Origin: an uncultured Candidatus Saccharibacteria bacterium
Lineage (GTDB): Bacteria; Patescibacteriota; Minisyncoccia; Phycocordibacterales; UBA2100
Direction: 5' to 3'
DNA: 64,000 nucleotides
NCBI GenBank assembly: GCA_964434285.1
Contig: CAYSUJ010000001.1
Location: 104,703 to 168,702 of the forward strand
The notes under the pieces were generated by a model. That model was not told the origin of the DNA and did not search any database. It was given only the letters and a program-made list of their open reading frames with translations. Below, piece by piece: positions 1 through 64,000 of this stretch (position 1 is its first letter; each line of letters begins with the position of its first letter). The position numbers were made by a program, and so were the translations under genes.

Positions 1-1848
1 AAGAACCGCCTGCCATGCCGTTTGCAAATACGGAGCCACCACCGATCGTTGTGAGATATGAGGCGACATGTGGATTGGGAGCGACGATGTTCTCAACCGC
101 GCGGGCAACCGCATCAGTTTGAGACAAGGTTGATGCTTGCGGTAGCTCGATTTCTACGTAGAAGAAATCGATGTCAGAGGGAGGGAAGAGTGTCGATTTG
201 AGAAGCCCGGTTACTGGAAGCGCGATTGCAACAACAAACGAAACGCCCAGAAAGGCAAAAAATGAACGTTGGTAGAATCGACTCTCAAACAGTGTCTTCA
301 TGAGGGAGCGATACCGGTGAGCAACCTCTTCCCACAGCTCTTCGCGACGAGCGGCAAACGGACTCTCGCTGTGCTTCAAAAGTGTGAGCGCAAGAAGTGG
401 AACAAATCCGAGTGCGACTAGAATAGAGGCGAGCAAGACAGCGATGATTGTGAAGGGAATAGATTGTATGAATTCTCCGATAATTCCCGAGAGGAAAAAG
501 AGCGGCACGAAGACGGCGACGGTCGTCATGGTGCCGGCGATCAGGGGCCAGCCATAGCGTCGCACGGCGTCTTGTGCCGCAGGAAGCTTGTCCATGCCTT
601 TTTCTCGGTTGGTGTGGATTGCCTCAACAACGACGATGCCGGCGTCGATGAGAATTCCGATCGCGATTACAAGCGAGAAGAGGGAGAGGAAGTTGATCGT
701 GTTACCGCTCATCCACATGCCTACGAAAGCAATAACGAATGAAAGGGGTACTGAAAGAGCGGCGACGATAGACTCACGCCATCCGATAGCGATAAGGAGC
801 ACGACCATAATAAGGATGACCGTGTCGCGACCAGCGTGTGTGAGTTCTGAAATGCTGCGACGCACCTCTTCGCCAGCGTCATAGACAACTACCGCTGAAG
901 AGCCCGCGAGGAGACCACCCTTTAATTCCTCGACACGCTCTTTGACGCGGTCAGTCACTGTCAAAATGTTCCCGCCGGAAGCCTTATACACGTTAATAGT
1001 CATCGCATATGCGGGCTCAGATCCTGCTTCCGAGAGGCGTGACACGCTAGCCGTCCGTTCATAGCCATCAACGACTGTCGCAATGTCGCGGAGGAGGACT
1101 TCACCCGTCGCGGTTTTTATCGGAATGAGTGCTACATCTGACGCGCGTACAATCTCTCCTTTAAACTGCACAGGATACTCGATGTCATTGATTGTCACCA
1201 CGCCGGCGGGTGATGAGGCATTTGCGCCACCAAGCGCAGCCAGTACCTGTTGAATGCTCAGGCTGTGTCGCTCCAAGGAATCCGAGTCGAGCACAACCGA
1301 TATCTCTCGAGCGCGTACCCCCGCAACCTCAACGCGTGACACACCATCAAGCGACTGAAGATCGTCTTTCAGATCGTTTCCCAGTGAGTGAAGTGTTTCG
1401 GGCGCGAGATCGCTCGATACGCCGATCATAAGAACCGGTTGATTTTGGAAGTCGACTTTTGTGACCGATGGCGATTCAGCATCGCTCGGGAGATCGCGCT
1501 TCGCACCCTCAACGGCGTTGCGCAGGTCTTGAATTGCCACTTCGATGTCGGCGGATGCAATAAACTGGGCTGTGATGATGGAAGCGCCCTGAACCGAGCT
1601 TGACGTCACCTTATCGATATTCGCCACGTTGCGCACCGCCGGCTCGAGTTTGTCGGTCACGAGTCTCTCGACATCCGCCGCTGTAGCGCCGGGAAGCACG
1701 GTTGTTACGATGCCGATAGGCACGACGACTTCAGGAGACGACTCCTTCGGCATTGCGACAATCGCATAGGTGCCGGCGATGATAAGAGCGATCATCGCAA
1801 GGACCGTGAATGCTTGTCGCGTGAGAAAGAAATTCCAGAGCGGATACA
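1..1848 (-). CDS. RND efflux transporter permease (AcrB/HAE1-like), N-terminal ~615 aa only; C-terminus lies beyond the window edge
   Basis: Reverse-strand translation from ATG at 1846-1848 gives MYPLWNFFLTRQAFTVLAMIALIIAGTYAIVAMPKESSPEV..., a typical RND N-terminal TM1 followed by a periplasmic porter region. Open reading frame runs to position 1. Sits immediately downstream of a membrane-fusion protein gene. Confidence 0.75.
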
Positions 1849-1851
1849 TAG

Positions 1852-3126
1852 CTAGCGCTCGTTCACCTGCACTTTTTCGCCAGCTTTGAGGCCGCGAACA
1901 TCTTTAACAATCATTTCATCGCCACTGAGACCGGTTGCTGAGATTGCGTCTGCTGTCACAAGGCCCGTTGTTACCTCTTTGGTTTCCAAGATGCCGTCCG
2001 CATTGACCGTGAAGACAAATGCACCCGCAGGGGTGTATTTCACCGAAGAAAGCGGAAGCGCAAACGAGCGCTCTGTTGAGACACCTTCGTTTGGAACAAT
2101 GATTGCGACATCGCTGCCGGGCGTGATGATATCGCCGAGCGCTACGCTGACCGCAGATATAGTGCCAGCAAACGGAGCGCGAACTGATGTTTTTGCCACA
2201 TTGGCTCGCGCTGCCTCAAGGGCACCGAGCGCCTGCTTCACTTGTGCGTCGGCGGATGCGCTGCCCGTGCCCGAAGTATTGGTAATCGCAAGGAGAGCGG
2301 AATCAACACTCTCTTGTAAGCCCGTGATTGATGCTCGAGCGGCAGCGAGTGTTGCAGAGTCTGCGGCGCGATCTGCATCAGAATAAACATCGGTTATTTC
2401 TTGACGGGGGATTAATGCGGCGATCCGATCGATGAGAGCCCCGATTGTGACGAGGTCTCTATCGAGCTGTTCGAGGCGCGCGACACTATTTGCTTCCGTC
2501 GTCGTCTCGTTCTCCCACCTGTCGAAAATGGTCGTCTCAATCGCGCTACGAGCATCGTTTATTTCAGGTGCGGCGCCGTAGGCCTGAAGTCGGAATCCCG
2601 TCGCTCCCTGTGTGCCGCGTACATCTGAGAAATAGGTATCGATCGACGTGCGAATAGTTTCTGCTGCGTCCACTGTGACGGATGTCCAAGTGCGAACGCC
2701 GTCCTGCCGAGCGCTTATTTGGCTTGTTTCGTTGCCTCCGGAGGACGCAAGTGCGGCCTCATACACACCCTCAGCCTGAATGAGGGCTGCGCGCTGCGAG
2801 CTGTTCTCGAGTTGAGCAATAATCACTCCCTGTGTCACAACGCCTTCTTGACGCGCCTGTGTCACTTTTCCTCCTGCTTCCGCGCGAATGACATATGCGT
2901 TGCCGCTTCCCGTGGGTACGGCAATACCTCGTGAACCGGCAGAGTAGTCGGCCGCTGCGACAATGTCGACGGCACGGAGCGAGGGTGCGACGCTCTCGCT
3001 CTGGTCGTCAGATTGCAGGAAAAATACGAGAGCAATCGCGAGCGCGGCGACCACCGCCGCCACACGCATCGGATGGGATCGAATATAAACAAAAGCCCTT
3101 CTGTACGTTTCTCGAAGACTATTCAT
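1852..3126 (-). CDS. Efflux RND periplasmic adaptor / membrane fusion protein (HlyD-like)
   Basis: N-terminal signal-anchor (RVAAVVAALAIALVFFL), long Ala-rich coiled-coil middle, C-terminal beta-barrel-like segment. Stop codon lies 2 nt before the RND start (operon arrangement). Confidence 0.6.
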   Translation of the reverse strand: MNSLRETYRRAFVYIRSHPMRVAAVVAALAIALVFFLQSDDQSESVAPSLRAVDIVAAADYSAGSRGIAVPTGSGNAYVIRAEAGGKVTQARQEGVVTQGVIIAQLENSSQRAALIQAEGVYEAALASSGGNETSQISARQDGVRTWTSVTVDAAETIRTSIDTYFSDVRGTQGATGFRLQAYGAAPEINDARSAIETTIFDRWENETTTEANSVARLEQLDRDLVTIGALIDRIAALIPRQEITDVYSDADRAADSATLAAARASITGLQESVDSALLAITNTSGTGSASADAQVKQALGALEAARANVAKTSVRAPFAGTISAVSVALGDIITPGSDVAIIVPNEGVSTERSFALPLSSVKYTPAGAFVFTVNADGILETKEVTTGLVTADAISATGLSGDEMIVKDVRGLKAGEKVQVNER

Positions 3127-3212
3127 GGTCAAATAATAACACATTTCTTCTTTGTAAGCAATATTCCGTGGTCATTCATGATACTATACAAATGCAGAAG
3201 TGTGACCCAAAT

Positions 3213-3803
3213 ATGCAAAAGAAAATCTTTCTTCTCCTCGGCCACCCAGACAAAAGCGGGATGTGCGGTCGTCTCGCAGATGCTTATGAATCAGGTGCGA
3301 AAGCGGGTGGGCACGAAATTATCCGCATGAACATCGGGGAAATGAAGTTTGATCCCATCCTTTGGAAAGGGTACCGAGCTCGACAGGAACTTGAACAAGA
3401 TCTCCAGCAATTTCAAAAGCATGTGCAATGGGCAGATCATTTTGTGGTGGTCTATCCCGTGTGGTGGGTTGGCATGCCCGCGCTTCTCAAAGGTCTCTTC
3501 GATCGCGCATGGCTTCCTGGATCGGCATTTCGTTACATCAAAATGAAGAGCGGGAAGCGCACCGTCTTTTGGAATCGCCTCATGAAGGGAAAAACAGCGC
3601 GCACCATTCTCACTTCGGGCACGGCACCATGGCTTGTGCGTTTTTTGCCCGGGAACGTGAACGCGCAATTACGATGGGGAATTTTGTGGTTCGCGGGCTT
3701 TTCGGTGCGCTCGCTGTGGCTTGGACCGTCTGAAAACCGCCCTGAACCAGTGTGTTCGCATTGGTGCGAAAAAGTGTATGCACTTGGCGTGCACGGAAAG
3801 TAG
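3213..3803 (+). CDS. NAD(P)H dehydrogenase (quinone) / flavodoxin-like FMN-dependent oxidoreductase
   Basis: MQKKIFLLLGHPDKSGMCGRLADAYESGAKAGGHEIIRMNIGEMKFDPIL...WADHFVVVYPVWWVGMPALLKGLFDR matches the flavodoxin_2 / NAD(P)H:quinone oxidoreductase pattern. Confidence 0.65.
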   Translation: MQKKIFLLLGHPDKSGMCGRLADAYESGAKAGGHEIIRMNIGEMKFDPILWKGYRARQELEQDLQQFQKHVQWADHFVVVYPVWWVGMPALLKGLFDRAWLPGSAFRYIKMKSGKRTVFWNRLMKGKTARTILTSGTAPWLVRFLPGNVNAQLRWGILWFAGFSVRSLWLGPSENRPEPVCSHWCEKVYALGVHGK

Positions 3804-3950
3804 TCGCTCCTCTCACGCGCAATGCACAGACACGCGCAGCCGCATCTCGAATCGCGATTTTAGGGTTTATACTGAAACGTAGTTCGGCTATGCCGACTTT
3901 CTCCTCGGCTCTAGCCACTGATCGCTATTATAAGTATTTTTTACACGCAT

Positions 3951-4367
3951 ATGAGAAACATACTTGGCGTTTTCCTTCTTATTATTCTCGTAGGTCCGAG
4001 CGTGGCAGCAGCGCAGATCATTGCAACTCCCTATTGGTGCGGTTGGGGGTGGTCGTCAGCTCCGTGCGTAAGCTACACGCAACCATATTCCTACGGCTCG
4101 TATTACTACCCCGGGAATTATTCGTACTCATATAATTACGGCTACACAAATCCATGCTATCCGGTTTCCTATGATTCCCACGGGAACGTGGTGCAAACAA
4201 GTTGTGGCGTGAATTATCAGTATCAGTACGGTTATCAACACCATCAGTATCCGCAGTACCATTCCTATTACTCTTGGTATGACCACGATCGACACGATGA
4301 CGACCGTAACCGGCGCGACAGAGACAACGACTGGCATAGAGATCGCGACTGGGACAATTATCGCTAG
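3951..4367 (+). CDS. Secreted low-complexity Tyr/Gly-rich protein with RD-rich C-terminus
   Basis: Signal peptide MRNILGVFLLIILVGPSVAAAQ. YSYSYNYGY / QYQYGYQ repeats, 4 Cys, C-terminal DHDRHDDDRNRRDRDNDWHRDRDWDNYR. Confidence 0.45.
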   Translation: MRNILGVFLLIILVGPSVAAAQIIATPYWCGWGWSSAPCVSYTQPYSYGSYYYPGNYSYSYNYGYTNPCYPVSYDSHGNVVQTSCGVNYQYQYGYQHHQYPQYHSYYSWYDHDRHDDDRNRRDRDNDWHRDRDWDNYR

Positions 4368-4405
4368 TGCACAAGGGTATGGAAAAAGTCAAAGTTGAAA
4401 ATCAT

Positions 4406-4543
4406 ATGTTTTCCGGCGGTCTCTGGTGTGTGGGCTGGCTCTTCGCGGTCGGATATCTCCAGCTTTCGTTCTGGAAGGGCGTTCTTGCGATTATCGTGTG
4501 GCCCTACTATATCGGTGTTCATTTCAGTCCGCTCCTTGGATAG
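4406..4543 (+). CDS. Small hydrophobic peptide (45 aa), putative membrane protein
   Basis: ATG at 4406 gives MFSGGLWCVGWLFAVGYLQLSFWKGVLAIIVWPYYIGVHFSPLLG. Its stop TAG is 1 nt before the ATG of the next ORF. Below the size cut-off of the ORF track. Confidence 0.3.
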   Translation: MFSGGLWCVGWLFAVGYLQLSFWKGVLAIIVWPYYIGVHFSPLLG

Positions 4544-4544
4544 T

Positions 4545-4790
4545 ATGCAGAGAACATTCTCCGCCGAAGAGGCTCGCGTGCTTGGCGAGAACATTGGCAT
4601 CTCGTGGTCAGACATCAATCCCGAACAGTTTCGTATGGGACTCGCCGTTGAACTCGAACACGGAAAACGCGATCTTCAAACTAACGTCACCAACGACGAT
4701 CTTGTTTTGACCGCAAAAATTGCCTGGGCACATCTCAAAGAAGTGCCCGATTACTACACGAAACTGAAAGCGATTGAAGGTGAGGAGTAA
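4545..4790 (+). CDS. Hypothetical small soluble protein (81 aa)
   Basis: MQRTFSAEEARVLGENIGISWSDINPEQFRMGLAVELEHGKRDL... The longer ORF start at 4395 overlaps the hydrophobic peptide in another frame. Confidence 0.4.
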   Translation: MQRTFSAEEARVLGENIGISWSDINPEQFRMGLAVELEHGKRDLQTNVTNDDLVLTAKIAWAHLKEVPDYYTKLKAIEGEE

Positions 4791-5045
4791 TGTGCAGTCC
4801 TGCAGAAGGTCGCGTGAGAATAGCCAAAACCAATATTTTTCGGCTACTATACGCCGTTATGGGGCTCTCTATCGGAACCGCGAGTTTGCAGCCCGACACC
4901 CCCTCTATAGCCAGAGCGTAAAACGAATACCTTTTGAGTTCACGATCAAGCTACCGATGCCTCTTCGCACTGGTGTGGACTATGGCTTCCTACCGGGCAA
5001 AAATATTTCAAAAAAGGCACGCTCCGTGGATTGATTTTTCGTTAA

Positions 5046-6020
5046 TTGATGTTGTATATATATGGTATGGTTCCATTCTTTACCAAATATCGTATAGCGC
5101 TTGGTCTCATAAGTATCATCGCCGTAGGTTCGGTAGCGTTCGGCGTGTACCAATTCGTTGAAAATCAGCAGGTTGTCTCGCGACTTGCGTCGCTTGAGAG
5201 CCAGACGGCGGCGATTGCTGCAGCTTTGCAGGCTTCCGGCGCGGTCAGCGAAGAAAACAGATTGCAGCTACAGGAAATCGCCAATCGCGGTGGTGTGATT
5301 GCCCGCTCCCAAGAAGATCTGCTCACGAGCGCTGTGGAGAAAGCATCACCAGCAGTCGTATCCATCGTCATTTCCCGCGACGTCGCGCTCCTAGAGGTCC
5401 AGTACGTGAATCCCTTCGGCGACGATCCGTACTTCCGTGACGTCGGTTATCGCGTGCCCGTATTTCGGCAGGTAGGAACGAGAGCGCAACAAGTGGGCGC
5501 GGGTACAGGGTTTCTCATCCGCTCGGACGGGTATATCCTCACTAATCGTCACGTCGTTGACGACGAACAAGCGGAATACACGGCACTCCTTTCAAATGGA
5601 GAGAAGAAAACGGCGAAAGTCGTATATCGCGATGAACATAACGACATCGCGATCCTCAAGATCGACGGAAGCGGCTACTCCGCGATTCAGCTCGGTAACT
5701 CCTCAGCGCTAAAGCTTGGGCAGACTGTCGTTGCTATCGGTAACGCGCTTGGCGAATACAATAACTCCGTCTCCGTCGGCATAATCTCAGGACTTAATCG
5801 AACAATCGAAGCACAGGATGAGCGGGGTCGTGTCGAAGTGCTTGAAAACGTCATGCAAACCGACGCCGCCATTAACCGCGGCAACTCCGGCGGTCCGCTA
5901 CTCGACCTCTCTAGCAACGCAGTCGGAGTGAACGTCGCGGTCGACCGCGGTGGCAGCAACATATCATTCGCAATTCCCATCGACATCGTCAAATCGATCA
6001 TTGATCGAATACTACCGTAG
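5046..6020 (+). CDS. Trypsin-like serine protease, S1C (HtrA/DegP-like) family, membrane-anchored, no PDZ domain
   Basis: N-terminal TM helix. Catalytic triad motifs TNRHVV (His), DIAILK (Asp), GNSGGPL (Ser). Protein ends right after the protease domain. Confidence 0.8.
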   Translation: MMLYIYGMVPFFTKYRIALGLISIIAVGSVAFGVYQFVENQQVVSRLASLESQTAAIAAALQASGAVSEENRLQLQEIANRGGVIARSQEDLLTSAVEKASPAVVSIVISRDVALLEVQYVNPFGDDPYFRDVGYRVPVFRQVGTRAQQVGAGTGFLIRSDGYILTNRHVVDDEQAEYTALLSNGEKKTAKVVYRDEHNDIAILKIDGSGYSAIQLGNSSALKLGQTVVAIGNALGEYNNSVSVGIISGLNRTIEAQDERGRVEVLENVMQTDAAINRGNSGGPLLDLSSNAVGVNVAVDRGGSNISFAIPIDIVKSIIDRILP

Positions 6021-6022
6021 CT

Positions 6023-6622
6023 ATGCAACATGAGGACATTACACTTATTGAAGAAGCGAAGCGCGAACCGGCGAAGTATGAAGCGCTGTATACGAAATAC
6101 GCGGATCGCGTGTTCAATTATTTCTGGTATCGCACCGGGCACGACTGGGCGTTGTCCGAGGATTTGATGCAAGAGACATTCTTGCGCGCATTCCGGCATC
6201 TCAAAAAATTCAGGAATCGCGGGTATTCGTATCTCACGTACCTACTGAACATCGCGCACAATCTCCTTGTCGACCATTACCGCAAGCCAAAGAGCATTCC
6301 CGTCGAAGACTTGCCGACAGACGCCGTGCCGTATGAAATCACGGCGGATCTGGTGCGGAAGTCGGATGCGGAGTCGCTCTGGCGAGCCATCCAGACCCTG
6401 CCGCAACGCAACCGTGACGCGCTTCTCATGCACTATCAGGACGACAAACCGATCAAGGATATCGCTCAAATCATGAATACCTCGGAAAATTCAATAAAAC
6501 TCAACCTGTCGCGCACTCGCAAGAAGCTAGCCGAGCATCCCTATCTTAAGGACATAGGCGGCTTTGTCCAGAAGAAGCGCAAACCCACAAAGGCTCGGTT
6601 TCTCAGGAAAAAGAAAGGGTGA
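6023..6622 (+). CDS. RNA polymerase ECF-type sigma-70 family sigma factor
   Basis: Region 2 (EDLMQETFLRAFRHLKKF) and region 4 HTH (IKDIAQIMNTSENSIKLNLSRTRKKLAE). Starts 2 nt after the protease stop. Confidence 0.8.
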   Translation: MQHEDITLIEEAKREPAKYEALYTKYADRVFNYFWYRTGHDWALSEDLMQETFLRAFRHLKKFRNRGYSYLTYLLNIAHNLLVDHYRKPKSIPVEDLPTDAVPYEITADLVRKSDAESLWRAIQTLPQRNRDALLMHYQDDKPIKDIAQIMNTSENSIKLNLSRTRKKLAEHPYLKDIGGFVQKKRKPTKARFLRKKKG

Positions 6623-6639
6623 CACCTTTTGGCGTCACG

Positions 6640-6725
6640 CACGTTTAATAGAGTGTAAGCGGTCAGATGGTCTGCCGGAAGGCAGCGGTCGAACCATCGG
6701 AGAAACGACGGTGGGGCTCTTTATT
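6640..6725 (+). ncRNA. ffs: Candidate small SRP RNA (4.5S-like, ffs); ends approximate
   Basis: GCGGUCAGAUGGUCUGCCGGAAGGCAGCGGUCGAACCAUCGG resembles SRP RNA domain IV: GGUCAG 5' strand, GGAA tetraloop closed by CUGCC/GGCAG, GCAGC 3' strand. Followed by GGGGCUCUUUAUU. Confidence 0.4.
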
Positions 6726-7045
6726 GAGCGATCATGAATACAGCGATTCGTTGCGCAGAACAGTTTGCTAAGACGCTTCGGAAATTCATTCGTTCAACGT
6801 CCGATGCGGTTTAGCTTGGGACCCTCGGGTTCCCGTCTCAAAGACGTCCGAAGTGGTTAGCATCTCTTCTGCCGTATCAACAACTGAATATTGTTAGGTA
6901 ATGAAATTATCTTGAGTGCCACGCGTATGGCGCTGACCCAAGGGGGTAACCGTAACGGCATCCTTGGGTTTAACCTGCAATTCACCGCATCTTTGTAAAG
7001 TTGCAATAACAGGTCGACATTATCAACATCTAATCCGATACCACT

Positions 7046-7540
7046 ATGGTGAACATCACGAAACGAGACGATCAATCTCAGTCCGTGGCTCCTTACACGA
7101 GCCCATTCTCTCTCATCGATCGATTCTTCGACGACTCGTGGGATCCGTTCAACATGATGCTGCCTTCGATGCTCCGCAACCGCGGACTTACAAGCGTCAG
7201 CTCTATGTTTCCGAAAGTCGATGTATCGGAAACCGAGAACGAAATTAAAGTGGTCGCGAATGTTCCCGGTATCGACCCGGACAAACTGAACATCGAAGTC
7301 GGCGACGACTATCTCTCGCTCTCGGGCAAAATCGACAAGGAGACCAAGGATGAGGATAAGAAAGGCAAAGTGTATCGCTATGAACGCGAGTACGGGGAGT
7401 TCCGTCGAGAGTTTGCGCTTCCGGCTCGCGTAAAAGCCGACGCGATCAGCGCGAAGGCACGAAACGGCGTCCTCACTATCACGCTTCCGAAGTCCGACGA
7501 GGAGAAGAAGCACAAGGTGAAGGTTGAGATTGAGAAGTAG
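7046..7540 (+). CDS. Hsp20/alpha-crystallin family small heat shock protein
   Basis: PKVDVSETENEIKVVANVPGIDPDKLNIEV...FRREFALPARVKADAISAKARNGVLTITLPK. Confidence 0.85.
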   Translation: MVNITKRDDQSQSVAPYTSPFSLIDRFFDDSWDPFNMMLPSMLRNRGLTSVSSMFPKVDVSETENEIKVVANVPGIDPDKLNIEVGDDYLSLSGKIDKETKDEDKKGKVYRYEREYGEFRREFALPARVKADAISAKARNGVLTITLPKSDEEKKHKVKVEIEK

Positions 7541-7548
7541 CAATATGC

Positions 7549-7580
7549 AAGCCGCCTCCATTCGACTGGGGGCGGCTTTG
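7549..7580 (+). terminator. Rho-independent terminator after hsp20
   Basis: GCCGCCUCC-loop-GGGGGCGGC stem followed by TTT. Confidence 0.55.
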
Positions 7581-7596
7581 CGCTGTCGCAACGCGT

Positions 7597-7941
7597 ATGA
7601 ATATCGAAAATCAAAAAGTAATAACTGGCATTCTCGGACTCTTGCTCGTCGCAAGCGTCATCGGAAATGTTTTTCTGTATCAGAAGGTCCAGAAGAACGA
7701 ACCGTTCTATAGCGTTCAAAACGCGGGCACATCAACCGTAACGACCTTCGAGGGTCCCGGATTCAAGAACGAAGTGGTAACGTTCTTCGACGGCAAGCAA
7801 TACCGCACCTACGCAACCTCCACGCCCTTAAGCGATAGCGACATCAGGGCTATGCGCGAGGAAATGGAGAAGGAATTCGACCGCATGAACGAATTCTTCA
7901 GGCGACAAGACGAGTTTTTCAGCTCATTGTGGGAGTTTTAG
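7597..7941 (+). CDS. Hypothetical membrane-anchored protein (114 aa)
   Basis: N-terminal TM (ITGILGLLLVASVIGNVFLY). No recognisable domain. Confidence 0.4.
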   Translation: MNIENQKVITGILGLLLVASVIGNVFLYQKVQKNEPFYSVQNAGTSTVTTFEGPGFKNEVVTFFDGKQYRTYATSTPLSDSDIRAMREEMEKEFDRMNEFFRRQDEFFSSLWEF

Positions 7942-8005
7942 TATTCTTACCACGCGCGCTCACTCGTTGATTTTTTGCCTAAAGTAAGCCATAATTTGGC
8001 TTACA

Positions 8006-9109
8006 ATGTCAAAACTAGCGATAGGTATCGTTGGTCTTCCCAACGTGGGCAAATCCACGCTTTTTAATGCGCTCACCAAAAAGGGCGTCCTCATCGCGAA
8101 TTATCCTTTCGCCACGATCGATCCTTCAGTGGGTGTTGTCGCCGTGCCCGATGGCCGGTTGGACGCTCTCGCCAAGATGTCGAATACGCAGAAAATCGTT
8201 CCAGCCGCTGTCGAATTCGTCGATATTGCGGGTCTCGTGAAAGGCGCCTCAGAAGGGGAGGGGCTCGGAAACCAATTCCTCACCAACATACGCGAGACGG
8301 ACGCAATCGCGGAAGTTGTGCGCCTCTTTGACGATGAAGATATCCACCATGTGCATGGTGATGTGGATCCGAGCCGCGATGTGGAAGTTATCAATCTCGA
8401 ACTTGTCCTTGCTGATGAGCAGAGTGCCTCGAAGCGTCTAGAACGCGCCGAACGCGACGCAAAAGGGAATGACAAGACCATTGTGGCTGAACGCGATGTG
8501 CTCCGGAAAATTGTACCCGCACTCAAGGCAGGCAAAGCGGCACGCACTGTCGATTTGGATGAGAAGGAGAAAGAGGTCGCGAAGACGTTCCAATTCTTGA
8601 CTATGAAGCCGATTCTCTACGTACTCAACCGCAAGAGCGGAGCAATCAATATGGATGCGGAAGCGGGAGAACGCTGGAAGGCGCTTGAGAAGCATCTCGA
8701 GAGTGAAAAGGCGCAGTGGGTGTTTGTTGACGCTGGTGTCGAGCATGAGCTCTCCGATATTCAAGGTGATGAAAAAGCAGAATTTCGCCGTGAACTCGGC
8801 GTCTCCTCAGATGGTATCGACGACCTCATTCGTGGTGGGTACCGCCTACTCGATCTGATTTCATTCTTTACCACAGGTGAAAAAGAAACTCGCGCGTGGA
8901 CGATCAAGCGCGGTGCAAAAGCTCCTGAAGCAGGTGCCGCCATCCATGGTGATTTTCGTGACAAATTCATCCGCGCGCATGTCATTCAATACGATAAACT
9001 CCTCGAAGCTGGGTCATGGGCAGCGGCGCGCGAAAAGGGATGGGTACGCACGGAGGGTAAAGAATACATCGTCCAAGACGGCGACGTGATGGAATTTTTT
9101 CATTCGTGA
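8006..9109 (+). CDS. ychF: Ribosome-binding ATPase YchF (Obg-like GTPase family)
   Basis: MSKLAIGIVGLPNVGKSTLFNALT G1 motif, TGS-like C-terminus (DGDVMEFFHS). Confidence 0.9.
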   Translation: MSKLAIGIVGLPNVGKSTLFNALTKKGVLIANYPFATIDPSVGVVAVPDGRLDALAKMSNTQKIVPAAVEFVDIAGLVKGASEGEGLGNQFLTNIRETDAIAEVVRLFDDEDIHHVHGDVDPSRDVEVINLELVLADEQSASKRLERAERDAKGNDKTIVAERDVLRKIVPALKAGKAARTVDLDEKEKEVAKTFQFLTMKPILYVLNRKSGAINMDAEAGERWKALEKHLESEKAQWVFVDAGVEHELSDIQGDEKAEFRRELGVSSDGIDDLIRGGYRLLDLISFFTTGEKETRAWTIKRGAKAPEAGAAIHGDFRDKFIRAHVIQYDKLLEAGSWAAAREKGWVRTEGKEYIVQDGDVMEFFHS

Positions 9110-9167
9110 TTTCATCGTGCTATACTTCCGCGGCAGATGTAGTTGAAACAAGAGAAGGAACTTCAAG

Positions 9168-9701
9168 ATGACTGTTCTTCGTGCGCTCGTTGTTGTGCTC
9201 GCTGCTTTGTCCTTTAATTGCAGTGTGCGCTCTGCAACGTTCGCTGATGAAAAAGTCACCGTTGAGGTGAAAGCTTGCGCTCCGCAACGAGGTAACGATC
9301 CAACGATCGTGACCAAGAAGGAGGTAACAGTTGAGCAGGACTGCCACCACCCTGTGTTCTCTTCGTCGGCAAAAGTGGTCGACGAAAGATATGGCGTAGA
9401 ATTTGCCGTGCAGGGCCCCTTTGGCGTGACTGACGCTCCAAAGGCCATAGAGCCCGCGCATGAGGATAAGCCTTCGACACATATCAGCTGCACCATAGCG
9501 TATCCGAAAGCGGGCGTTGTTGCTGAGTGGATCATACCCAAAGGCAAGAGTTGTGATGAGCGGGGTCAAACGTTTCGCCTGCTCAAGCCTGAAGAGCAAC
9601 TCTGCCTTATGCCGAGCGGCAAATGCATCAAGATTATTGAGCTGAAACCCGTTGGGCAGAAGCGGGCGCAGGACCTCAAAAAAAAGCTTGCTGCTCAGTA
9701 G
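9168..9701 (+). CDS. Hypothetical secreted protein (signal peptide, 6 Cys)
   Basis: MTVLRALVVVLAALSFNCSVRSA signal peptide. No recognisable domain. Confidence 0.45.
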   Translation: MTVLRALVVVLAALSFNCSVRSATFADEKVTVEVKACAPQRGNDPTIVTKKEVTVEQDCHHPVFSSSAKVVDERYGVEFAVQGPFGVTDAPKAIEPAHEDKPSTHISCTIAYPKAGVVAEWIIPKGKSCDERGQTFRLLKPEEQLCLMPSGKCIKIIELKPVGQKRAQDLKKKLAAQ

Positions 9702-9722
9702 TTCACTGCATAGGTTACTTGT

Positions 9723-9753
9723 AAGCCGCGACGCAAAGCGTCGCGGCTTTATT
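9723..9753 (+). terminator. Rho-independent terminator
   Basis: AAGCCGCGACGC-aaa-GCGTCGCGGCTT followed by TATT. Confidence 0.6.
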
Positions 9754-9809
9754 AACTGTACACTGGGCGCAGTTGTACGCGCGCGGAGTTCGCGATAGGC
9801 TTTTGATAT

Positions 9810-10745
9810 ATGAACCTCAAAGTAACCCCCAAGGATTTCTTCCTCTGGGTGGGGGCGCTTGTCGCTCTCTATAGCTCAGTAACGGCCCTTATCACGCTTC
9901 TCTTCCAATACATTAACTACGCGTATCCTGACCCTCTCGAATACCATTATTTCGCAGAGCCATTCTCCGGCACTATGCGCTTTGCAATGGCGACGCTCAT
10001 CGTGCTCGTACCGCTTGCGCTCTATCTGATGCGACTCATTCGCAACGACATCGCAAATGATCCTACAAAGAGTGAACTCTGGATACGTCGCTGGGCACTC
10101 TTTCTCACCGTCTTTCTCGCGGGAGCCATCGTCATCGTTGACCTCATTACCCTCATCAATTATTTCTTGGGTGGCGATCTTACGACGCGCTTCGTCTTAA
10201 AGGTTCTCGTCGTGCTTCTTGTCGCCGGCGGAGCTTTTCTCCATTTTCTCGCGGATTTGCGTGGTTATTGGAGCGCGGAGCCCGCGCGAGCGCGCATGGT
10301 GGGTTGGGCAGCTGGTGCGCTCGTACTTGCATCTATCGTTGCGGGATTCTTCATCATGGGCACACCGGGTGAGGTGCGCCTCTCCCGCTTTGACGAGGAG
10401 AAAGTGAGCAACCTCCAGAACATCCAATACCAAATCGTCAACTACTACCAGCAAAAAGGCATGGTGCCGGCGCAGCTCTCTGATATCGAAGATCCATTGA
10501 GCGGGTGGGTTATGCCAAAAGATCCGCAGGGAGAAACATACCGCTATCAGAAAAAAGGAGAGCTTTCGTTCTCGCTTTGTGCCATTTTCAACAAGGAAAG
10601 CCGTATGCAAGAGTCTTCGATGCGCCCAACAAGTCCGTATGGCGAGCCAAAGCTCGATGAGAATTGGACACATGGCTCCGGCGAAGAATGCTTCGACCGC
10701 ACCATCGATCCCGATAGGTATCCATTGTTTGAGAAAATTCGTTAG
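9810..10745 (+). CDS. Hypothetical integral membrane protein: N-terminal 4-5 TM domain + C-terminal soluble domain; resembles the DUF5671-type proteins common in Patescibacteria (from memory, unverified)
   Basis: Multiple hydrophobic helices in residues 10-190. C-terminal ~110 aa hydrophilic region containing EECFDRTIDPDRYPLFEKIR. Confidence 0.45.
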   Translation: MNLKVTPKDFFLWVGALVALYSSVTALITLLFQYINYAYPDPLEYHYFAEPFSGTMRFAMATLIVLVPLALYLMRLIRNDIANDPTKSELWIRRWALFLTVFLAGAIVIVDLITLINYFLGGDLTTRFVLKVLVVLLVAGGAFLHFLADLRGYWSAEPARARMVGWAAGALVLASIVAGFFIMGTPGEVRLSRFDEEKVSNLQNIQYQIVNYYQQKGMVPAQLSDIEDPLSGWVMPKDPQGETYRYQKKGELSFSLCAIFNKESRMQESSMRPTSPYGEPKLDENWTHGSGEECFDRTIDPDRYPLFEKIR

Positions 10746-10746
10746 A

Positions 10747-10776
10747 GAAAAGCCGCTCCCTAAGGAGCGGCTTTCA
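10747..10776. terminator. Bidirectional hairpin terminator between convergent genes
   Basis: AAAAGCCGCTCC-ctaa-GGAGCGGCTTTC. Confidence 0.5.
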
Positions 10777-11007
10777 GTGTGTTCCATTTCTGGAAACCGA
10801 TATAGAGCCAGGCAACGCCAAGCGTCAGTGCGCTGATCGCACTACTCCAGAGCTGGAGCGTTCCGAACGTGGTCGCCACAACCATCACCATGAGTCCAGT
10901 GGAAACCGAGCTCAAAAGCGGCGGCTTGTCTGTCGGGTGGCGTATCGTCGGAATCAGAGCTACGAGAAAGAACCAGTTTGCGAACGCAAGCACATAATCC
11001 TGCCACA
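10760..11007 (-). CDS. Small membrane protein (82 aa, 2 TM)
   Basis: MWQDYVLAFANWFFLVALIPTIRHP...LTLGVAWLYIGFQKW. The longer ORF to 11095 would overlap the leuS start. Confidence 0.4.
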
Positions 11008-11074
11008 TGTGTTTCTCCTTCAGCTTTACGGCAGGAATATACCAGATTAGGAGTCCTCGTGCTATTCTCGTTCC

Positions 11075-13504
11075 ATGCGCGCGTACGACCACCAAAAGAT
11101 AGAGAAGAAGTGGCAGAAGGAGTGGGAGAAATCTGGTGTGTATCGCTCTGCCGAGGATGGCTCAAAGCCGAAGTCGTATGTGCTCGATATGTTTCCGTAC
11201 CCTTCAGGGGAGGGGCTTCATGTGGGGCATCCTAAAGGCTACATCGCAACTGATATCGTCTCTCGCATGGCACGTATGCAGGGAAAGAATGTGCTGCATC
11301 CTATGGGCTGGGACGCGTTCGGTCTGCCCGCAGAAAACTACGCGATCAAGAACAAAGTGCACCCACGAAAAGCAGTAGAAAAGAATGTTGCGCGTTTCAA
11401 AGAGCAACTCCAGAAGATCGGCTTAGATTACGACTGGAGTAGGGAAATAAACACGACCGATCCTGAATATTACAAATGGACGCAGTGGATTTTCTTGAAG
11501 CTCTACGAAAAAGGGCTCGCGTATCAATCATTCGAGCCGATCAACTGGTGTCCATCGTGTCAGACGGGGCTCGCAAACGAAGACCTCGACGGGAATGTGT
11601 GCGAGCGCTGTGGCACCATCGTCGAAAAACGCCCGATGCGTCAGTGGACACTCAAGATCACCGATTATGCCGAGCGACTCCTCAAAGATCTCGATCTACT
11701 CCCCGAGTGGCAAGAGCACATTAGGGAATCTCAACGAAATTGGATAGGGAAAAGCGAGGGGGCTGAGATTGATTTTCAGCTGACTGGCGGCGGAGCAGTA
11801 AAAGTTTTTACCACACGTCCTGACACGCTTTTTGGTGCGACGTACGTGGTCATTGCACCAGAACATCCTATTCTCAAAGAATTGCAGTCGCGCGTCACTA
11901 TCCTCGACGAAGTTGTCGCGTATGCAAAACAGGCTGCAGAAAAAACGGAAATAGAGCGAACCGCCGAGGGTAAAGAAAAAACCGGCGTAAAGCTTGAAGG
12001 CGTCTCCGCCATAAATCCCGCAACAAAAGAAGAGATTCCCATTTTTGTTGCCGACTACGTCCTCGCCCACCACGGCACCGGCGCCATCATGGCAGTCCCA
12101 GCGCACGACGAACGCGATTTTGCATTCGCGAGGAAATTCAATCTACCTGTTAAGGTCGTGATAGCACCCGATTTCATAATGGCCTCGGGAAGTAAATATG
12201 ATGCTTCTCACCTTGATGATGAATACACTTCTGGTACTCGCTGCTGGACGAATGACGGCTACGTTCGTGACTCTGAACATTTTACAGGGATGAAATCGGC
12301 TGAAGCCCGAAGTGCAATTACCGAGAAGTTCGGTACGAAGAAAACCACCTACAAACTACGCGACTGGGTTTTTTCCCGACAACGGTACTGGGGAGAACCA
12401 ATTCCTATTGTGCATTGCGAGAAATGCGGCGTTGTGCCGGTGCCTGAGAGCGAGCTCCCTGTAAAGTTGCCAGAAGTGGAACACTACGAGCCGACGGGGA
12501 CGGGGGAATCACCACTCGCTGCAATTGATTCATGGGTGAATACCACATGCCCCAAGTGTGGTGGTGCGGCAAAGCGCGAGACGAACACCATGCCGCAGTG
12601 GGCGGGCTCGAGCTGGTATTACCTTCGCTATATGGATCCAAAGAATGATGCGGCGCTCGTCGACTCCGCGAAAGAAAAATACTGGGCACCCGTTGATGTG
12701 TATGTGGGTGGAGCAGAACACGCAACACGTCACCTTATTTACGCGCGCTTTTGGCACAAATTCTTGCAGGACATCGGCGTGGTTTCTATGCCAGAGCCTT
12801 TCACGCGTCTGATTTCAGTGGGGCTTATTCAGGCAGAAGATGGCCGTAAGATGTCCAAGCGCTTCGGCAACGTCATCAACCCTGACGACATCGTGGAAAC
12901 CTACGGCGCTGATACGCTGCGCATCTATGAGATGTTCATGGGGCCATTTTCGGACGCGATTGCATGGAAGACGTCCTCACTCATCGGTGCGCGCCGATTC
13001 TTAGAGCGCGTGTGGCGATTGCAGGAATCGTTCGTCACCGATTTAAACGCAGAAACGGAGCGCGCACTTCATCAAACCATCAAGAAGGTGGGCGAGGATA
13101 TCCAGAATTTCAAATTCAACACGGCAATCAGCCAGATGATGATTTTTGTGAACGAAGCAGAAAAATCTGGAATCACAAAGGAACAATATCAAGCCTTCAT
13201 TACACTCCTCTCGCCCTTTGCGCCGCACATTGCGGAAGACATTTGGCACGAACTAGGGAACGAAGGTTCCGTGCATGTCGCCCCATGGCCTCAGTATGAT
13301 GATAGTAGGTTGCTTGCAAACGAAGTCACTATCGTCGTCCAAGTGAACGGCAAAGCACGTGCCACGCTCAATCTCGCACGCGATTCTGCAAAAGAAGCTG
13401 TCGAAAAAGCTGCTCAAGAAGCCGCCACAAAATGGCTTGAAGGCAAGACTCCAAGCAAAGTTATTTTCGTACCAAATCGCCTCTTGAATCTTGTAATTGC
13501 ATAA
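11075..13504 (+). CDS. leuS: Leucyl-tRNA synthetase
   Basis: HVGHPKGY (HIGH) and KMSKRFGN (KMSKS) motifs. 809 aa class I aaRS with LeuRS-like N-terminus (KIEKKWQKEWEKSGVY). Confidence 0.95.
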   Translation: MRAYDHQKIEKKWQKEWEKSGVYRSAEDGSKPKSYVLDMFPYPSGEGLHVGHPKGYIATDIVSRMARMQGKNVLHPMGWDAFGLPAENYAIKNKVHPRKAVEKNVARFKEQLQKIGLDYDWSREINTTDPEYYKWTQWIFLKLYEKGLAYQSFEPINWCPSCQTGLANEDLDGNVCERCGTIVEKRPMRQWTLKITDYAERLLKDLDLLPEWQEHIRESQRNWIGKSEGAEIDFQLTGGGAVKVFTTRPDTLFGATYVVIAPEHPILKELQSRVTILDEVVAYAKQAAEKTEIERTAEGKEKTGVKLEGVSAINPATKEEIPIFVADYVLAHHGTGAIMAVPAHDERDFAFARKFNLPVKVVIAPDFIMASGSKYDASHLDDEYTSGTRCWTNDGYVRDSEHFTGMKSAEARSAITEKFGTKKTTYKLRDWVFSRQRYWGEPIPIVHCEKCGVVPVPESELPVKLPEVEHYEPTGTGESPLAAIDSWVNTTCPKCGGAAKRETNTMPQWAGSSWYYLRYMDPKNDAALVDSAKEKYWAPVDVYVGGAEHATRHLIYARFWHKFLQDIGVVSMPEPFTRLISVGLIQAEDGRKMSKRFGNVINPDDIVETYGADTLRIYEMFMGPFSDAIAWKTSSLIGARRFLERVWRLQESFVTDLNAETERALHQTIKKVGEDIQNFKFNTAISQMMIFVNEAEKSGITKEQYQAFITLLSPFAPHIAEDIWHELGNEGSVHVAPWPQYDDSRLLANEVTIVVQVNGKARATLNLARDSAKEAVEKAAQEAATKWLEGKTPSKVIFVPNRLLNLVIA

Positions 13505-13571
13505 TTAGTGTAACGTGGCATAATATTAACTAACCCTGCGGGTTGTCTGCGGGAATGAAGGAGAAGAACTC

Positions 13572-13697
13572 ATGTTCATGGCAAAAGCGGTCGTCCTTGC
13601 ATTGGGTTTGCTCGCTACCTTAGTGATTTGGACCGAGTGGTCTCAACTCAGAGAGCCCAAGGAGACGCCGGCATCCACCATCAGTCTGGTGCGATAA
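13572..13697 (+). CDS. Small membrane peptide (41 aa)
   Basis: Strong SD (GAAGGAGAAG) 6 nt upstream of the ATG. MFMAKAVVLALGLLATLVIWTEWSQLREPKETPASTISLVR. Followed by a perfect 11-bp hairpin. Confidence 0.35.
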   Translation: MFMAKAVVLALGLLATLVIWTEWSQLREPKETPASTISLVR

Positions 13698-13710
13698 ATT
13701 TTCTCGCCCC

Positions 13711-13737
13711 AAGCGCCTGACCTCACGTCAGGCGCTT
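13711..13737 (+). terminator. Perfect 11-bp hairpin (AAGCGCCTGAC-ctcac-GTCAGGCGCTT) overlapping the last codons and stop of cysS
   Basis: Seen directly in the sequence. Lies between convergent small ORF (+) and cysS (-). Confidence 0.5.
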
Positions 13738-15176
13738 GTCTTTCTCACTACGCGAGGGCCTGTAGCGGTATCTTCAATGACATAGCCCGCCAATTCGATT
13801 TCTTTACGTGCGGCGTCGGCGTCATCCCATTTCTTTTCTTTTCGCGCTTCCTCACGCTTCATAAGAAGTTCCTGAATGTTTCCTGGAACTGCCTCTTCCG
13901 CAATGACGACACCAAATTCTGTTTCCCACAGTTTCCGCGCTTGGGTATCTTCACCTGCAAGATTAAGTCCGAGCACCTGGTCAAAGTCCACAAGACCCGC
14001 ACGCAGATTTTTTGGCGCGAGCGACGAATCTTTCGTCATCTCCCAAAGAATTGCGAGTGCGCCTGGCGTATCGAGGTCGTGTGCAATTTTTTCAGTGAAG
14101 CGGTGTTTGTAATCCTCAGGAACCGAGCCTCCTTCGGGAAGGGTGTCGACAAATCTGCGTAGTTTGAGGAATGCTGTTTGTGCAGACGTGAGCGCTTCCC
14201 AGGTAAACGAGGCAGGCTGACGATAGTGCGCGCCGAGAAGAAGATAGCGGAATGCGAGCGGGTGGAATCCTTTTTCGATAACGTCGGTGAGATAGACGAC
14301 ATTGCCCTCAGACTTTGCCATCTTTCCGCCGTCGAGCTGGAGATGCGCGCGATGCATCCAGAAGCGTGCAAACGGACGCTTCCCGCTCGCACTCTCTGAC
14401 TGCGCGATCTCGTTGTTGTGATGCACGGGGATATGCTCGATGCCGCCCGTATGGATGTCTATCTGCTCTCCGAGGAGCTCTTTGCTCATCGCCGAACATT
14501 CGATATGCCATCCTGGAAATCCTTTTCCCCAGGGCGAGTCCCACCCGATCTTCTCATCGTTCTTCCAGAGCACGAAGTCAGTCGGATTCTTCTTCTCCTC
14601 ATTCGTCGCGACACGGACGCCTTCCTTCAAAGCGTCGAGTTTAATGTTGCCCAGCGCGCCATATGCAGGGAAGCGAGAGGTATCGAAATACACGGCTTTC
14701 GCTCCGACATACGCAAAGCCTTTTTTTTGAAGCGTTTTGATCATCTCAATCTGCTCTGGCACGTACGCGGAGGCTCGTGGAAATTGTGTGCTCTCAGTGC
14801 GGATATTAAGTGTTGCGAGATCATGCAAAAAAATCGTCGCATACTTCTCAGCGAGCGTATGCATATTTTCAAGCGTGGGCGAGAGCCCCTCCTGCTTCAG
14901 CCCCTTCATCATCTTGTCGTCGCCCTCGTCCGCGTCCGATGTAAGATGGCCGAAATCGGTGATATTGATGACCTGCTTAACTGAGTAGCCTGCGTATTCA
15001 AGTGTCCGACGGAGTATGTCGGTAAAGACAAACATCGAAAGGTTGCCGATGTGTTGCACTCCATACACCGTCGGCCCGCAGTGGTACATTTTCACCTCTT
15101 GCCCCTGTAAACCAAGAGGCTCTTCTTTTTTAGAGAGCGTGTTATGGAGCACAATCTCACTTTTCATAACAGCCAT
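13728..15176 (-). CDS. cysS: Cysteinyl-tRNA synthetase
   Basis: CGPTVYGVQHIGN (HIGH) and KMAKSEGN (KMSKS) motifs. Confidence 0.93.
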   Translation of the reverse strand: MAVMKSEIVLHNTLSKKEEPLGLQGQEVKMYHCGPTVYGVQHIGNLSMFVFTDILRRTLEYAGYSVKQVINITDFGHLTSDADEGDDKMMKGLKQEGLSPTLENMHTLAEKYATIFLHDLATLNIRTESTQFPRASAYVPEQIEMIKTLQKKGFAYVGAKAVYFDTSRFPAYGALGNIKLDALKEGVRVATNEEKKNPTDFVLWKNDEKIGWDSPWGKGFPGWHIECSAMSKELLGEQIDIHTGGIEHIPVHHNNEIAQSESASGKRPFARFWMHRAHLQLDGGKMAKSEGNVVYLTDVIEKGFHPLAFRYLLLGAHYRQPASFTWEALTSAQTAFLKLRRFVDTLPEGGSVPEDYKHRFTEKIAHDLDTPGALAILWEMTKDSSLAPKNLRAGLVDFDQVLGLNLAGEDTQARKLWETEFGVVIAEEAVPGNIQELLMKREEARKEKKWDDADAARKEIELAGYVIEDTATGPRVVRKTSA

Positions 15177-15183
15177 CCTATCA

Positions 15184-15213
15184 GCTAGAAGCTAGAAGCT
15201 CAAAACTAGAAGC
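15184..15213. repeat. Short tandem repeat TAGAAGC x3 between kefB-like stop and cysS start
   Basis: gcTAGAAGCTAGAAGCtcaaaacTAGAAGCt. Confidence 0.4.
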
Positions 15214-16904
15214 TATTGCTTTGGGTGTTCGTGTCCGGCAGAGACGCGCAACATGAGGTCATCGAGATGCTCAGAGCGTAATATTTCATACTTATCGCGA
15301 TTACTCTTAAAACGAAGGACAATCTCAGCCGCGTGTTTACTGCCCAAAAAGTGGGGAAGTACGACGTAATCGACACCGCCCTCGTAGTGACCGATGGCGT
15401 CCGTCACGCGATGAGCAACGACGATAACCACAGCCTCGGGGGAGGCGGCGCGCACGGTTTGGTGGAGAAGGGAATTCACTTCTGGGTCGGGAACAGTCGA
15501 GAGCACCAGCTCGACGCGTGAGAAATCTATCGTCTCGAGGAAATCGAGATCTCCTGCGTCGCCATAAAGCGCTGGGATGCCGCGCGCCTTGAGTTCCGCG
15601 ATACGATCGGGATCGTGGTCAACGACGAGAAACGGACGATCAAACTTTTCAAGCACGTGCAGGAAATCGTGGCCAATGCGGTTGCATCCAAAAAGCACAA
15701 TCTCGCTATGCTTCACGCGCATACGCGGTTCGCGCGCGTTTGCGCGCTCAAATATTGAGAGTAGAGGCGAGATGCGTTTGTAGATGCTGTCCGAATAGAG
15801 TACGAGATACGTCGAGCCGAAAATCGTGATGAGCCCAACAAGAGTCACGAGTGAGAGATGCTCTTGTGTGAGGTGCCCGAGGGAAACGCCGAGCGCCATA
15901 AGAATGAGCGAGAATTCGCTAATTTGTGCCACCGTGAAGCCCGTCTGAAGCGAAGTCTTCTTCTTGTAGCCCATAAAGCCGAGGATCGCCATGAGAATGA
16001 GAGGATTCCCAACGAGGACGAGTGCCGAGAGGACGAGGGCCGGCACAATCAATTCGTGCAGATTACCGAGTTGTAGCTCGGCGCCAAGATAAATGAAGAA
16101 GATGACTATAAAGAAATCGCGGAGCGGTGAGAGGCGTGCGCTGATTTCTAGTCGTGCCGGGATTGCAGCAAGCGCGACGCCGGCAATGAGAGCACCGCTC
16201 TCAAGCGAAAATCCAATTTCATAAAAGAGTGCCGCAATGCCGATGCCCCAGGCGAGCGCAAAAAGGAAAAGAAATTCCGGCGATTTCGCGATGTAGGTGT
16301 TTACGCGCGGCAGAATGAAGCGTGCAACAAGAATGATTGCCGCAATAAGTACAAGGCCAAGACCGAGGAGCTTCACAATACTGACGTAAGAAGCGTCGGA
16401 TGTGAAAAGAGGGATGGCAAAAAGGAGACCGACGGCGATCAAATCCTGCACAAGCAAGAATCCGATAGCAATTTTTGCGTAGAGTGTCTCCAGGTCTCCT
16501 TTGTCCGAGATCAGCTTCATGATGATGATCGTGGAGGAAAAGGCAAGTGCTATCGCGATATACATGGATGGCAGAAGTGGTAAGCCAAGTGCTACACACA
16601 CCCAATATCCGGCGAGTGTCGTAATCACCACCTGCCCAATGCCGGTAATCAGGGAAACGCGTCCGAATTTCTTGATGATGGAAGGATCAAGATGAAGTCC
16701 GACGGTAAAGAGCAAAATGGCGACACCGATCTGTCCCAAAAGCGCCAGCGTTTCCTCAGAGTGGATGAGATTAAAGACAAACGGCCCCGCGATGAGTCCG
16801 GTCAGAATGTGTCCAATAATGAGTGGCTGGCGCAAAAGGCGCATCACGAGTGCGACCCCGGTCGCAAGCACGACCAGCACACTTAATTCAGAAAAAAGTC
16901 CCAT
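15213..16904 (-). CDS. Monovalent cation:proton antiporter-2 (Kef-type K+/H+ antiporter) with C-terminal TrkA-N/RCK domain
   Basis: About 12 TM Na+/H+ exchanger-like domain plus an RCK segment (IVLFGCNRIGHDFLHVLEKFDRPFLVVDHDPDRIAELKARGIPALYGDAGD). Start chosen at MGLFSEL. Confidence 0.8.
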   Translation of the reverse strand: MGLFSELSVLVVLATGVALVMRLLRQPLIIGHILTGLIAGPFVFNLIHSEETLALLGQIGVAILLFTVGLHLDPSIIKKFGRVSLITGIGQVVITTLAGYWVCVALGLPLLPSMYIAIALAFSSTIIIMKLISDKGDLETLYAKIAIGFLLVQDLIAVGLLFAIPLFTSDASYVSIVKLLGLGLVLIAAIILVARFILPRVNTYIAKSPEFLFLFALAWGIGIAALFYEIGFSLESGALIAGVALAAIPARLEISARLSPLRDFFIVIFFIYLGAELQLGNLHELIVPALVLSALVLVGNPLILMAILGFMGYKKKTSLQTGFTVAQISEFSLILMALGVSLGHLTQEHLSLVTLVGLITIFGSTYLVLYSDSIYKRISPLLSIFERANAREPRMRVKHSEIVLFGCNRIGHDFLHVLEKFDRPFLVVDHDPDRIAELKARGIPALYGDAGDLDFLETIDFSRVELVLSTVPDPEVNSLLHQTVRAASPEAVVIVVAHRVTDAIGHYEGGVDYVVLPHFLGSKHAAEIVLRFKSNRDKYEILRSEHLDDLMLRVSAGHEHPKQ

Positions 16905-16968
16905 GGAGTAGGGAAAGTGTAGCATGTGCGATTTGGCAGAGGTTAGCGTGGTGTGCGATACTGGCGGA

Positions 16969-18216
16969 ATGCAAGAACAGAGCAAAGCCGCGCTCATCAT
17001 TGGATCTACATTCCTATTGGGTGTCGGCTTTTGGGGCGGCTACCTCACGGCGAATCGCGCCAGCATGCCTGCGGCAATCGTGCAGGCCCTCGGAGGTGAG
17101 GCTCCGCCCGAGGGAGTTGATCTCACGCCGGTATGGCGGGCATGGCAAGTGATTGATGAGCGATTTGTTCCAGCGTCCGTGCCGCCAGTCGACGCTTCTT
17201 CAACAGCACCAGTTCCCGTCGGCACTCCCGAAGAGCGTCGTGTGTACGGCATGATTCAAGGTCTTGCCGATTCTCTTGGAGATCCCTACACGTTCTATCT
17301 GCCACCCGTGGAGCAGAAGCAATTTGAGGAAGATCTCTCGGGTAATTTTGAGGGCGTGGGCATGGAAATTGCCATTCGCGATGAAGTTTTGACCGTCGTT
17401 GCGCCACTCAAGGGAACACCCGCTGAACGCGCAGGGCTCAAACCAAACGATCGTGTGCTCAAAATCAACGACGTCGAAACGCGGGGTATGGATATCACCA
17501 CCGCCGTGAGCCGCATCCGCGGCCCGAAGGGGAGTGAGGTAACACTTCTCGTTGTGCGCGAGGGCTGGGAAGGGCCACGTGATATCAAGGTCATGCGCGA
17601 TGTCATCAATATCCCCATTCTTGAAACAGAAACGAAGGATGACGTCTTCGTGATCTCACTTCACAATTTCACTGCAAATTCGCCGATGTTGTTCCGTGAT
17701 GCGCTTCGTGCATTTGTGGAATCCGGAAAAAATAAACTCATTCTCGATTTGCGTGGAAACCCGGGCGGATATCTCGAAGCTTCTGTTGACATGGCGAGCT
17801 GGTTCTTGCCATCGGGAAAAGTGGTGGTGACTGAAGATTATGGTGGCAATCGCGACAACGTGCACCACCGCAGCCGCGGCTACAATGTCTTTAATGAGAA
17901 TCTCAAGATGGTGATTCTCGTCGACAAAGGCTCGGCCTCTGCTTCCGAGATTCTCGCGGGCGCACTTCGTCATCATGGCGTGGCAAAGCTCGTAGGAACG
18001 ACGACTTTTGGCAAAGGTTCGGTGCAAGAACTCGTGCCGATCACGGAACTCACGGGTTTGAAGATCACCGTCGCGCGTTGGCTCATGCCGGGCGGCGATC
18101 AGATTCCGCACGACGGCATCGTGCCAGACACGGAAGTGAAAGTGGAAGAAAAAGATGTTGAAGAAGGCAAAGATCGCCAAATGGAAAAAGCACTCGAATT
18201 AGTGCGAGGCATGTAG
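16969..18216 (+). CDS. ctpA: Carboxyl-terminal processing protease (peptidase S41, CtpA/Prc-like) with PDZ domain
   Basis: PDZ (GMEIAIRDEVLTVVAPLKGTPAERAGLKPNDRVLKIND) and S41 core (DLRGNPGGYL...TFGKGSVQ). Confidence 0.85.
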   Translation: MQEQSKAALIIGSTFLLGVGFWGGYLTANRASMPAAIVQALGGEAPPEGVDLTPVWRAWQVIDERFVPASVPPVDASSTAPVPVGTPEERRVYGMIQGLADSLGDPYTFYLPPVEQKQFEEDLSGNFEGVGMEIAIRDEVLTVVAPLKGTPAERAGLKPNDRVLKINDVETRGMDITTAVSRIRGPKGSEVTLLVVREGWEGPRDIKVMRDVINIPILETETKDDVFVISLHNFTANSPMLFRDALRAFVESGKNKLILDLRGNPGGYLEASVDMASWFLPSGKVVVTEDYGGNRDNVHHRSRGYNVFNENLKMVILVDKGSASASEILAGALRHHGVAKLVGTTTFGKGSVQELVPITELTGLKITVARWLMPGGDQIPHDGIVPDTEVKVEEKDVEEGKDRQMEKALELVRGM

Positions 18217-18219
18217 CGT

Positions 18220-18573
18220 ATGGGTATTGAAATTCTCGAGAAACCAGTGACGCGCACGGAGCTTGCAGATAAAGCAAGAGAGATTTTTGGTGAGATGCTA
18301 AAAGCCGTTGTCGATGTTGAACAACAAGTCATTGCTATCGGGCCTGAATTGCACGCCGATGCGCAAACATTCCTCATTGAGAAGGCCGGATCTTCCGGCA
18401 TGCACACATGGGGAATCAACCTATATCCAGGAGACGCTGGGGAGGGCTTTATCGAATATGATTCTTTGGTAAACCTCAAGCCTGCGATCGGAAACAGAAC
18501 GCGCGATGTTGAAAATCCGGAGACGCGCGAAAAGATACGCGCGATTGTACAAAAGTTTGTGACGGATTTCTGA
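18220..18573 (+). CDS. Hypothetical protein (117 aa)
   Basis: No recognised domain. Stop overlaps the start of the next ORF (TGAtATG). Confidence 0.4.
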   Translation: MGIEILEKPVTRTELADKAREIFGEMLKAVVDVEQQVIAIGPELHADAQTFLIEKAGSSGMHTWGINLYPGDAGEGFIEYDSLVNLKPAIGNRTRDVENPETREKIRAIVQKFVTDF

Positions 18574-18574
18574 T

Positions 18575-18898
18575 ATGCATCAAGAATTGGCACAGGGTCG
18601 TTGGCACACACTTTCTCTCGCCTCGCAGATGGCGCACATCGGCAGTGAGGTTTCTCGTATGGTGCGCGCACAGAACGAAGAGCGTCGCATGCAGGCGTTT
18701 ACGCGAGGGCTTGAGCTTTTCGACCTTACACTCGCGGACGTTCGCTGGAAGGGGAGGCATACAGAACTAGCGCGTGCGCGTGAGACTCTCTGCGACGGTA
18801 TGTTCGGGGGAAAAGAATATGGCACAGATATCCGTGTTTTCCAGCGTTATTTTGACCAGTTTGCACTTGCACAGAGTGCAGGCATAATAGGGAAATGA
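18575..18898 (+). CDS. Hypothetical protein (107 aa)
   Basis: No recognised domain. Overlaps rplI start by 4 nt. Confidence 0.4.
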   Translation: MHQELAQGRWHTLSLASQMAHIGSEVSRMVRAQNEERRMQAFTRGLELFDLTLADVRWKGRHTELARARETLCDGMFGGKEYGTDIRVFQRYFDQFALAQSAGIIGK

Positions 18899-19338
18899 AA
18901 GTCATTCTCCTTCGTGACGTGCCGGGCGTTGGGCAGAAGGGAAGTGTGAAAGATGTTGCGGACGGTTACGCGTTAAACATGCTATTCCCCAAGAAATTAG
19001 CAGAGGCGGCTACCGTTGAAAAACTTGCTGCTCACACAAAAGCACAGGCGGATGCAAAAGCTGCGCACGCAGCCGAAGATGCTGAGGGACGTTCACTGGC
19101 CAAACGTGTGGAGGGCATGACGATCAATCTAAACGCACCCGGCAATGAACAGGGCCACCTGTATCAAAAAGTTTCAGTGGAAGAAATTGCCGCTATGCTC
19201 GCACTCCAAGCGGGCATCCGTGTTGAGGCAAAGAATCTCCATCCCAAAATGCCTATCAAACAATCCGGCGAGTGGCCGGTTGAATTAAGCGTTGGAGGAC
19301 ACCGTGCGACGTTTGTCGTCGCGGTGGTTGTTAGTTAG
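18895..19338 (+). CDS. rplI: 50S ribosomal protein L9
   Basis: [36 protein letters not shown]. Confidence 0.9.
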
Positions 19339-19612
19339 CAGCAACTACTTCAACCTGAGAGCGAACAGACGTGCGACCATCAAAATCGCGCTTGCGCTTG
19401 GTGCTGAATTTCACGAGGCCAGCAACTCGGGCAAAAAGAGTATGATCTGAGCCGATGCCGATGTTGCGGCCAGCCATGATCTTCGTGCCGCGCTGACGCA
19501 CGATGATCTCGCCAATGCCAACCTTCGTGCCATCAGCGCGCTTCACGCCGAGGTACTTCGGATTTGAATCATTGAGGTTTTTTGCTGTTCCGCCTGCTTT
19601 TGTTGATGCCAT
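19331..19612 (-). CDS. rpmA: 50S ribosomal protein L27
   Basis: [44 protein letters not shown]. Confidence 0.9.
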
Positions 19613-19680
19613 ATGGGTAGGGTCTAGGTTTGTAGGGGATAGGGTCTCGGGATAGCCCAGAGACGCGATAGAATCCTCCT

Positions 19681-20049
19681 ATGCCAAACAGAATACAGGA
19701 ATTGTTGGGAAAGGTCAAATCTGGGTTGGGGGCCCTCCTTGAGGAGTGGGGGATTGTTCTCATCATCATTCTCGCAGCCTCAGGAAGCTTCTTTTTAGGC
19801 CGTATTTCAGCTCTAGAAGCCTCTAAGCCCCCCATAGGGGTAAGAATGGCTCCTGAGGCCTCAGAACCCCGAGGAATGCATGTTGGCGGTCTTATCGTGG
19901 CTTCCAAAACGGGGGAGGTCTATCATTACCCCTGGTGCCCAGGAGCCTCCCAGATGAAGAAGGAAAACCAGGTTTGGTTTGCCGATGAAGCTGCAGCTCG
20001 AAAGGCGGGGTACAAACCCTCCAAAAATTGCACAGGACTTGGAAACTAG
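19681..20049 (+). CDS. Membrane-anchored protein with C-terminal Ada metal-binding-like domain
   Basis: TM helix (IVLIIILAASGSFFLG). C-terminal YHYPWCPGASQMKKENQVWFADEAAARKAGYKPSKNC aligns with the Ada N-terminal Zn-binding motif (CPxx...KxENxxxFxxxxxAxxAGYRPCKxC). Confidence 0.5.
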   Translation: MPNRIQELLGKVKSGLGALLEEWGIVLIIILAASGSFFLGRISALEASKPPIGVRMAPEASEPRGMHVGGLIVASKTGEVYHYPWCPGASQMKKENQVWFADEAAARKAGYKPSKNCTGLGN

Positions 20050-20053
20050 TTTG

Positions 20054-20135
20054 TAGAACGTAGTTCGTAATACGTAGTGGAATTCAGTATGCATCGCTTT
20101 ACTACGTACTACGTTCTACGTACTATGTACTGACT
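20054..20135. repeat. Imperfect inverted repeat plus 7-nt tandem repeats ((A/T)CTACGT x4-5) ending 1 nt before the exonuclease ATG
   Basis: Left arm tagaacgtagttcgtaatacgtagt. Right arm actacgtactacgttctacgtactatgtactgactATG. Confidence 0.5.
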
Positions 20136-20735
20136 ATGCTTGTTATTGACGTTGAAGCCTCCGGGACAGAGGCACATAAGCACTCAATTGTTTCTCTGGG
20201 TGCGCTCGATTTGTTTAACCCGTCGAATCGCATCTACGAAGAATGTCGCGTGTGGGACGGGGCACACATAATGGATGAGGCGTTGAAGGTGAATGGATTC
20301 ACGAAAGAGCAGGTAACTGATCCGGGAAAGCAAAGCGAATCGGATCTTGTCCACCGATTTCTGGATTGGAGCAAGGATCTGAAAGACCGTACGCTCGCGG
20401 GGCAGAACGTTTCGTTTGATAGAGACTTTGTGAAGTATGCGTGCGAACGTGCGGGGCATACTGAATGGCCGTTTGCGTATCGCACGATCGATACACACAC
20501 GCTCTGCTGGGCGCACATGGTGAATAGAGGTATGCAACCACCAATCGATCCGAAACATCGCCGATCCTCACTCAACCTCGATGCAGTACTCAACTACTGC
20601 GGCATTCCCGAGGAGCCGGATCCGCACAATGCCCTCACTGGTGCACTCTCTCATGCAGAAGTGATCTCGCGCTTGCTCTACGGCCGCAAACTTCTCCCTG
20701 AGTTTGAGCACTACGATATACCGTGGCGCGCCTAA
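20136..20735 (+). CDS. DEDDh 3'-5' exonuclease (DnaQ/epsilon-like)
   Basis: Exo I VIDVEASG, Exo II FDRDFV, Exo III HNALTGALSHAEV. Confidence 0.7.
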   Translation: MLVIDVEASGTEAHKHSIVSLGALDLFNPSNRIYEECRVWDGAHIMDEALKVNGFTKEQVTDPGKQSESDLVHRFLDWSKDLKDRTLAGQNVSFDRDFVKYACERAGHTEWPFAYRTIDTHTLCWAHMVNRGMQPPIDPKHRRSSLNLDAVLNYCGIPEEPDPHNALTGALSHAEVISRLLYGRKLLPEFEHYDIPWRA

Positions 20736-20754
20736 ATAGAGAGGGGTATAGTGG

Positions 20755-21510
20755 TTGCATATGAACATCTTCGCCGCCCTTTTGTGGCTCTTTATTGGCG
20801 CCAGTGTTTTAGCTGCGGTTATTCGTCAGGTCAACCAATACGAGAAAGGGGTATTTTTTACTATCGGTAAATTTACGGGCATTAAGGAACCGGGGTGGAG
20901 AATCGTCATTCCGATTTTTCAATCGATGCGCAAAGTGGACATGCGCACGAAGGCGGTCGACGTTCCTGAGCAGAAAGCGATTACGAAAGACAATATCGCG
21001 GTTGGGGTGAATGCGGTAATTTATTATCGCGTCGCGGATGCTGCAAAAGCGATCCTTGAAGTCGAGGATTTTATTTACGCGATGTCCCAGCTCGCACAAA
21101 CGACGATGCGCAACGCAGTGGGCGAAGTTGAGCTTGATGAGCTTCTTTCAAGTCGCGATAAGATTTCGGAACGCATCCGCACAGTCGTCGATGTTGCGTC
21201 AGATCCGTGGGGCATCAAAGTGATGAATGTGGAGCTGAAAGATATCGCCCTTCCACAAGATATGGAGCGCACCATTGCAAAACAAGCGGAAGCCGAGCGC
21301 GAAAAGCGTGCCGTTATCATCCGTGCTGAAGGAGAAGTTGTTGCGGCGGAGAATATGGCAAAGGCAGCAGAGACTCTTGCAAACGCACCGGGTGCTCTTC
21401 ACCTCCGCACACTACAAAGCATCAATGACATATCGAGCGATCAGAGCAACACAATAGTCTTTGCAGTCCCTCTCGAAGTGCTTCGTGCGTTAGAAAAAAT
21501 TAAGAACTAA
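20755..21510 (+). CDS. SPFH/Band 7 (stomatin/prohibitin-like) membrane protein
   Basis: N-terminal TM plus SPFH core (KVDMRTKAVDVPEQKAITKDNIAVGVNAVIYYRV...) and coiled-coil tail. Confidence 0.85.
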   Translation: MHMNIFAALLWLFIGASVLAAVIRQVNQYEKGVFFTIGKFTGIKEPGWRIVIPIFQSMRKVDMRTKAVDVPEQKAITKDNIAVGVNAVIYYRVADAAKAILEVEDFIYAMSQLAQTTMRNAVGEVELDELLSSRDKISERIRTVVDVASDPWGIKVMNVELKDIALPQDMERTIAKQAEAEREKRAVIIRAEGEVVAAENMAKAAETLANAPGALHLRTLQSINDISSDQSNTIVFAVPLEVLRALEKIKN

Positions 21511-21515
21511 AAACT

Positions 21516-22025
21516 ATGATGCGCATTCTCAAATATGTGGGCATGCGCATTTCCCTTTTCAGCATGCGTTTTTTGCACGCAGCGCGCTTGGTAATTCGAA
21601 AAGTTGTGCGTGGGGGAGGTGAGAGTCACAATGTCCGCATCATGCTTCTTCGCGATGGGCGTGTCCTTCTCGTTCGACACGCTTACGCCCCTTGGGTGTG
21701 GACGCTTCCCGGAGGTACTGTAGAAAAAAATGAATCTGATGAGGATGCTGCGAAACGTGAAGCGCGAGAAGAAACCGGTTTCGAAGTAATCGCGCTTGAT
21801 GGAGAGGTTGGAATCTATAAACGCCGGATCTATGGAATGGGGGATAGGGTACGCGTGTTTTTTACCGAACACTTTGAAGGCACCATGGATCTCCTCCCTG
21901 GTCCGGAAATTTTACAGCGGGGAAGTTTTCACATGAATGATTTGCCGGAAACTATTTCGCCAAAAACAAAAAGAATCATCGAGGCCTACGGGCGCGGCGT
22001 GCGAGGGGAGGTGGGAGTGTGGTGA
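21516..22025 (+). CDS. NUDIX hydrolase
   Basis: Nudix box GGTVEKNESDEDAAKREAREETGFEV. Confidence 0.8.
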   Translation: MMRILKYVGMRISLFSMRFLHAARLVIRKVVRGGGESHNVRIMLLRDGRVLLVRHAYAPWVWTLPGGTVEKNESDEDAAKREAREETGFEVIALDGEVGIYKRRIYGMGDRVRVFFTEHFEGTMDLLPGPEILQRGSFHMNDLPETISPKTKRIIEAYGRGVRGEVGVW

Positions 22026-22044
22026 GGTTCTGTATTTTCCTTGC

Positions 22045-22190
22045 TGTGGATAAGAGAGCCCGGGTTCCCGAGAGCATCACTTCGCACAATATATCTTTTG
22101 CGAAGTATACTTAGGGCTTTCGCCCTACATATACTTACGCAAAAGATTGGCAACATTGTGCGAACCCTTGGCTCGCACAATGTTGCCCTC
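22045..22190. repeat. Cluster of three hairpins plus a consensus DnaA box in a 200-nt non-coding gap
   Basis: TGTGGATAA at 22045-22053. CTTCGCA/TGCGAAG hairpin. TAGGGC/GCCCTA hairpin flanked by 8-nt direct repeat TATACTTA. 15-bp perfect stem GGCAACATTGTGCGA/TCGCACAATGTTGCC. Confidence 0.5.
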
Positions 22191-22231
22191 GCGTAGCGAA
22201 CCTTTCTCACCTCCCACGTCTTATTTCTCAC

Positions 22232-22879
22232 TTGTATACTTCCCCCATGCTTTCCGCCGAGATTCGCTCGCTTCTGATGCCTGATGAGCGCCGCATCTTT
22301 TCCAAACTTGACTCCCCTGCCAAAATCCAAAATTTTCTGGAATCGATTCCAGTCAATTACGAGCATGGTGGCGAGACCAATTATTCACCTCGGAATGTTG
22401 TAAGACACAAAACAGCCCATTGTTTTGAAGGAGCGGTATTTGCAGCAGCCGTTTTGGCCTACCACGGCAAGAAACCGCTCCTCATGGATTTTGCGACCGC
22501 GTACAATGATGAAGATCACTGCGTCGCGCTTTTCAAAGAAAAAAATCGTTGGGGCGCGATATCTAAAACAAATCACACGGTTCTGCGCTACCGAGATCCC
22601 GTCTACGAATCGCCCCGTGAACTCGCGATGAGCTACTTTCATGAATACTTTTTGCACGACGGTCGCAAATCGCTCCGTGGTTTTTCGAAGCCGTTTGATC
22701 TATCTCGCTTCAGACCTGAGCGTTGGATAACGTCAGATAAGCCACTGGAGTGGCTTCTCACCGCAATTGCGAAAACGCACTATTATTCCATTGCGCAAGA
22801 TGTGACGCTCCGCCGTTTGCGTAACGCAACAAAGATAGAAATCAAATCACTCGATATTCTTGAGTGGCCGAAATCCTAG
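22232..22879 (+). CDS. Hypothetical protein with a possible papain/transglutaminase-like Cys-His core
   Basis: AHCFEGAVFAAAVL then DEDHCVALFKEKNRWG gives a Cys...His...Asn/Trp order like a papain-fold peptidase. Tentative. Confidence 0.3.
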   Translation: MYTSPMLSAEIRSLLMPDERRIFSKLDSPAKIQNFLESIPVNYEHGGETNYSPRNVVRHKTAHCFEGAVFAAAVLAYHGKKPLLMDFATAYNDEDHCVALFKEKNRWGAISKTNHTVLRYRDPVYESPRELAMSYFHEYFLHDGRKSLRGFSKPFDLSRFRPERWITSDKPLEWLLTAIAKTHYYSIAQDVTLRRLRNATKIEIKSLDILEWPKS

Positions 22880-24129
22880 AGATAATCAAGCGGATTCAAA
22901 TAGCCGTTTGCTGCGGAGACCGGAATAATCGCATTGTTGCAGCCTTTGCCTGAACCAAGTTTGCGGATTTGGACCGCGTCTGAAGCGAAAAGCGAAAGGT
23001 GCAGATGTGGGCCGGTTGCGTAGCCGGTAAAGCCCGAATAGCCGATGACCTGGCTCGTCTTCACAGCGTCGCCCTCCGAGACGTTTATCTCTGAGAGGTG
23101 TGCATACAGTGTTGAGAGCCCGTTTCCGTGCTTCACGAGGACCCATTTGCCATACGAGTAGCAGCCAGGTATCGCATCAGTGTTGCCTGTGCCTTGCACC
23201 GTGCCCGCGAGGGCGCTTTTGATTGGTGTTCCGATCGATGCGCCGAAATCTACACCGTTGTGCGTTCCGGAGACATAGAGACGCCCGGAATCGGCCGTAC
23301 GCCCGAACTGTTGTGTAATGCGTACATTATCCAAGGGCCAACGAAGGATCCCTTTGCCTGCCGCAGGAAGTCGCGAGGGGTCGAGTGTGTATTGCAGTTT
23401 CGATTCGAGATCGCTCATGGCAGCTTCGAAAGATGCGCGCGCCGCGCGCTTATCGGCGAGTAGCTTTTGGTAGCTGGCCTCTTCGCTTTTCGTCCGTGTG
23501 AGTAGATTTTGCTGCTCTTTCTTTTGCACTCCGAGCGATTGTTCCTCGGCAGCGAGATCTTCTTTTTGGGTGACCAAGAGCTCACGCTTCTCGTGAGCCT
23601 CGTCGCGATCTTCCGCGAGCAGATTCTTCGCCTCTTCGAGCGTATCGACATGCACGCGCATTGAATCCTGCACCGATCGTACGATTTCCGTGTCGTTCCA
23701 GAATTCACCGAGATTCCTCGAGCCGAGTACCATTTCAACAAGGCTATAGTCTTCCGACTCTTGCAGTTTGCGGATGGAACTCGCTATGGCGGCCGATTCA
23801 ATTTGTATCACCTGCTCCTTGCTGAGGATTTCTCCCGTAAGCTCTTGTATCTCGAGCTCGGTTGTTCCTATCTGACCCTGTTTCGCTCGCACTTGAGCCT
23901 GCGTCTTTTTCACCGATACATCAAGCGAGTTTACAGCCGTCTGAAGCGTCTGCTTCTTCCCGCCAATTTGCACGAGCTCAGCCTCGTAGGTAGCTATTTC
24001 CTTGTTGATGGCATCAATCTTTCCGCGTTGTTCCTCGATGCTTTTTCGCAGATCATCGGCAGATTGTGCCTTGAGAAGGACTGGGCACACGAAAAGGACG
24101 CACAATGCTGCGAGAACCGATAACCTCAT
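22876..24129 (-). CDS. M23 family metallopeptidase with N-terminal signal peptide and long coiled-coil (EnvC-like)
   Basis: C-terminal GTHNGVDFGASIGTPIKSALAGTV...GPHLHLSLF (HxxxD / HxH). Start ATG overlaps the gltX stop (ATGA). Confidence 0.8.
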   Translation of the reverse strand: MRLSVLAALCVLFVCPVLLKAQSADDLRKSIEEQRGKIDAINKEIATYEAELVQIGGKKQTLQTAVNSLDVSVKKTQAQVRAKQGQIGTTELEIQELTGEILSKEQVIQIESAAIASSIRKLQESEDYSLVEMVLGSRNLGEFWNDTEIVRSVQDSMRVHVDTLEEAKNLLAEDRDEAHEKRELLVTQKEDLAAEEQSLGVQKKEQQNLLTRTKSEEASYQKLLADKRAARASFEAAMSDLESKLQYTLDPSRLPAAGKGILRWPLDNVRITQQFGRTADSGRLYVSGTHNGVDFGASIGTPIKSALAGTVQGTGNTDAIPGCYSYGKWVLVKHGNGLSTLYAHLSEINVSEGDAVKTSQVIGYSGFTGYATGPHLHLSLFASDAVQIRKLGSGKGCNNAIIPVSAANGYLNPLDYL

Positions 24130-25463
24130 TCTTTGAGTATACCGCATGCCGTTTGTATACGAGAGAGCGTCTCTTCCTTGCCAAGCACCCCCGCGAGCGT
24201 GAAGGGATCGGGGGACTTGTCCTTCCCTGAAAGGGCGTAGCGTAGAGGCCAAAGAACTGCGCCGCGACCTACCTCTTCCGCGTAGCCCCAGAGGGCGTTT
24301 TTGACCGAATCTGCACCCCATTCTGCGAGTTTCTCGAGGCGTTCGTGGGTCTCGATGAGGTTTTTGAGGGCTGTCGCTGCATCGCTTTTCTTGTCAGGGA
24401 TGCGCGATTTATCCAATTGGGGAGCTTTAAAGTAGTAATCAAACTCCCCTGCACTCGCGAGCTCGGCGATATCACCCCAGAGCGATATACGCTCGCGAAT
24501 AATGGGCAGAAGCGCGTTCGCACGCTCCTCGCTCCAGGAGACGCGAGAAGCAAGAGATTCTTTCAGACGCCTCAATGCCTCTATATCAAAATCATGCGTA
24601 GAGAGTGTAAGGAGGTATTCTCGATTAAACCAGCGAAGTTTTTCCTCGTTGAAAATAGCACCACTCTTATGCACGCGCGAAAGATCGAAGTGATTAATAA
24701 GTTCCTCCATAGAAAAAAGCTCCCTATCCCCTTCCCCCGCGCTCCATCCGAGAAGCGCCAAGAAGTTATTCATGGCTTCCGGCAGATATCCCTTTTCTCG
24801 GTAATCTTTAACCGCCGTTTTGTGTTTACGCTTCGACATTTTTGATCTATCGGGCATGAGGATAAGGGGAATATGTCCGTAGACAGGGCGAGGCAAATTG
24901 AGTGCTTCTTGGATAAGAATCTGGCGCGGTGTATTTGAAATATGTTCTTCGCCACGGATCACATGTGTGATACCCGCTGCGCCATCATCCGCGACGACTG
25001 CAAAATGATAGAGAGGGTCGGTGACTGAGCGTGCGATAACAAAATCTTTGAGTTCGGTCGTGTCAAAAGATATGGGGCCGCGAACAGCGTCATCAAACGT
25101 GATTGTTTTGCCTGGATTCCTCAGGCGGACAACTTCGACGATGCGCCCGGAGCCGTCTTTCGCTTCCTCCTTGGACACGTACGCACGATCCGTATCAACG
25201 AGATTCTGTAAAAGCCTCGTATGCTCTGCGAGGTGTTCCGATTGCACGTATTTTTCGCTGTACTCATATCCGAGCCATGCCATTTGCGCATAAATATCCT
25301 CTTCGGATTCTTTCGTATTTCTCTCTTTATCAGTATCTTCAATGCGTAAAATGAACTGGCCACCATGCCGCTTGGCAAACAAGTAATTGAAAAGTGCGGT
25401 GCGTGCGGTACCGATATGAAAGAATCCTGTTGGCGACGGAGCTATGCGCGTGCGGATGGTCAT
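24126..25463 (-). CDS. gltX: Glutamyl-tRNA synthetase
   Basis: SPTGFFHIGTARTALFNY (HIGH) and KMSKRKHK motifs. Confidence 0.92.
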   Translation of the reverse strand: MTIRTRIAPSPTGFFHIGTARTALFNYLFAKRHGGQFILRIEDTDKERNTKESEEDIYAQMAWLGYEYSEKYVQSEHLAEHTRLLQNLVDTDRAYVSKEEAKDGSGRIVEVVRLRNPGKTITFDDAVRGPISFDTTELKDFVIARSVTDPLYHFAVVADDGAAGITHVIRGEEHISNTPRQILIQEALNLPRPVYGHIPLILMPDRSKMSKRKHKTAVKDYREKGYLPEAMNNFLALLGWSAGEGDRELFSMEELINHFDLSRVHKSGAIFNEEKLRWFNREYLLTLSTHDFDIEALRRLKESLASRVSWSEERANALLPIIRERISLWGDIAELASAGEFDYYFKAPQLDKSRIPDKKSDAATALKNLIETHERLEKLAEWGADSVKNALWGYAEEVGRGAVLWPLRYALSGKDKSPDPFTLAGVLGKEETLSRIQTACGILKE

Positions 25464-26605
25464 ACCGCAGGTTCGTGCGAAATGCCCGTCTCGAGAATAA
25501 CTTCTGCTATTTTCCTTCCGGCACCCGGACGTGCAAACGCGAGCGCGGCTTCACGCATGCGGTTTCGTGTCGGCTCGTCCGTCATAAGGCGCTCGATTTC
25601 AGCAAGTAGCAGGTGCTGCGTGAGATTTTTTTGCTCAACAACGAGAGCAGCTCCTGAGCGTGCGTATGAGTAGGCGTTCTCGGTTTGATCGTGGGAGACA
25701 TCTTCGGGAATCGGAACGAGAATGGCAGGAATTCCCCATGAAGAAATTTCAAAAATCGTACCGCTCCCAGCGCGCGCAAGGACGAGTGAAGAAATGCCCG
25801 CAGACATCTTGAGGGCAAGCGCGTTCAGTAGACCAAATACGCGGTAACGCTCAGCGTGCACGCTGTCTTTCAGTATCACACCGGACAAGCCTGTAATGTC
25901 ATTGAGATTTGCACTACCAGCTTGATGGACAATGTTGTAGTTGCTTACGAGCGCTGGCAGCGCATCCATGAGCACGTTATTGATCGTTTGCGCACCTTGG
26001 GATCCGCCGAGAATGAGAATGGTGGGAACCGCCGGATCCAATTTCAGGAACTCATGACCACCCTCTGGAGATGGGTGTTCGATCTCGGTCCGAATAGGAT
26101 GACCTGTGCGCGCAATTTTCTTACGTGTTTTCTCTGGAAATGCATTCGCTGCATCAGGATGAGCAACCGCAATCCACTTAGCGAAGCTCGATGCCCAGAG
26201 AGAAACCCTCCCCGGCGTTGCGTCTGCGTCGTAAATAATGACGGGGATGCCAAGAAGGCGTGCCGCAGCAAGTGTGGGAAATGCCGCGTACCCTCCGGTT
26301 GAAAAAATAACATCCGGAAAAAGTGAAAAAAGTTTAAAAAAACTTTTCATGACTCCCGACCAGGCACGAAGCATGTTTAATGGGCTTGGGACGCGAGAGT
26401 CCCGGGGCACTTTCCCTGCCGACGCCTTGATGTATTCAATGTCGTGTTCAGCAAGTGCGCGAGGATCAAACGGCTCAGGACCAATGTAAAAGTATTGCGG
26501 CTCGATGAGGCGGCGCTCCGTGCATATTTCTTCAATAGCCTGCACAACGGCAATGAGCGGATAGAAATGTCCGCCTGTTCCGCCCCCTGTGAGTACTACC
26601 TTCAT
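25460..26605 (-). CDS. murG: UDP-GlcNAc:undecaprenyl-PP-MurNAc-pentapeptide GlcNAc transferase
   Basis: MKVVLTGGGTGGHFYPLIAV... glycosyltransferase family 28. Confidence 0.9.
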   Translation of the reverse strand: MKVVLTGGGTGGHFYPLIAVVQAIEEICTERRLIEPQYFYIGPEPFDPRALAEHDIEYIKASAGKVPRDSRVPSPLNMLRAWSGVMKSFFKLFSLFPDVIFSTGGYAAFPTLAAARLLGIPVIIYDADATPGRVSLWASSFAKWIAVAHPDAANAFPEKTRKKIARTGHPIRTEIEHPSPEGGHEFLKLDPAVPTILILGGSQGAQTINNVLMDALPALVSNYNIVHQAGSANLNDITGLSGVILKDSVHAERYRVFGLLNALALKMSAGISSLVLARAGSGTIFEISSWGIPAILVPIPEDVSHDQTENAYSYARSGAALVVEQKNLTQHLLLAEIERLMTDEPTRNRMREAALAFARPGAGRKIAEVILETGISHEPAV

Positions 26606-26639
26606 GTCGAGATATTGTAGCCTTGTAAGACCGTAAGTG

Positions 26640-27755
26640 CTAGGCGCTTTTGCGCACGTGGCGAGAGATGTTTAAAAGTAACCCGGCAGACGCAAGTGAG
26701 ACGAGCATGGCGCTTCCGCCCTGGCTGATAAAAGTCAGCGGAATTCCCGTGAGCGGCATGAGGCCAAGCATGGCGGCAATATTGATAAAGGCTTCGCCAA
26801 CGAGATATGTGGAAATGCCCACCGCGAGAAGTGCCCCGAAAAGATCTGGTGAGCGGGCGGCGATGCTATAGCCGCGCACGGCAAAAAGGAGGAATAGTGC
26901 CACAACAAACACGGCGCCCACAAAACCAAGCTCTTCCGCAATAACCGCAAAAATCGAGTCACCCATCGGCTCGGGAAGATACGTAAACTTCTGCAGGCTT
27001 TGTCCGAGTCCCACGCCTGTCGCCCCCCCTGCCCCGATCGCAATGAGGGATTGCTTTACTTGAAAGAGATCCCCGCGCTCGTCTTGTTGGTGAGGAAAAA
27101 GAAAGGTCTCAATGCGTTGATATACATACGCATAGCGTGGGGTGAAGGAAAGAATAACGAGTGTTGTTACACCAAGAAGCGCAAGAAGAGCAATGTAGCG
27201 AAAACGAAGACCCGCCGCGATCGCGACGGAAAAAATCGAAAAGATGACAATGCCGAGCGTGCCGAAGTCAGGCTGCATCGCGAGCAAGAGCCCCGGAGCG
27301 GCGATGAGGGCAAGAAACGCTGCAACACCCTTCCAGTCCTGAGCGTCGTCGCGCAGAAGTGCAAATACGCTTGCGGCCATGATAACGCCGGCAAGCTTCA
27401 AAAATTCTGAGGGCTGAACGGTAGTAATGCCGAGATCAAGCCAGCGCCGTCCTCCTCCATGCTCGAATCCAAGGCCGGGCACAAAAACGAGCGCTGTGCC
27501 GATGAGGCCGAGAGCATAAATGTACGGCGCATAGGTGCGCCAGATTTTATAATCGACAAAGTACATCACTAGTGCCCCGACGAGCCCGAGGCCAACCCCG
27601 AGCGCGAGGTGGCTAAACATGACCGATGAAATGTGCGAGCCGCCGCGAGCAAGAAGTCCAACTGCGGCCGACGAAAACATGAGAGCTCCACCTAAGACGA
27701 GGGCGCCGAGGAGTCCGATCAAAATAGCGTCTGCCCTACCAAGAGAGAGTCGCAT
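26640..27755 (-). CDS. ftsW: SEDS family peptidoglycan polymerase FtsW/RodA
   Basis: 10-TM SEDS fold. Conserved C-terminal LTGIPLTFISQGGSAMLVSLASAGLLLNISR. ATG chosen at 27753-27755 (MRLSLGRADAILIGL). The ORF-track start uses an upstream GTG. Confidence 0.85.
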   Translation of the reverse strand: MRLSLGRADAILIGLLGALVLGGALMFSSAAVGLLARGGSHISSVMFSHLALGVGLGLVGALVMYFVDYKIWRTYAPYIYALGLIGTALVFVPGLGFEHGGGRRWLDLGITTVQPSEFLKLAGVIMAASVFALLRDDAQDWKGVAAFLALIAAPGLLLAMQPDFGTLGIVIFSIFSVAIAAGLRFRYIALLALLGVTTLVILSFTPRYAYVYQRIETFLFPHQQDERGDLFQVKQSLIAIGAGGATGVGLGQSLQKFTYLPEPMGDSIFAVIAEELGFVGAVFVVALFLLFAVRGYSIAARSPDLFGALLAVGISTYLVGEAFINIAAMLGLMPLTGIPLTFISQGGSAMLVSLASAGLLLNISRHVRKSA

Positions 27756-27869
27756 ACCCCTACACCAATACAGACATCGCACCTACGCTGCGAGTCCGTA
27801 TATTACTTTGTAATGAGGCTCTTTCACGTGCTGTTTGAAAGCAGTGTGTGTATTGGTGTAGGGGCATAC
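27753..27869 (-). promoter_or_regulatory. 16-bp perfect inverted repeat (CCCCTACACCAATACA / TGTATTGGTGTAGGGG) bracketing the mraY-ftsW intergenic region
   Basis: Left arm 27757-27772 sits 1 nt from the ftsW start codon (27753-27755) and contains its GGGG/GGUG SD. Right arm 27849-27864 abuts the mraY stop (27869-27871). Confidence 0.6.
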
Positions 27870-28912
27870 TATTTTCCCGAAAGCGCGATGATAACGCCGA
27901 GGAATGCAAAGACGATTGCCAAGACCCAGTAACGCATAACCACTTTTTCAGGAGTCCACCCGATCGCCTCAAAATGATGGTGGAGGGGTGCAATACGGAA
28001 GAGTTTTCTCCCGAACCAATACTTCCAAAACATCTGCAGTATGTCGGAAGCAACGGTGATCACGAGAAGGAATCCGATGATGGGAAGTACAGCGACGCCG
28101 ATGCCGCCGCCGAGCTCATCCGTCATAAATGCAATAGTGGGTATCGCGAGCGTGAGCGCCATAGAACCCGTATCTGACATATAAAAGCGCGCGGGCGGGA
28201 TATTGAACCAAAGAAACGCGAGGAGGCCACCGCAAAGGGCGGCGCAAAATGCGGCGAGGTCAATCTGGTTCTGTGAAAATGCGATGATTGCGTAGGAAGC
28301 AAATATGGCGAGAAAGACTCCTCCAGAAAGGCCGTCGAGACCGTCAATGACGCCGCTTGCATAGAGTGCGAGCGAGGTGAGAATGAAGAACGGCACGATG
28401 AGAAATCCGATCTGAAGTAAGCCGTCGAATGGAAGTTGCACTGCAGTGACATCAAGCTTGTCGTAGAACCACCAGCCAATGAGGAATGAGAGGATGATAA
28501 CGATGAGGAGGCGGTAACGTAGCTTCAACCCCTCTCCTCCTGGTCGAATGACGAAAAGGTCATCAAGAAAACCCGCAAGTGCACCCACGAGAAGTGCTGA
28601 AAACGGCACCCAAGTCTGGCTGCGACTCAAGAAATCAAATGCCTCGAGACTCGGAAGAATAGTAAAAATTGCGGCGGTAAGAGCGACGCTGCCCCAAATG
28701 ATGATCCCACCAAACCGAGGCGTGTTTACCTCCCGCGTCTCGTGAAGCCGGTTGAATTCGCTTGCGTGTGTGCCGTCATAAGCCGTTTTGCCCGCCTTTT
28801 TCTTCCATGCTTTGAGAGAGTAGAGGTAATGCGTGAGAATCGGCGTCATCGCGATGCCAAGCACGAAGGCGAGGCCTGCAGGAAAAAGCACCCGTATAAC
28901 GTCGGGAAGCAT
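27869..28912 (-). CDS. mraY: Phospho-N-acetylmuramoyl-pentapeptide transferase
   Basis: MLPDVIRVLFPAGLAFVLGIAMTPILTHYLY... 10-TM MraY fold. Confidence 0.9.
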   Translation of the reverse strand: MLPDVIRVLFPAGLAFVLGIAMTPILTHYLYSLKAWKKKAGKTAYDGTHASEFNRLHETREVNTPRFGGIIIWGSVALTAAIFTILPSLEAFDFLSRSQTWVPFSALLVGALAGFLDDLFVIRPGGEGLKLRYRLLIVIILSFLIGWWFYDKLDVTAVQLPFDGLLQIGFLIVPFFILTSLALYASGVIDGLDGLSGGVFLAIFASYAIIAFSQNQIDLAAFCAALCGGLLAFLWFNIPPARFYMSDTGSMALTLAIPTIAFMTDELGGGIGVAVLPIIGFLLVITVASDILQMFWKYWFGRKLFRIAPLHHHFEAIGWTPEKVVMRYWVLAIVFAFLGVIIALSGK

Positions 28913-28916
28913 GGAG

Positions 28917-29960
28917 TTATTCTACCACTGCAGGGGTAGTCTGTTCGAAGGTCTTCAGGGTCGCATTCACCAGTGTTTTTACGTCCGTAAATCGTCCCTC
29001 TTGTGTTGAACCGAGCACGACGACGACAATCGGGTGACCCTCGGTGACATCGAAAGCAACCGCAAGATTTCCTCCGGCGAGATCGGTGAATCCGGTCTTG
29101 CTGACGAAGAGTCGTGGTATCTCAGTTAGTGCAATGTTCGTATTGAGGACTTCTCGTTTCGGCATATTTACCGGACCAAGCACGGCCTCTCCACGCGCAG
29201 TGCCTGCAAAAAGATCGCGCTTTGTGCGGAGGATGTAGGCAAACAACGTGCCGATGTCGCGCGCAGAGCCATACGCACCTGCTTGCGTGGTGCTTTCATC
29301 AAGACCAGTAGGATTGAGGAAAAAGGTCGAGTTCATTCCGAGCTCGCGCGTGAGTGTGTTCATGTGGCGCAGCGTCGCCTGACCACCTTCAGCGGAAGGA
29401 TATCGCTCTTTCAAGCGTGGCTCTGCCGCTTCACGAAGCGCCTCAGCAGCAACGTTGGATGACGTGATGAGCATGAAATCTATCAATTCGCGGACTCGCC
29501 AGGTTTCGCCGACGGTGAGGCCCCCTTCTCCCCTCTCAACGGCCTCGCGAGAAATGGTCACCATGTCGTCCATGGAGAGGGCGTCTGAGACCGCGAGCGC
29601 GAGCATGACTTTGGTGACGGATGCGAGCGGGAGCTGCGCGTCGGGGTCGCGTGTGTAAAGCGCTTTATCAGTAGATGCGTCGAAAACATACGCGCTTTTC
29701 GAACCAAGGGAGAGATTCGCAAAGTGGGATACATCGAGTGGGGCCTGAACCGCGGCCACCTGCGCAGGTGCGTCCGTTTTAAGGAGTGCGGGAAGGGTCG
29801 CCGAAATAAGGGCCATGCCGCCAAAGATACTGAGCCCGAGGAGCGTTGCCCCAAGAGCCACGCGCGGCAAAAGCATGCGCTCAGGTGGCGCAGCAAGAAG
29901 TGGTGTTGAGGTTTCTACCTCAAGCGGCAATGGCTGACTCTGGTTCTCCTGATCCGGCAT
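28917..29960 (-). CDS. Serine-type D-Ala-D-Ala carboxypeptidase (PBP5/6-like, peptidase S11 family), membrane-anchored
   Basis: SVTKVM (SxxK), ITSSNVAAE (SxN) and SKTGFT (KTG) motifs. An alternative start at M29 (29876) would avoid overlap with scpB. Confidence 0.75.
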   Translation of the reverse strand: MPDQENQSQPLPLEVETSTPLLAAPPERMLLPRVALGATLLGLSIFGGMALISATLPALLKTDAPAQVAAVQAPLDVSHFANLSLGSKSAYVFDASTDKALYTRDPDAQLPLASVTKVMLALAVSDALSMDDMVTISREAVERGEGGLTVGETWRVRELIDFMLITSSNVAAEALREAAEPRLKERYPSAEGGQATLRHMNTLTRELGMNSTFFLNPTGLDESTTQAGAYGSARDIGTLFAYILRTKRDLFAGTARGEAVLGPVNMPKREVLNTNIALTEIPRLFVSKTGFTDLAGGNLAVAFDVTEGHPIVVVVLGSTQEGRFTDVKTLVNATLKTFEQTTPAVVE

Positions 29961-30492
29961 GGTGTTGCTGTTGCTTAAAGGCTTTCAGTTCGGCAGAGAT
30001 TATACCATATTCGGGCAGATTTTCGCGCGCCGTAACCCCCAAAAAAGCCATGAGTTCGGCAGTGGGGCGATAGATGAATTCACGGCCGTCTTCAGGGTTT
30101 CCGCTTCTCTCCACGAGGCCGCGGGAGAGCAGGCTGCGCAATGTGGAACTTGAATTAACGCCGCGGATGTAATCGATCTCTGCGCGCGTTGCAGGGCCTT
30201 CATACAAGAGGACGCCGATAATCTCGAGACCGGCCTCGCCAATGTTTCGCTCTTCTTCCTCTTTAAGCATGGCGAGGACAGGTTTTTGCGCATTCGGAGC
30301 GATGCCGAGCGAGGCTTCTGTATCAGAACGGACGAGCGTGAGTGCACCATGTGCAAGACGAGATTCGATGAATGGGAGCGCAGCCTTCACTTCGCCCTCA
30401 CTCTTTCCTGTCGCGCGTGCTAGGCGTGCAAACGTCATACTACCTCCTTCGGCGAAAAGTAACGCCTCTATTTCCCGAGAAAGTTCATCCAT
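29920..30492 (-). CDS. scpB: Segregation and condensation protein B
   Basis: MDELSREIEALLFAEGGSMTFARLARATGKSEGEVKAAL winged-helix ScpB pattern. Confidence 0.8.
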   Translation of the reverse strand: MDELSREIEALLFAEGGSMTFARLARATGKSEGEVKAALPFIESRLAHGALTLVRSDTEASLGIAPNAQKPVLAMLKEEEERNIGEAGLEIIGVLLYEGPATRAEIDYIRGVNSSSTLRSLLSRGLVERSGNPEDGREFIYRPTAELMAFLGVTARENLPEYGIISAELKAFKQQQHHAGSGEPESAIAA

Positions 30493-31228
30493 AGCGAGGA
30501 GCACCGGTGTCGTCGGATTCCACGATGATATCACCGAAAAGGCGGTCTTGGGTTACCGAAACAGAGCTGTGGCGCACGAGCTCAAGAATGGCAAGAAAGT
30601 GAACGATCATGTCTCCACGGGATGCTCCGCGGGAGAGTTCGCTCCAACGGGTGCGAGCGCTCTGAAGTCGAGTCTTGAGGTTTGTGATGACATCTTCGAG
30701 CGCAAGCACGGGTGCAACGACAGCTTCACTGAGTCGTGTTGTTGTTGGAAGTGTTGCCACAATGCGACCTACGGCTTTTGCAATGCGTTCGATAGACGAT
30801 TCGCCAGGAGCAAACGACGCTCGCGACACGCCGAGCGCTTTGGCGACGTCGGGGGCGCGTCGGTCCAGCACTATCGGTGCCCTCCCCCACTCTTTCCTGA
30901 GCAATTTTCCTGCTTTGCGGATAATAGCGAGGCGTTGCAGTCGACGCTCAAGTTCCTCAATGGAATGCTCTTCTTCGTCAGAGAGCTCGACGGTCGGCAA
31001 AAGCGCGCGGGATTTGATGAGAAGCAGGGTGGAGGCGACAAGAATAAACTGAGATGTTTCAGAAAGCGGAAGCTCTGGCAGACTTTCTACATACGCCAGA
31101 TAACCGTCACACACTTCTGCGAGTGACACATTGGACACAGCGAGCTTGCGCTTCTCGATGAGATCAAGAAGTGTGTCGAGAGGACCGGCGAAATGCTCGC
31201 TCTCGAAAGTAAAACCACTCTCGGTCAT
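30485..31228 (-). CDS. scpA: Segregation and condensation protein A
   Basis: FESEHFAGPLDTLLDLIEKRKLAVSNVSLAEVCDGYLAYV kleisin N-terminus. Confidence 0.8.
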   Translation of the reverse strand: MTESGFTFESEHFAGPLDTLLDLIEKRKLAVSNVSLAEVCDGYLAYVESLPELPLSETSQFILVASTLLLIKSRALLPTVELSDEEEHSIEELERRLQRLAIIRKAGKLLRKEWGRAPIVLDRRAPDVAKALGVSRASFAPGESSIERIAKAVGRIVATLPTTTRLSEAVVAPVLALEDVITNLKTRLQSARTRWSELSRGASRGDMIVHFLAILELVRHSSVSVTQDRLFGDIIVESDDTGAPRYG

Positions 31229-32553
31229 TCCGACAGTCTACCATCAATGCGCGTCATATCGCGCGGGAATGCTGTCGATTCTTTGATGTTCGCGAGCTCA
31301 AGCATGCGCCCCGTGAAGCGCTCAAGTCCGGTCGAGCAGCCGCCGTGCGGCGGGATGCCATATTTGAATGTCTGGAGGTAGTACGAGAATTTTTCCGGAT
31401 CCATACCACGCTCCTTTATGCGCGCGATGAGTGAATCGTAGTCATGAATACGCTGTGCTCCGCTGTTTATCTCCAAGCCACGGAAAAGGAGGTCAAAACC
31501 ACGTGAGAGCGGTGCCTCTGAAGGTTCTTCATAGGTGTAAAATGCGCGTTTCGCTGTAGGAAAACGGGTGATGAATACGAAATCGGAACCGAACTGTTTC
31601 TTTGCATATTCGCAGATCTGCCGCTCGTCTTCAGGAGACATATCGTTCCTATCTTCAATCGTACGGTTGAATTCTTTCGCGACGATGTCTTGCGCCTCTT
31701 GAAGTGTAAAAATTGGAAATTCTGCCGGTGCGAGCGGGACGCTTGTAGCGAACGCCGTAAAGATATCTGCATGTCTCTCCCCTACCGCCTTCACGACATC
31801 TTGAATGGTTGTCTGAAGTTCTTTCATCACCTCTCGCTCATCTCGTATGAACCCCATCTCGAAGTCCATCTGTGTTATTTCTGAAATATGGCGAGTGGTA
31901 GCACTTTTCTCTGCACGAAATACTTTCGCAATGGTAAACGCTCGCTCAAACGCACCCGTCATTATCTGTTTATAGAATTGGGGTGAAGTCGCAAGATATG
32001 CGGTTTGTTCTTTGAAATATTCGAGCTTAAATACCGCGGCACCGCCTTCGGCGTCGCCACCGACGATAGCCGGAGCGATGAACTCGGTGAATCCGCGACG
32101 TTTCAAAGAATTGCGGTATTCATCGAGTATGGCCGACTGCATCATGAATATCTGACGAGTGCGTTCGCTCTTGAGGGTGAGGGGCAGGTTGTCGAGATGT
32201 GTGTCGAGATTGAGCTCAACACCAAGCTCAAACGGGAGCGTGTGCGCCGCGTTGAGTATTTCAATAGTCTCGATCTGCAACTCAATGTCGCCGTTTTGTT
32301 TGCTAGCAACGACGTTCTTTTCGGGGCGTGCGTTCACGATACCAGTCAAAGCAACAGCACTTTCTACGTTCGTCTCTTTCGCGATCCCGATAGCTTCCGA
32401 CTTTGGAAGCACAACCCCTTGGATGGTTCCTGAACGGTCACGAATATCAAAAAAGACCATCTTCCCCTGGTCACGGCGCACCGATACCCAGCCGTTCACA
32501 AGCACGGTTTCCCGCGTTTTAGCCTTAAGTTCTCCGATGAGCGTTCGTTCCAT
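31225..32553 (-). CDS. aspS: Aspartyl-tRNA synthetase, archaeal/eukaryal-type short form (class IIb), possibly non-discriminating
   Basis: QSPQ-type flipping loop (ATSPQFYKQ), motif 2 FRAEKSATTRHISE, motif 3 GGCSTGLERF, C-terminal FPRD. 442 aa. Confidence 0.75.
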   Translation of the reverse strand: MERTLIGELKAKTRETVLVNGWVSVRRDQGKMVFFDIRDRSGTIQGVVLPKSEAIGIAKETNVESAVALTGIVNARPEKNVVASKQNGDIELQIETIEILNAAHTLPFELGVELNLDTHLDNLPLTLKSERTRQIFMMQSAILDEYRNSLKRRGFTEFIAPAIVGGDAEGGAAVFKLEYFKEQTAYLATSPQFYKQIMTGAFERAFTIAKVFRAEKSATTRHISEITQMDFEMGFIRDEREVMKELQTTIQDVVKAVGERHADIFTAFATSVPLAPAEFPIFTLQEAQDIVAKEFNRTIEDRNDMSPEDERQICEYAKKQFGSDFVFITRFPTAKRAFYTYEEPSEAPLSRGFDLLFRGLEINSGAQRIHDYDSLIARIKERGMDPEKFSYYLQTFKYGIPPHGGCSTGLERFTGRMLELANIKESTAFPRDMTRIDGRLSE

Positions 32554-32555
32554 AC

Positions 32556-33548
32556 TTAGAGTGAGACCCCTACCCTAGCACGAACCTCCTTCATTTTGGA
32601 AGCAGCTCTTTCGCGTGCTTTTGCCGAGCCCTCATCGAGTACCTTTTTCACCTCGGCGTCCGTAATGGCATTGCGCTTCTCACGCATGGGCGCGATGAGT
32701 GATTCCAAATCTTCCACGAGTGTATCCTTGAGTGCCTTATACTTGCCCTTCTGGGCTTCGTAGAGCGGCGCGAGTTCCGCTTCGCTCTTAAGAAGCTTGT
32801 GAATGGCATACACGTGTTCGGGTTTATCCCCCGAGGAATCTGTGACAATGCTCATAACTGCCTTTGAGATTTCGTCCTTCGAGCCGAAGAGCGGGATGGT
32901 ATTGCCGTAGCTTTTCGACATCTTTTTGCCGTCGGTTCCCGGCACAATTGCCACTGATTTCTGAATGCGCTCTTTTGGCTCTTTCAGAGTCTCGCCATAT
33001 GCCTTGTTAAACTTCGCCGCCGCTTCGCGTGCGTATTCGAGGTGTTGACGCTGGTCTTCACCCACCGGCACAACATCGGTGTCGTAGAGCAAAATATCTG
33101 CCGCCATAAGCATGGGGTAATTGAAAAGCCCTGCAGTTGCCTCTATTCCCTTCGCCACCTTGTCTTTGTAGGCATGGCCCAGCTCGAGGAATGAGACCGA
33201 AACGAGACACTCGAGAATCCAAGCGAGCTCGGTATGCTCCTGCACTTGCGACTGCTGGAAGATGATTGCTTTGGAGGGGTCGACGCCAATAGCGAGGTAG
33301 TCGCGCACGACATTCTTGATGTTCTCGCGAAGCTCGTCGCCATTTCGAAGCGAAGTGAGCGCGTGGTAATCGACAACCATCAAGTAGCTCTCATAGTCGG
33401 CATACATTTCAGCAAACGGCTTCAGTGCACCGAAGTAGTTTCCGATATGTAGCGCGCCAGATGGCTGGAGACCTGTCAACAATCGCTGCACCCCGTTAGA
33501 AATAGGGCGCGGACTTTCGGATGTATCTTGAACATCGTTTGCGCTCAT
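32556..33548 (-). CDS. trpS: Tryptophanyl-tRNA synthetase
   Basis: TGLQPSGALHIGNYFGA (HIGH) and KKMSKSYGN (KMSKS) motifs. Confidence 0.92.
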   Translation of the reverse strand: MSANDVQDTSESPRPISNGVQRLLTGLQPSGALHIGNYFGALKPFAEMYADYESYLMVVDYHALTSLRNGDELRENIKNVVRDYLAIGVDPSKAIIFQQSQVQEHTELAWILECLVSVSFLELGHAYKDKVAKGIEATAGLFNYPMLMAADILLYDTDVVPVGEDQRQHLEYAREAAAKFNKAYGETLKEPKERIQKSVAIVPGTDGKKMSKSYGNTIPLFGSKDEISKAVMSIVTDSSGDKPEHVYAIHKLLKSEAELAPLYEAQKGKYKALKDTLVEDLESLIAPMREKRNAITDAEVKKVLDEGSAKARERAASKMKEVRARVGVSL

Positions 33549-33565
33549 ACGTTGTTTGTGTTGGA

Positions 33566-33611
33566 AAGCAAAAATGTGTTATGCGTCCGTTATTTCTAAC
33601 GGGGTGCATAA
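33566..33611 (-). terminator. Interrupted hairpin plus U-tract downstream of rlmB
   Basis: Minus strand: UUAUGC-acc-CCGUUA-gaaa-UAACGG-ac-GCAUAA then CACAUUUUUGC. Confidence 0.45.
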
Positions 33612-33643
33612 GCGCGATTGTAGCAGAAAAAACGGCTTGATGC

Positions 33644-34381
33644 CTAGGCATTGAGTGCCTGCGGGTGTTGTGCAGACCATGCTGCGAGTGCAACGCCGGC
33701 GGAAACGGATGCGTTTAAAGATTCTGCTCGTGGGTGCATGGAGATACGAAGCAAGATGTCACAGTGTTCACGAGTTTTTACGCGGAGTCCCTCCCCTTCG
33801 CTTCCAATTACAAATACGGCGGGTGTATCAAACTTCTCTTTCGAAAGTTCGTGATCCCCTTCGGCCGCGAGGCCGTACGACCAGAAATGTCGCTTCTTTA
33901 GATCGAGGATGGTTTGGTTTTCATTCCCAATAGCGACGAGTGGCACACTGAATACGGTGCCGGCCGACGCTTTTGCAACGACGCCGGTGACGCCAGCTTG
34001 ATTAAAGGTGGGAATGAGAACCCCGCTTGCACCGAAAGCCGCCGCAGAACGAATGATTGCGCCGACATTGTAGGGGTCCGTTATTTCGTTCAGAAGCACG
34101 AGTGCAGTATCCGGTGACGGCTCGAGCGAATCCATAAAAGCGACGTAGTCAACGAGGAGCTTGTCGAGAGACACTTTCGCGACAACACCTTGATGTACGA
34201 CTCCCTGCAGATCGCGCATGAATTGGTTCTTGGGCAGTTGTTCGGCGTGGACCCCTTTCTGTGTGGCAATCGGGCGGAACTGAGCCTCCGCTGACTGAGC
34301 CAGGTAGAGCGTATCAATACGTTCAGGAGCCCTTTCTAGAAGAGCCTCCACCGCATGAGTGCCATAAATATAATCGCGCAT
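33644..34381 (-). CDS. rlmB: SpoU/TrmH-family rRNA 2'-O-methyltransferase (RlmB-like)
   Basis: MRDYIYGTHAVEALLERAPERIDTLY N-terminus. SPOUT C-terminal motifs (GVLIPTFNQAGV, SLNASVSAGVALAAW). Confidence 0.8.
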   Translation of the reverse strand: MRDYIYGTHAVEALLERAPERIDTLYLAQSAEAQFRPIATQKGVHAEQLPKNQFMRDLQGVVHQGVVAKVSLDKLLVDYVAFMDSLEPSPDTALVLLNEITDPYNVGAIIRSAAAFGASGVLIPTFNQAGVTGVVAKASAGTVFSVPLVAIGNENQTILDLKKRHFWSYGLAAEGDHELSKEKFDTPAVFVIGSEGEGLRVKTREHCDILLRISMHPRAESLNASVSAGVALAAWSAQHPQALNA

Positions 34382-34446
34382 GCCGCAGTATACCCCCACA
34401 CCTTTCTGAAAAGAATGGTGGGGGGTATACGTAGGATTGGGAGACT

Positions 34447-36054
34447 TCAAAGCGGAAGCTCCACGACGAATTCAGAACCTTCACCTTGCCCCTTTGACTG
34501 TGCCCGAATAGTGCCCTGATGCGCCTCGGCGATCTGCTTGGCAATAAAAAGCCCATACCCTGTTGAATCAATATTCACTTTCGTCGATTCCTTACCGTGG
34601 CCGCCTTCCGTGAAGAGGCGTTGCATGTCTTCTTTGGTGATGCCGACGCCCGTGTCTTTCACCGAGAAACGTAGATGGTTGTCGGAGCGCGAAAGCGCGA
34701 CACGAATCTCGCCGTTTGGTGTGTAGTGAAGCGCGTTGTCTATCAGATTACGAACCACGTGGCGGCGAAGCTTCGCTTCGTCGCCCTCCATCATGTATGA
34801 ACCTGAGGCTGCCGAGAAAGAGAGGGCTATTTTTTTTGCCTCGGCTGCGGGAGTGAGGTCTTGCACCACCTGCTCCACCGACTTCCTGAAATCAAACGGT
34901 GCTTTCGTATAACTCACGGTACCCTTCCGCAGATTCGAAGCGTCGAGGATATCAGCGACCATGTCGACTCCTTTTCGAGCATCAATCACTGCATTATTTG
35001 CCATATGCTGCAATTCTGGCGTGATAGCACCATAATCACCTTGCGCAATCCCAGCGAACGCCGCCTGCCCCTTGGTGAGATATCCCTTCACTTCATGACT
35101 GATGAAGCGAAGGAGTCCTTCCTGCTGTTTGTTGATGTTTTCAAGGGCTTCTTCTTGGACTTCGATCTGTACACGCATCCGCATTTCTCTTTGAGAATTC
35201 GAATATAGAAGACCTCCGAGCGCCAGGACAACTCCAAAACTCATTGCTGCAAGGAAAAATTCTGTCAAATCGCCTACAAAAAAGAATTGTGTTCCGGCTA
35301 GAATTAAGAAAATGTAAAACAACAGCCGCGCTCTTGCATTTCCAATTTTGATCACATCATAGCTTGATATTGCAACAGTCAGGAAAAGCACGAAGACAGG
35401 AAGCGTAAAGAGGGAGTAAAGAGTCACTTCAAAAACCCCGGTCAGAGTCGAGTATCTCTCAGCTCCAGCAAATACGGCCATAAACATTAGAACAACTGTT
35501 GTTATGAGCACTAATCGCTTCGTCTCAGGTGAAGACAGGCCAGTCCGGAGGTATCTTTTGATTGCTAGGGCCAAAATGGCAACGCCAACCATCAGTTCTA
35601 TTGCAAGCTTGTATAGAGCAAGAAACTCATTACCTACCATCTCACATTGCGCGAGATCCATTTGATACACCGCATTACCCGTTATCGTCAAAGCAAAGGG
35701 CACGACGAGCGCTACAAGTGCAAAATAACTATAGATGCGTGGCATGATATTTGGATACGCCACACTCATGACGAATAGTCCGGCGAGTAGAATAAAGACG
35801 ATGTTTACCAGGTCAAGTGGCGCCCACGTTGCGGCGACGAGGCGGTGGTCGTGCGAGGTCCAGTTTGCTAGATCAAGGAGTAGCCAGAGTGAAAATGTTA
35901 CGGTAAATGCGAAAAAAGCACGTGTTTTAGTTTGACGATCCCCCATAAAAAAAGCGAAAACACCTAAAATGAGGACGGCGAGTGCAGGGATAAGATGTGC
36001 GTAAAGCGCGAGGGTTGCAAGAGGGATATTTCCGAGGCAAGCATTAATTTCCAT
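34447..36054 (-). CDS. Sensor histidine kinase with N-terminal ~7-TM sensor domain (orphan; no response regulator in window)
   Basis: HisKA H-box FISHEVKGYL. HATPase_c N, G1 and G2 boxes (DNALHYTPNGE...DTGVGI...GYGLFIAKQI). Confidence 0.8.
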   Translation of the reverse strand: MEINACLGNIPLATLALYAHLIPALAVLILGVFAFFMGDRQTKTRAFFAFTVTFSLWLLLDLANWTSHDHRLVAATWAPLDLVNIVFILLAGLFVMSVAYPNIMPRIYSYFALVALVVPFALTITGNAVYQMDLAQCEMVGNEFLALYKLAIELMVGVAILALAIKRYLRTGLSSPETKRLVLITTVVLMFMAVFAGAERYSTLTGVFEVTLYSLFTLPVFVLFLTVAISSYDVIKIGNARARLLFYIFLILAGTQFFFVGDLTEFFLAAMSFGVVLALGGLLYSNSQREMRMRVQIEVQEEALENINKQQEGLLRFISHEVKGYLTKGQAAFAGIAQGDYGAITPELQHMANNAVIDARKGVDMVADILDASNLRKGTVSYTKAPFDFRKSVEQVVQDLTPAAEAKKIALSFSAASGSYMMEGDEAKLRRHVVRNLIDNALHYTPNGEIRVALSRSDNHLRFSVKDTGVGITKEDMQRLFTEGGHGKESTKVNIDSTGYGLFIAKQIAEAHQGTIRAQSKGQGEGSEFVVELPL

Positions 36055-36388
36055 ACGTTGTGCAGGTATATGTGTCCTGAGATTGACACGAAATTTCTAC
36101 GCAGGCGAAAGAATCTGGACAATAGTGGTTGCAACTGTCACCCGTACACTGAAAGGCGTATGCGGGCACTTCATAGGCCGTGAAGAAGGATTGCTCATCT
36201 GAATCACAATCATCACATTCTTGAAAACAGACGCGTATATCAGGATCACACGACGCTCGAACGATTACTGGATAGTTCCCCATAAAGTAATACTTTGCGA
36301 AGGCCGCAATCAGCGCGCATCCCACACAAAATAGTAAGGCTAGTTGCGTAATCGTGGCGAGACTCGAACTCGTGCCACTAAAATTCAT
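36044..36388 (-). CDS. Membrane-anchored Cys-rich small protein (13 Cys in ~80 aa ectodomain)
   Basis: TM anchor LALLFCVGCALIAAF then CDPDIRVCFQECDDCDSDE...CTGDSCNHYCPDSFACVEISC. Its 3' end overlaps the HK start by 11 nt. Confidence 0.45.
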   Translation of the reverse strand: MNFSGTSSSLATITQLALLFCVGCALIAAFAKYYFMGNYPVIVRASCDPDIRVCFQECDDCDSDEQSFFTAYEVPAYAFQCTGDSCNHYCPDSFACVEISCQSQDTYTCTTYGN

Positions 36389-37215
36389 GCGCTTAGTATA
36401 TCAGCTCCCTGGGGGTGTCGTACTGTGTCTATCGTATGGGACGGGATTGCCTCAAGAATTGAGCTGGGGTAGCTATTCCAAAAGACTTCGCTCTCGCCAT
36501 TTTCGGGTACAAGGCGGGCGATCAGAGGTTTCTCGCCAAAAACTTCTGTCACAAATTTGTAAGCTGGTCGAACCACATCCTCATAAAATGAAATCTCTTC
36601 ATGATTCTTCATTGAATAATCCTCAAAATAGACCCCGTGCACTAGAAAGAGCGCCAGGAAGCGCTTATAGAGTGCCAGTGGATCTCTCCGCCCATTTCGA
36701 TTAATCCACTCAGCATCGTCATATAGGGAAACGCTTCGCCGCACCGTGCTCTCTAGAATTCTGTGGTGAAAAGAGACGAGAGACTCGCCCCAATACGTTT
36801 GCATATCTCCAAATGAGCGTCCTTGCATCGTATTTATATCGACAATGCTTTTATATTCATACTGCTCGTGAAGTGTGCCTGCCTTATTCGTTATCCTTTT
36901 ATGGATGGGTAGTTTGCATAATGCCTTTTTTACGACGTTCTGTGGAATGAATATGTCCTGTAGGTCTTCCGTCAACACAACGGGGAGACTAAGGGGTTCT
37001 GAAAGGCTTACAAATCGCAGCGTCTCAAAATTTGCCGATACTATGTACCTCGTAGCGCACATAAACAAACCTTGCCGCGCATACGTAGGTATATCGTTGC
37101 CTAAATACTCTTCAACCCTCCTCCTCAAGTCGTGATTATGAGCTCGTTTTCTAAGCTGCTCGACGGCTTGGAGGGGTGCGAGAACAATATCAGTTGTTGT
37201 GTTCATTGGAGTCAC
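36385..37215 (-). CDS. Hypothetical protein (276 aa), no recognised domain
   Basis: Intact 276-aa ORF. 4-nt overlap with the downstream Cys-rich protein gene. Confidence 0.45.
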   Translation of the reverse strand: MTPMNTTTDIVLAPLQAVEQLRKRAHNHDLRRRVEEYLGNDIPTYARQGLFMCATRYIVSANFETLRFVSLSEPLSLPVVLTEDLQDIFIPQNVVKKALCKLPIHKRITNKAGTLHEQYEYKSIVDINTMQGRSFGDMQTYWGESLVSFHHRILESTVRRSVSLYDDAEWINRNGRRDPLALYKRFLALFLVHGVYFEDYSMKNHEEISFYEDVVRPAYKFVTEVFGEKPLIARLVPENGESEVFWNSYPSSILEAIPSHTIDTVRHPQGADILSA

Positions 37216-37233
37216 ACATTTTTTCGTGTCAAA

Positions 37234-37725
37234 CTATCCCCGAGCGAACGCGAGGCCGAGGAATGCGCCAAGTAGCCAGAAGAGACGGTAAGGTTCTGCA
37301 AAAAGGCCTGTAAACGGCTCTCCGAGCGACCATAGCGCATTGAGGGAGGGAGTGTGTACCCACGTCAAAATAAGGACCGAGGAAACGGCCGTTGCGGCAA
37401 GAAGAGACTGGATAGGTTCTCCTCTTCCGCTCTCGAAATGTTCGAGTCCCATGCGTCGCATGAGCATGTAAATAATCACGAATAGCGCCACGAATAGGAC
37501 AATTGGACCACGACCCTGCGCGATAAATGCCTGATCCTTAATGAATGCCGTTATTGGGATGAGGGTAGAGAGAAATGCTGCAAATGGGAGCGCGACCGCA
37601 AGAGCGGTCGCGCGAGCGGTGCCGCTTCGGAGAGAGTCGAGGACAATGATTACGAAAAATCCGCCAAGGATAAACCAATGTATTGGAAATGAATTTAACA
37701 GACCCTGTGCGGCAGAAAAATCCAT
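37234..37725 (-). CDS. Hypothetical integral membrane protein (~164 aa, 4-5 TM)
   Basis: Start chosen at MDFSAAQ. The longer ORF would overlap the dnaJ 3' end. Confidence 0.4.
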   Translation of the reverse strand: MDFSAAQGLLNSFPIHWFILGGFFVIIVLDSLRSGTARATALAVALPFAAFLSTLIPITAFIKDQAFIAQGRGPIVLFVALFVIIYMLMRRMGLEHFESGRGEPIQSLLAATAVSSVLILTWVHTPSLNALWSLGEPFTGLFAEPYRLFWLLGAFLGLAFARG

Positions 37726-37744
37726 CGCCCAAGTATACACCGCT

Positions 37745-38812
37745 CTAGAGACCTTCTTTTTGCAGGGTTTCAATTGCTGCTTTAGCAGCACGCGAGAGCT
37801 TCTTCGGAAATTCAATGTCAACGCGCACTAATAGATCGCCTCGATTTCCTCTACCATACGGCACGCCCTTGCCGCGCAAGCGGATGAGTTCACCATGAGT
37901 GACACCGGCGGGAATATCGATTTTGGTATCTCCCTCCAATGTGTTGAGGTTGTGCTCACCTCCGAGCAATGCCTCAGTTAGCTTAACCGAAAGTGCTGTT
38001 ACCAGATTGTTGCCCTCGCGCGCGAATAAGCGGTCTGGTTTTACGTGTACTTTCACATAAAGATCACCCGCAGGAGCGCCTGTCGCAGCTTCACCGCGTC
38101 CCGGCATCCGAATCATTTCGCCGTTTTCCATGCCCGCGGGTATAACCACGTGCACTTCTTCTTGCCGCTTAAGAACTCCTTCACCGCGACATACACTACA
38201 GTGTTCCTTGGGTACGTCCCCTCTTCCTTTGCAGGTCGGACAAGTGCGCGTTGAGGTGAAGGTGCCGAAGAATGTGCTCCGGGCCTCCTTCATGCTTCCC
38301 TTCCCCGCACACGCGCCACACTGCGTCATGCCTGCACCTTTCTTCGCGCCCGTACCTTCGCAGGTTTCGCATGCGCCGAGCTTCGTGATGAGCACCCGAC
38401 GCTCTGAACCGAATATTGCATCCTTGAAGGGGAGTTCGACGTCTATAGAAATGTCACGCCCTCTACGAGCGCGAGACTGGCCCCCGTTGAACACATCGCC
38501 AAAAATATCGCCAAGGTCAAATTCGAACGCCTGACCATTCTGAAAACCTTGAAAACCAGAAAAATCAAAGCCACCGAAGCCTTGCCCGAATGGGTTACCA
38601 CCGCCTGCTTGATACTGGCCAAATTGATCGTATTGCGCGCGCTTCTGTTTGTCGGAGAGCACCGCATACGCCTCGCTCACCTCCTTAAACTTCGCCTCGT
38701 CTCCCCCCTTCTTGTCGGGATGATACTTGTGCGCAAGAGAGCGGAACGCTTTCTTTATTTCGTCTTCACTTGCACTTTTTGCAACGCCGAGAATGGAATA
38801 GTAATCCTTCAT
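37745..38812 (-). CDS. dnaJ: Molecular chaperone DnaJ
   Basis: J-domain with HPD (KYHPDKKGG), G/F-rich linker, four CxxCxGxG zinc-finger repeats. Confidence 0.95.
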
Positions 38813-38861
38813 GAGAGGTCATTATAGTCACCCGCACGTGCAGAGCAAGCCTGCGTGAACC

Positions 38862-40709
38862 CTAAGAGTTTTGAGTACCTTCTTCGGGCGGTTTCTGCTC
38901 AGAGGTTGATTGTTTCTGCATCGCTTCTCCGATAGCACTCATCGCACTTGAGACCGCCTCTGAAGCTGAACTGATAGTAGTAACATCTGTTCCAGTGCGC
39001 GCATTTTTGAGTGCATCGATTTTTTCCTGCACATTCTTGCGGATATCCTCACTCACTTTCTCTCCATGGTCTTTGAGGGCCTTTTCGGCTGCATAGACCG
39101 TATGGTCCGCAGCATTTTGTGCCTCGATAAGTTCGCGCTTCTGTTTGTCGCTCTCGGCGTTAGCCTCTGCTTCTGCGCGCATCTTTTCAATATCAGTGTC
39201 AGTAAGCCCTGAACGCTGCTCAATGCGTATGGACTGCTCTTTTCCGCTCGTCTTATCTTTTGCTTTCACCGAGAGGATTCCGTTCGCATCGATGTCGAAG
39301 GTAACCTCAACCTGCGGTGTACCGCGCGGAGCCGGTGGAATGCCATCGAGATTAAACTTTCCGAGCGATTTATTATCCGCAGCCATCGGGCGTTCACCCT
39401 GTACCACATGGATCTCTACCGACGGCTGATTGTCTGCGGCGGTGGAAAATACTTGAGATTTTGAGGTTGGAATTGTGGTATTCCGCTCGATAAGCTTGGT
39501 TGCAACGCCGCCCAAAGTCTCAATCCCGAGTGAAAGTGGAATGACGTCAAGAAGAAGCACGTCTTTCACATCGCCTTGGAGGATTCCTCCCTGAATTGCA
39601 GCACCGAGTGCTACAACTTCGTCCGGATTTACGCTCATGTTTGGCTTCTTGCCAAAGAATTTCTCCACAGCGCCCTGGATAGCAGGCATACGTGTCTGAC
39701 CACCGACAAGAATCACTTCGTTGATATCGCCGACTTTGAAGGGAGATGCCTCCATTGCGCGCTTGGTGATTTCCATTGCACGCGTGACAAACTCTTCAGT
39801 GAGCTCTTCGAGCTTCGCCCGCGAGAGTTTCAGGAGAAGGTGACGTGGGCCTGAAGCATCAGACGTGATGAAAGGAATGTTGATTTCTGTTTCCACTGCG
39901 CTTGAGAGTTCAATCTTTGCCTTTTCTGCGGCTTCATCGAGACGTTGGCGCGCGAGAGGATCCTTACGGACGTCGATACCGCTCTCTTTCAAGAATTCCT
40001 CGGCGATCCAATTGATGATCTTCTGGTCAAGATCCTTGCCCCCGAGGTGCGCGTCGCCGTCTGTTGAGCGGACCTCAATCACATCGTCCCCCACCTCAAG
40101 AACAGAAACGTCGAAGGTACCGCCGCCGAAGTCGAACACTGCGATTTTCTCGTTTTTCTTCTTATTAAATCCGTAGGCAAGCGCTGCTGCTGTCGGCTCG
40201 TTGATAATGCGCTTCACTTCAAGACCCGCGATCTTTCCCGCGTCTTTAGTCGCGGCGCGTTGTGCGTCGTTGAAATATGCTGGCACGGTGATAACCGCCT
40301 CAGTGATGGTTTCGCCCAAGCGCGCTTCCGCATCTCGTTTCAGTTTCTGGAGGATCATCGCGGAAATCTCCTCAGGAGAGTGCCATGAATCTCCCATCTG
40401 CACCTCGATACCGCCGTTCTGCGATTTACGCATTTCAAAAGGCACTGCAGCCTTGTCTTTCTGGACATTGGCCTCATCGAACGTGTGACCAATGAAGCGC
40501 TTTATCTGATAAATCGTGTTCTTGGGGTTCGTGACCGCCTGGCGCTTAGCGAGGAGACCGACGGAGCGTTCGTTGGTTTTAGAGAGTGCGACGATAGAAG
40601 GAGTGGTGCGTGCGCCTTCTGCGTTCTCAAGGATGACGGGTTCACCGCCTTGCACCACAGCCATGGCCGAATTAGTAGTTCCGAGATCAATTCCGAGTAT
40701 TTTTGCCAT
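38862..40709 (-). CDS. dnaK: Molecular chaperone DnaK (Hsp70)
   Basis: [18 protein letters not shown]..., [10 protein letters not shown]. The ORF-track N-terminal extension is translation of the upstream REP palindrome. Confidence 0.95.
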
Positions 40710-40761
40710 ACTTTTCCATTTTACGAGTAATTTTTTGCTAATTATATTCCCGTCTTTGATT

Positions 40762-40784
40762 TTGGCAAGGTCTGACCTTGCCAA
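40762..40784. repeat. REP-like perfect palindrome TTGGCAAGGTCtGACCTTGCCAA (copy 1)
   Basis: 23-nt palindrome immediately downstream of the RAYT stop and ~50 nt upstream of the dnaK start. Confidence 0.7.
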
Positions 40785-40793
40785 ACCGCTATC

Positions 40794-41504
40794 TCACCCC
40801 AGCCAAAGCTCTTTAGAGAGCTTTTTTTCAAGACTACCCTCCGCAACTTCCTGCGCAAACTCTCGAAATCCCTGACGATCACCAAAAATTTCTCGAAGAA
40901 GATCGCTATCAAGGAGTCCGGAGGCCCGCGCACCTGTGTACGAGCCAAGACTTGAAAAAGGATCTTGAAGTGCCCAGTCAAACGCATTATCAAACTCATT
41001 CATCGCCTTACGATAACCACCTGGGTATCGTTCCAGCGGGTTCTTGACTTGAATATACGCCGCAAGATATTCAAGATATTCATCTGAATCCACGGTGCGC
41101 GATCGATATGCGCCCTGAAAGATGGTGCCGCGCTCATTGTATTTCGTATTGAAGTACATAGACATGCTTGTGCAAAGTTTTTGCATAAATTTGCTGACAC
41201 CCCCTTCGCGAGTCTCTTGCACCAGCAGATGAAAATGGTTATCCATAAGGCAATACGCAAGTATGGCGGTATAAGGCTTTTGTTCCCCCCAAGAATCCGG
41301 GCGCTTAAAACCCTCTCTTATATGCTGGGGGGTAATATCTCGGTCCCAATGTTGAGGAGCGTTTTCGTCGTTCAGATAACGTAAGAGACGTAGAAAGCGC
41401 CATTTATCGGATTCATCACGAACGATGTTCATACCTCGCGCACCGCGCTTAACGATGTGTACATATGAACCCACGGTAAATGGCTCCTTCCTCATTTGAC
41501 GCAT
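40794..41504 (-). CDS. REP-associated tyrosine transposase (RAYT; IS200/IS605-like Y1 HUH transposase)
   Basis: HUH motif YCLMDNHFHLLVQE. Catalytic Tyr region EYLAAYIQVKNPLE. Perfect SD AAGGAG 6 nt upstream of the ATG at 41502-41504. Flanked by inverted copies of the same palindrome. Confidence 0.75.
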   Translation of the reverse strand: MRQMRKEPFTVGSYVHIVKRGARGMNIVRDESDKWRFLRLLRYLNDENAPQHWDRDITPQHIREGFKRPDSWGEQKPYTAILAYCLMDNHFHLLVQETREGGVSKFMQKLCTSMSMYFNTKYNERGTIFQGAYRSRTVDSDEYLEYLAAYIQVKNPLERYPGGYRKAMNEFDNAFDWALQDPFSSLGSYTGARASGLLDSDLLREIFGDRQGFREFAQEVAEGSLEKKLSKELWLG

Positions 41505-41523
41505 ATTATCTCCTTTCATGTGC

Positions 41524-41546
41524 TTGGCAAGGTCAGACCTTGCCAA
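41524..41546. repeat. REP-like perfect palindrome TTGGCAAGGTCaGACCTTGCCAA (copy 2)
   Basis: Same palindrome as copy 1 in inverted orientation. Confidence 0.7.
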
Positions 41547-41550
41547 AACG

Positions 41551-41627
41551 ATCGACCAGATCGACCAGACCAGACCAAATCAGATGGACCGAACCAACTG
41601 CAACTTGATCAACCGGATCGACCAAAA
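41551..41627. repeat. Degenerate A/C-rich tandem repeats built on GACCA/GATCGACCA
   Basis: atcGACCAGatcGACCAGaccaGACCAaatcagatgGACCgaaccaa...ggatcGACCAaaac, between REP copy 2 and the grpE stop. Confidence 0.45.
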
Positions 41628-42158
41628 CTACGCACCAACGACGACTTGTGCTGGGCGGAGTATGCGGTTACCCGAGCAATATCCGCGGCGGATGATACGT
41701 ACGATCACGCCCGCCTCCCCTTCTGCTTCTTGTATAGCCTCGTGAATGTTCGCATCAAACACCTCTCCGCTTTTGCCGAATGCTGAAATGCCGTGAGATT
41801 CGAGGACTGAGAGGAGTTGTGCATGAATGCCCTCCACTCCAGAACGCCACACTGGGTCAACCGTGCCCCAAGCTTCTCCCTGCATTGCCATATCAAAACT
41901 GTCGAGCGCAGGGATGAGTTCTTCTACGAACGATTCCTTACCAAATGCGCGCGCGCGAATAAGCGCATCAGTCAATTCTTTTTTCGCGTTCACTGTGTCA
42001 GCTTTACAGCGCTGCCAGCCATCCAAGTATTCATCTCGTTCTCTTTTAATCACCGAGAGTTCGTCGCGAAGTTTCGAAAGTTTTGCTTTTGCAGAGCCAA
42101 TATCCCCGAATTCATCTTCGGGTTCGAAATCGAATTCCACATCGGGGACGGCACACAT
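41628..42158 (-). CDS. grpE: Nucleotide exchange factor GrpE
   Basis: Coiled-coil N-terminus (LSKLRDELSVIKRERDEYLDGWQRCKAD). C-terminal GrpE beta-domain (GEVFDANIHEAIQEAEGEAGVIVRIIRRGY). Confidence 0.85.
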   Translation of the reverse strand: MCAVPDVEFDFEPEDEFGDIGSAKAKLSKLRDELSVIKRERDEYLDGWQRCKADTVNAKKELTDALIRARAFGKESFVEELIPALDSFDMAMQGEAWGTVDPVWRSGVEGIHAQLLSVLESHGISAFGKSGEVFDANIHEAIQEAEGEAGVIVRIIRRGYCSGNRILRPAQVVVGA

Positions 42159-42177
42159 ACGGAGCGAGTATAGCACT

Positions 42178-42211
42178 AAAACAAAAACCCCCGAAAGGGG
42201 GTCTTGTTTTT
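42178..42211 (-). terminator. Rho-independent terminator after rpsI
   Basis: Minus strand: AAAACAAGACCCCC-uuuc-GGGGGUUUUUGUUUU. Confidence 0.6.
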
Positions 42212-42602
42212 AGCGCTTGCTCCACTGGGGTGCGCGACGTGCCGCTTTGAGGCCGAACTTCTTGCGCTCTTTTGCGCGCGGATCGCGCTTCAAGTAGCCT
42301 TGGACCTTTAAATCCTTGCGGTAGGCGGATTCCATCTCAATAAGTGCGCGAGAAATCCCATGACGAACCGCTTCAGCTTGTGCCTTAAGTCCACCACCCT
42401 TCACAATTGCGGTAACCGTATATGCGCCGCCAATCGTCTTGAACGGAGCGTGGATAGTTTCGTTCATGATGGAGACGGGGAAGTAGTCGGATGCATTACG
42501 ATCATTCACGGTGATCGAGGTAGATTTTGCGGTTGCAAGACGAACGCGTGCGGATGCGGTTTTGCGGCGACCAACTGCCTCGATGTATTTCTTTTCTGCC
42601 AT
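42210..42602 (-). CDS. rpsI: 30S ribosomal protein S9
   Basis: ...[19 protein letters not shown]...[25 protein letters not shown]. Confidence 0.92.
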
Positions 42603-42608
42603 ATAAAT

Positions 42609-42962
42609 TTATTCGGTTATGGAAAGACGTTTTAAGCGGCCAACTTTCATCGTGTTACGTGGAAGCATGCGCTCAACTGCCTTGCGAACAGCAGCACCCT
42701 TACCTTTTCCGCCGATAAGCGAGCCCAACGATTCTACTTTCAAGCCACCTGGGTGACCAGAATACTTGGTGTAGGTCTTCTGGAGGCGCTTCTTCTCGGT
42801 GGTGCGGATTTTACCGGCATTCGTAACAGATACGGTTACCTGAGAAGGAATGTGCGGCGTGTAATCAGCAAAGGTCTTGCCCATCAGTGCTTTTGCCGCT
42901 TCCGCAGCAACGCGGCCGATAGTCATACCTGATGCGTCGATAGTGTAGTTCTTCTGGGTCAT
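42609..42962 (-). CDS. rplM: 50S ribosomal protein L13
   Basis: MTQKNYTIDASGMTIGRVAAEAAKALMGK. Start chosen at the internal Met matching the L13 N-terminus. Confidence 0.88.
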   Translation of the reverse strand: MTQKNYTIDASGMTIGRVAAEAAKALMGKTFADYTPHIPSQVTVSVTNAGKIRTTEKKRLQKTYTKYSGHPGGLKVESLGSLIGGKGKGAAVRKAVERMLPRNTMKVGRLKRLSITE

Positions 42963-42966
42963 AGAA

Positions 42967-43320
42967 TTAAGAAACAAACTCGATGCGTGCCATTTCGGCA
43001 ACACGTTTACCAATGCGGCCAAGCTTTACGATGCGTGTGTACCCACCGGCGCGCGCAGCATAGCGCGGCGCGAGGGTATCATGCAACTTCTTCACCGCCT
43101 CTGGAGAACGGAGGCGTGTGGAAACGGTGCGACGTGATGCAACGGTGTTTGCCTTGCTTGCAGTGACGAGACGTTCGACAAACGGACGAATCTCCTTCGC
43201 TTTGGCGATAGTTGTGGTGATGCCTTCTTCAAGCACCAATGAGCGCGCAAGGGAGCGGATGAGTGCCTCTCGTCCTGCTTTATCCCTATTGAATGTGCGT
43301 CGTTTTTTGTGGTGCTGCAT
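42967..43320 (-). CDS. rplQ: 50S ribosomal protein L17
   Basis: MQHHKKRRTFNRDKAGREALIRSLARSLV. Confidence 0.9.
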   Translation of the reverse strand: MQHHKKRRTFNRDKAGREALIRSLARSLVLEEGITTTIAKAKEIRPFVERLVTASKANTVASRRTVSTRLRSPEAVKKLHDTLAPRYAARAGGYTRIVKLGRIGKRVAEMARIEFVS

Positions 43321-43328
43321 AGGCGTGT

Positions 43329-44291
43329 TTACTGGGAACGGAGTGTAAGGCCCATATTAGAGAGTCCACGCTTGATATCCTGCAAGCCCTTTTGGCCGAG
43401 ACCCTCGATAGCAAGCAGATCATCTTCACGCTTTCGAACGAGACCGCCCACTGTGCGAATCGAGGCGTTATCAAGCGCCTGCTCGACGCGCGGTGGGAGA
43501 TTGAGTTCGGTGATACGAATTTTAAGTGTTTCTGCATCAGTTGCCTTCTCGTCACGACGAGCAGGTGCCTCCTCCTGCACTTCCTCCTCCACAACCTCTT
43601 CTTCCTTAAAGCCCACGACAGCGCGGAGTTGGTGGATCATGGTTTCGATCGATTTCTCAAGTGCCTCGCGCGGCGTCATCGTGCCGTCAGTTTCGATGAC
43701 AAGGCGGAGGCGGTTGAAATCGGTGCGATCGCCAACACGCATATTTTCGACTTCGTAGTTCACGCGGCGGATCGGGCTGAAGATGGCGTCAAGTGCGATC
43801 GTGCCAATATCAACGCGCTCTTTCTGATGCACCTCCTTTGGTACGTAACCGAGACCGCGCTCAACATTAACCTCCATCTCGAGCGTCGTCTTTCCAGTGA
43901 TCTCTGCAATCGGCTGCTCCGGATTCAGAATTTCAACCTGGCCGGGAAGCTTAAAATCTGCAGCCGTGACAGTTGCGGGACCCTTGACGGAGAGTGTAAG
44001 CGTCTGCGGCTCATCAGTTGAAAGCTTGAGACGCATGCGACGTACTTGAAGAAGAAGTGTGACCACATCCTCCTTCACACCCTCGATGGTTGAAAATTCA
44101 TGAGCTACACCAGGAATCTTGACTGATGTGATTGCAGCGCCAGGTAGTGAGGAAAGAATGATGCGACGAAGTGAATTGCCAAGCGTGTAGCCGTAACCCG
44201 GGTACAAGCCGTCAATCTCATAAGTGCCACTGCGATCCTCTTCAGAAACAACGCGGGGCTTTGAAGGAAGTGCGATGTGATAATCGAGCAT
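43329..44291 (-). CDS. rpoA: DNA-directed RNA polymerase subunit alpha
   Basis: N-terminal dimerisation domain (EIDGLYPGYGYTLGNSLRRIILSSLPGAAI) and C-terminal alphaCTD. Confidence 0.92.
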   Translation of the reverse strand: MLDYHIALPSKPRVVSEEDRSGTYEIDGLYPGYGYTLGNSLRRIILSSLPGAAITSVKIPGVAHEFSTIEGVKEDVVTLLLQVRRMRLKLSTDEPQTLTLSVKGPATVTAADFKLPGQVEILNPEQPIAEITGKTTLEMEVNVERGLGYVPKEVHQKERVDIGTIALDAIFSPIRRVNYEVENMRVGDRTDFNRLRLVIETDGTMTPREALEKSIETMIHQLRAVVGFKEEEVVEEEVQEEAPARRDEKATDAETLKIRITELNLPPRVEQALDNASIRTVGGLVRKREDDLLAIEGLGQKGLQDIKRGLSNMGLTLRSQ

Positions 44292-44335
44292 ATAAAAATG
44301 GGCGACCTAGTAAAGCGCTTAGAAATAATATACCA

Positions 44336-44944
44336 CTATCTGCTATAGAACTCAAATACCGCCGGATAGTCGAGGGGGATTTCTGAAGCGACGTACGTCG
44401 GCTCCCCTTCGACCTTGGCGATCATCATCGGGAAATCGACATCGAGCCACTTTGCAACAGGAATAGTGCCGTCCGGCTCTCCCATGTGCCCGAAAAGAGG
44501 GCTCGTGCGAGAACCTTCGCGAACAGTTATGGTGTCACCCTTTTTTACTGCGTACGACGGGATCGTCACGCGAGTGCCATTCACCATAAGGTGGCCGTGG
44601 GAAACCATCTGACGGGCAGCGCGACGTGTTTTAGCGAAACCAGCGCGATATGCAGCGTTATCCAGGCGCATTTCAAGTGCTTTGTGCAAACTCTCCGGCG
44701 GCTGCGCTGTTTCAAACGCTTCTGCAGCGTAGTTTGAGAGCTGACGCTCCCCGAGGCCATAGGTAAAGCGAACTTTCTGCTTCTCCAAAAGCTGGCGGCC
44801 GAAATCGGAGCGCGAACCGCCGCGACCGCGCTTTTTCATGCCTGCACGAGCTTCAGAGAGTGCAAACTTTTGTGATTGGGTCTTTTCGAAAATAGCGGCA
44901 CCAAGGCGCTTTGCAATTTTATATTTGGATTTGATTTGCAACAT
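44336..44944 (-). CDS. rpsD: 30S ribosomal protein S4
   Basis: MLQIKSKYKIAKRLG... S4 domain (GHLMVNGTRVTIPSYAVKKGD). Confidence 0.92.
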   Translation of the reverse strand: MLQIKSKYKIAKRLGAAIFEKTQSQKFALSEARAGMKKRGRGGSRSDFGRQLLEKQKVRFTYGLGERQLSNYAAEAFETAQPPESLHKALEMRLDNAAYRAGFAKTRRAARQMVSHGHLMVNGTRVTIPSYAVKKGDTITVREGSRTSPLFGHMGEPDGTIPVAKWLDVDFPMMIAKVEGEPTYVASEIPLDYPAVFEFYSR

Positions 44945-44952
44945 ACAGAAAA

Positions 44953-45387
44953 TTAAATGCGACGAGCTTTGCGAGGACGAGGGCCATTGTGCGGAACGGG
45001 TGTGTCGTCCGCAATGCGACTCACCTCAATTCCCTTCCCTACGAATCCGCGAAGTGCGGATTCACGTCCGGCACCAACCCCACGAATAACGACATCAACC
45101 TCTTTTACACCCATAAGAACCGCCTTGTCTCCAATGAGCTCCCCAACTTTAGCCGCAGCGAAGGGTGTTCCCTTCTTTGCCCCACTGAATCCTAGTGCAC
45201 CCGAAGATGACCATGCAGCTGCATTACCCTCCTTATCGGTGAGAAGGACCTGGGTGTTGTTATAGGTAGCGTGAATATGGAGCGTCCCCGCGAGAAGCGA
45301 GCGCTTTGAGGTGCGCGCGAGCGAGCGTGACTTGAGTCCTTGATCAACACTCCCTCCTGATTTACGAATGATTCGTTTCTTTCCCAT
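44953..45387 (-). CDS. rpsK: 30S ribosomal protein S11
   Basis: ...LHIHATYNNTQVLLTDKEGNAAAWSSSG...PVPHNGPRPRKARRI. Confidence 0.92.
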   Translation of the reverse strand: MGKKRIIRKSGGSVDQGLKSRSLARTSKRSLLAGTLHIHATYNNTQVLLTDKEGNAAAWSSSGALGFSGAKKGTPFAAAKVGELIGDKAVLMGVKEVDVVIRGVGAGRESALRGFVGKGIEVSRIADDTPVPHNGPRPRKARRI

Positions 45388-45393
45388 AGTGGT

Positions 45394-45777
45394 TTATGTT
45401 TTCTCCAGCTTACGACGGCCGGATGTCATTGTTTTGCGGACGTTGCCGCGGACAGTGCGTGAATTAGTTTTAGATGTCTGGCCTCGAACCGGAAGTTTCT
45501 TCATGTGACGAACTCCTCGATATGCCTTGATGTCTTTCAGGCGGCGGATGTTCGCAGAAATCGTGCGACGAAGCTCCCCCTCTACCGTGAAAGCCTCGAG
45601 AGCTTCGCGGAGAGCGGCTTCATCCTTTGCAGAAAGTGCCTCTGCCGTTGCGCCATGGTCAATACCTAGCTTCGTCAAGGTCTCTTTCGCGCGTGGGCGA
45701 CCGACGCCATAAATAGCAGTCAGAGCGACCTCAAGGCGCTTTTTTTCTGGAATAGTGATACCGGCGATACGAAGCAT
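45394..45777 (-). CDS. rpsM: 30S ribosomal protein S13
   Basis: MLRIAGITIPEKKRLEVALTAIYGVG. Confidence 0.9.
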   Translation of the reverse strand: MLRIAGITIPEKKRLEVALTAIYGVGRPRAKETLTKLGIDHGATAEALSAKDEAALREALEAFTVEGELRRTISANIRRLKDIKAYRGVRHMKKLPVRGQTSKTNSRTVRGNVRKTMTSGRRKLEKT

Positions 45778-45781
45778 AAAA

Positions 45782-45895
45782 TTATCCTTGGCGTTGTTTA
45801 TGACGCGGATTCTCACAGATAACCCACAAAGCACCGCGCCTTCGCACGTGCTTGCACTTCAAGCAAATCTTTTTTACAGAAGCCTTTACTTTCAT
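45782..45895 (-). CDS. rpmJ: 50S ribosomal protein L36
   Basis: Hand-translated: [37 protein letters not shown] (37 aa). Absent from the ORF track (too short). Confidence 0.85.
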
Positions 45896-45917
45896 GGTTA
45901 GTCGTTCAGATACGCTA

Positions 45918-46124
45918 CTAGAAGCGTCGCGTGATGCGAGCTCGCCCGCCATAGGGATCAAGTTGGAGAGAAACTTTATCTCCGACTAGCACCTTGATAC
46001 GATGCAAGCGCATCTTGCCTGCAAGATACGCGAGCTGAGTATCACCCGACGGGAGTTTGACCCGGAACAGCGTATTAGGAAGCGCCTCCTCGACGACTCC
46101 TTCAACGATTTCAGGTTCCCCCAT
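45918..46124 (-). CDS. infA: Translation initiation factor IF-1
   Basis: ...[33 protein letters not shown]. Confidence 0.9.
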
Positions 46125-46168
46125 ATCTGCGCTTCGTATATTATCAGTCCTAACTGCTTACGTCAATA

Positions 46169-47482
46169 TCAGAAAGGTTTCGGCGGGTTTTCGACCAAGA
46201 CAGTGATATCGGAGGGGTTTGAGGGAAATGTTGAGCGCCAAAATGGGACGAGCAGAGCATGCGCCTCTTCTACAGAAGGGTAGGCGCCCACTATTGCCTG
46301 AAATGCACTCTCATCCTTTGCAGCAAGCGCAGTTGCTAGCCCTAATGAATCAATTTGCCAAACAAGCTGTGCGACTCCAGAGAGCGAGAAAGAGATTGAC
46401 TCTACACCGTAAGACTCAAACGTGCTATTCGATGTTAGAGATGCACTTGCTGAATCAGAAAAGAAAATTGTAATGTCATTATTCTCGGCACTTGCACTCA
46501 CTGCTTCACCGACCGCTTTTGCGAATAAAGCACTTTTAAAGACGGGTATGCGAACACGTACTCGCTCGCCCACTCTCACCCCTCCCGATTCCTTTTGTGG
46601 CAAAAGATCCTCATACGATAGCTTGGCAAGATCAGTAAAAAGGGTCGCACCTTCCGGTGCTTCAATGGCACGAACTTTTTCCCCCAAGCGAGCGCGCACT
46701 TCCGTCCGAGCAGCTTCGAGGGAAGCCCGTGGCACAGAAGGACGCTCTCCGGAAAAGCCTCCAGTGAATTTATCCTGCGACGTAGCATACACTCCAGCAA
46801 ACATATCGGGCGTCCCCTTAAGGCCGGGCAAGGTCATTTTTGCGTATGGACCGACATTGTAATCAGATCCAGCTTGATCGGCGAAAATTTCAGCCTGTAT
46901 ACTCCCGGGCGTGACGCCAATTTTTCCAGGCACTTCTATAGAATTCTGAATGCGAAAGATTTTCCCGTCTGGCGACTCAAATCGGGTATTCTTTATGAGT
47001 CGAATGGAATCTTCGGAATAGGCGTTAAATACAGTGATGGTACCCTTTGCCAGCTCCTCAGAAAATTCGACGCCACTTGCTGGGACTACAACGGTTTCTT
47101 CAAAAGTTTCTTCGATAAGGCTGTATGTAAGTCCTGTCGTCGTACCAGCAGGAAATGCCGTAAAAGAAGTAGAAGCGTCAAATGGAACAGTTTGCGTGTG
47201 AGGCACGATCGTAACCTTTGTCTCAGGTATAAAAAGCATGGCCACCAAGCTTCCAAGAACAAACAGTGAAATCAACGCAGTGATCCACACACGACCGGGC
47301 CGCTTCCTACTCGTCCCCGTATCTGATACGGGTGGTCGAACGGGGTTTGGGCGCGCCATTCTGACTCGAGCCTCTGAAGGTTCAATGTGACGAATTGAGC
47401 GCTCAGGAGGTATACGCGGCTCTTCGCCACTGCGTGTGTCTATATCATGCCTATACGTCTTCATAGTGTCAGTGTACATCAC
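46169..47482 (-). CDS. Hypothetical bitopic membrane protein (Pro/Arg-rich cytoplasmic N-tail, one TM, ~350-aa extracytoplasmic domain)
   Basis: TM: VWITALISLFVLGSLVAMLFI. No recognised domain. Confidence 0.45.
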   Translation of the reverse strand: MMYTDTMKTYRHDIDTRSGEEPRIPPERSIRHIEPSEARVRMARPNPVRPPVSDTGTSRKRPGRVWITALISLFVLGSLVAMLFIPETKVTIVPHTQTVPFDASTSFTAFPAGTTTGLTYSLIEETFEETVVVPASGVEFSEELAKGTITVFNAYSEDSIRLIKNTRFESPDGKIFRIQNSIEVPGKIGVTPGSIQAEIFADQAGSDYNVGPYAKMTLPGLKGTPDMFAGVYATSQDKFTGGFSGERPSVPRASLEAARTEVRARLGEKVRAIEAPEGATLFTDLAKLSYEDLLPQKESGGVRVGERVRVRIPVFKSALFAKAVGEAVSASAENNDITIFFSDSASASLTSNSTFESYGVESISFSLSGVAQLVWQIDSLGLATALAAKDESAFQAIVGAYPSVEEAHALLVPFWRSTFPSNPSDITVLVENPPKPF

Positions 47483-47490
47483 ATTTCCAC

Positions 47491-48591
47491 CTATTCCTCA
47501 AACATATTCACAGCCGCGGCAGTCGTCGCAATCATTGCATCTCTCACAGTACCCGCCTCAAATGAAGCGAGACTATCGATATCTGTCTGCTGCATAGTTT
47601 GTACTGAGAAGGGTTGCGTCGTTGTCGTAAACTGCGAAAAATCAATTCGCGAGAAAAAGTGTGATAGCCAAGGCGTGACTTCAGTTGGGGCAAAAAGCAA
47701 CATGTCATTCGGGAGGCGCCGAGTACTCGCAAGCGTTGCAAACATGTCTCCGAATGAACGGACGAGCTCGGGTTCTGCTCGTGCAACTACATCTTTCATC
47801 GCACTGCATGTCTCTGAGGAACAAAAATCCGACTCCGCCATCCTGAAGAGCGAAAGTGTTTCTTCTGGAAGTCCGTGCGGTGCGACACGCTTGAGGATAG
47901 TAGCAACTCCATCAATTGACGTTCCATATTGCGTCTCTGTTTCGTGACGAATAACCATACATTCGCTCATACCTCGAATCGAAAGAACAACAAAGCGATT
48001 GAGATGCGGCATGCGCTCGTGGGCGACGGTCAAGAAAATACGAGCACCCGTATGAAATTGGACTCGACGACCGGGAAAATAGCTCCCAATTGAGTGCTCG
48101 GAAGCGGTGCGGAAAAGCTGCAGGACACTGCCTCCAAATACTATGGTTTCGAGTGTACATGCGCGCTTTCCGAGAGGACGTTCGGTTGGATAGCCATTTA
48201 GAAATACGCGGACAACGCCTGCCTCTGCGTCCTTTTCTTGAAGTTTTTCGAGTGCCGAGCGCGCAACCTCATCAATGAGCGCTTTGGTGATCGTTCGTTC
48301 CTTTTCAAACATCACGCTCCCCGAAGCGGTTCCAAAGCGACTCCATGGTTCATGAACGACAACATGAATACTTTCGGGTGCAAAGCGGTTGGCGGTATCC
48401 TTGAGAAGGGTATCGATGGTACTTACTACGGCTATTCTTATTTGTTCATCACTCCGCTCTTCAAGGGGCAGCAATGCTCGTTTCGCATAAAGGATGTGCG
48501 GTTTATCTTTGACTGCGCGCGCATAGCAAACGGTGGCGCCATCGCTTGCAGCGCTAACAATACACACCACCTTTCCCTTGGGGTGGAACAT
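47491..48591 (-). CDS. Hypothetical protein (366 aa)
   Basis: No confident domain. Located between alaS and the infA/ribosomal block. Confidence 0.4.
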   Translation of the reverse strand: MFHPKGKVVCIVSAASDGATVCYARAVKDKPHILYAKRALLPLEERSDEQIRIAVVSTIDTLLKDTANRFAPESIHVVVHEPWSRFGTASGSVMFEKERTITKALIDEVARSALEKLQEKDAEAGVVRVFLNGYPTERPLGKRACTLETIVFGGSVLQLFRTASEHSIGSYFPGRRVQFHTGARIFLTVAHERMPHLNRFVVLSIRGMSECMVIRHETETQYGTSIDGVATILKRVAPHGLPEETLSLFRMAESDFCSSETCSAMKDVVARAEPELVRSFGDMFATLASTRRLPNDMLLFAPTEVTPWLSHFFSRIDFSQFTTTTQPFSVQTMQQTDIDSLASFEAGTVRDAMIATTAAAVNMFEE

Positions 48592-48610
48592 TCATGTAAG
48601 TATACCCTAC

Positions 48611-50533
48611 CTACACAAGCACACCCTTGATCCTGCGGATACCGGCTGCAACGGCTTCTTCTTTCTTAATCTTAAATACACCCCCTTTCTCGATTTCTTC
48701 AGTGTTGGTGACATGGGGGCCGCCGCAGAATTCAATTGAGAATGCATGAGAGAACTGCGGATCTGCTTCTGTCGCGCCGACAGGACCAAGTGAGTAGACA
48801 GAGACAACATCCGGATACTTCGCGCCAAATTCATGCTGCGCGTTCAGTTGTTCTGCTTCTTCTTTCGGCATCGTTGAACGAATCATCGGCAAATGCTCTT
48901 TGATGCGTTCGTTCACAATGCGCTCCACTTCTTTTTTCTGCTCGTCGGTCATCTTCTCCGGATGCGAGAAATCGATACGCAGGCGCTCGCCGGTGATATT
49001 CGACCCACGCTGCTTTACATGATCGCCGAGAACGATCTGGAGCGCTCTGAGGAGGAGGTGGTGCGTCGTGTGAAGGCGTGTTGTTGCTTCTGAAGTGTCG
49101 GCGAGTCCTCCCTTAAACTTCTGTTCGGCACCGGAGCGAGAGAGATCCGAGTGCTTCTGCATGAGCGCCTTGAAACCAGCCTCGTCGACCGAAATTCCGC
49201 GCTCAGCGGCAAGTTCCTGCGTCATCTCGAATGGAAACCCGTAGGTGGTAAACAGTGTATACGCCTGCTCGGGAGAGATGCTGTCTGAAGACATTTTTTC
49301 GAACTCTTTCATTCCCTGCGCGAGCGTCCTCGCAAATTGTTTTTCCTCCTCCCAAATGGCATCTGTCACTGTTGTATACATCGCTTCTGTGCCAAGTTCG
49401 GGATAGTGAGATGCATATTTCTCCATGTATATGATCGCGGAGCGCACGAGCATGCTGTCTTCTTTATCTTTGTCTTCAAGACCAAGCTTCATAACATGCT
49501 GAGAAGCGCGGCGGAGGAGCCGACGGAGCACATATCCCTGCTCGGTGTTTGAGGGGCGCACGCCGTCTGAGATCATGAATACCGCTGCGCGGACATGATC
49601 GGCGACTACGCGGAACGACTTTTGGTAGCGGCTGTCGGTGTAAAGTTTCCCAGAAAACTTTTCAAGGAGACCTATTGCGTCCGCAAAGACGTCAGTCATG
49701 AACACGTCGGCGTTATGGTTGGCGGCAGCAGCGATGCGCTCAAGGCCACCGCCAAAGTCGACGTTCTTCTCCGGGAGAAAACCGAAGGTGCCATCTGCCT
49801 GTTTTATGTACTGCATGAATACCGAATTGCCGATTTCCATAAAGCGGCCACAATCGCAGTTCGGATGGCAGTTATCGCCGAATTTCGGGTCGTGCTCGCT
49901 ACCAAAGTCGTAGAAGATCTCTGAATCCGGGCCGCCTGGCTCACCCTCGGGCATGTTGGCTGGCACGCCTGCCCTGCTCCACCAATTCTTTTTTGCATCG
50001 TAATAGAAAATGCGGCCACCTCGCATGCCGAAGCGCGCGCCGTCTGCTTCAGAACCCATCATGACGTCGTTTGCCTCGATTCCCTTTTCTGCGAAAAGCT
50101 TTTTCCAGATGTGGGCTGATTCGGTGTCTTTCGGCAGATTGTTTTGCTCGTCACCCGCAAAAGTCGTCACGTAGAGCCTCTGTGGATCGATCCCGATTTC
50201 GTCGACAAGAAAAGAGAAGAAGAAGGGGAGCTGTTCTTCTTTAAAGTAATCACCCAAGGACCAATTGCCGAGCATTTCGAAGAACGTGGTGTGGCGATTA
50301 TCGCCGACCTCATCGATATCTTCCGCACGAAATGATTTTTGCGAATCAGCGAGCCGCTTCCCCTCCGGATGATCTTTGCCGAGGAGATATGGCACCAATG
50401 GCTGCATACCACTCCCGGTGAAAAGCGTTGTCGGATCGTTTTGCGGTACGAGCGAAGCGGAGGGGATGATGGTATGGCCATGGTCTTTGAAATAGCCGAG
50501 GTAAGCCGAGCGGATGTCTGCGAGCGTTTTCAT
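48611..50533 (-). CDS. alaS: Alanyl-tRNA synthetase, short form (catalytic + tRNA-binding + editing domains; lacks C-Ala domain)
   Basis: N-terminal AlaRS catalytic core (FFEMLGNWSLGDYFKEE). Editing-domain HxxxH...CGGxH motifs (TTHHLLLRALQ...CGGPHV). 640 aa versus ~870 typical. Confidence 0.88.
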   Translation of the reverse strand: MKTLADIRSAYLGYFKDHGHTIIPSASLVPQNDPTTLFTGSGMQPLVPYLLGKDHPEGKRLADSQKSFRAEDIDEVGDNRHTTFFEMLGNWSLGDYFKEEQLPFFFSFLVDEIGIDPQRLYVTTFAGDEQNNLPKDTESAHIWKKLFAEKGIEANDVMMGSEADGARFGMRGGRIFYYDAKKNWWSRAGVPANMPEGEPGGPDSEIFYDFGSEHDPKFGDNCHPNCDCGRFMEIGNSVFMQYIKQADGTFGFLPEKNVDFGGGLERIAAAANHNADVFMTDVFADAIGLLEKFSGKLYTDSRYQKSFRVVADHVRAAVFMISDGVRPSNTEQGYVLRRLLRRASQHVMKLGLEDKDKEDSMLVRSAIIYMEKYASHYPELGTEAMYTTVTDAIWEEEKQFARTLAQGMKEFEKMSSDSISPEQAYTLFTTYGFPFEMTQELAAERGISVDEAGFKALMQKHSDLSRSGAEQKFKGGLADTSEATTRLHTTHHLLLRALQIVLGDHVKQRGSNITGERLRIDFSHPEKMTDEQKKEVERIVNERIKEHLPMIRSTMPKEEAEQLNAQHEFGAKYPDVVSVYSLGPVGATEADPQFSHAFSIEFCGGPHVTNTEEIEKGGVFKIKKEEAVAAGIRRIKGVLV

Positions 50534-50543
50534 TGCACAGATA

Positions 50544-52613
50544 CTAGCGCTTTTCCTTCATTGTTTCCAGCAAGAACGCGTAATCAAACGCGCGCTGTTT
50601 TATCCACTCGTAGCGGCCGCTTTTCCCGAAGTGACCGCCATCGGTTTCTACTTTGAAAAGGAGTGGGTTTGTGTCAGTTTTCTTTTCGCGAAGGCGAGCG
50701 ACCCATTTCGCCGCTTCCCAGAATGGTGTGCGGATGTCGTGCATGGATGCGCGAACGAGTGTGGGAGGATACGCGACTGCGCGTACATTTTCGTAGGGCG
50801 ATTGCTTGAAAATGTAGTTAAACTGCTTTGGAACGCGCGGATCGCCGATCTCGTCGTAGTGGAGACGGGTGCCACCGAGCGATTCGTCGAGAAGCGAGGT
50901 GATGAGATCTGCTGCAGGAACGTAGACGACCGCCGTACCGAAGAGTTCTGGATTCTTATTCAACACCTGTCCCATGAGCATGCCGCCAGCGGAGCCGCCG
51001 GTAATCGCGAGACGCTCGCGCGTCGTGTACTCATCTTTCACGAGCTTTTTTGCGACGGCAATAAAGTCGTCGGAAGTGCGATGTTTTGTGAGAAGATGTG
51101 CCGCTTTGTGCCAATGCCAACCCATTTCACCTCCGCCTCGTGGATGCGCGACAGCAATAATCCACCCGCGCTCAAGGAGTGAGAGGCGCGCGACGGAGAA
51201 ATGCGGATCGTTCGTGATGCCATAAGAGCCGTAGGCCTCGAGAAGCAGAGGAGCCTTCTTTTTTACATTCTTTTTGTAGGCAAGGACGACCGGAATACGC
51301 ACGCCGTCACTTTTCACCCAGATGCGCTTCGAGGCGTACGCGGTCTTGTGAAAATACGGCACTTCCTGGCGTTTGCGCACGGTGAAGGTTTTCTTTTCGA
51401 CATCATAATCAAACGCAGTTTTGGGCGTGATAAATGAGTCGTAGGTTATACGGATAAAAGGCGATTCGTATTCAATGTCGCCCCAAAGCGCGATAGTGTG
51501 ACCGTCTTCCGGGAAAACTACTTTCTCGCGCTCTCCCTCTGGCGATGAAATATAAATCTCCTCAGAGCCATCCTCGCGGATAGTGAGCACGAGAAAATCC
51601 TTGAACGGCGCAAAGCCGACAATAGATCGCTTTAATGTGTGCGAGAGCCAGGTTTTCCAATGCTTCTTCTCGGGCTTCGCGACGGGCGTGCGCATGATTT
51701 TGAAGTTCACCGCGCGCTCATTGGTGGCGATGTAGAAATAGTCACCATGATGCTCGACGGAGTAGCGCACTTTCGGCGCGCGCTTCGCGATAAGATGTGG
51801 CACCTCAAGCGGTGCATCTGCTTTCAGGAAGCGAACTTCGCTCGTCGTGTAGTTGCCTGCGCCGATGAAAATGTATTCCTTGCTGCGGCTTTTGCCCAAG
51901 CCGACGTACCACTGTAGATTCTCTTCTTCGAAGATGAGTGTGTCTTGCTCGCAGGAACCGAGCAGGTGGCGAAAAACTTTTCGTGGTGGGTGCGGGTGTT
52001 CTTCCTGAGTGTAAAAAAGATACGCACCATCAGCCGACCACTCAACATCTCCGACTGATTCGATGCTGTCGGGCAACAGTTCTCCGGTCGCGAGATTTAT
52101 TATGAAAAGCGTGTGATCTTCGGCCCCCTTCGTGTCTATCGTGTAGGCAAGAAGCGTATGGTCGGGAGAAACCGCACTTGCCCCGAGTGAAAAATAATCA
52201 GAATCTTTTGCGAGGACGTTCTCATCAAGAATGATCTCCTCTTTTCCGCGCTCTCCACGTTTGCGACAGTGAATCGCATACTCCTTCCCTTTTTTTGTGC
52301 GACTGTAGTAAAAATATGGACCATCTTTCACAGGGACCGACATATCATTCTCCTTTACCCGAGCACGAATTTCTTTGTAGAGCTTCGCTTGGAGGCGCTT
52401 CGCGCCGGAAAGTGCCTTGTCGGCGTACTCATTTTCCGTCTTTAGATATGAGAGAACATCTGGATCTTTTGCATCCTGGAGCCACCGGTATTCATCCGTC
52501 CACTTCTTTCCATGCAGTGAAAAAACCTGCGGTTTTACCGCAGGACGAGGGGCCGAAAGTGCGCGGTTCCCTTGCATCGGAGGTACTGTACCCCTCCTCG
52601 CCAGATTTGACAA
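50544..52613 (-). CDS. Prolyl oligopeptidase family serine peptidase (S9A; oligopeptidase B-like)
   Basis: N-terminal beta-propeller plus C-terminal alpha/beta hydrolase with GGSAGG nucleophile motif. Confidence 0.85.
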   Translation of the reverse strand: MSNLARRGTVPPMQGNRALSAPRPAVKPQVFSLHGKKWTDEYRWLQDAKDPDVLSYLKTENEYADKALSGAKRLQAKLYKEIRARVKENDMSVPVKDGPYFYYSRTKKGKEYAIHCRKRGERGKEEIILDENVLAKDSDYFSLGASAVSPDHTLLAYTIDTKGAEDHTLFIINLATGELLPDSIESVGDVEWSADGAYLFYTQEEHPHPPRKVFRHLLGSCEQDTLIFEEENLQWYVGLGKSRSKEYIFIGAGNYTTSEVRFLKADAPLEVPHLIAKRAPKVRYSVEHHGDYFYIATNERAVNFKIMRTPVAKPEKKHWKTWLSHTLKRSIVGFAPFKDFLVLTIREDGSEEIYISSPEGEREKVVFPEDGHTIALWGDIEYESPFIRITYDSFITPKTAFDYDVEKKTFTVRKRQEVPYFHKTAYASKRIWVKSDGVRIPVVLAYKKNVKKKAPLLLEAYGSYGITNDPHFSVARLSLLERGWIIAVAHPRGGGEMGWHWHKAAHLLTKHRTSDDFIAVAKKLVKDEYTTRERLAITGGSAGGMLMGQVLNKNPELFGTAVVYVPAADLITSLLDESLGGTRLHYDEIGDPRVPKQFNYIFKQSPYENVRAVAYPPTLVRASMHDIRTPFWEAAKWVARLREKKTDTNPLLFKVETDGGHFGKSGRYEWIKQRAFDYAFLLETMKEKR

Positions 52614-52629
52614 AACACCGATTTATTGG

Positions 52630-52887
52630 CTATTTAAGCGCGCCTTCTTTTTTCAAGAGTGCGCGTTTTTTGGGTTCCCCACCGCGATTGTAGGAGCCGA
52701 GCGAACCATCCGAGCGCACGACGCGATGACACGGAATGTCTTGTGAATAATTTGAACGCATCACCGCGCCTACGGCACGCGCCGCTTTTGCATTCCCTGC
52801 CCTACGTGCAACTTCGGCGTAGGTCATCGTTTTCCCTGTTGGGATTTTTCTCACAACATCGCGCACCCTGTCCGCAAAGGATTTCAT
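52630..52887 (-). CDS. Methylated-DNA-protein-cysteine methyltransferase DNA-binding domain protein (MGMT/Ogt C-terminal domain only, 85 aa)
   Basis: IPCHRVV active-site motif and HTH (MTYAEVARRAGNAKAARAVG). Confidence 0.75.
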   Translation of the reverse strand: MKSFADRVRDVVRKIPTGKTMTYAEVARRAGNAKAARAVGAVMRSNYSQDIPCHRVVRSDGSLGSYNRGGEPKKRALLKKEGALK

Positions 52888-53678
52888 AAACCCAACGTCC
52901 CTTGCCCCTTCTTTGCACCCGGCATAAAGGCCTGCATTTTTTTACCGACCATTTCGCGGTAGGTGCAGTAGTCGCAATCAGCAGCAGGTTTCGGAAGCGC
53001 TTCGCTATCAAGGCACTCTTTGATCTTCAAAAGTGTAGGCTCAACCCATGAGTCACTGCCTTTGTGCGGCACGATCGTGATTTCAAATTCGAGCACGCCG
53101 TCGAAGGCTTTTTTGTCTTTTCCAGCGTTTGCATACACGAAATAGCCAGTGTCTGAAACTCTAAAACCGTTACGACGGAACAGCCACTGATACACCTCCA
53201 TCTGCCGCTTGTAGCCATCATGCCAATCTTTGTCTAAAACTTCGATCTTTTCATCTTTACTCGTTGATTTGTAGTCGACGATATACAGTTCACCCCGGGG
53301 TGTGACCCACGCATCATCGATAGCGCCGGAGACGGTAAAGCCGGTCTCGGGATGTTTGTAGTCGATGCCCTTAAAGTTCTCTCGCCACACATCCATGCGC
53401 TCGTGTTGAAATGGCACCGCATCTATCCCATATTGCTCCATCAGAGGATGTGCGGTTTTGTCGGCGCGATGGATGTCGAACTCTTTTTTGAGGAGTGCAT
53501 CGACAGCGCTATTGAGTGCAAATGGGAACCCAGGTGGGCGGGCGGTGCCGAGCTTATTATCAATGTAAAAACAGCGCGGGCATTCAGTGAAGAGATCGAT
53601 TTTTGATCGGGAAAGGCGCCAGCGGGGCCCGCCATAATTCCAGTCCGGCTTGCGATCCGGTTTGTAGTATTCGCTCAT
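52884..53678 (-). CDS. PD-(D/E)xK nuclease superfamily protein, Cas4/RecB-nuclease-like with 4 Cys
   Basis: N-terminal CPRCFY, central ELYIVDYKS (D...DYK), QMEVYQWL (QxxxY), C-terminal CDYCTY. 4-nt overlap with the MGMT-like gene. Confidence 0.6.
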   Translation of the reverse strand: MSEYYKPDRKPDWNYGGPRWRLSRSKIDLFTECPRCFYIDNKLGTARPPGFPFALNSAVDALLKKEFDIHRADKTAHPLMEQYGIDAVPFQHERMDVWRENFKGIDYKHPETGFTVSGAIDDAWVTPRGELYIVDYKSTSKDEKIEVLDKDWHDGYKRQMEVYQWLFRRNGFRVSDTGYFVYANAGKDKKAFDGVLEFEITIVPHKGSDSWVEPTLLKIKECLDSEALPKPAADCDYCTYREMVGKKMQAFMPGAKKGQGTLGL

Positions 53679-53690
53679 CGCGAGATTATA

Positions 53691-54146
53691 TCATTCGTCC
53701 TCCACGTGTCCGTGATACCAATGTTTGAACGCGTGCTCGATATACCAGAGCCCGAAAAAGATGAGGAGCGTAAGCGCCGCTGCAAAAATCGCGAGTGAAT
53801 ACATGCCGGTTGCTACAAGGACACCGAGCGCAGCGGAGACCCAGAGACCGGCGGCGGTCGTGATGCCATGAACGGAACTTCCCTGCACAAACATGAGTCC
53901 GGCACCAATAAAACCAACACCTTGCACTATCGCGGACATGACGCGCGTCGGGTCGAAATTCACATAGCCGAGGTAGTGCCCGCCGACAGTGATACCTGCG
54001 AGTGTGAAAAGACATGAACCGAGCGACACAAGCGCAAAAGTTCGCATTCCCGCCGACTGCTTTGCGACAAGCGCACGCTCAGTACCAACAACGAGCCCAA
54101 GCAGTGCCGAAAGAAACAGTTGGCCGAACATGACGACTTCGTTCAT
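53691..54146 (-). CDS. MgtC/SapB family membrane protein
   Basis: LVVGTERALVAKQSAGMRTFALVSLGSCLF matches the MgtC signature. Confidence 0.75.
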   Translation of the reverse strand: MNEVVMFGQLFLSALLGLVVGTERALVAKQSAGMRTFALVSLGSCLFTLAGITVGGHYLGYVNFDPTRVMSAIVQGVGFIGAGLMFVQGSSVHGITTAAGLWVSAALGVLVATGMYSLAIFAAALTLLIFFGLWYIEHAFKHWYHGHVEDE

Positions 54147-54171
54147 AGCATGAGTATACGGGCTCTTTGAG

Positions 54172-55083
54172 CTAGACGCGTGAATGAATCGCACGAGGTG
54201 TGAATTGCGATGCGACAGCCTCTGGAGAACACAAATATCGCGCCTCTTCTAGAATGGCAGGAATACGAGCAGGCTTGACCCCATACTCTTCGAGCACGTG
54301 TTTGGCCTGAACACTTTTGCAAAGAACGATATTGTTCTCCAAGAGTTGGCGCTTCTCCCCTTCGTGCAGCGTGGTGAGGGCAGTGAGCGGATGCACGCGC
54401 GCTTCTTCTATCATCTCGCGCAGACCGCGTCGTGTTGGATAATCCCAGCCCAACAGTGTCAAATTGGAGCATCTCGCGTAGCGGATCGCATTTCGAGTGA
54501 ACCTCGTATTGGTGACGAGCCACCCCTCGTCGACGCGTGCCGATAACTCCGGTGCTCGGGCAAGGTCTTCAAAGCGCGCTTTCACATAGAGAGCGTCCTT
54601 AATATCCGTCTTCCCTCCCGCCTCATTGTGAAATTTAGCTTCAATGCCGATTCGGCGACCACTTTTTTCAGCAAGCACATCGACCTCATGCGGCGCACAG
54701 CGACCCGTCATGGCGACACCCGTCTGTGCCCTCCACCCGTGCGCACGCAATACTTCCGCGAGGAATTGTTCAAAAGGAAAACCCGATGGTCCCAGCGCGA
54801 AGAGAGCACGCTTAATGGAATATCGCGCAGCGACGGCTGGAGTACCCTCATCCCTTAAATATTCAAACGCATGCGCATAGATGTCTTCGGTGCGCATGCC
54901 CTCGCGAAGCTCTTTTTTTATACGCGCAGCAATGTGTTCTCGCGCAGCTGCGGAAGCACCCGCGTGTGCAAGCGATGCGTCGAGTTTGTGTGGGTCAAAC
55001 GGCTCACGCTCTCCGTCTGCTTTTGTTATAAGAACATGTGACACAAGTGTAGTATAACGCGCTCGCGTAGCTCCACGACACAA
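54172..55083 (-). CDS. ATP-cone domain fused to Mrr-like restriction-endonuclease (PD-(D/E)xK) domain
   Basis: ATP-cone: VLITKADGEREPFDPHKLDASLA. Nuclease: FEQFLAEVLRAHGW...PHEVDVLAE...IGIEAKFHN (D...E-x-K). Confidence 0.55.
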   Translation of the reverse strand: MCRGATRARYTTLVSHVLITKADGEREPFDPHKLDASLAHAGASAAAREHIAARIKKELREGMRTEDIYAHAFEYLRDEGTPAVAARYSIKRALFALGPSGFPFEQFLAEVLRAHGWRAQTGVAMTGRCAPHEVDVLAEKSGRRIGIEAKFHNEAGGKTDIKDALYVKARFEDLARAPELSARVDEGWLVTNTRFTRNAIRYARCSNLTLLGWDYPTRRGLREMIEEARVHPLTALTTLHEGEKRQLLENNIVLCKSVQAKHVLEEYGVKPARIPAILEEARYLCSPEAVASQFTPRAIHSRV

Positions 55084-55092
55084 ACCTGTGAG

Positions 55093-56106
55093 TTACGCAA
55101 TGATTCCCCCGCCGACGAGCGTATCGCCATCATAGAGAACGAGTGACTGTCCACGTGGTGCGAGATGAGGTTCTTCAAATATGACATGGTTGCCTTCTAC
55201 GTGACACGGGACGGGCGTTTCTCGATAGCGTGCTTGTGCAGTAAGCGACTTTATGGATGTGTCGAGAATCCAATTCATATCGCGAAGGCTCACCTCGCGC
55301 ACGAATGCTGGCTCGATCGATGGAGCGACGGTAATGGTATTGTGCGCAGCATCGACGGCGATGACATACAATGGCGTGCGTTCGGCAGATGCGTTGGAGA
55401 CTCTGAATCCATGCCGTTTTCCGAGCGTGTAGAGGGCGGCGCCTTCGTGCTCTCCAATTTCGTCTCCCGACTGATTAAGTACGCGACCTTTCTCGAGCGG
55501 GAGGTATCGCGCAAGGAATTCATCCATCGAAACTTCACCAACAAAACAGAGTCCTTGGCTGTCGTGCTTCTGTGCGACAGGAAGCGAAAAGCGTTCTGCA
55601 AACGCACGCACTTCGGGCTTCGTGTATCCCCCGACAGGAAACAAGGTTTTCTTTAGGTCAATCTTTGTCAGCTGCCACAAAAAATAACTCTGGTCCTTGT
55701 TGGTATCCTTCCCGCGCATAAGGTGAACGCCATCAGTCTGGGCATAGTGACCCGTTGCGATCATGTTCGCCCCATTTGCGTGCGCCCACTCCTTGAACGC
55801 GCCAAACTTGATGTGGCGATTGCAGAGCACATCTGGGTTCGGCGTAACTCCACGTGCATAATTCTGGACAAGATCGTCGATCACCGCTTTTTTATACTCC
55901 TCAGATAGATCAATCTCTTTGAATGGAATTCGGAGGTGTGCGCACACACGCATCGCGTCCAACCGCTCTCGTTGCCATGGACACTCAATAAATTCCGGTC
56001 GCCAGATCTTGATGAATGCTCCAACGACACTGTGGCCGGCTTCTTTGAGCAACGCGGCTGAGACGGCAGAGTCGACGCCGCCGGAGAGACCTACATAAGT
56101 CGTCAT
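55093..56106 (-). CDS. mnmA: tRNA-specific 2-thiouridylase
   Basis: MTTYVGLSGGVDSAVSAALLKEAGHSVVGAFIKIW PP-loop. Confidence 0.92.
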   Translation of the reverse strand: MTTYVGLSGGVDSAVSAALLKEAGHSVVGAFIKIWRPEFIECPWQRERLDAMRVCAHLRIPFKEIDLSEEYKKAVIDDLVQNYARGVTPNPDVLCNRHIKFGAFKEWAHANGANMIATGHYAQTDGVHLMRGKDTNKDQSYFLWQLTKIDLKKTLFPVGGYTKPEVRAFAERFSLPVAQKHDSQGLCFVGEVSMDEFLARYLPLEKGRVLNQSGDEIGEHEGAALYTLGKRHGFRVSNASAERTPLYVIAVDAAHNTITVAPSIEPAFVREVSLRDMNWILDTSIKSLTAQARYRETPVPCHVEGNHVIFEEPHLAPRGQSLVLYDGDTLVGGGIIA

Positions 56107-56189
56107 ACGCGTTATAGTCGTTCTAATCGTTCAAACCGTCAAATCGGACACGTTGCGAATGTCTTCAGCATATACAACGATTAAGCGTT

Positions 56190-57227
56190 TTACGTCCCTA
56201 AGTACAATGCTTTCTTCCGCAGATGCTCTTCGTAGGTCTTTGAATAATGCGTCGTGTAATTCCTGTCTGCGAGGTAAAAAAGGTACCCCTCGTCGATCGG
56301 ATTTACAGCAGCCCTGAGGGCTTCGAGCGAGGGCGAGCCGATTGCTCCAGGTGGTAACCCCTTGTGCGCATACGTATTGTACGGGTCATCTTTGTTAACC
56401 AGATCAGCAGTCTTTAAATCAAACGTCGTCCGTCCAATGGAGTACAAAAAAGCTGCATCAACCTGAAGCGGCATGCCTTTATCGAGGCGACGCCATAACA
56501 CACCCGCAATGCGACGACGGTCTTCATAATCAAACGCCTCCTTTTCAAGGATTGACGCCATTATGACGATGTCAGTAAGTGATTGCTCAGACTTTTCTAT
56601 ATCGCCCGCGAGTGACGCGATAGTAGAATCAAAATTTTGCCGCAAGGCATCAAATACAACTGTTTCGTTGGCGTTTGGCAAGAAAAAATACGTGTCGGGG
56701 AAAAGGAAACCTTCGTGCGGTTGAGCAAGCGCTATGAATGCATCTGCGTCAAACCGCTCAAGTTGGACGTCGAAGATTTTTGCCATTTCTTTCGTCGTTG
56801 CACCTTCGGCGATTCTGATACGCACGGGCTCGAGACCAAACGCGCCTGTCGTGATTGCTCGCGCAACCGCGAAAAGATCTTTTGGTTCTTTGAAGATGTA
56901 GTCTCCGGCGCGCACGCCCCTGTCGGCCCCGAGAAGCGTTGTAGCAAGAGAAAAGGCGATACCATCACGCACCACGCCCTGCTCTTTTAAAAGCTCTCCT
57001 ATTTCGCGCGCAGAAGCGCCCTCAGGAACGGCGATCAACTTCCCTGTTGGAAAATAGTTCGGAGGCGCTATGTAAAACGTGTAGAGCGCAAGCGCTGATG
57101 CTCCGAGAAAACCAACGACAAACAACGACCGGCGGTTGGCGTGCTCACGCCAGTCGGTTGTCATGCGCTCCACAAAACGCACGCCGAACGCCTGTAATTT
57201 TTCGAGTGTCTTGAGAAGAGGTTGCAT
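56190..57227 (-). CDS. mltG: Endolytic murein transglycosylase MltG (YceG-like)
   Basis: N-terminal TM plus YceG domain (LQVDAAFLYSIGRTTFDLKTADLVNKDDPYNTYAHKGLPPGAIGSPS). Confidence 0.85.
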   Translation of the reverse strand: MQPLLKTLEKLQAFGVRFVERMTTDWREHANRRSLFVVGFLGASALALYTFYIAPPNYFPTGKLIAVPEGASAREIGELLKEQGVVRDGIAFSLATTLLGADRGVRAGDYIFKEPKDLFAVARAITTGAFGLEPVRIRIAEGATTKEMAKIFDVQLERFDADAFIALAQPHEGFLFPDTYFFLPNANETVVFDALRQNFDSTIASLAGDIEKSEQSLTDIVIMASILEKEAFDYEDRRRIAGVLWRRLDKGMPLQVDAAFLYSIGRTTFDLKTADLVNKDDPYNTYAHKGLPPGAIGSPSLEALRAAVNPIDEGYLFYLADRNYTTHYSKTYEEHLRKKALYLGT

Positions 57228-57230
57228 AGA

Positions 57231-58697
57231 TTAGAGCGGAAGGTTCGGCGGCGGTTCGGCTTTTGATGATGGAATGCGCTGGAGACCCGGTGTTTGCACG
57301 GTGCGCGATGGTGGGTGCCAAAGTGTTGCGAGTGTTTCCACACTCGTGGTGTTCCACCACGCCTTCCAGGGTGCGTGAAAAACTTGCCGACGACGATACG
57401 CATCGAGATACCTATGTGTCTCATGCTCTTCACGAGTGCCGCGGAAGTCTTGCCAGGGCCAGTCAAAATCGTTGTGCGCGTGTTTGGGGCGAATATACAC
57501 CTGCCAGATCGGGTTACCATACGGACGCCAGATCCAACGAATCGCACTGTATTCTCCACCACGTTTTTTACCACGCGGAGCCAAATAAATCATACGCATG
57601 CCGTAATCGAACGGCAACTTGCTCATGTGCCGCTCCATACCGCGAATAAGCTCGCTCTGTCGCCACGTCGGGCGTGGGAACCCAACCGCATCTTCATCCT
57701 CTTTATCACCCTCCAACTTCTCCAATTTAGTAGATGCACGCCTGATCTTTTCAACTTCCGCCGCTATCGTTTCTGCCCATTTATCTTTGCTGAAATGCCC
57801 CCGTATCACAATCTGAATCCATGCCTGCTCGTCTGGGTTAAGAGCGCTGAGCACTTCTAAAACTGACGAGAGCGGCTCAACCTTTAACTCCTCTTTCGGA
57901 TCCTTGTCTAATTCAAAATCGACATAGGTTTTTATTGGGTAGGCATTGATGCTATCGCTATGGTAGCTGACCTTATAGCCTTCAGGGGCGTAATCGCCGA
58001 CAAATGCCTCGTGTTCGTGATGATCGTAATGAAAACGTATCGAGTAATCTTCCACTTCTACAATCTCCACCTCTGGATACTGCGCATACATGTTGCTCTC
58101 GATCACGTTTTTCAGAATGTCTCTACTCGACCAAATATAAAAATGTATCTGGCCGCCAAACGATGCTATTTCAAAAGAAAAATAGGGCAAGACACCGCCG
58201 CCCCAATACTGATCAATGGGCGTCGTTGTACTCATGCGGATCCACAGATTCGTAAACACAAGCTCCATCGCGCGGGGTGATTTCGTGATCTCTTGCGGCA
58301 TTTTCACTTCGAGCAATACAGGACGCGTGCGAGTGAAGATGAAGTTGGATTGCACATACCATATCCACGACATCCAAAAGCCGTATGCGAGTCCGACTGG
58401 TCCCGCAATCGGGAAGACCATGACAAGCCAACCAAACAGCAATTGTGGGAATTCGGGGAGGAGCGCCGTCGCCGCAAGAGGAAGAGGAAGAAAAAGTGCG
58501 CAGAGAAAAGTTCCTCGCGAAATACCATGACTACCTGCCCATTCAACCCATTCGTGTAGGGAGAGCCATTTCTGAATAAATCCGTGTTCGCCGTGTCCAT
58601 GACCACCATGCCCACCAGAGATAAAGTCGTCTATAGCATGCGCTGTTTTATCGAACAGCGAATCAAGCAGCGATCCCTTTGGCGCTTCTTCACTCAT
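57231..58697 (-). CDS. Hypothetical membrane protein (488 aa) with His-rich N-terminus (GGHGGHGHGEHG) and Trp-rich C-terminal domain
   Basis: 2-3 predicted TM helices (residues ~60-110). No recognised domain. Confidence 0.45.
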   Translation of the reverse strand: MSEEAPKGSLLDSLFDKTAHAIDDFISGGHGGHGHGEHGFIQKWLSLHEWVEWAGSHGISRGTFLCALFLPLPLAATALLPEFPQLLFGWLVMVFPIAGPVGLAYGFWMSWIWYVQSNFIFTRTRPVLLEVKMPQEITKSPRAMELVFTNLWIRMSTTTPIDQYWGGGVLPYFSFEIASFGGQIHFYIWSSRDILKNVIESNMYAQYPEVEIVEVEDYSIRFHYDHHEHEAFVGDYAPEGYKVSYHSDSINAYPIKTYVDFELDKDPKEELKVEPLSSVLEVLSALNPDEQAWIQIVIRGHFSKDKWAETIAAEVEKIRRASTKLEKLEGDKEDEDAVGFPRPTWRQSELIRGMERHMSKLPFDYGMRMIYLAPRGKKRGGEYSAIRWIWRPYGNPIWQVYIRPKHAHNDFDWPWQDFRGTREEHETHRYLDAYRRRQVFHAPWKAWWNTTSVETLATLWHPPSRTVQTPGLQRIPSSKAEPPPNLPL

Positions 58698-58726
58698 TCA
58701 TGCCATTGTAACACTACAAAAACAAG

Positions 58727-58751
58727 AGAGGCCGCCCTTTGGGCGGCCTCT
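58727..58751 (-). terminator. Hairpin terminator downstream of the sigma-70 region-4 domain gene
   Basis: AGAGGCCGCCC-ttt-GGGCGGCCTCT. U-rich tract on the minus strand (CUUGUUUUUGU). Confidence 0.5.
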
Positions 58752-58771
58752 GCTTTAAGATGTATTATCAC

Positions 58772-59812
58772 TTACCGAGCAAGCGTGTAGCGACCATCCT
58801 GTGTGCGCTTGAAATCACTATGCTGGAGATTCACGACAATCGTTGCATCTTTCACGTAGCGCTCGCGCTTTACACGGTCAATGATTTCCTCACGAGAGAG
58901 TGCGCCGTCGCGAGAAAGCACTCCCTTAATGACCTCACGCACGACGCCAGGCGCATATCCCCATTCCTGCAAGGCGTAGAGGCCGCGACCAACGAGAATA
59001 AAGCGACCATCCTTAATGAGTTCGTTGTGCGTTGTAGCGGGGTGCGCACTTTTCTTGAAGAGATCACGAATTCCCTTTGCCACCTCCGTGAAGTGCATCG
59101 GTGAGCCATGACGCTTGAGGGTCAGATACGCGAAATCACGTGTATTCTTGATGCGCACATGTGGCGATTCCAGGCGCCCCCATTCGCCAAGCGGGTTTCT
59201 TCCGAGGCGCTTAGAAATTTGAAGGTAGCGGAGCATGGTCTCTGCCTCGCGAATCTTCACACCCGCTTCTTTCAAATGCTTAGCGAAGAGGTCGAGAAAT
59301 TCATCCTCCGGAAGAAGTGCTGATGCGTCCACCGCGTCGTAGAGTTCCTGCAGTGCCGTTTCCACAGATTCGGCCAGTGCCTGATCGACAAACCAGCGAC
59401 GACGGAAATCCGGCGTTTCGCGCTTGTCGGTAAAATGATGCCCGACGGTGAGAAGGAACAGTACATGATTGCGCTCCGTGTCGCTTTTCGGAAGCTCCGA
59501 GAGAATGGTGTGTTCGGCAAGAATACCGCCGAGAGCGGCAATCGTCTGCTTTATTTCCTCAAGAGTGCGTGCATGCTCAGTGTAGGCATCAGAATCACGG
59601 ACGGCTGAAAGACCGCTCCCCTCGATCTGACGGATGCGCTCGCGGGTGATGCCGTATTCTTTGCCGATGGATTCGAGGGTTTTTCCCTCGCCACCTTGCA
59701 AGCCGAAGCGATCAACCAGAACCTTCCGGACGCGGTCGGGGAGGCCTCCGATAAGTTCCTTAGTGACGGATTTTGGTTGAAGCGATTGCATGGTCAAAAT
59801 TGACTTGGACAC
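58772..59812 (-). CDS. Sigma-70 region 4-like HTH domain protein fused to a ~270-aa uncharacterised C-terminal domain
   Basis: GKTLESIGKEYGITRERIRQIEGSGLSAVR closely matches RpoD region 4.2. No sigma regions 1-3. Confidence 0.5.
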   Translation of the reverse strand: MSKSILTMQSLQPKSVTKELIGGLPDRVRKVLVDRFGLQGGEGKTLESIGKEYGITRERIRQIEGSGLSAVRDSDAYTEHARTLEEIKQTIAALGGILAEHTILSELPKSDTERNHVLFLLTVGHHFTDKRETPDFRRRWFVDQALAESVETALQELYDAVDASALLPEDEFLDLFAKHLKEAGVKIREAETMLRYLQISKRLGRNPLGEWGRLESPHVRIKNTRDFAYLTLKRHGSPMHFTEVAKGIRDLFKKSAHPATTHNELIKDGRFILVGRGLYALQEWGYAPGVVREVIKGVLSRDGALSREEIIDRVKRERYVKDATIVVNLQHSDFKRTQDGRYTLAR

Positions 59813-59952
59813 CTTTGTATGATGTACCTTATATCAAGCGTATGCAGACCTGTCAACTGGTTCCCTTATCCCCATTCATATCACAGGCAACCCCCAAAAG
59901 CGAGGCTACGACGGTATGCGCGCCTCCCCGGCACTAATGCTAGAATCCTTCG

Positions 59953-61338
59953 ATGACTCAGGTTCGCATCCCTCCGCAAGACATTGAAACCGAGCGCGCG
60001 CTCCTTGGCTCGCTCCTCATCAATCAAAGCGCCATCTACGAAGTAGCAGACGTCGTGCATATCGATTCATTTTATGCGGGCAAACATCGCACCGTGTATG
60101 ACGCGATGGTGAGTCTCTATGGCAAAGGTGATCCTATCGACGTCGTCACGGTCGCAAGCAAGCTCGACGAGCGTAAGCAGCTGCAAGAAATCGGAGGACG
60201 TGCATACCTTTCGGAACTCGCGGGGGCGGCAGCTTCCCCCGGCTCGGCGCGTCACTACGCCGAAGTCGTGCAATCTAAATTTGTGCTCCGCTCTCTTCTC
60301 GACGCCGCCGCAAAAATCGGCGAGCTGGGCTTCCAGGAAGACCGCGAGGTAGAGCATGTCCTCGATGAGGCGCAGCAGGCCATTTTTGCCGTCACGAACG
60401 CCCCGATGCTCCAAAAATTCACCGCGATCAAAGAGGAGCTCTCCGAGGCATGGGAACGGCTTGAAAGCCTCCAGAAGCACACGGGTGCAATGCGCGGAGT
60501 CCCCACAGGCTTCCCCGCGCTCGATACTATGCTTTCTGGTTTCCAAAAATCAGACCTGATTATTCTTGCGGCACGACCATCTATTGGAAAGACAACGCTC
60601 GCACTCGATATTGCGCGCCAAAGCGCAACCAAATACAAAACACCTGTAGGTTTTTTCTCTCTTGAAATGAGTTCACAACAACTGGTAGACCGTATGCTTG
60701 CGGCACAGGCAGGGGTTAATTCGTGGCGACTGCGCACGGGAAAGATTTCCAAGGACGACGAGTTCGAACGTTTGCAAGATGGCATGGCGGAATTGAGTGA
60801 AGCGCCGATTTTTATTGACGATAAATCCTCGAGCACAGTACTCGCGATGCGTTCCGTCGCACGTCGCATGAAGATGGAAAAAGGACTCGGGCTCATCGTT
60901 ATTGACTACCTCCAGCTCATTATTCCCTCAACACAGGGAGCGAACGTATCCACTGTTCAGCAGGTAACCGAAATCTCTCGCGCACTCAAGGGTATGGCGC
61001 GCGAACTCGACGTGCCGGTCTTGGCGCTCTCCCAGCTCTCGCGTGCAGTTGAACAACGCGGCGGCCGCCCTCGCCTTTCTGATCTTCGCGATTCCGGGTC
61101 GATTGAACAAGATGCCGACGTAGTTATGTTTATCCACCGCGAGGACATGTCGGGAAGCCGTACGGAGGGAGAGCGCACCAATGTGGCAGAAATTCTCATT
61201 GAGAAACACCGTAATGGTCCTGTAGGGAAGGTAGATCTTCTTTTTGATGACCAAACTACCACCTTCAAAAGCGTAGAAAAAGCTGATTTCGGCGATTTCA
61301 CGCCAGAAGCAACCGTGGGTGACGAACAGCCGTTCTAG
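59953..61338 (+). CDS. dnaB: Replicative DNA helicase DnaB
   Basis: N-terminal ERALLGSLLIN. Walker A ILAARPSIGKTTLALD. RecA-like core. Confidence 0.93.
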   Translation: MTQVRIPPQDIETERALLGSLLINQSAIYEVADVVHIDSFYAGKHRTVYDAMVSLYGKGDPIDVVTVASKLDERKQLQEIGGRAYLSELAGAAASPGSARHYAEVVQSKFVLRSLLDAAAKIGELGFQEDREVEHVLDEAQQAIFAVTNAPMLQKFTAIKEELSEAWERLESLQKHTGAMRGVPTGFPALDTMLSGFQKSDLIILAARPSIGKTTLALDIARQSATKYKTPVGFFSLEMSSQQLVDRMLAAQAGVNSWRLRTGKISKDDEFERLQDGMAELSEAPIFIDDKSSSTVLAMRSVARRMKMEKGLGLIVIDYLQLIIPSTQGANVSTVQQVTEISRALKGMARELDVPVLALSQLSRAVEQRGGRPRLSDLRDSGSIEQDADVVMFIHREDMSGSRTEGERTNVAEILIEKHRNGPVGKVDLLFDDQTTTFKSVEKADFGDFTPEATVGDEQPF

Positions 61339-61350
61339 TATACTGAGCCC

Positions 61351-61953
61351 GTGGATCCTATTGAGAAGTTAACGGCTATTTTCCAGAAATTCCCCGGTAT
61401 CGGGCCGCGGCAAGCGGGACGCTTTGTGCACTTTCTTCTCCGTTCCTCACCCGCGCTTCGCCGCGAGCTTTCCAGCCTCATTTCTGAGCTCGGAAGCGAC
61501 GTTCATCAGTGCCCGCTTTGCCTTCGGTATCACACCGGGAAGAAAGGCACCTGCACCATATGCGGAGACTCTGGGCGTGACGCTTCACTCCTCGCCATCG
61601 TCGCGTCAGACGCCGACCTTGCGGCCCTCGAGCGTTCACACACCTATCACGGCCACTATTTTGTCCTCGGCGGACTTCTCTTACTCTCATCGGAACGGGT
61701 AAATGGGCTACACGTGAAAGAATTGCTCACCTCGCTGCCGAAACGCATCGAGAACGGACTCAAAGAAGTCATCCTCGCCTTTCCCGCAAACCCCGAGGGC
61801 GACGCAACGGCAATCCGCGTTCGCGAAGAATTGGCAGGTCTCGGAAATCCCTCACTCCGCATTTCCATGCTTGGCCGCGGCCTTTCAACGGGAAGCGAAC
61901 TGGAGTATGCAGACCCCGAGACAATCAAAAACGCCCTCGAGGGGCGTCATTGA
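61351..61953 (+). CDS. recR: Recombination protein RecR
   Basis: HhH N-terminus, C4 zinc finger (CPLCLRYHTGKKGTCTIC), Toprim domain. Confidence 0.9.
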   Translation: MDPIEKLTAIFQKFPGIGPRQAGRFVHFLLRSSPALRRELSSLISELGSDVHQCPLCLRYHTGKKGTCTICGDSGRDASLLAIVASDADLAALERSHTYHGHYFVLGGLLLLSSERVNGLHVKELLTSLPKRIENGLKEVILAFPANPEGDATAIRVREELAGLGNPSLRISMLGRGLSTGSELEYADPETIKNALEGRH

Positions 61954-61956
61954 TAT

Positions 61957-62265
61957 TTAGAGCGAGGTGATCTTCACTTTCGTGAAGGGCTGTCGGTGAC
62001 CCTTCTTTTTGTAGTAACGGGACTTCTGGCGGTACTTCATGACCACTTTCTTGTCTGCAAGGCCTTCACCAATGACCTCTCCGGTGACTTTTGCTCCTGA
62101 CACATGTGGCGAACCGACCTTTGTTGCTTTTCCGTCATCGGTAAGAAGGACAGTATCAAAAACCACCTTTTCACCCTTGCCGGCTGCGAGCTTCTCAACA
62201 GTGACAACATCCCCCTCCTTTACGAGGTACTGCTTGCCGCCGGTTGCGATAATTGCGAGATTCAT
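61957..62265 (-). CDS. rplU: 50S ribosomal protein L21
   Basis: MNLAIIATGGKQYLVKEGDVVTVEKL. Confidence 0.9.
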   Translation of the reverse strand: MNLAIIATGGKQYLVKEGDVVTVEKLAAGKGEKVVFDTVLLTDDGKATKVGSPHVSGAKVTGEVIGEGLADKKVVMKYRQKSRYYKKKGHRQPFTKVKITSL

Positions 62266-62284
62266 GCGCGAGACTATACACGGA

Positions 62285-63325
62285 TTACTCCTCTTCGGCA
62301 AGTGCGGGCTTCTCTAGAGAGAGCGGCTCAACGCCCGCCTTCGTGCCCGCTATCCGATAGACATCCTTGTCCACCTTGGCCAACTCTTTGTAGCCATTAT
62401 TGTAGTGCGAGATAGTTGTCCCGAGCGAAGCGCCAATTTTCCCATAGAATTCATGTGTTTTTGTGATGTGTTTGACCAACTCCCCGACCCGCTTCTGAAT
62501 CTCCTCGGCGCGCTTCTCAATTTCGAGCGCCTTCAGACCCTGGAGAACGGTCTGGAGGTAGGCCAAGAACGACGTTGGCGATACGATGATGACTTTATAC
62601 TTTGACGCTGCGCGTTGAATGAGATTCTCATCATCTCCGCCGCCAACCTGATTTGTGAGCAAGTCATAGTAGATTCCCTCGCTCGGAATAAACATGAAAG
62701 CAAAATCCATCGTACCCTCTTCTGGGCGAATATATTTTGCTGTTTCCTGGATACGCAATTTGAGATCGTTCACAAAGGTCTTTTCAAGCGCCGTGCGCTC
62801 CGACGAGCCCTGTGGCGCGCTCACAAAACGGTTGTAGTTCTCAAGAGAAAATTTGGAATCCACGGGGACGAGCCGCTCATTCACAAACACAGCAGCGTCC
62901 ACAATTTCTCCATTCTTAAAGGGATACTGGATCTTGTACATCCCGGGCGGGAGTACATTTTTTAGCACCGTTTCCAAGTAATATTCTCCCAAGACACCAC
63001 GCTGTTTCGGGTTCTTAAGGATGTCTTGTAAGGACTGCAACTGCTCGGCAAACGTTTGCGTCTGCCGCCCAATCTCCTTCACCGAGGTGATCTCCTGCGT
63101 GATTTCCTTTATGAGTTTTGAGGATTCTCCGAGCTGTGCCCGCACCGTCTCGTGCATTTCTTTCGTTGACGCATGCATGCGCGTATCAAGCGAGCGTTCC
63201 AGTTTTTCCATTTGGTTTTGCAGGAGCATCAAGCCTTGCGTGTCATCCTTTGATTGCGAACGGAAAAAAAGTGCGGCCAAAAGCGCAAGAATGACGACAA
63301 GTAATGCTACGACAACCCACTCCAT
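62285..63325 (-). CDS. rmuC: DNA recombination protein RmuC
   Basis: N-terminal TM, long coiled coil, RmuC domain (ERLVPVDSKFSLENYNRF). Confidence 0.8.
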   Translation of the reverse strand: MEWVVVALLVVILALLAALFFRSQSKDDTQGLMLLQNQMEKLERSLDTRMHASTKEMHETVRAQLGESSKLIKEITQEITSVKEIGRQTQTFAEQLQSLQDILKNPKQRGVLGEYYLETVLKNVLPPGMYKIQYPFKNGEIVDAAVFVNERLVPVDSKFSLENYNRFVSAPQGSSERTALEKTFVNDLKLRIQETAKYIRPEEGTMDFAFMFIPSEGIYYDLLTNQVGGGDDENLIQRAASKYKVIIVSPTSFLAYLQTVLQGLKALEIEKRAEEIQKRVGELVKHITKTHEFYGKIGASLGTTISHYNNGYKELAKVDKDVYRIAGTKAGVEPLSLEKPALAEEE

Positions 63326-63353
63326 CTTTACATTGTATCGCGTGTATACAGCA

Positions 63354-63382
63354 TTGACACATGTCAACCGCGCAGGTAGCAT
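63354..63382 (+). promoter_or_regulatory. Sigma-70-like promoter TTGACA-N17-TAGCAT; the -35 is part of the near-palindrome TTGACAcaTGTCAA
   Basis: Direct sequence match to -35/-10 consensus with 17-nt spacer. Faces the + strand, in the divergent region after the rmuC start. Confidence 0.3.
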
Positions 63383-63444
63383 TTGCGCAGGTTCGTTTCC
63401 GGCGCCTCCCCCGTCGCCGGTGGCTCGGGAATACTCCCCAGCCT

Positions 63445-63490
63445 AAGAGGTCGTGCGCACCGCCCCCCCCAGCGCACGACCTCTTTTATT
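63445..63490 (+). terminator. Strong hairpin (AAGAGGTCGTGCGC-13 nt C-rich loop-GCGCACGACCTCTT) plus TTTTATTT, 29 nt upstream of the yqeY start
   Basis: 14-bp perfect stem then T-run on the + strand. No upstream + strand CDS, so it is an orphan sRNA terminator or a leader attenuator. Confidence 0.5.
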
Positions 63491-63518
63491 TGCGCACAAT
63501 TCAGTTACACTTCTCGAT

Positions 63519-63968
63519 ATGCTACTCGAAACCATAAAAAGCAACATGAAAGAGGCTATGCGTGCGAAGGACGATGTGCGCCTGCAAACACTGCGCGGCG
63601 CGCTCGCTGCATTCACGAATGAACTTGTCGCAAAAGGTAAAAAGCCGACCGATGAACTCACCGAGACTGATATACAAACCGTGCTAAAGCGTCTGGCCAA
63701 GCAACGCAAAGATTCTATCGAACAATTCACCAAAGGCGGACGCACGGAGCTCGCTGATAAGGAAGCGAAAGAGCTTGTCATTCTCGAAGCATACTTACCT
63801 CAAATGGCTAGTCGCGAGGAAATACTCAAAATTGCTGAGGCAAAGAAACTAGAAACAGGCGCTGACGCAGCCGGCAAAGGTAAACTTATGGGCATGGTAA
63901 TGAAAGAGCTTGGAGGAAATGCCGACGGCAGTCTCGTTAAAGAAGTCGTGGAATCGCTTTTTGCGTAA
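63519..63968 (+). CDS. yqeY: GatB/YqeY domain protein
   Basis: MLLETIKSNMKEAMRAKDDVRLQTLRGALAAFTNELVAKGK matches the YqeY family. Confidence 0.85.
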   Translation: MLLETIKSNMKEAMRAKDDVRLQTLRGALAAFTNELVAKGKKPTDELTETDIQTVLKRLAKQRKDSIEQFTKGGRTELADKEAKELVILEAYLPQMASREEILKIAEAKKLETGADAAGKGKLMGMVMKELGGNADGSLVKEVVESLFA

Positions 63969-64000
63969 TCGTTTTCTAATCAATAGCTTGTGAACACTGG

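Follow-up and report, generated by a model that had tools for sequence, protein, structure and literature searches.

Does a tight row of DNA-targeting enzymes on one strand amount to a system? Four closely packed genes at positions 52,630 to 55,083 of a 64,000-nucleotide stretch of DNA (the window) raise this question. They encode an ATP-cone-containing nuclease, an MgtC-family membrane protein, a Cas4-like nuclease and a minimal O6-alkylguanine-DNA alkyltransferase (MGMT). A sequence-only reading of the locus had taken the row for a defence or DNA-damage module rather than housekeeping. Below, we consider the gene models, the predicted folds, the promoter candidates and the genomic neighborhoods of these genes in turn; all coordinates of the row refer to the minus strand.

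Gene models and start sites

All four open reading frames that the sequence-only reading had placed here were found where it put them, but two of its start codons were not retained. The reading frame of the ATP-cone nuclease stands; the start at TTG 55083, which yields 303 aa, gives way to GTG 55044 as the likeliest, leaving a protein of 290 aa (54172..55044). Likewise, the MgtC frame was upheld while its 167-aa start was not: ATG 54146 is the most likely initiation codon, and the product has 151 aa (53691..54146). The database entries for the 405-kb source contig include proteins identical in length and sequence to these 290- and 151-aa products, and a look-up of protein clusters agreed with all four gene models. 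With the corrected starts, the overlap between the nuclease and MgtC genes disappears and a 25-nt gap separates them. The 4-nt overlap between the MGMT start and the Cas4-like stop is real; it consists of an ATGA at 52884-52887. The Cas4-like gene (264 aa) occupies 52884..53678 and the MGMT gene (85 aa) 52630..52887. HMM searches, which had been proposed as a check, bore out all four domain calls, with Pfam matches above the curated cut-offs in each case.

An ATP-cone fused to an AF1548-type nuclease

The first protein was assigned from its Pfam matches, its match on record, its AlphaFold2 (AF2) model and its relationship to the crystal structure 1Y88. The ATP-cone model (PF03477) scored 39.3 bits against a cut-off of 25.8, and Mrr_cat scored 40.3 against 21; both matches fall in one protein, as expected from the proposed fusion of an ATP-cone to a PD-(D/E)xK, Mrr-like nuclease fold. 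The ATP-cone comprises about residues 6-79 (54808..55029). Its residues K8, G11, F16 and K20 are conserved in homologue alignments, and the domain, with its four helices and beta-hairpin, matches the NrdR and ribonucleotide reductase ATP-cones in HMM comparisons and, by Foldseek, in structural superposition. The nuclease core follows at about residues 88-198 (54451..54783). Here, E92, D122, E135 and K137 are invariant columns in 32 diverse homologues (the locus scan used a less diverse, eight-sequence alignment). The last three of these residues correspond to D38, E51 and K53 of Archaeoglobus fulgidus AF1548, which were predicted to be catalytic by Yooseph et al. 2007 (PMC1821046).

The AF2 model of the protein has a pLDDT of 92.7, and its nuclease core matched 1Y88, MspJI, NucS and the Can2 nuclease domains in Foldseek. 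A family profile matched PDB 1Y88 with E=1e-54 over the nuclease and C-terminal parts, with a Foldseek TM score of 0.80 on the target. The C-terminal helical domain (about residues 205-275; 54220..54432) is common to AF1548: it aligns to 1Y88 residues 117-196 and forms helices between residues 208 and 272 in the model. It probably binds DNA.

By analogy to ribonucleotide reductase and NrdR, the ATP-cone would switch the nuclease via its oligomeric state on binding ATP or dATP. Such gating would tie nucleic-acid cleavage to the cellular nucleotide or energy charge and, if true, would carry over to a nuclease a mode of regulation known mainly from those two proteins. The family is found in at least 597 species-level genomes, among them Patescibacteria, Bacteroidota and Chlamydiota. 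Although its crystal structure has stood without a function for 20 years and its sequences fall into hundreds of clusters, the searchable papers give no function for the family and no report of activity for either AF1548 or the ATP-cone nuclease, and a literature search for the fusion itself turned up no study. The family is widespread, and it seems never to have been studied at the bench.

A Cas4-like nuclease paired with a one-domain alkyltransferase

The Cas4-like protein matched PDDEXK_1 at 58.1 bits (cut-off 22), whereas the Cas4-specific models stayed below their cut-offs: Cas_Cas4 (PF01930) at 18.9 against 22.7 and TIGR00372 at 34.9 against 65. The motifs quoted for it as a four-cysteine Cas4/RecB-like nuclease (CPRC, DYK, QMEVY and CDYC) are all present, and its fold is supported by an AF2 model with a pLDDT of 86.5 and by Foldseek matches to Cas4, Exo5, AddB, AdnA, MGME1 and Dna2. 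No significant sequence relative was detected in the PDB, even by profile search. The invariant positions in the homologue alignment include C33, C36, two C-terminal cysteines, DD, DYK and QxxxY. The four cysteines are predicted to bind a metal or an iron-sulfur cluster.

The protein ends in QGTLGL. Among 120 homologues, 99 carry Q-x-[ST]-L-G-[LIF] or [ST]LF at the very terminus, preceded by a flexible, Lys-rich linker; the QxTLG[LI] tail is absent from a second Cas4-like lineage. Sliding-clamp-binding sequences have a C-terminal QL[SD]LF- or QLxLxL-type consensus after a flexible linker, and the tail of E. coli Pol IV is QLVLGL. The QxTLG[LI] tail resembles such a motif and may tether the nuclease to the clamp (DnaN). 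A slow-evolving Cas4-like protein with a tail of this kind could be a core repair nuclease of minimal-repair organisms.

The 85-aa partner is an alkyltransferase by several measures: DNA_binding_1 (PF01035) scored 101.7 bits (cut-off 27, E=2e-29), and TIGR00589 scored 79.4, above its MGMT cut-off of 46.4. Aligned to Ada-C (1sfe) and human AGT (1qnt), it keeps the Tyr, the Arg finger, the Asn, the PCHR motif and the C-terminal Glu. Indeed, it is the minimal MGMT with a PCHR Cys that had been described, a single domain with the full catalytic set. Its alignment to Ada-C is confined to residues about 96-175, the N-terminal domain being missing, and the full-length MGMT equivalog models score far below their cut-offs. 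The PCHR motif is kept here and in relatives. In the locus of one relative, MGMT seemed to form part of a 324-aa fusion, but this was an artefact: a masked N-run lies there between MGMT and Ung. The pairing of this Cys-containing, one-domain protein with the Cas4-like nuclease makes an inexpensive biochemical test case.

The MgtC-family protein

The second gene was also identified correctly as MgtC/SapB-family: Pfam MgtC (PF02308) scored 108.6 bits, well above the cut-off of 31.4 (E=3.4e-31). At 151 aa, the protein is without the C-terminal soluble domain of the Salmonella-type virulence factor, and NCBIfam equivalogs fell below their cut-offs (96.6 against 214 and 67.6 against 255). No functional tie to the other three genes was detectable. 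A link between MgtC, ATP synthase and the ATP-cone, an idea suggested by Salmonella MgtC, found no support at this locus and was dropped.

Promoter candidates and proposed transcription units

TATACT boxes stand 6 nt upstream of both the nuclease GTG (55051..55056), where the box is a candidate for a leaderless-type promoter, and the MgtC ATG (54153..54158). A promoter-like CGGACA-16 nt-(TG)TATAAT sequence (53685..53712) ends 6 nt upstream of the Cas4-like ATG. TATAMT is rare, with 28 sites on both strands of the window (128 kb); 11 of them precede a gene start by 4-9 nt, and there is none before MGMT. These promoter candidates, which are consensus matches only, suggest three transcription units: the nuclease, MgtC, and the Cas4-like gene with MGMT. 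On the minus strand, the four genes are not separated by any terminator-like site, and transcription may therefore read through. A hairpin at 52526-52544, past the end of MGMT, looks like a terminator but was set aside, as it lies inside a peptidase S9 reading frame.

In this arrangement, unit 1 would be the AF1548-family nuclease, with its own leaderless-type promoter and all of the catalytic residues, and unit 2 the MgtC-family membrane protein, again with its own promoter. Unit 3 would be bicistronic, with the Cas4/RecB-family nuclease translationally coupled to a one-domain suicide O6-alkylguanine alkyltransferase. We infer that the latter pair serves replication-associated DNA repair.

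The row lies in a conserved core block

Kaiserbacteria relatives share one gene order: RmuC, L21, RecR, DnaB, sigma70, DUF8128, MltG/YceG, MnmA, then the ATP-cone nuclease, MgtC, PDDEXK_1 and MGMT genes, and finally AlaRS. This forms part of a long collinear core block that is conserved across Paceibacteria. In more distant Patescibacteria, where neighbors were counted with tblastn and a crude ORF caller on partial contigs, MnmA adjoins the ATP-cone nuclease upstream in 38/39 loci. Retention of the remaining genes is lower: 17/37 for the Cas4-like gene, 15/37 for MgtC and 12/37 for MGMT, with all four genes together in 6/37. What fills the slot from the nuclease to AlaRS varies: the genes seen there include the UDG family, PCMT, HD hydrolases and peptidases. 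Even so, 22/37 loci have one or more DNA-repair genes (Cas4-like, MGMT, UDG) just downstream of the nuclease, a share higher than expected for a slot filled at random.

Do these genes, then, make up a dedicated repair operon, in which a dATP/ATP-gated endonuclease, the Cas4-like exonuclease and MGMT (UDG in relatives) act on damaged DNA and MgtC is a passenger? The junctions speak for it. In 12 divergent lineages that lack MgtC and DUF7282 at this place, the Cas4-like gene begins -4 to +15 nt from the nuclease stop, which could be the trace of an ancestral operon of the nuclease, Cas4-like and MGMT genes. In distant relatives, 11 of 12 MGMT genes come after a Cas4-like gene, often with the ATGA overlap, and this overlap recurs in about half of 28 Cas4-like/MGMT junctions. 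UDG4 or Ung can take the same slot; RecR, DnaB and RmuC are close by; and the absence of terminators between the genes fits as well. However, in genomes this compact, plainly unrelated genes overlap by 4 nt too (UDG4-AlaRS, UDG4-HD and UDG4-EamA), a caution for anyone scanning Patescibacteria genomes. MnmA is a far more constant neighbor of the nuclease than the Cas4-like gene is, and the row is broken by membrane proteins (DUF7282, MgtC) with promoter boxes of their own. Moreover, each nuclease occurs without the other elsewhere: in a second Cas4-like lineage (80 loci), the ATP-cone nuclease was found in 0/49 and MGMT in 1/54, and no neighbor was conserved. We consider the dedicated repair operon unlikely.

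Checked by co-occurrence, then, the coupling of the Cas4-like and MGMT genes holds up and the four-gene row as a whole does not, being intact in only those six distant loci. The same coupling, together with the uracil-DNA glycosylases found in that slot in relatives, lends some support to the "DNA-damage" half of the proposed module. We conclude that the four genes are probably vertically inherited core genome of Kaiserbacteria (Paceibacteria, Patescibacteria), forming neither a mobile defence island nor an obligate four-part system and most likely comprising three units. We read them as maintenance genes that synteny keeps together, of which only the Cas4-like and MGMT genes are tightly paired. 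The case shows that DNA-enzyme genes packed closely on one strand of a streamlined Patescibacteria genome may reflect conserved synteny and not a system.

No signature of defence

The other half of the proposal, a defence module rather than housekeeping, was not supported. An anti-phage or abortive-infection device would use the ATP-cone to sense an infection-induced change in ATP or dATP and unleash the Mrr-like nuclease, with the Cas4-like protein as a second effector, by analogy to Can2 and Card1. The combination of a sensor with a PD-(D/E)xK domain is indeed laid out as in Can2 and Cdn1, the nuclease domain has a weak match to ZorD (E=3e-4), and a Cas4-like homologue follows an MmeI/Eco57I-type methylase in three IMG/VR contigs. 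Yet the row holds a core syntenic position among housekeeping genes, and its genes evolve slowly: across distant lineages, median identity is 64% for the Cas4-like protein and 64% for MGMT as against 51% for AlaRS, and the cluster genes evolve no faster than AlaRS. No phage relatives of the genes were found. The only plasmid homologues are two full-length ATP-cone nucleases, both in metabolic cassettes, and one Cas4-like protein.

Searches for neighboring defence genes agree. The absence of a CRISPR/cas context, noted in the sequence-only reading, was confirmed: the 64 kb contain no repeat array, there were no cas matches in the rest of the window, and neither cas1 nor cas2 was found in the window or in 160 related loci examined. 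PADLOC-DB 2.0 gave no system match for the cluster or its neighbors, only domain-level cross-matches to Cas4 models, to the ZorD nuclease domain and from a trypsin-like protease at 5046-6020. The last of these accounted for all matches to LmuA, HamA and RT-protease elsewhere in the window, and we rejected them as evidence of a defence system. No restriction-modification methylase occurs in the 64 kb. As for type IV restriction of the Mrr kind, the nuclease has no Pfam match to Mrr_N, the winged-helix modification reader, and no match to a PADLOC type IV model. An anti-phage role is therefore very improbable. The core position, the slow evolution, the lack of a phage or PADLOC signal and the occurrence of each nuclease without the other argue that the four-gene architecture is not a discrete system.

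Partners of the nuclease in other phyla

Outside Patescibacteria, the ATP-cone nuclease keeps different company. MgtC, Cas4-like and MGMT genes were near it in 0/15 such loci; instead, it is followed by genes for a beta-CASP hydrolase (9/15), a thymidine-phosphorylase-family protein (5/15) and a PRPP-synthetase-like protein (4/15). Annotated plasmids of Pontibacter and Criblamydia carry this cassette too. Microoxic conditions induce the trio of beta-CASP, PRPP-synthetase-like and thymidine-phosphorylase genes in Bradyrhizobium (PMC6515984). Such operon partners point to nucleic-acid turnover or nucleotide salvage, not restriction.

Could the two nucleases of our locus be a salvage pair? If so, the ATP-cone endonuclease would open nucleic acid at low ATP/dNTP charge and a 5'-3' exonuclease partner (Cas4-like in Paceibacteria, beta-CASP in Bacteroidota and Chlamydiota) would degrade it to mononucleotides, feeding an organism without de novo nucleotide synthesis. 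The nuclease heads the cassette described above, whose microoxic induction fits this idea; phosphoketolase, acetate kinase and Usp genes adjoin the cassette, and genes for a YfbR-like 5'-deoxynucleotidase, HD_4 and PyrH occur in the Patescibacteria slot. On the other hand, the clamp-like tail of the Cas4-like protein and its pairing with MGMT or UDG fit repair better than bulk degradation, the cassette genes are not among the recurrent Patescibacteria neighbors, and the replacement of one partner by another is purely inferred. A salvage pair at this locus is thus rather improbable. In a broader and speculative form, which has some chance of being right, the ATP-cone/AF1548-type protein would be the first example of a nuclease under the control of the cellular ATP/dATP charge. 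Its exonuclease partners would differ by lineage (Cas4-like in Paceibacteria; beta-CASP with nucleotide-phosphorylase and PRPP-synthetase-like proteins elsewhere), and with them it would turn nucleic acid into nucleotides or energy in starvation or hypoxia.

Comparison with known systems

The closest known relative of the first protein is AF1548 (PDB 1Y88), a structural-genomics "protein of unknown function" whose crystal structure is uncharacterized. The nuclease core and the C-terminal helical domain are homologous, whereas the crystallized chain is without the ATP-cone. This last domain is shared with NrdR and the alpha subunit of ribonucleotide reductase, and the logic is likely the same by analogy, with ATP/dATP binding controlling the attached effector. 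The effector itself differs: a nuclease fold here, a zinc-ribbon DNA binder in NrdR and a reductase in the other enzyme. Can2, Card1 and Cdn1, the type III CRISPR ancillary nucleases, likewise join a nucleotide sensor to a restriction-fold nuclease, and their nuclease domains are among the structural matches. Their sensor is a CARF domain, however, while our protein has an ATP-cone, no CRISPR context and a core-genome position.

The Cas4-like protein has its fold and the D, D/ExK and QxxxY motifs in common with Cas4, the AddB and AdnA nuclease domains, Exo5, Dna2 and MGME1, several of which contain an iron-sulfur cluster. Four cysteines bracket the core, as in these nucleases. In Cas4 and AddB, these are arranged 1+3 (C...CxxCx5C); here, they are arranged 2+2 (CxxC...CxxC). 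CRISPR-associated Cas4 thus differs in its cysteine pattern, and the C-terminal linker and tail are extra in our protein. The basic flexible linker with its terminal motif resembles the tails of clamp-tethered nucleases and polymerases such as NucS/EndoMS and Pol IV, a likeness by motif only.

Finally, the alkyltransferase shares its C-terminal domain with Ogt, Ada-C and human AGT, while the N-terminal domain of Ogt and AGT is missing. In size, it is akin to the one-domain ATL proteins Atl1 and vpAtl (3gva, 116 aa; 2kif, 108 aa). In ATL proteins, the active-site Cys is replaced, making them damage sensors without transfer; here, the reactive Cys is kept. With one domain and a reactive Cys, the protein fits neither the classical two-domain MGMT type nor the ATL type.

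Gene models and domain calls

All four minus-strand ORFs that the sequence-only reading had proposed at 52630–55083 were borne out, together with their domain calls. In Pfam searches, the first protein (54172–55044) carries both an ATP-cone (39.3 bits vs. a cut-off of 25.8) and an Mrr_cat domain (40.3 bits vs. 21). The second (53691–54146) matches MgtC (108.6 bits), the third (52884–53678) matches PDDEXK_1 (58.1 bits), and the fourth (52630–52887), called as MGMT, matches DNA_binding_1 (101.7 bits). The third protein is termed Cas4-like here; the Cas4-specific models remained under their cut-offs (PF01930, 18.9 vs. 22.7; TIGR00372, 34.9 vs. 65). Its stop and the MGMT start indeed overlap by 4 nt, sharing the ATGA at 52884–52887. 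Two lengths had to be revised: the nuclease, read as 303 aa, most likely starts at GTG 55044 (290 aa), and MgtC most likely starts at ATG 54146 (151 aa instead of 167). For both, an identical product is on record. The close homologues that carry a name belong to Candidatus Kaiserbacteria, Paceibacterota and Minisyncoccia, which places the host in the Patescibacteria as a Kaiserbacteria-like bacterium.

Promoter-like boxes

The 64-kb window holds just 28 TATA[AC]T sites, both strands counted, of which 11 precede, by 4–9 nt, an in-frame start codon close to the 5' end of a gene; by our own estimate from the site frequency, about 0.3 would be so placed by chance. The nuclease, MgtC and Cas4-like starts each follow one of these 11 boxes at a spacing of exactly 6 nt (55051–55056, 54153–54158 and 53685–53690); other examples occur in the regions of 48598–48603 and 61338–61350. 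The Cas4-like box has the context CGGACA-16-TG-TATAAT, and the MGMT start has no TATA[AC]T box. We infer that the four genes make up three leaderless-type transcription units, the last of them bicistronic, and the box placement suggests that many of this genome's mRNAs are leaderless. Read-through transcription could still occur, because no terminator-like site was found between the four genes on the minus strand. A terminator-like element, a GC-rich hairpin of 8 bp with a T-run behind it, is present at 52526–52544 (minus strand), 86 nt downstream of MGMT and inside the 5' end of a peptidase S9 frame; it could have arisen by chance or act as an attenuator, or the true peptidase start could lie further downstream.

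Gene order in relatives

Two Kaiserbacteria contigs whose nuclease is 74–79% identical share a long gene order: RmuC, L21, RecR, DnaB, sigma70/HARE-HTH, DUF8128, YceG, MnmA, ATP-cone nuclease, MgtC, PDDEXK_1, MGMT and AlaRS. The flanks of the row in the window are the same. The neighbours of 80 ATP-cone nuclease loci were then scored by tblastn, with close relatives defined by ≥60% identity and distant Patescibacteria by <60%. MnmA lies upstream of the nuclease in 20/21 close relatives and 38/39 distant ones. The Cas4-like gene is nearby in 19/19 close and 17/37 distant loci, MgtC in 18/19 and 15/37, and MGMT in 16/19 and 12/37 (11 of these 12 right behind the Cas4-like gene). A family 4 uracil-DNA glycosylase (UDG4) was seen near the nuclease in none of the close relatives and in 12/37 distant loci. 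All four genes of the row share a locus in 15/19 close relatives and 6/37 distant Patescibacteria.

The gene-order strings present the stretch from the nuclease to AlaRS as a slot of varying content. With labels checked against Pfam, its occupants include DUF7282, MgtC, Cas4-like, MGMT, UDG4, Ung, PCMT, YfbR-like and HD_4 hydrolases, and M3 and M16 peptidases. We consider it probable that the row comprises three maintenance functions held next to one another by synteny. The main rival is a genuine repair operon of nuclease, Cas4-like protein and MGMT. It would suit the 12 lineages that have neither MgtC nor DUF7282, in which the Cas4-like gene begins directly at the nuclease stop or overlaps it. 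Such overlap is weak evidence of shared function in compact genomes, because 4-nt overlaps of the same kind also link UDG4 to AlaRS, HD hydrolases and EamA. We judge this operon unlikely, albeit the strongest of the alternatives.

In eight relatives' loci, the gap between MnmA and the nuclease holds a gene of ~137 aa with no known domain (e.g., L001 7586–7999 and L002 7595–8011); it is absent from the window, where only 48 nt (55045–55092) separate the two genes. A 346-aa protein (58772–59812, minus strand) joins sigma-70 region 4 to HARE-HTH, an unusual sigma-like architecture whose position is kept in relatives. Three minus-strand products have no Pfam or PADLOC match: a DUF8128-like protein of 488 aa (57231–58697), syntenic beside YceG across Paceibacteria; a 366-aa protein (47491–48591), syntenic across Paceibacteria as the "u396" cluster after AlaRS; and a 437-aa protein (46169–47482), with a similar-sized counterpart, also free of Pfam matches, in one close relative (L001).

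Each nuclease without the other

Do the two nucleases keep company elsewhere? The ATP-cone nuclease family comprises 1147 clusters at 50% identity (438 at E ≤ 1e-30), and copies occur in at least 597 GTDB species genomes. Nearly all of the best 150 clusters are ~280 aa long and span the ATP-cone. None of 15 loci outside Patescibacteria has MgtC, Cas4-like or MGMT. Directly behind the nuclease in 9/15 (Bacteroidota) is a beta-CASP metallo-hydrolase; a thymidine-phosphorylase-family protein follows in 5/15 and a ribose-phosphate-pyrophosphokinase-like protein in 4/15. Headed by the nuclease, the four genes form a conserved cassette (L030 10001–14651, L084 1972–6597 and L085 7995–12602) that occurs in Bacteroidota and, in precisely this form, on the plasmids annotated for Pontibacter actiniarum and Criblamydia sequanensis. 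On the Criblamydia plasmid the cassette adjoins phosphoketolase, acetate kinase, glycogen phosphorylase and a P-type ATPase; outside Patescibacteria, Usp, phosphoketolase, acetate kinase and P-type ATPase genes are found as cassette neighbours. In Bradyrhizobium, microoxia induces a beta-CASP/PRPP-synthetase-like/thymidine-phosphorylase trio (PMC6515984). The cassette looks like an energy-stress nucleotide-catabolism operon; our literature search returned no description of it.

For a second Cas4-like lineage (GC 38%; 49–64% identity to the window protein), 80 metagenome loci were sampled around the Cas4-like gene. The lineage has no conserved neighbour whatever: the ATP-cone nuclease appears in 0/49 loci and MGMT in 1/54. 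A salvage pair of endo- and exonuclease, a reading that would draw on the partners of the ATP-cone nuclease in other phyla, is in our view improbable. In three IMG/VR contigs (L087 7–6756, L088 and L089), a Cas4-like homologue of ~60% identity lies directly behind an MmeI/Eco57I/TaqI_C-type methylase (1063 aa) and a 948-aa unknown protein. These "viral" contigs may be bacterial, because a YceG homologue is nearby.

Tests of the defence reading

To the sequence-only reading the row had looked like a defence or DNA-damage module rather than housekeeping; the PADLOC, phage, CRISPR, flank and conservation tests all speak against the defence half of this. PADLOC gave only domain-level cross-matches for the four proteins and nothing system-like for the 52 other ORFs of the window; matches to LmuA, HamA and RT-protease were all traced to a single trypsin-like protease. 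As the sequence-only reading had held, there is no CRISPR context, no CRISPR-like array being found in the window. Nor did the 64 kb (1–64000) yield a tRNA gene or an Rfam family at the gathering threshold. Neither nuclease has a relative among 50,697 phage records, and plasmid relatives amount to the Pontibacter and Criblamydia metabolic cassettes plus one Flagellatimonas gene. The remaining genes of the window are housekeeping ones (aminoacyl-tRNA synthetases, Hsp70/DnaJ/GrpE, ribosomal proteins, FtsW). Median identity across distant lineages is higher for Cas4-like and MGMT (64% each) than for AlaRS (51%) and MnmA (47%), and that of the ATP-cone nuclease (47%) equals MnmA's. The row behaves like core genes, not fast-turnover defence genes; a defence system is very improbable. 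Between the Hsp70 and GrpE genes, a 250-aa ORF (40794–41546, minus strand) matches the Y1 domain of IS200-like transposases (Pfam Y1_Tnp, E = 3.7e-11) and could encode a tyrosine transposase that is domesticated or associated with REP elements.

Comparison with known proteins

All four genes fall into catalogued families that are well populated in the databases, and their "architecture" as a row does not amount to a system. What remains of interest is the putative ATP-cone nuclease family, together with the cassette seen across phyla; the Cas4-like protein, which evolves slowly and ends in a tail similar to a clamp motif; and a mini-MGMT that keeps its Cys.

The family profile of the nuclease matches PDB 1Y88 (AF1548 of Archaeoglobus fulgidus, "unknown function") at E = 1e-54 across the nuclease and C-terminal domains. 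A confident AlphaFold model (pLDDT 92.7, pTM 0.88) returned 1Y88 at the top in Foldseek, followed by the nuclease domains of MspJI, NucS, AspBHI and the CARF-nucleases Can2 and Cdn1, as well as the ATP-cones of NrdR and RNR. E92, D122, E135 and K137 do not vary among 32 diverse homologues; the last three correspond to D38, E51 and K53, as predicted for AF1548 by Yooseph et al. (PMC1821046). No experimental work on the family turned up in a literature search. The first unit of the row would be a nuclease under ATP or dATP gating, with a putative role in nucleic-acid turnover or salvage, going by its partners in other phyla. The second, MgtC, has the membrane domain alone and would be unrelated to the others.

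The third unit would be a translationally coupled repair pair: the Cas4-like nuclease, probably clamp-tethered, and a one-domain alkyltransferase. The Cas4-like model (pLDDT 86.5) resembles Cas4, Exo5, AddB, AdnA, MGME1 and Dna2 in Foldseek at TM 0.37–0.50; no PDB sequence match was found. Its cysteines, in a 2+2 layout (CPRC...CDYC), are invariant in homologues. In 99/120 homologues (P0121–P0240), the extreme C-terminus (52884–52900 in the window) reads Q-x-[ST]-L-G-[LIF] or [ST]LF behind a variable Lys-rich linker; this tail is absent from the second lineage, L087 and L089 included. Pol IV of E. coli has the clamp-binding tail QLVLGL. The Cas4-like tail resembles it by motif alone and may be a candidate sliding-clamp-binding motif. 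Aligned to Ada-C and human AGT, the window MGMT retains Tyr, the Arg finger, Asn, PCHR and Glu but has no N-terminal domain, which sets it apart both from the classical two-domain enzymes and from the ATLs, proteins devoid of the Cys.
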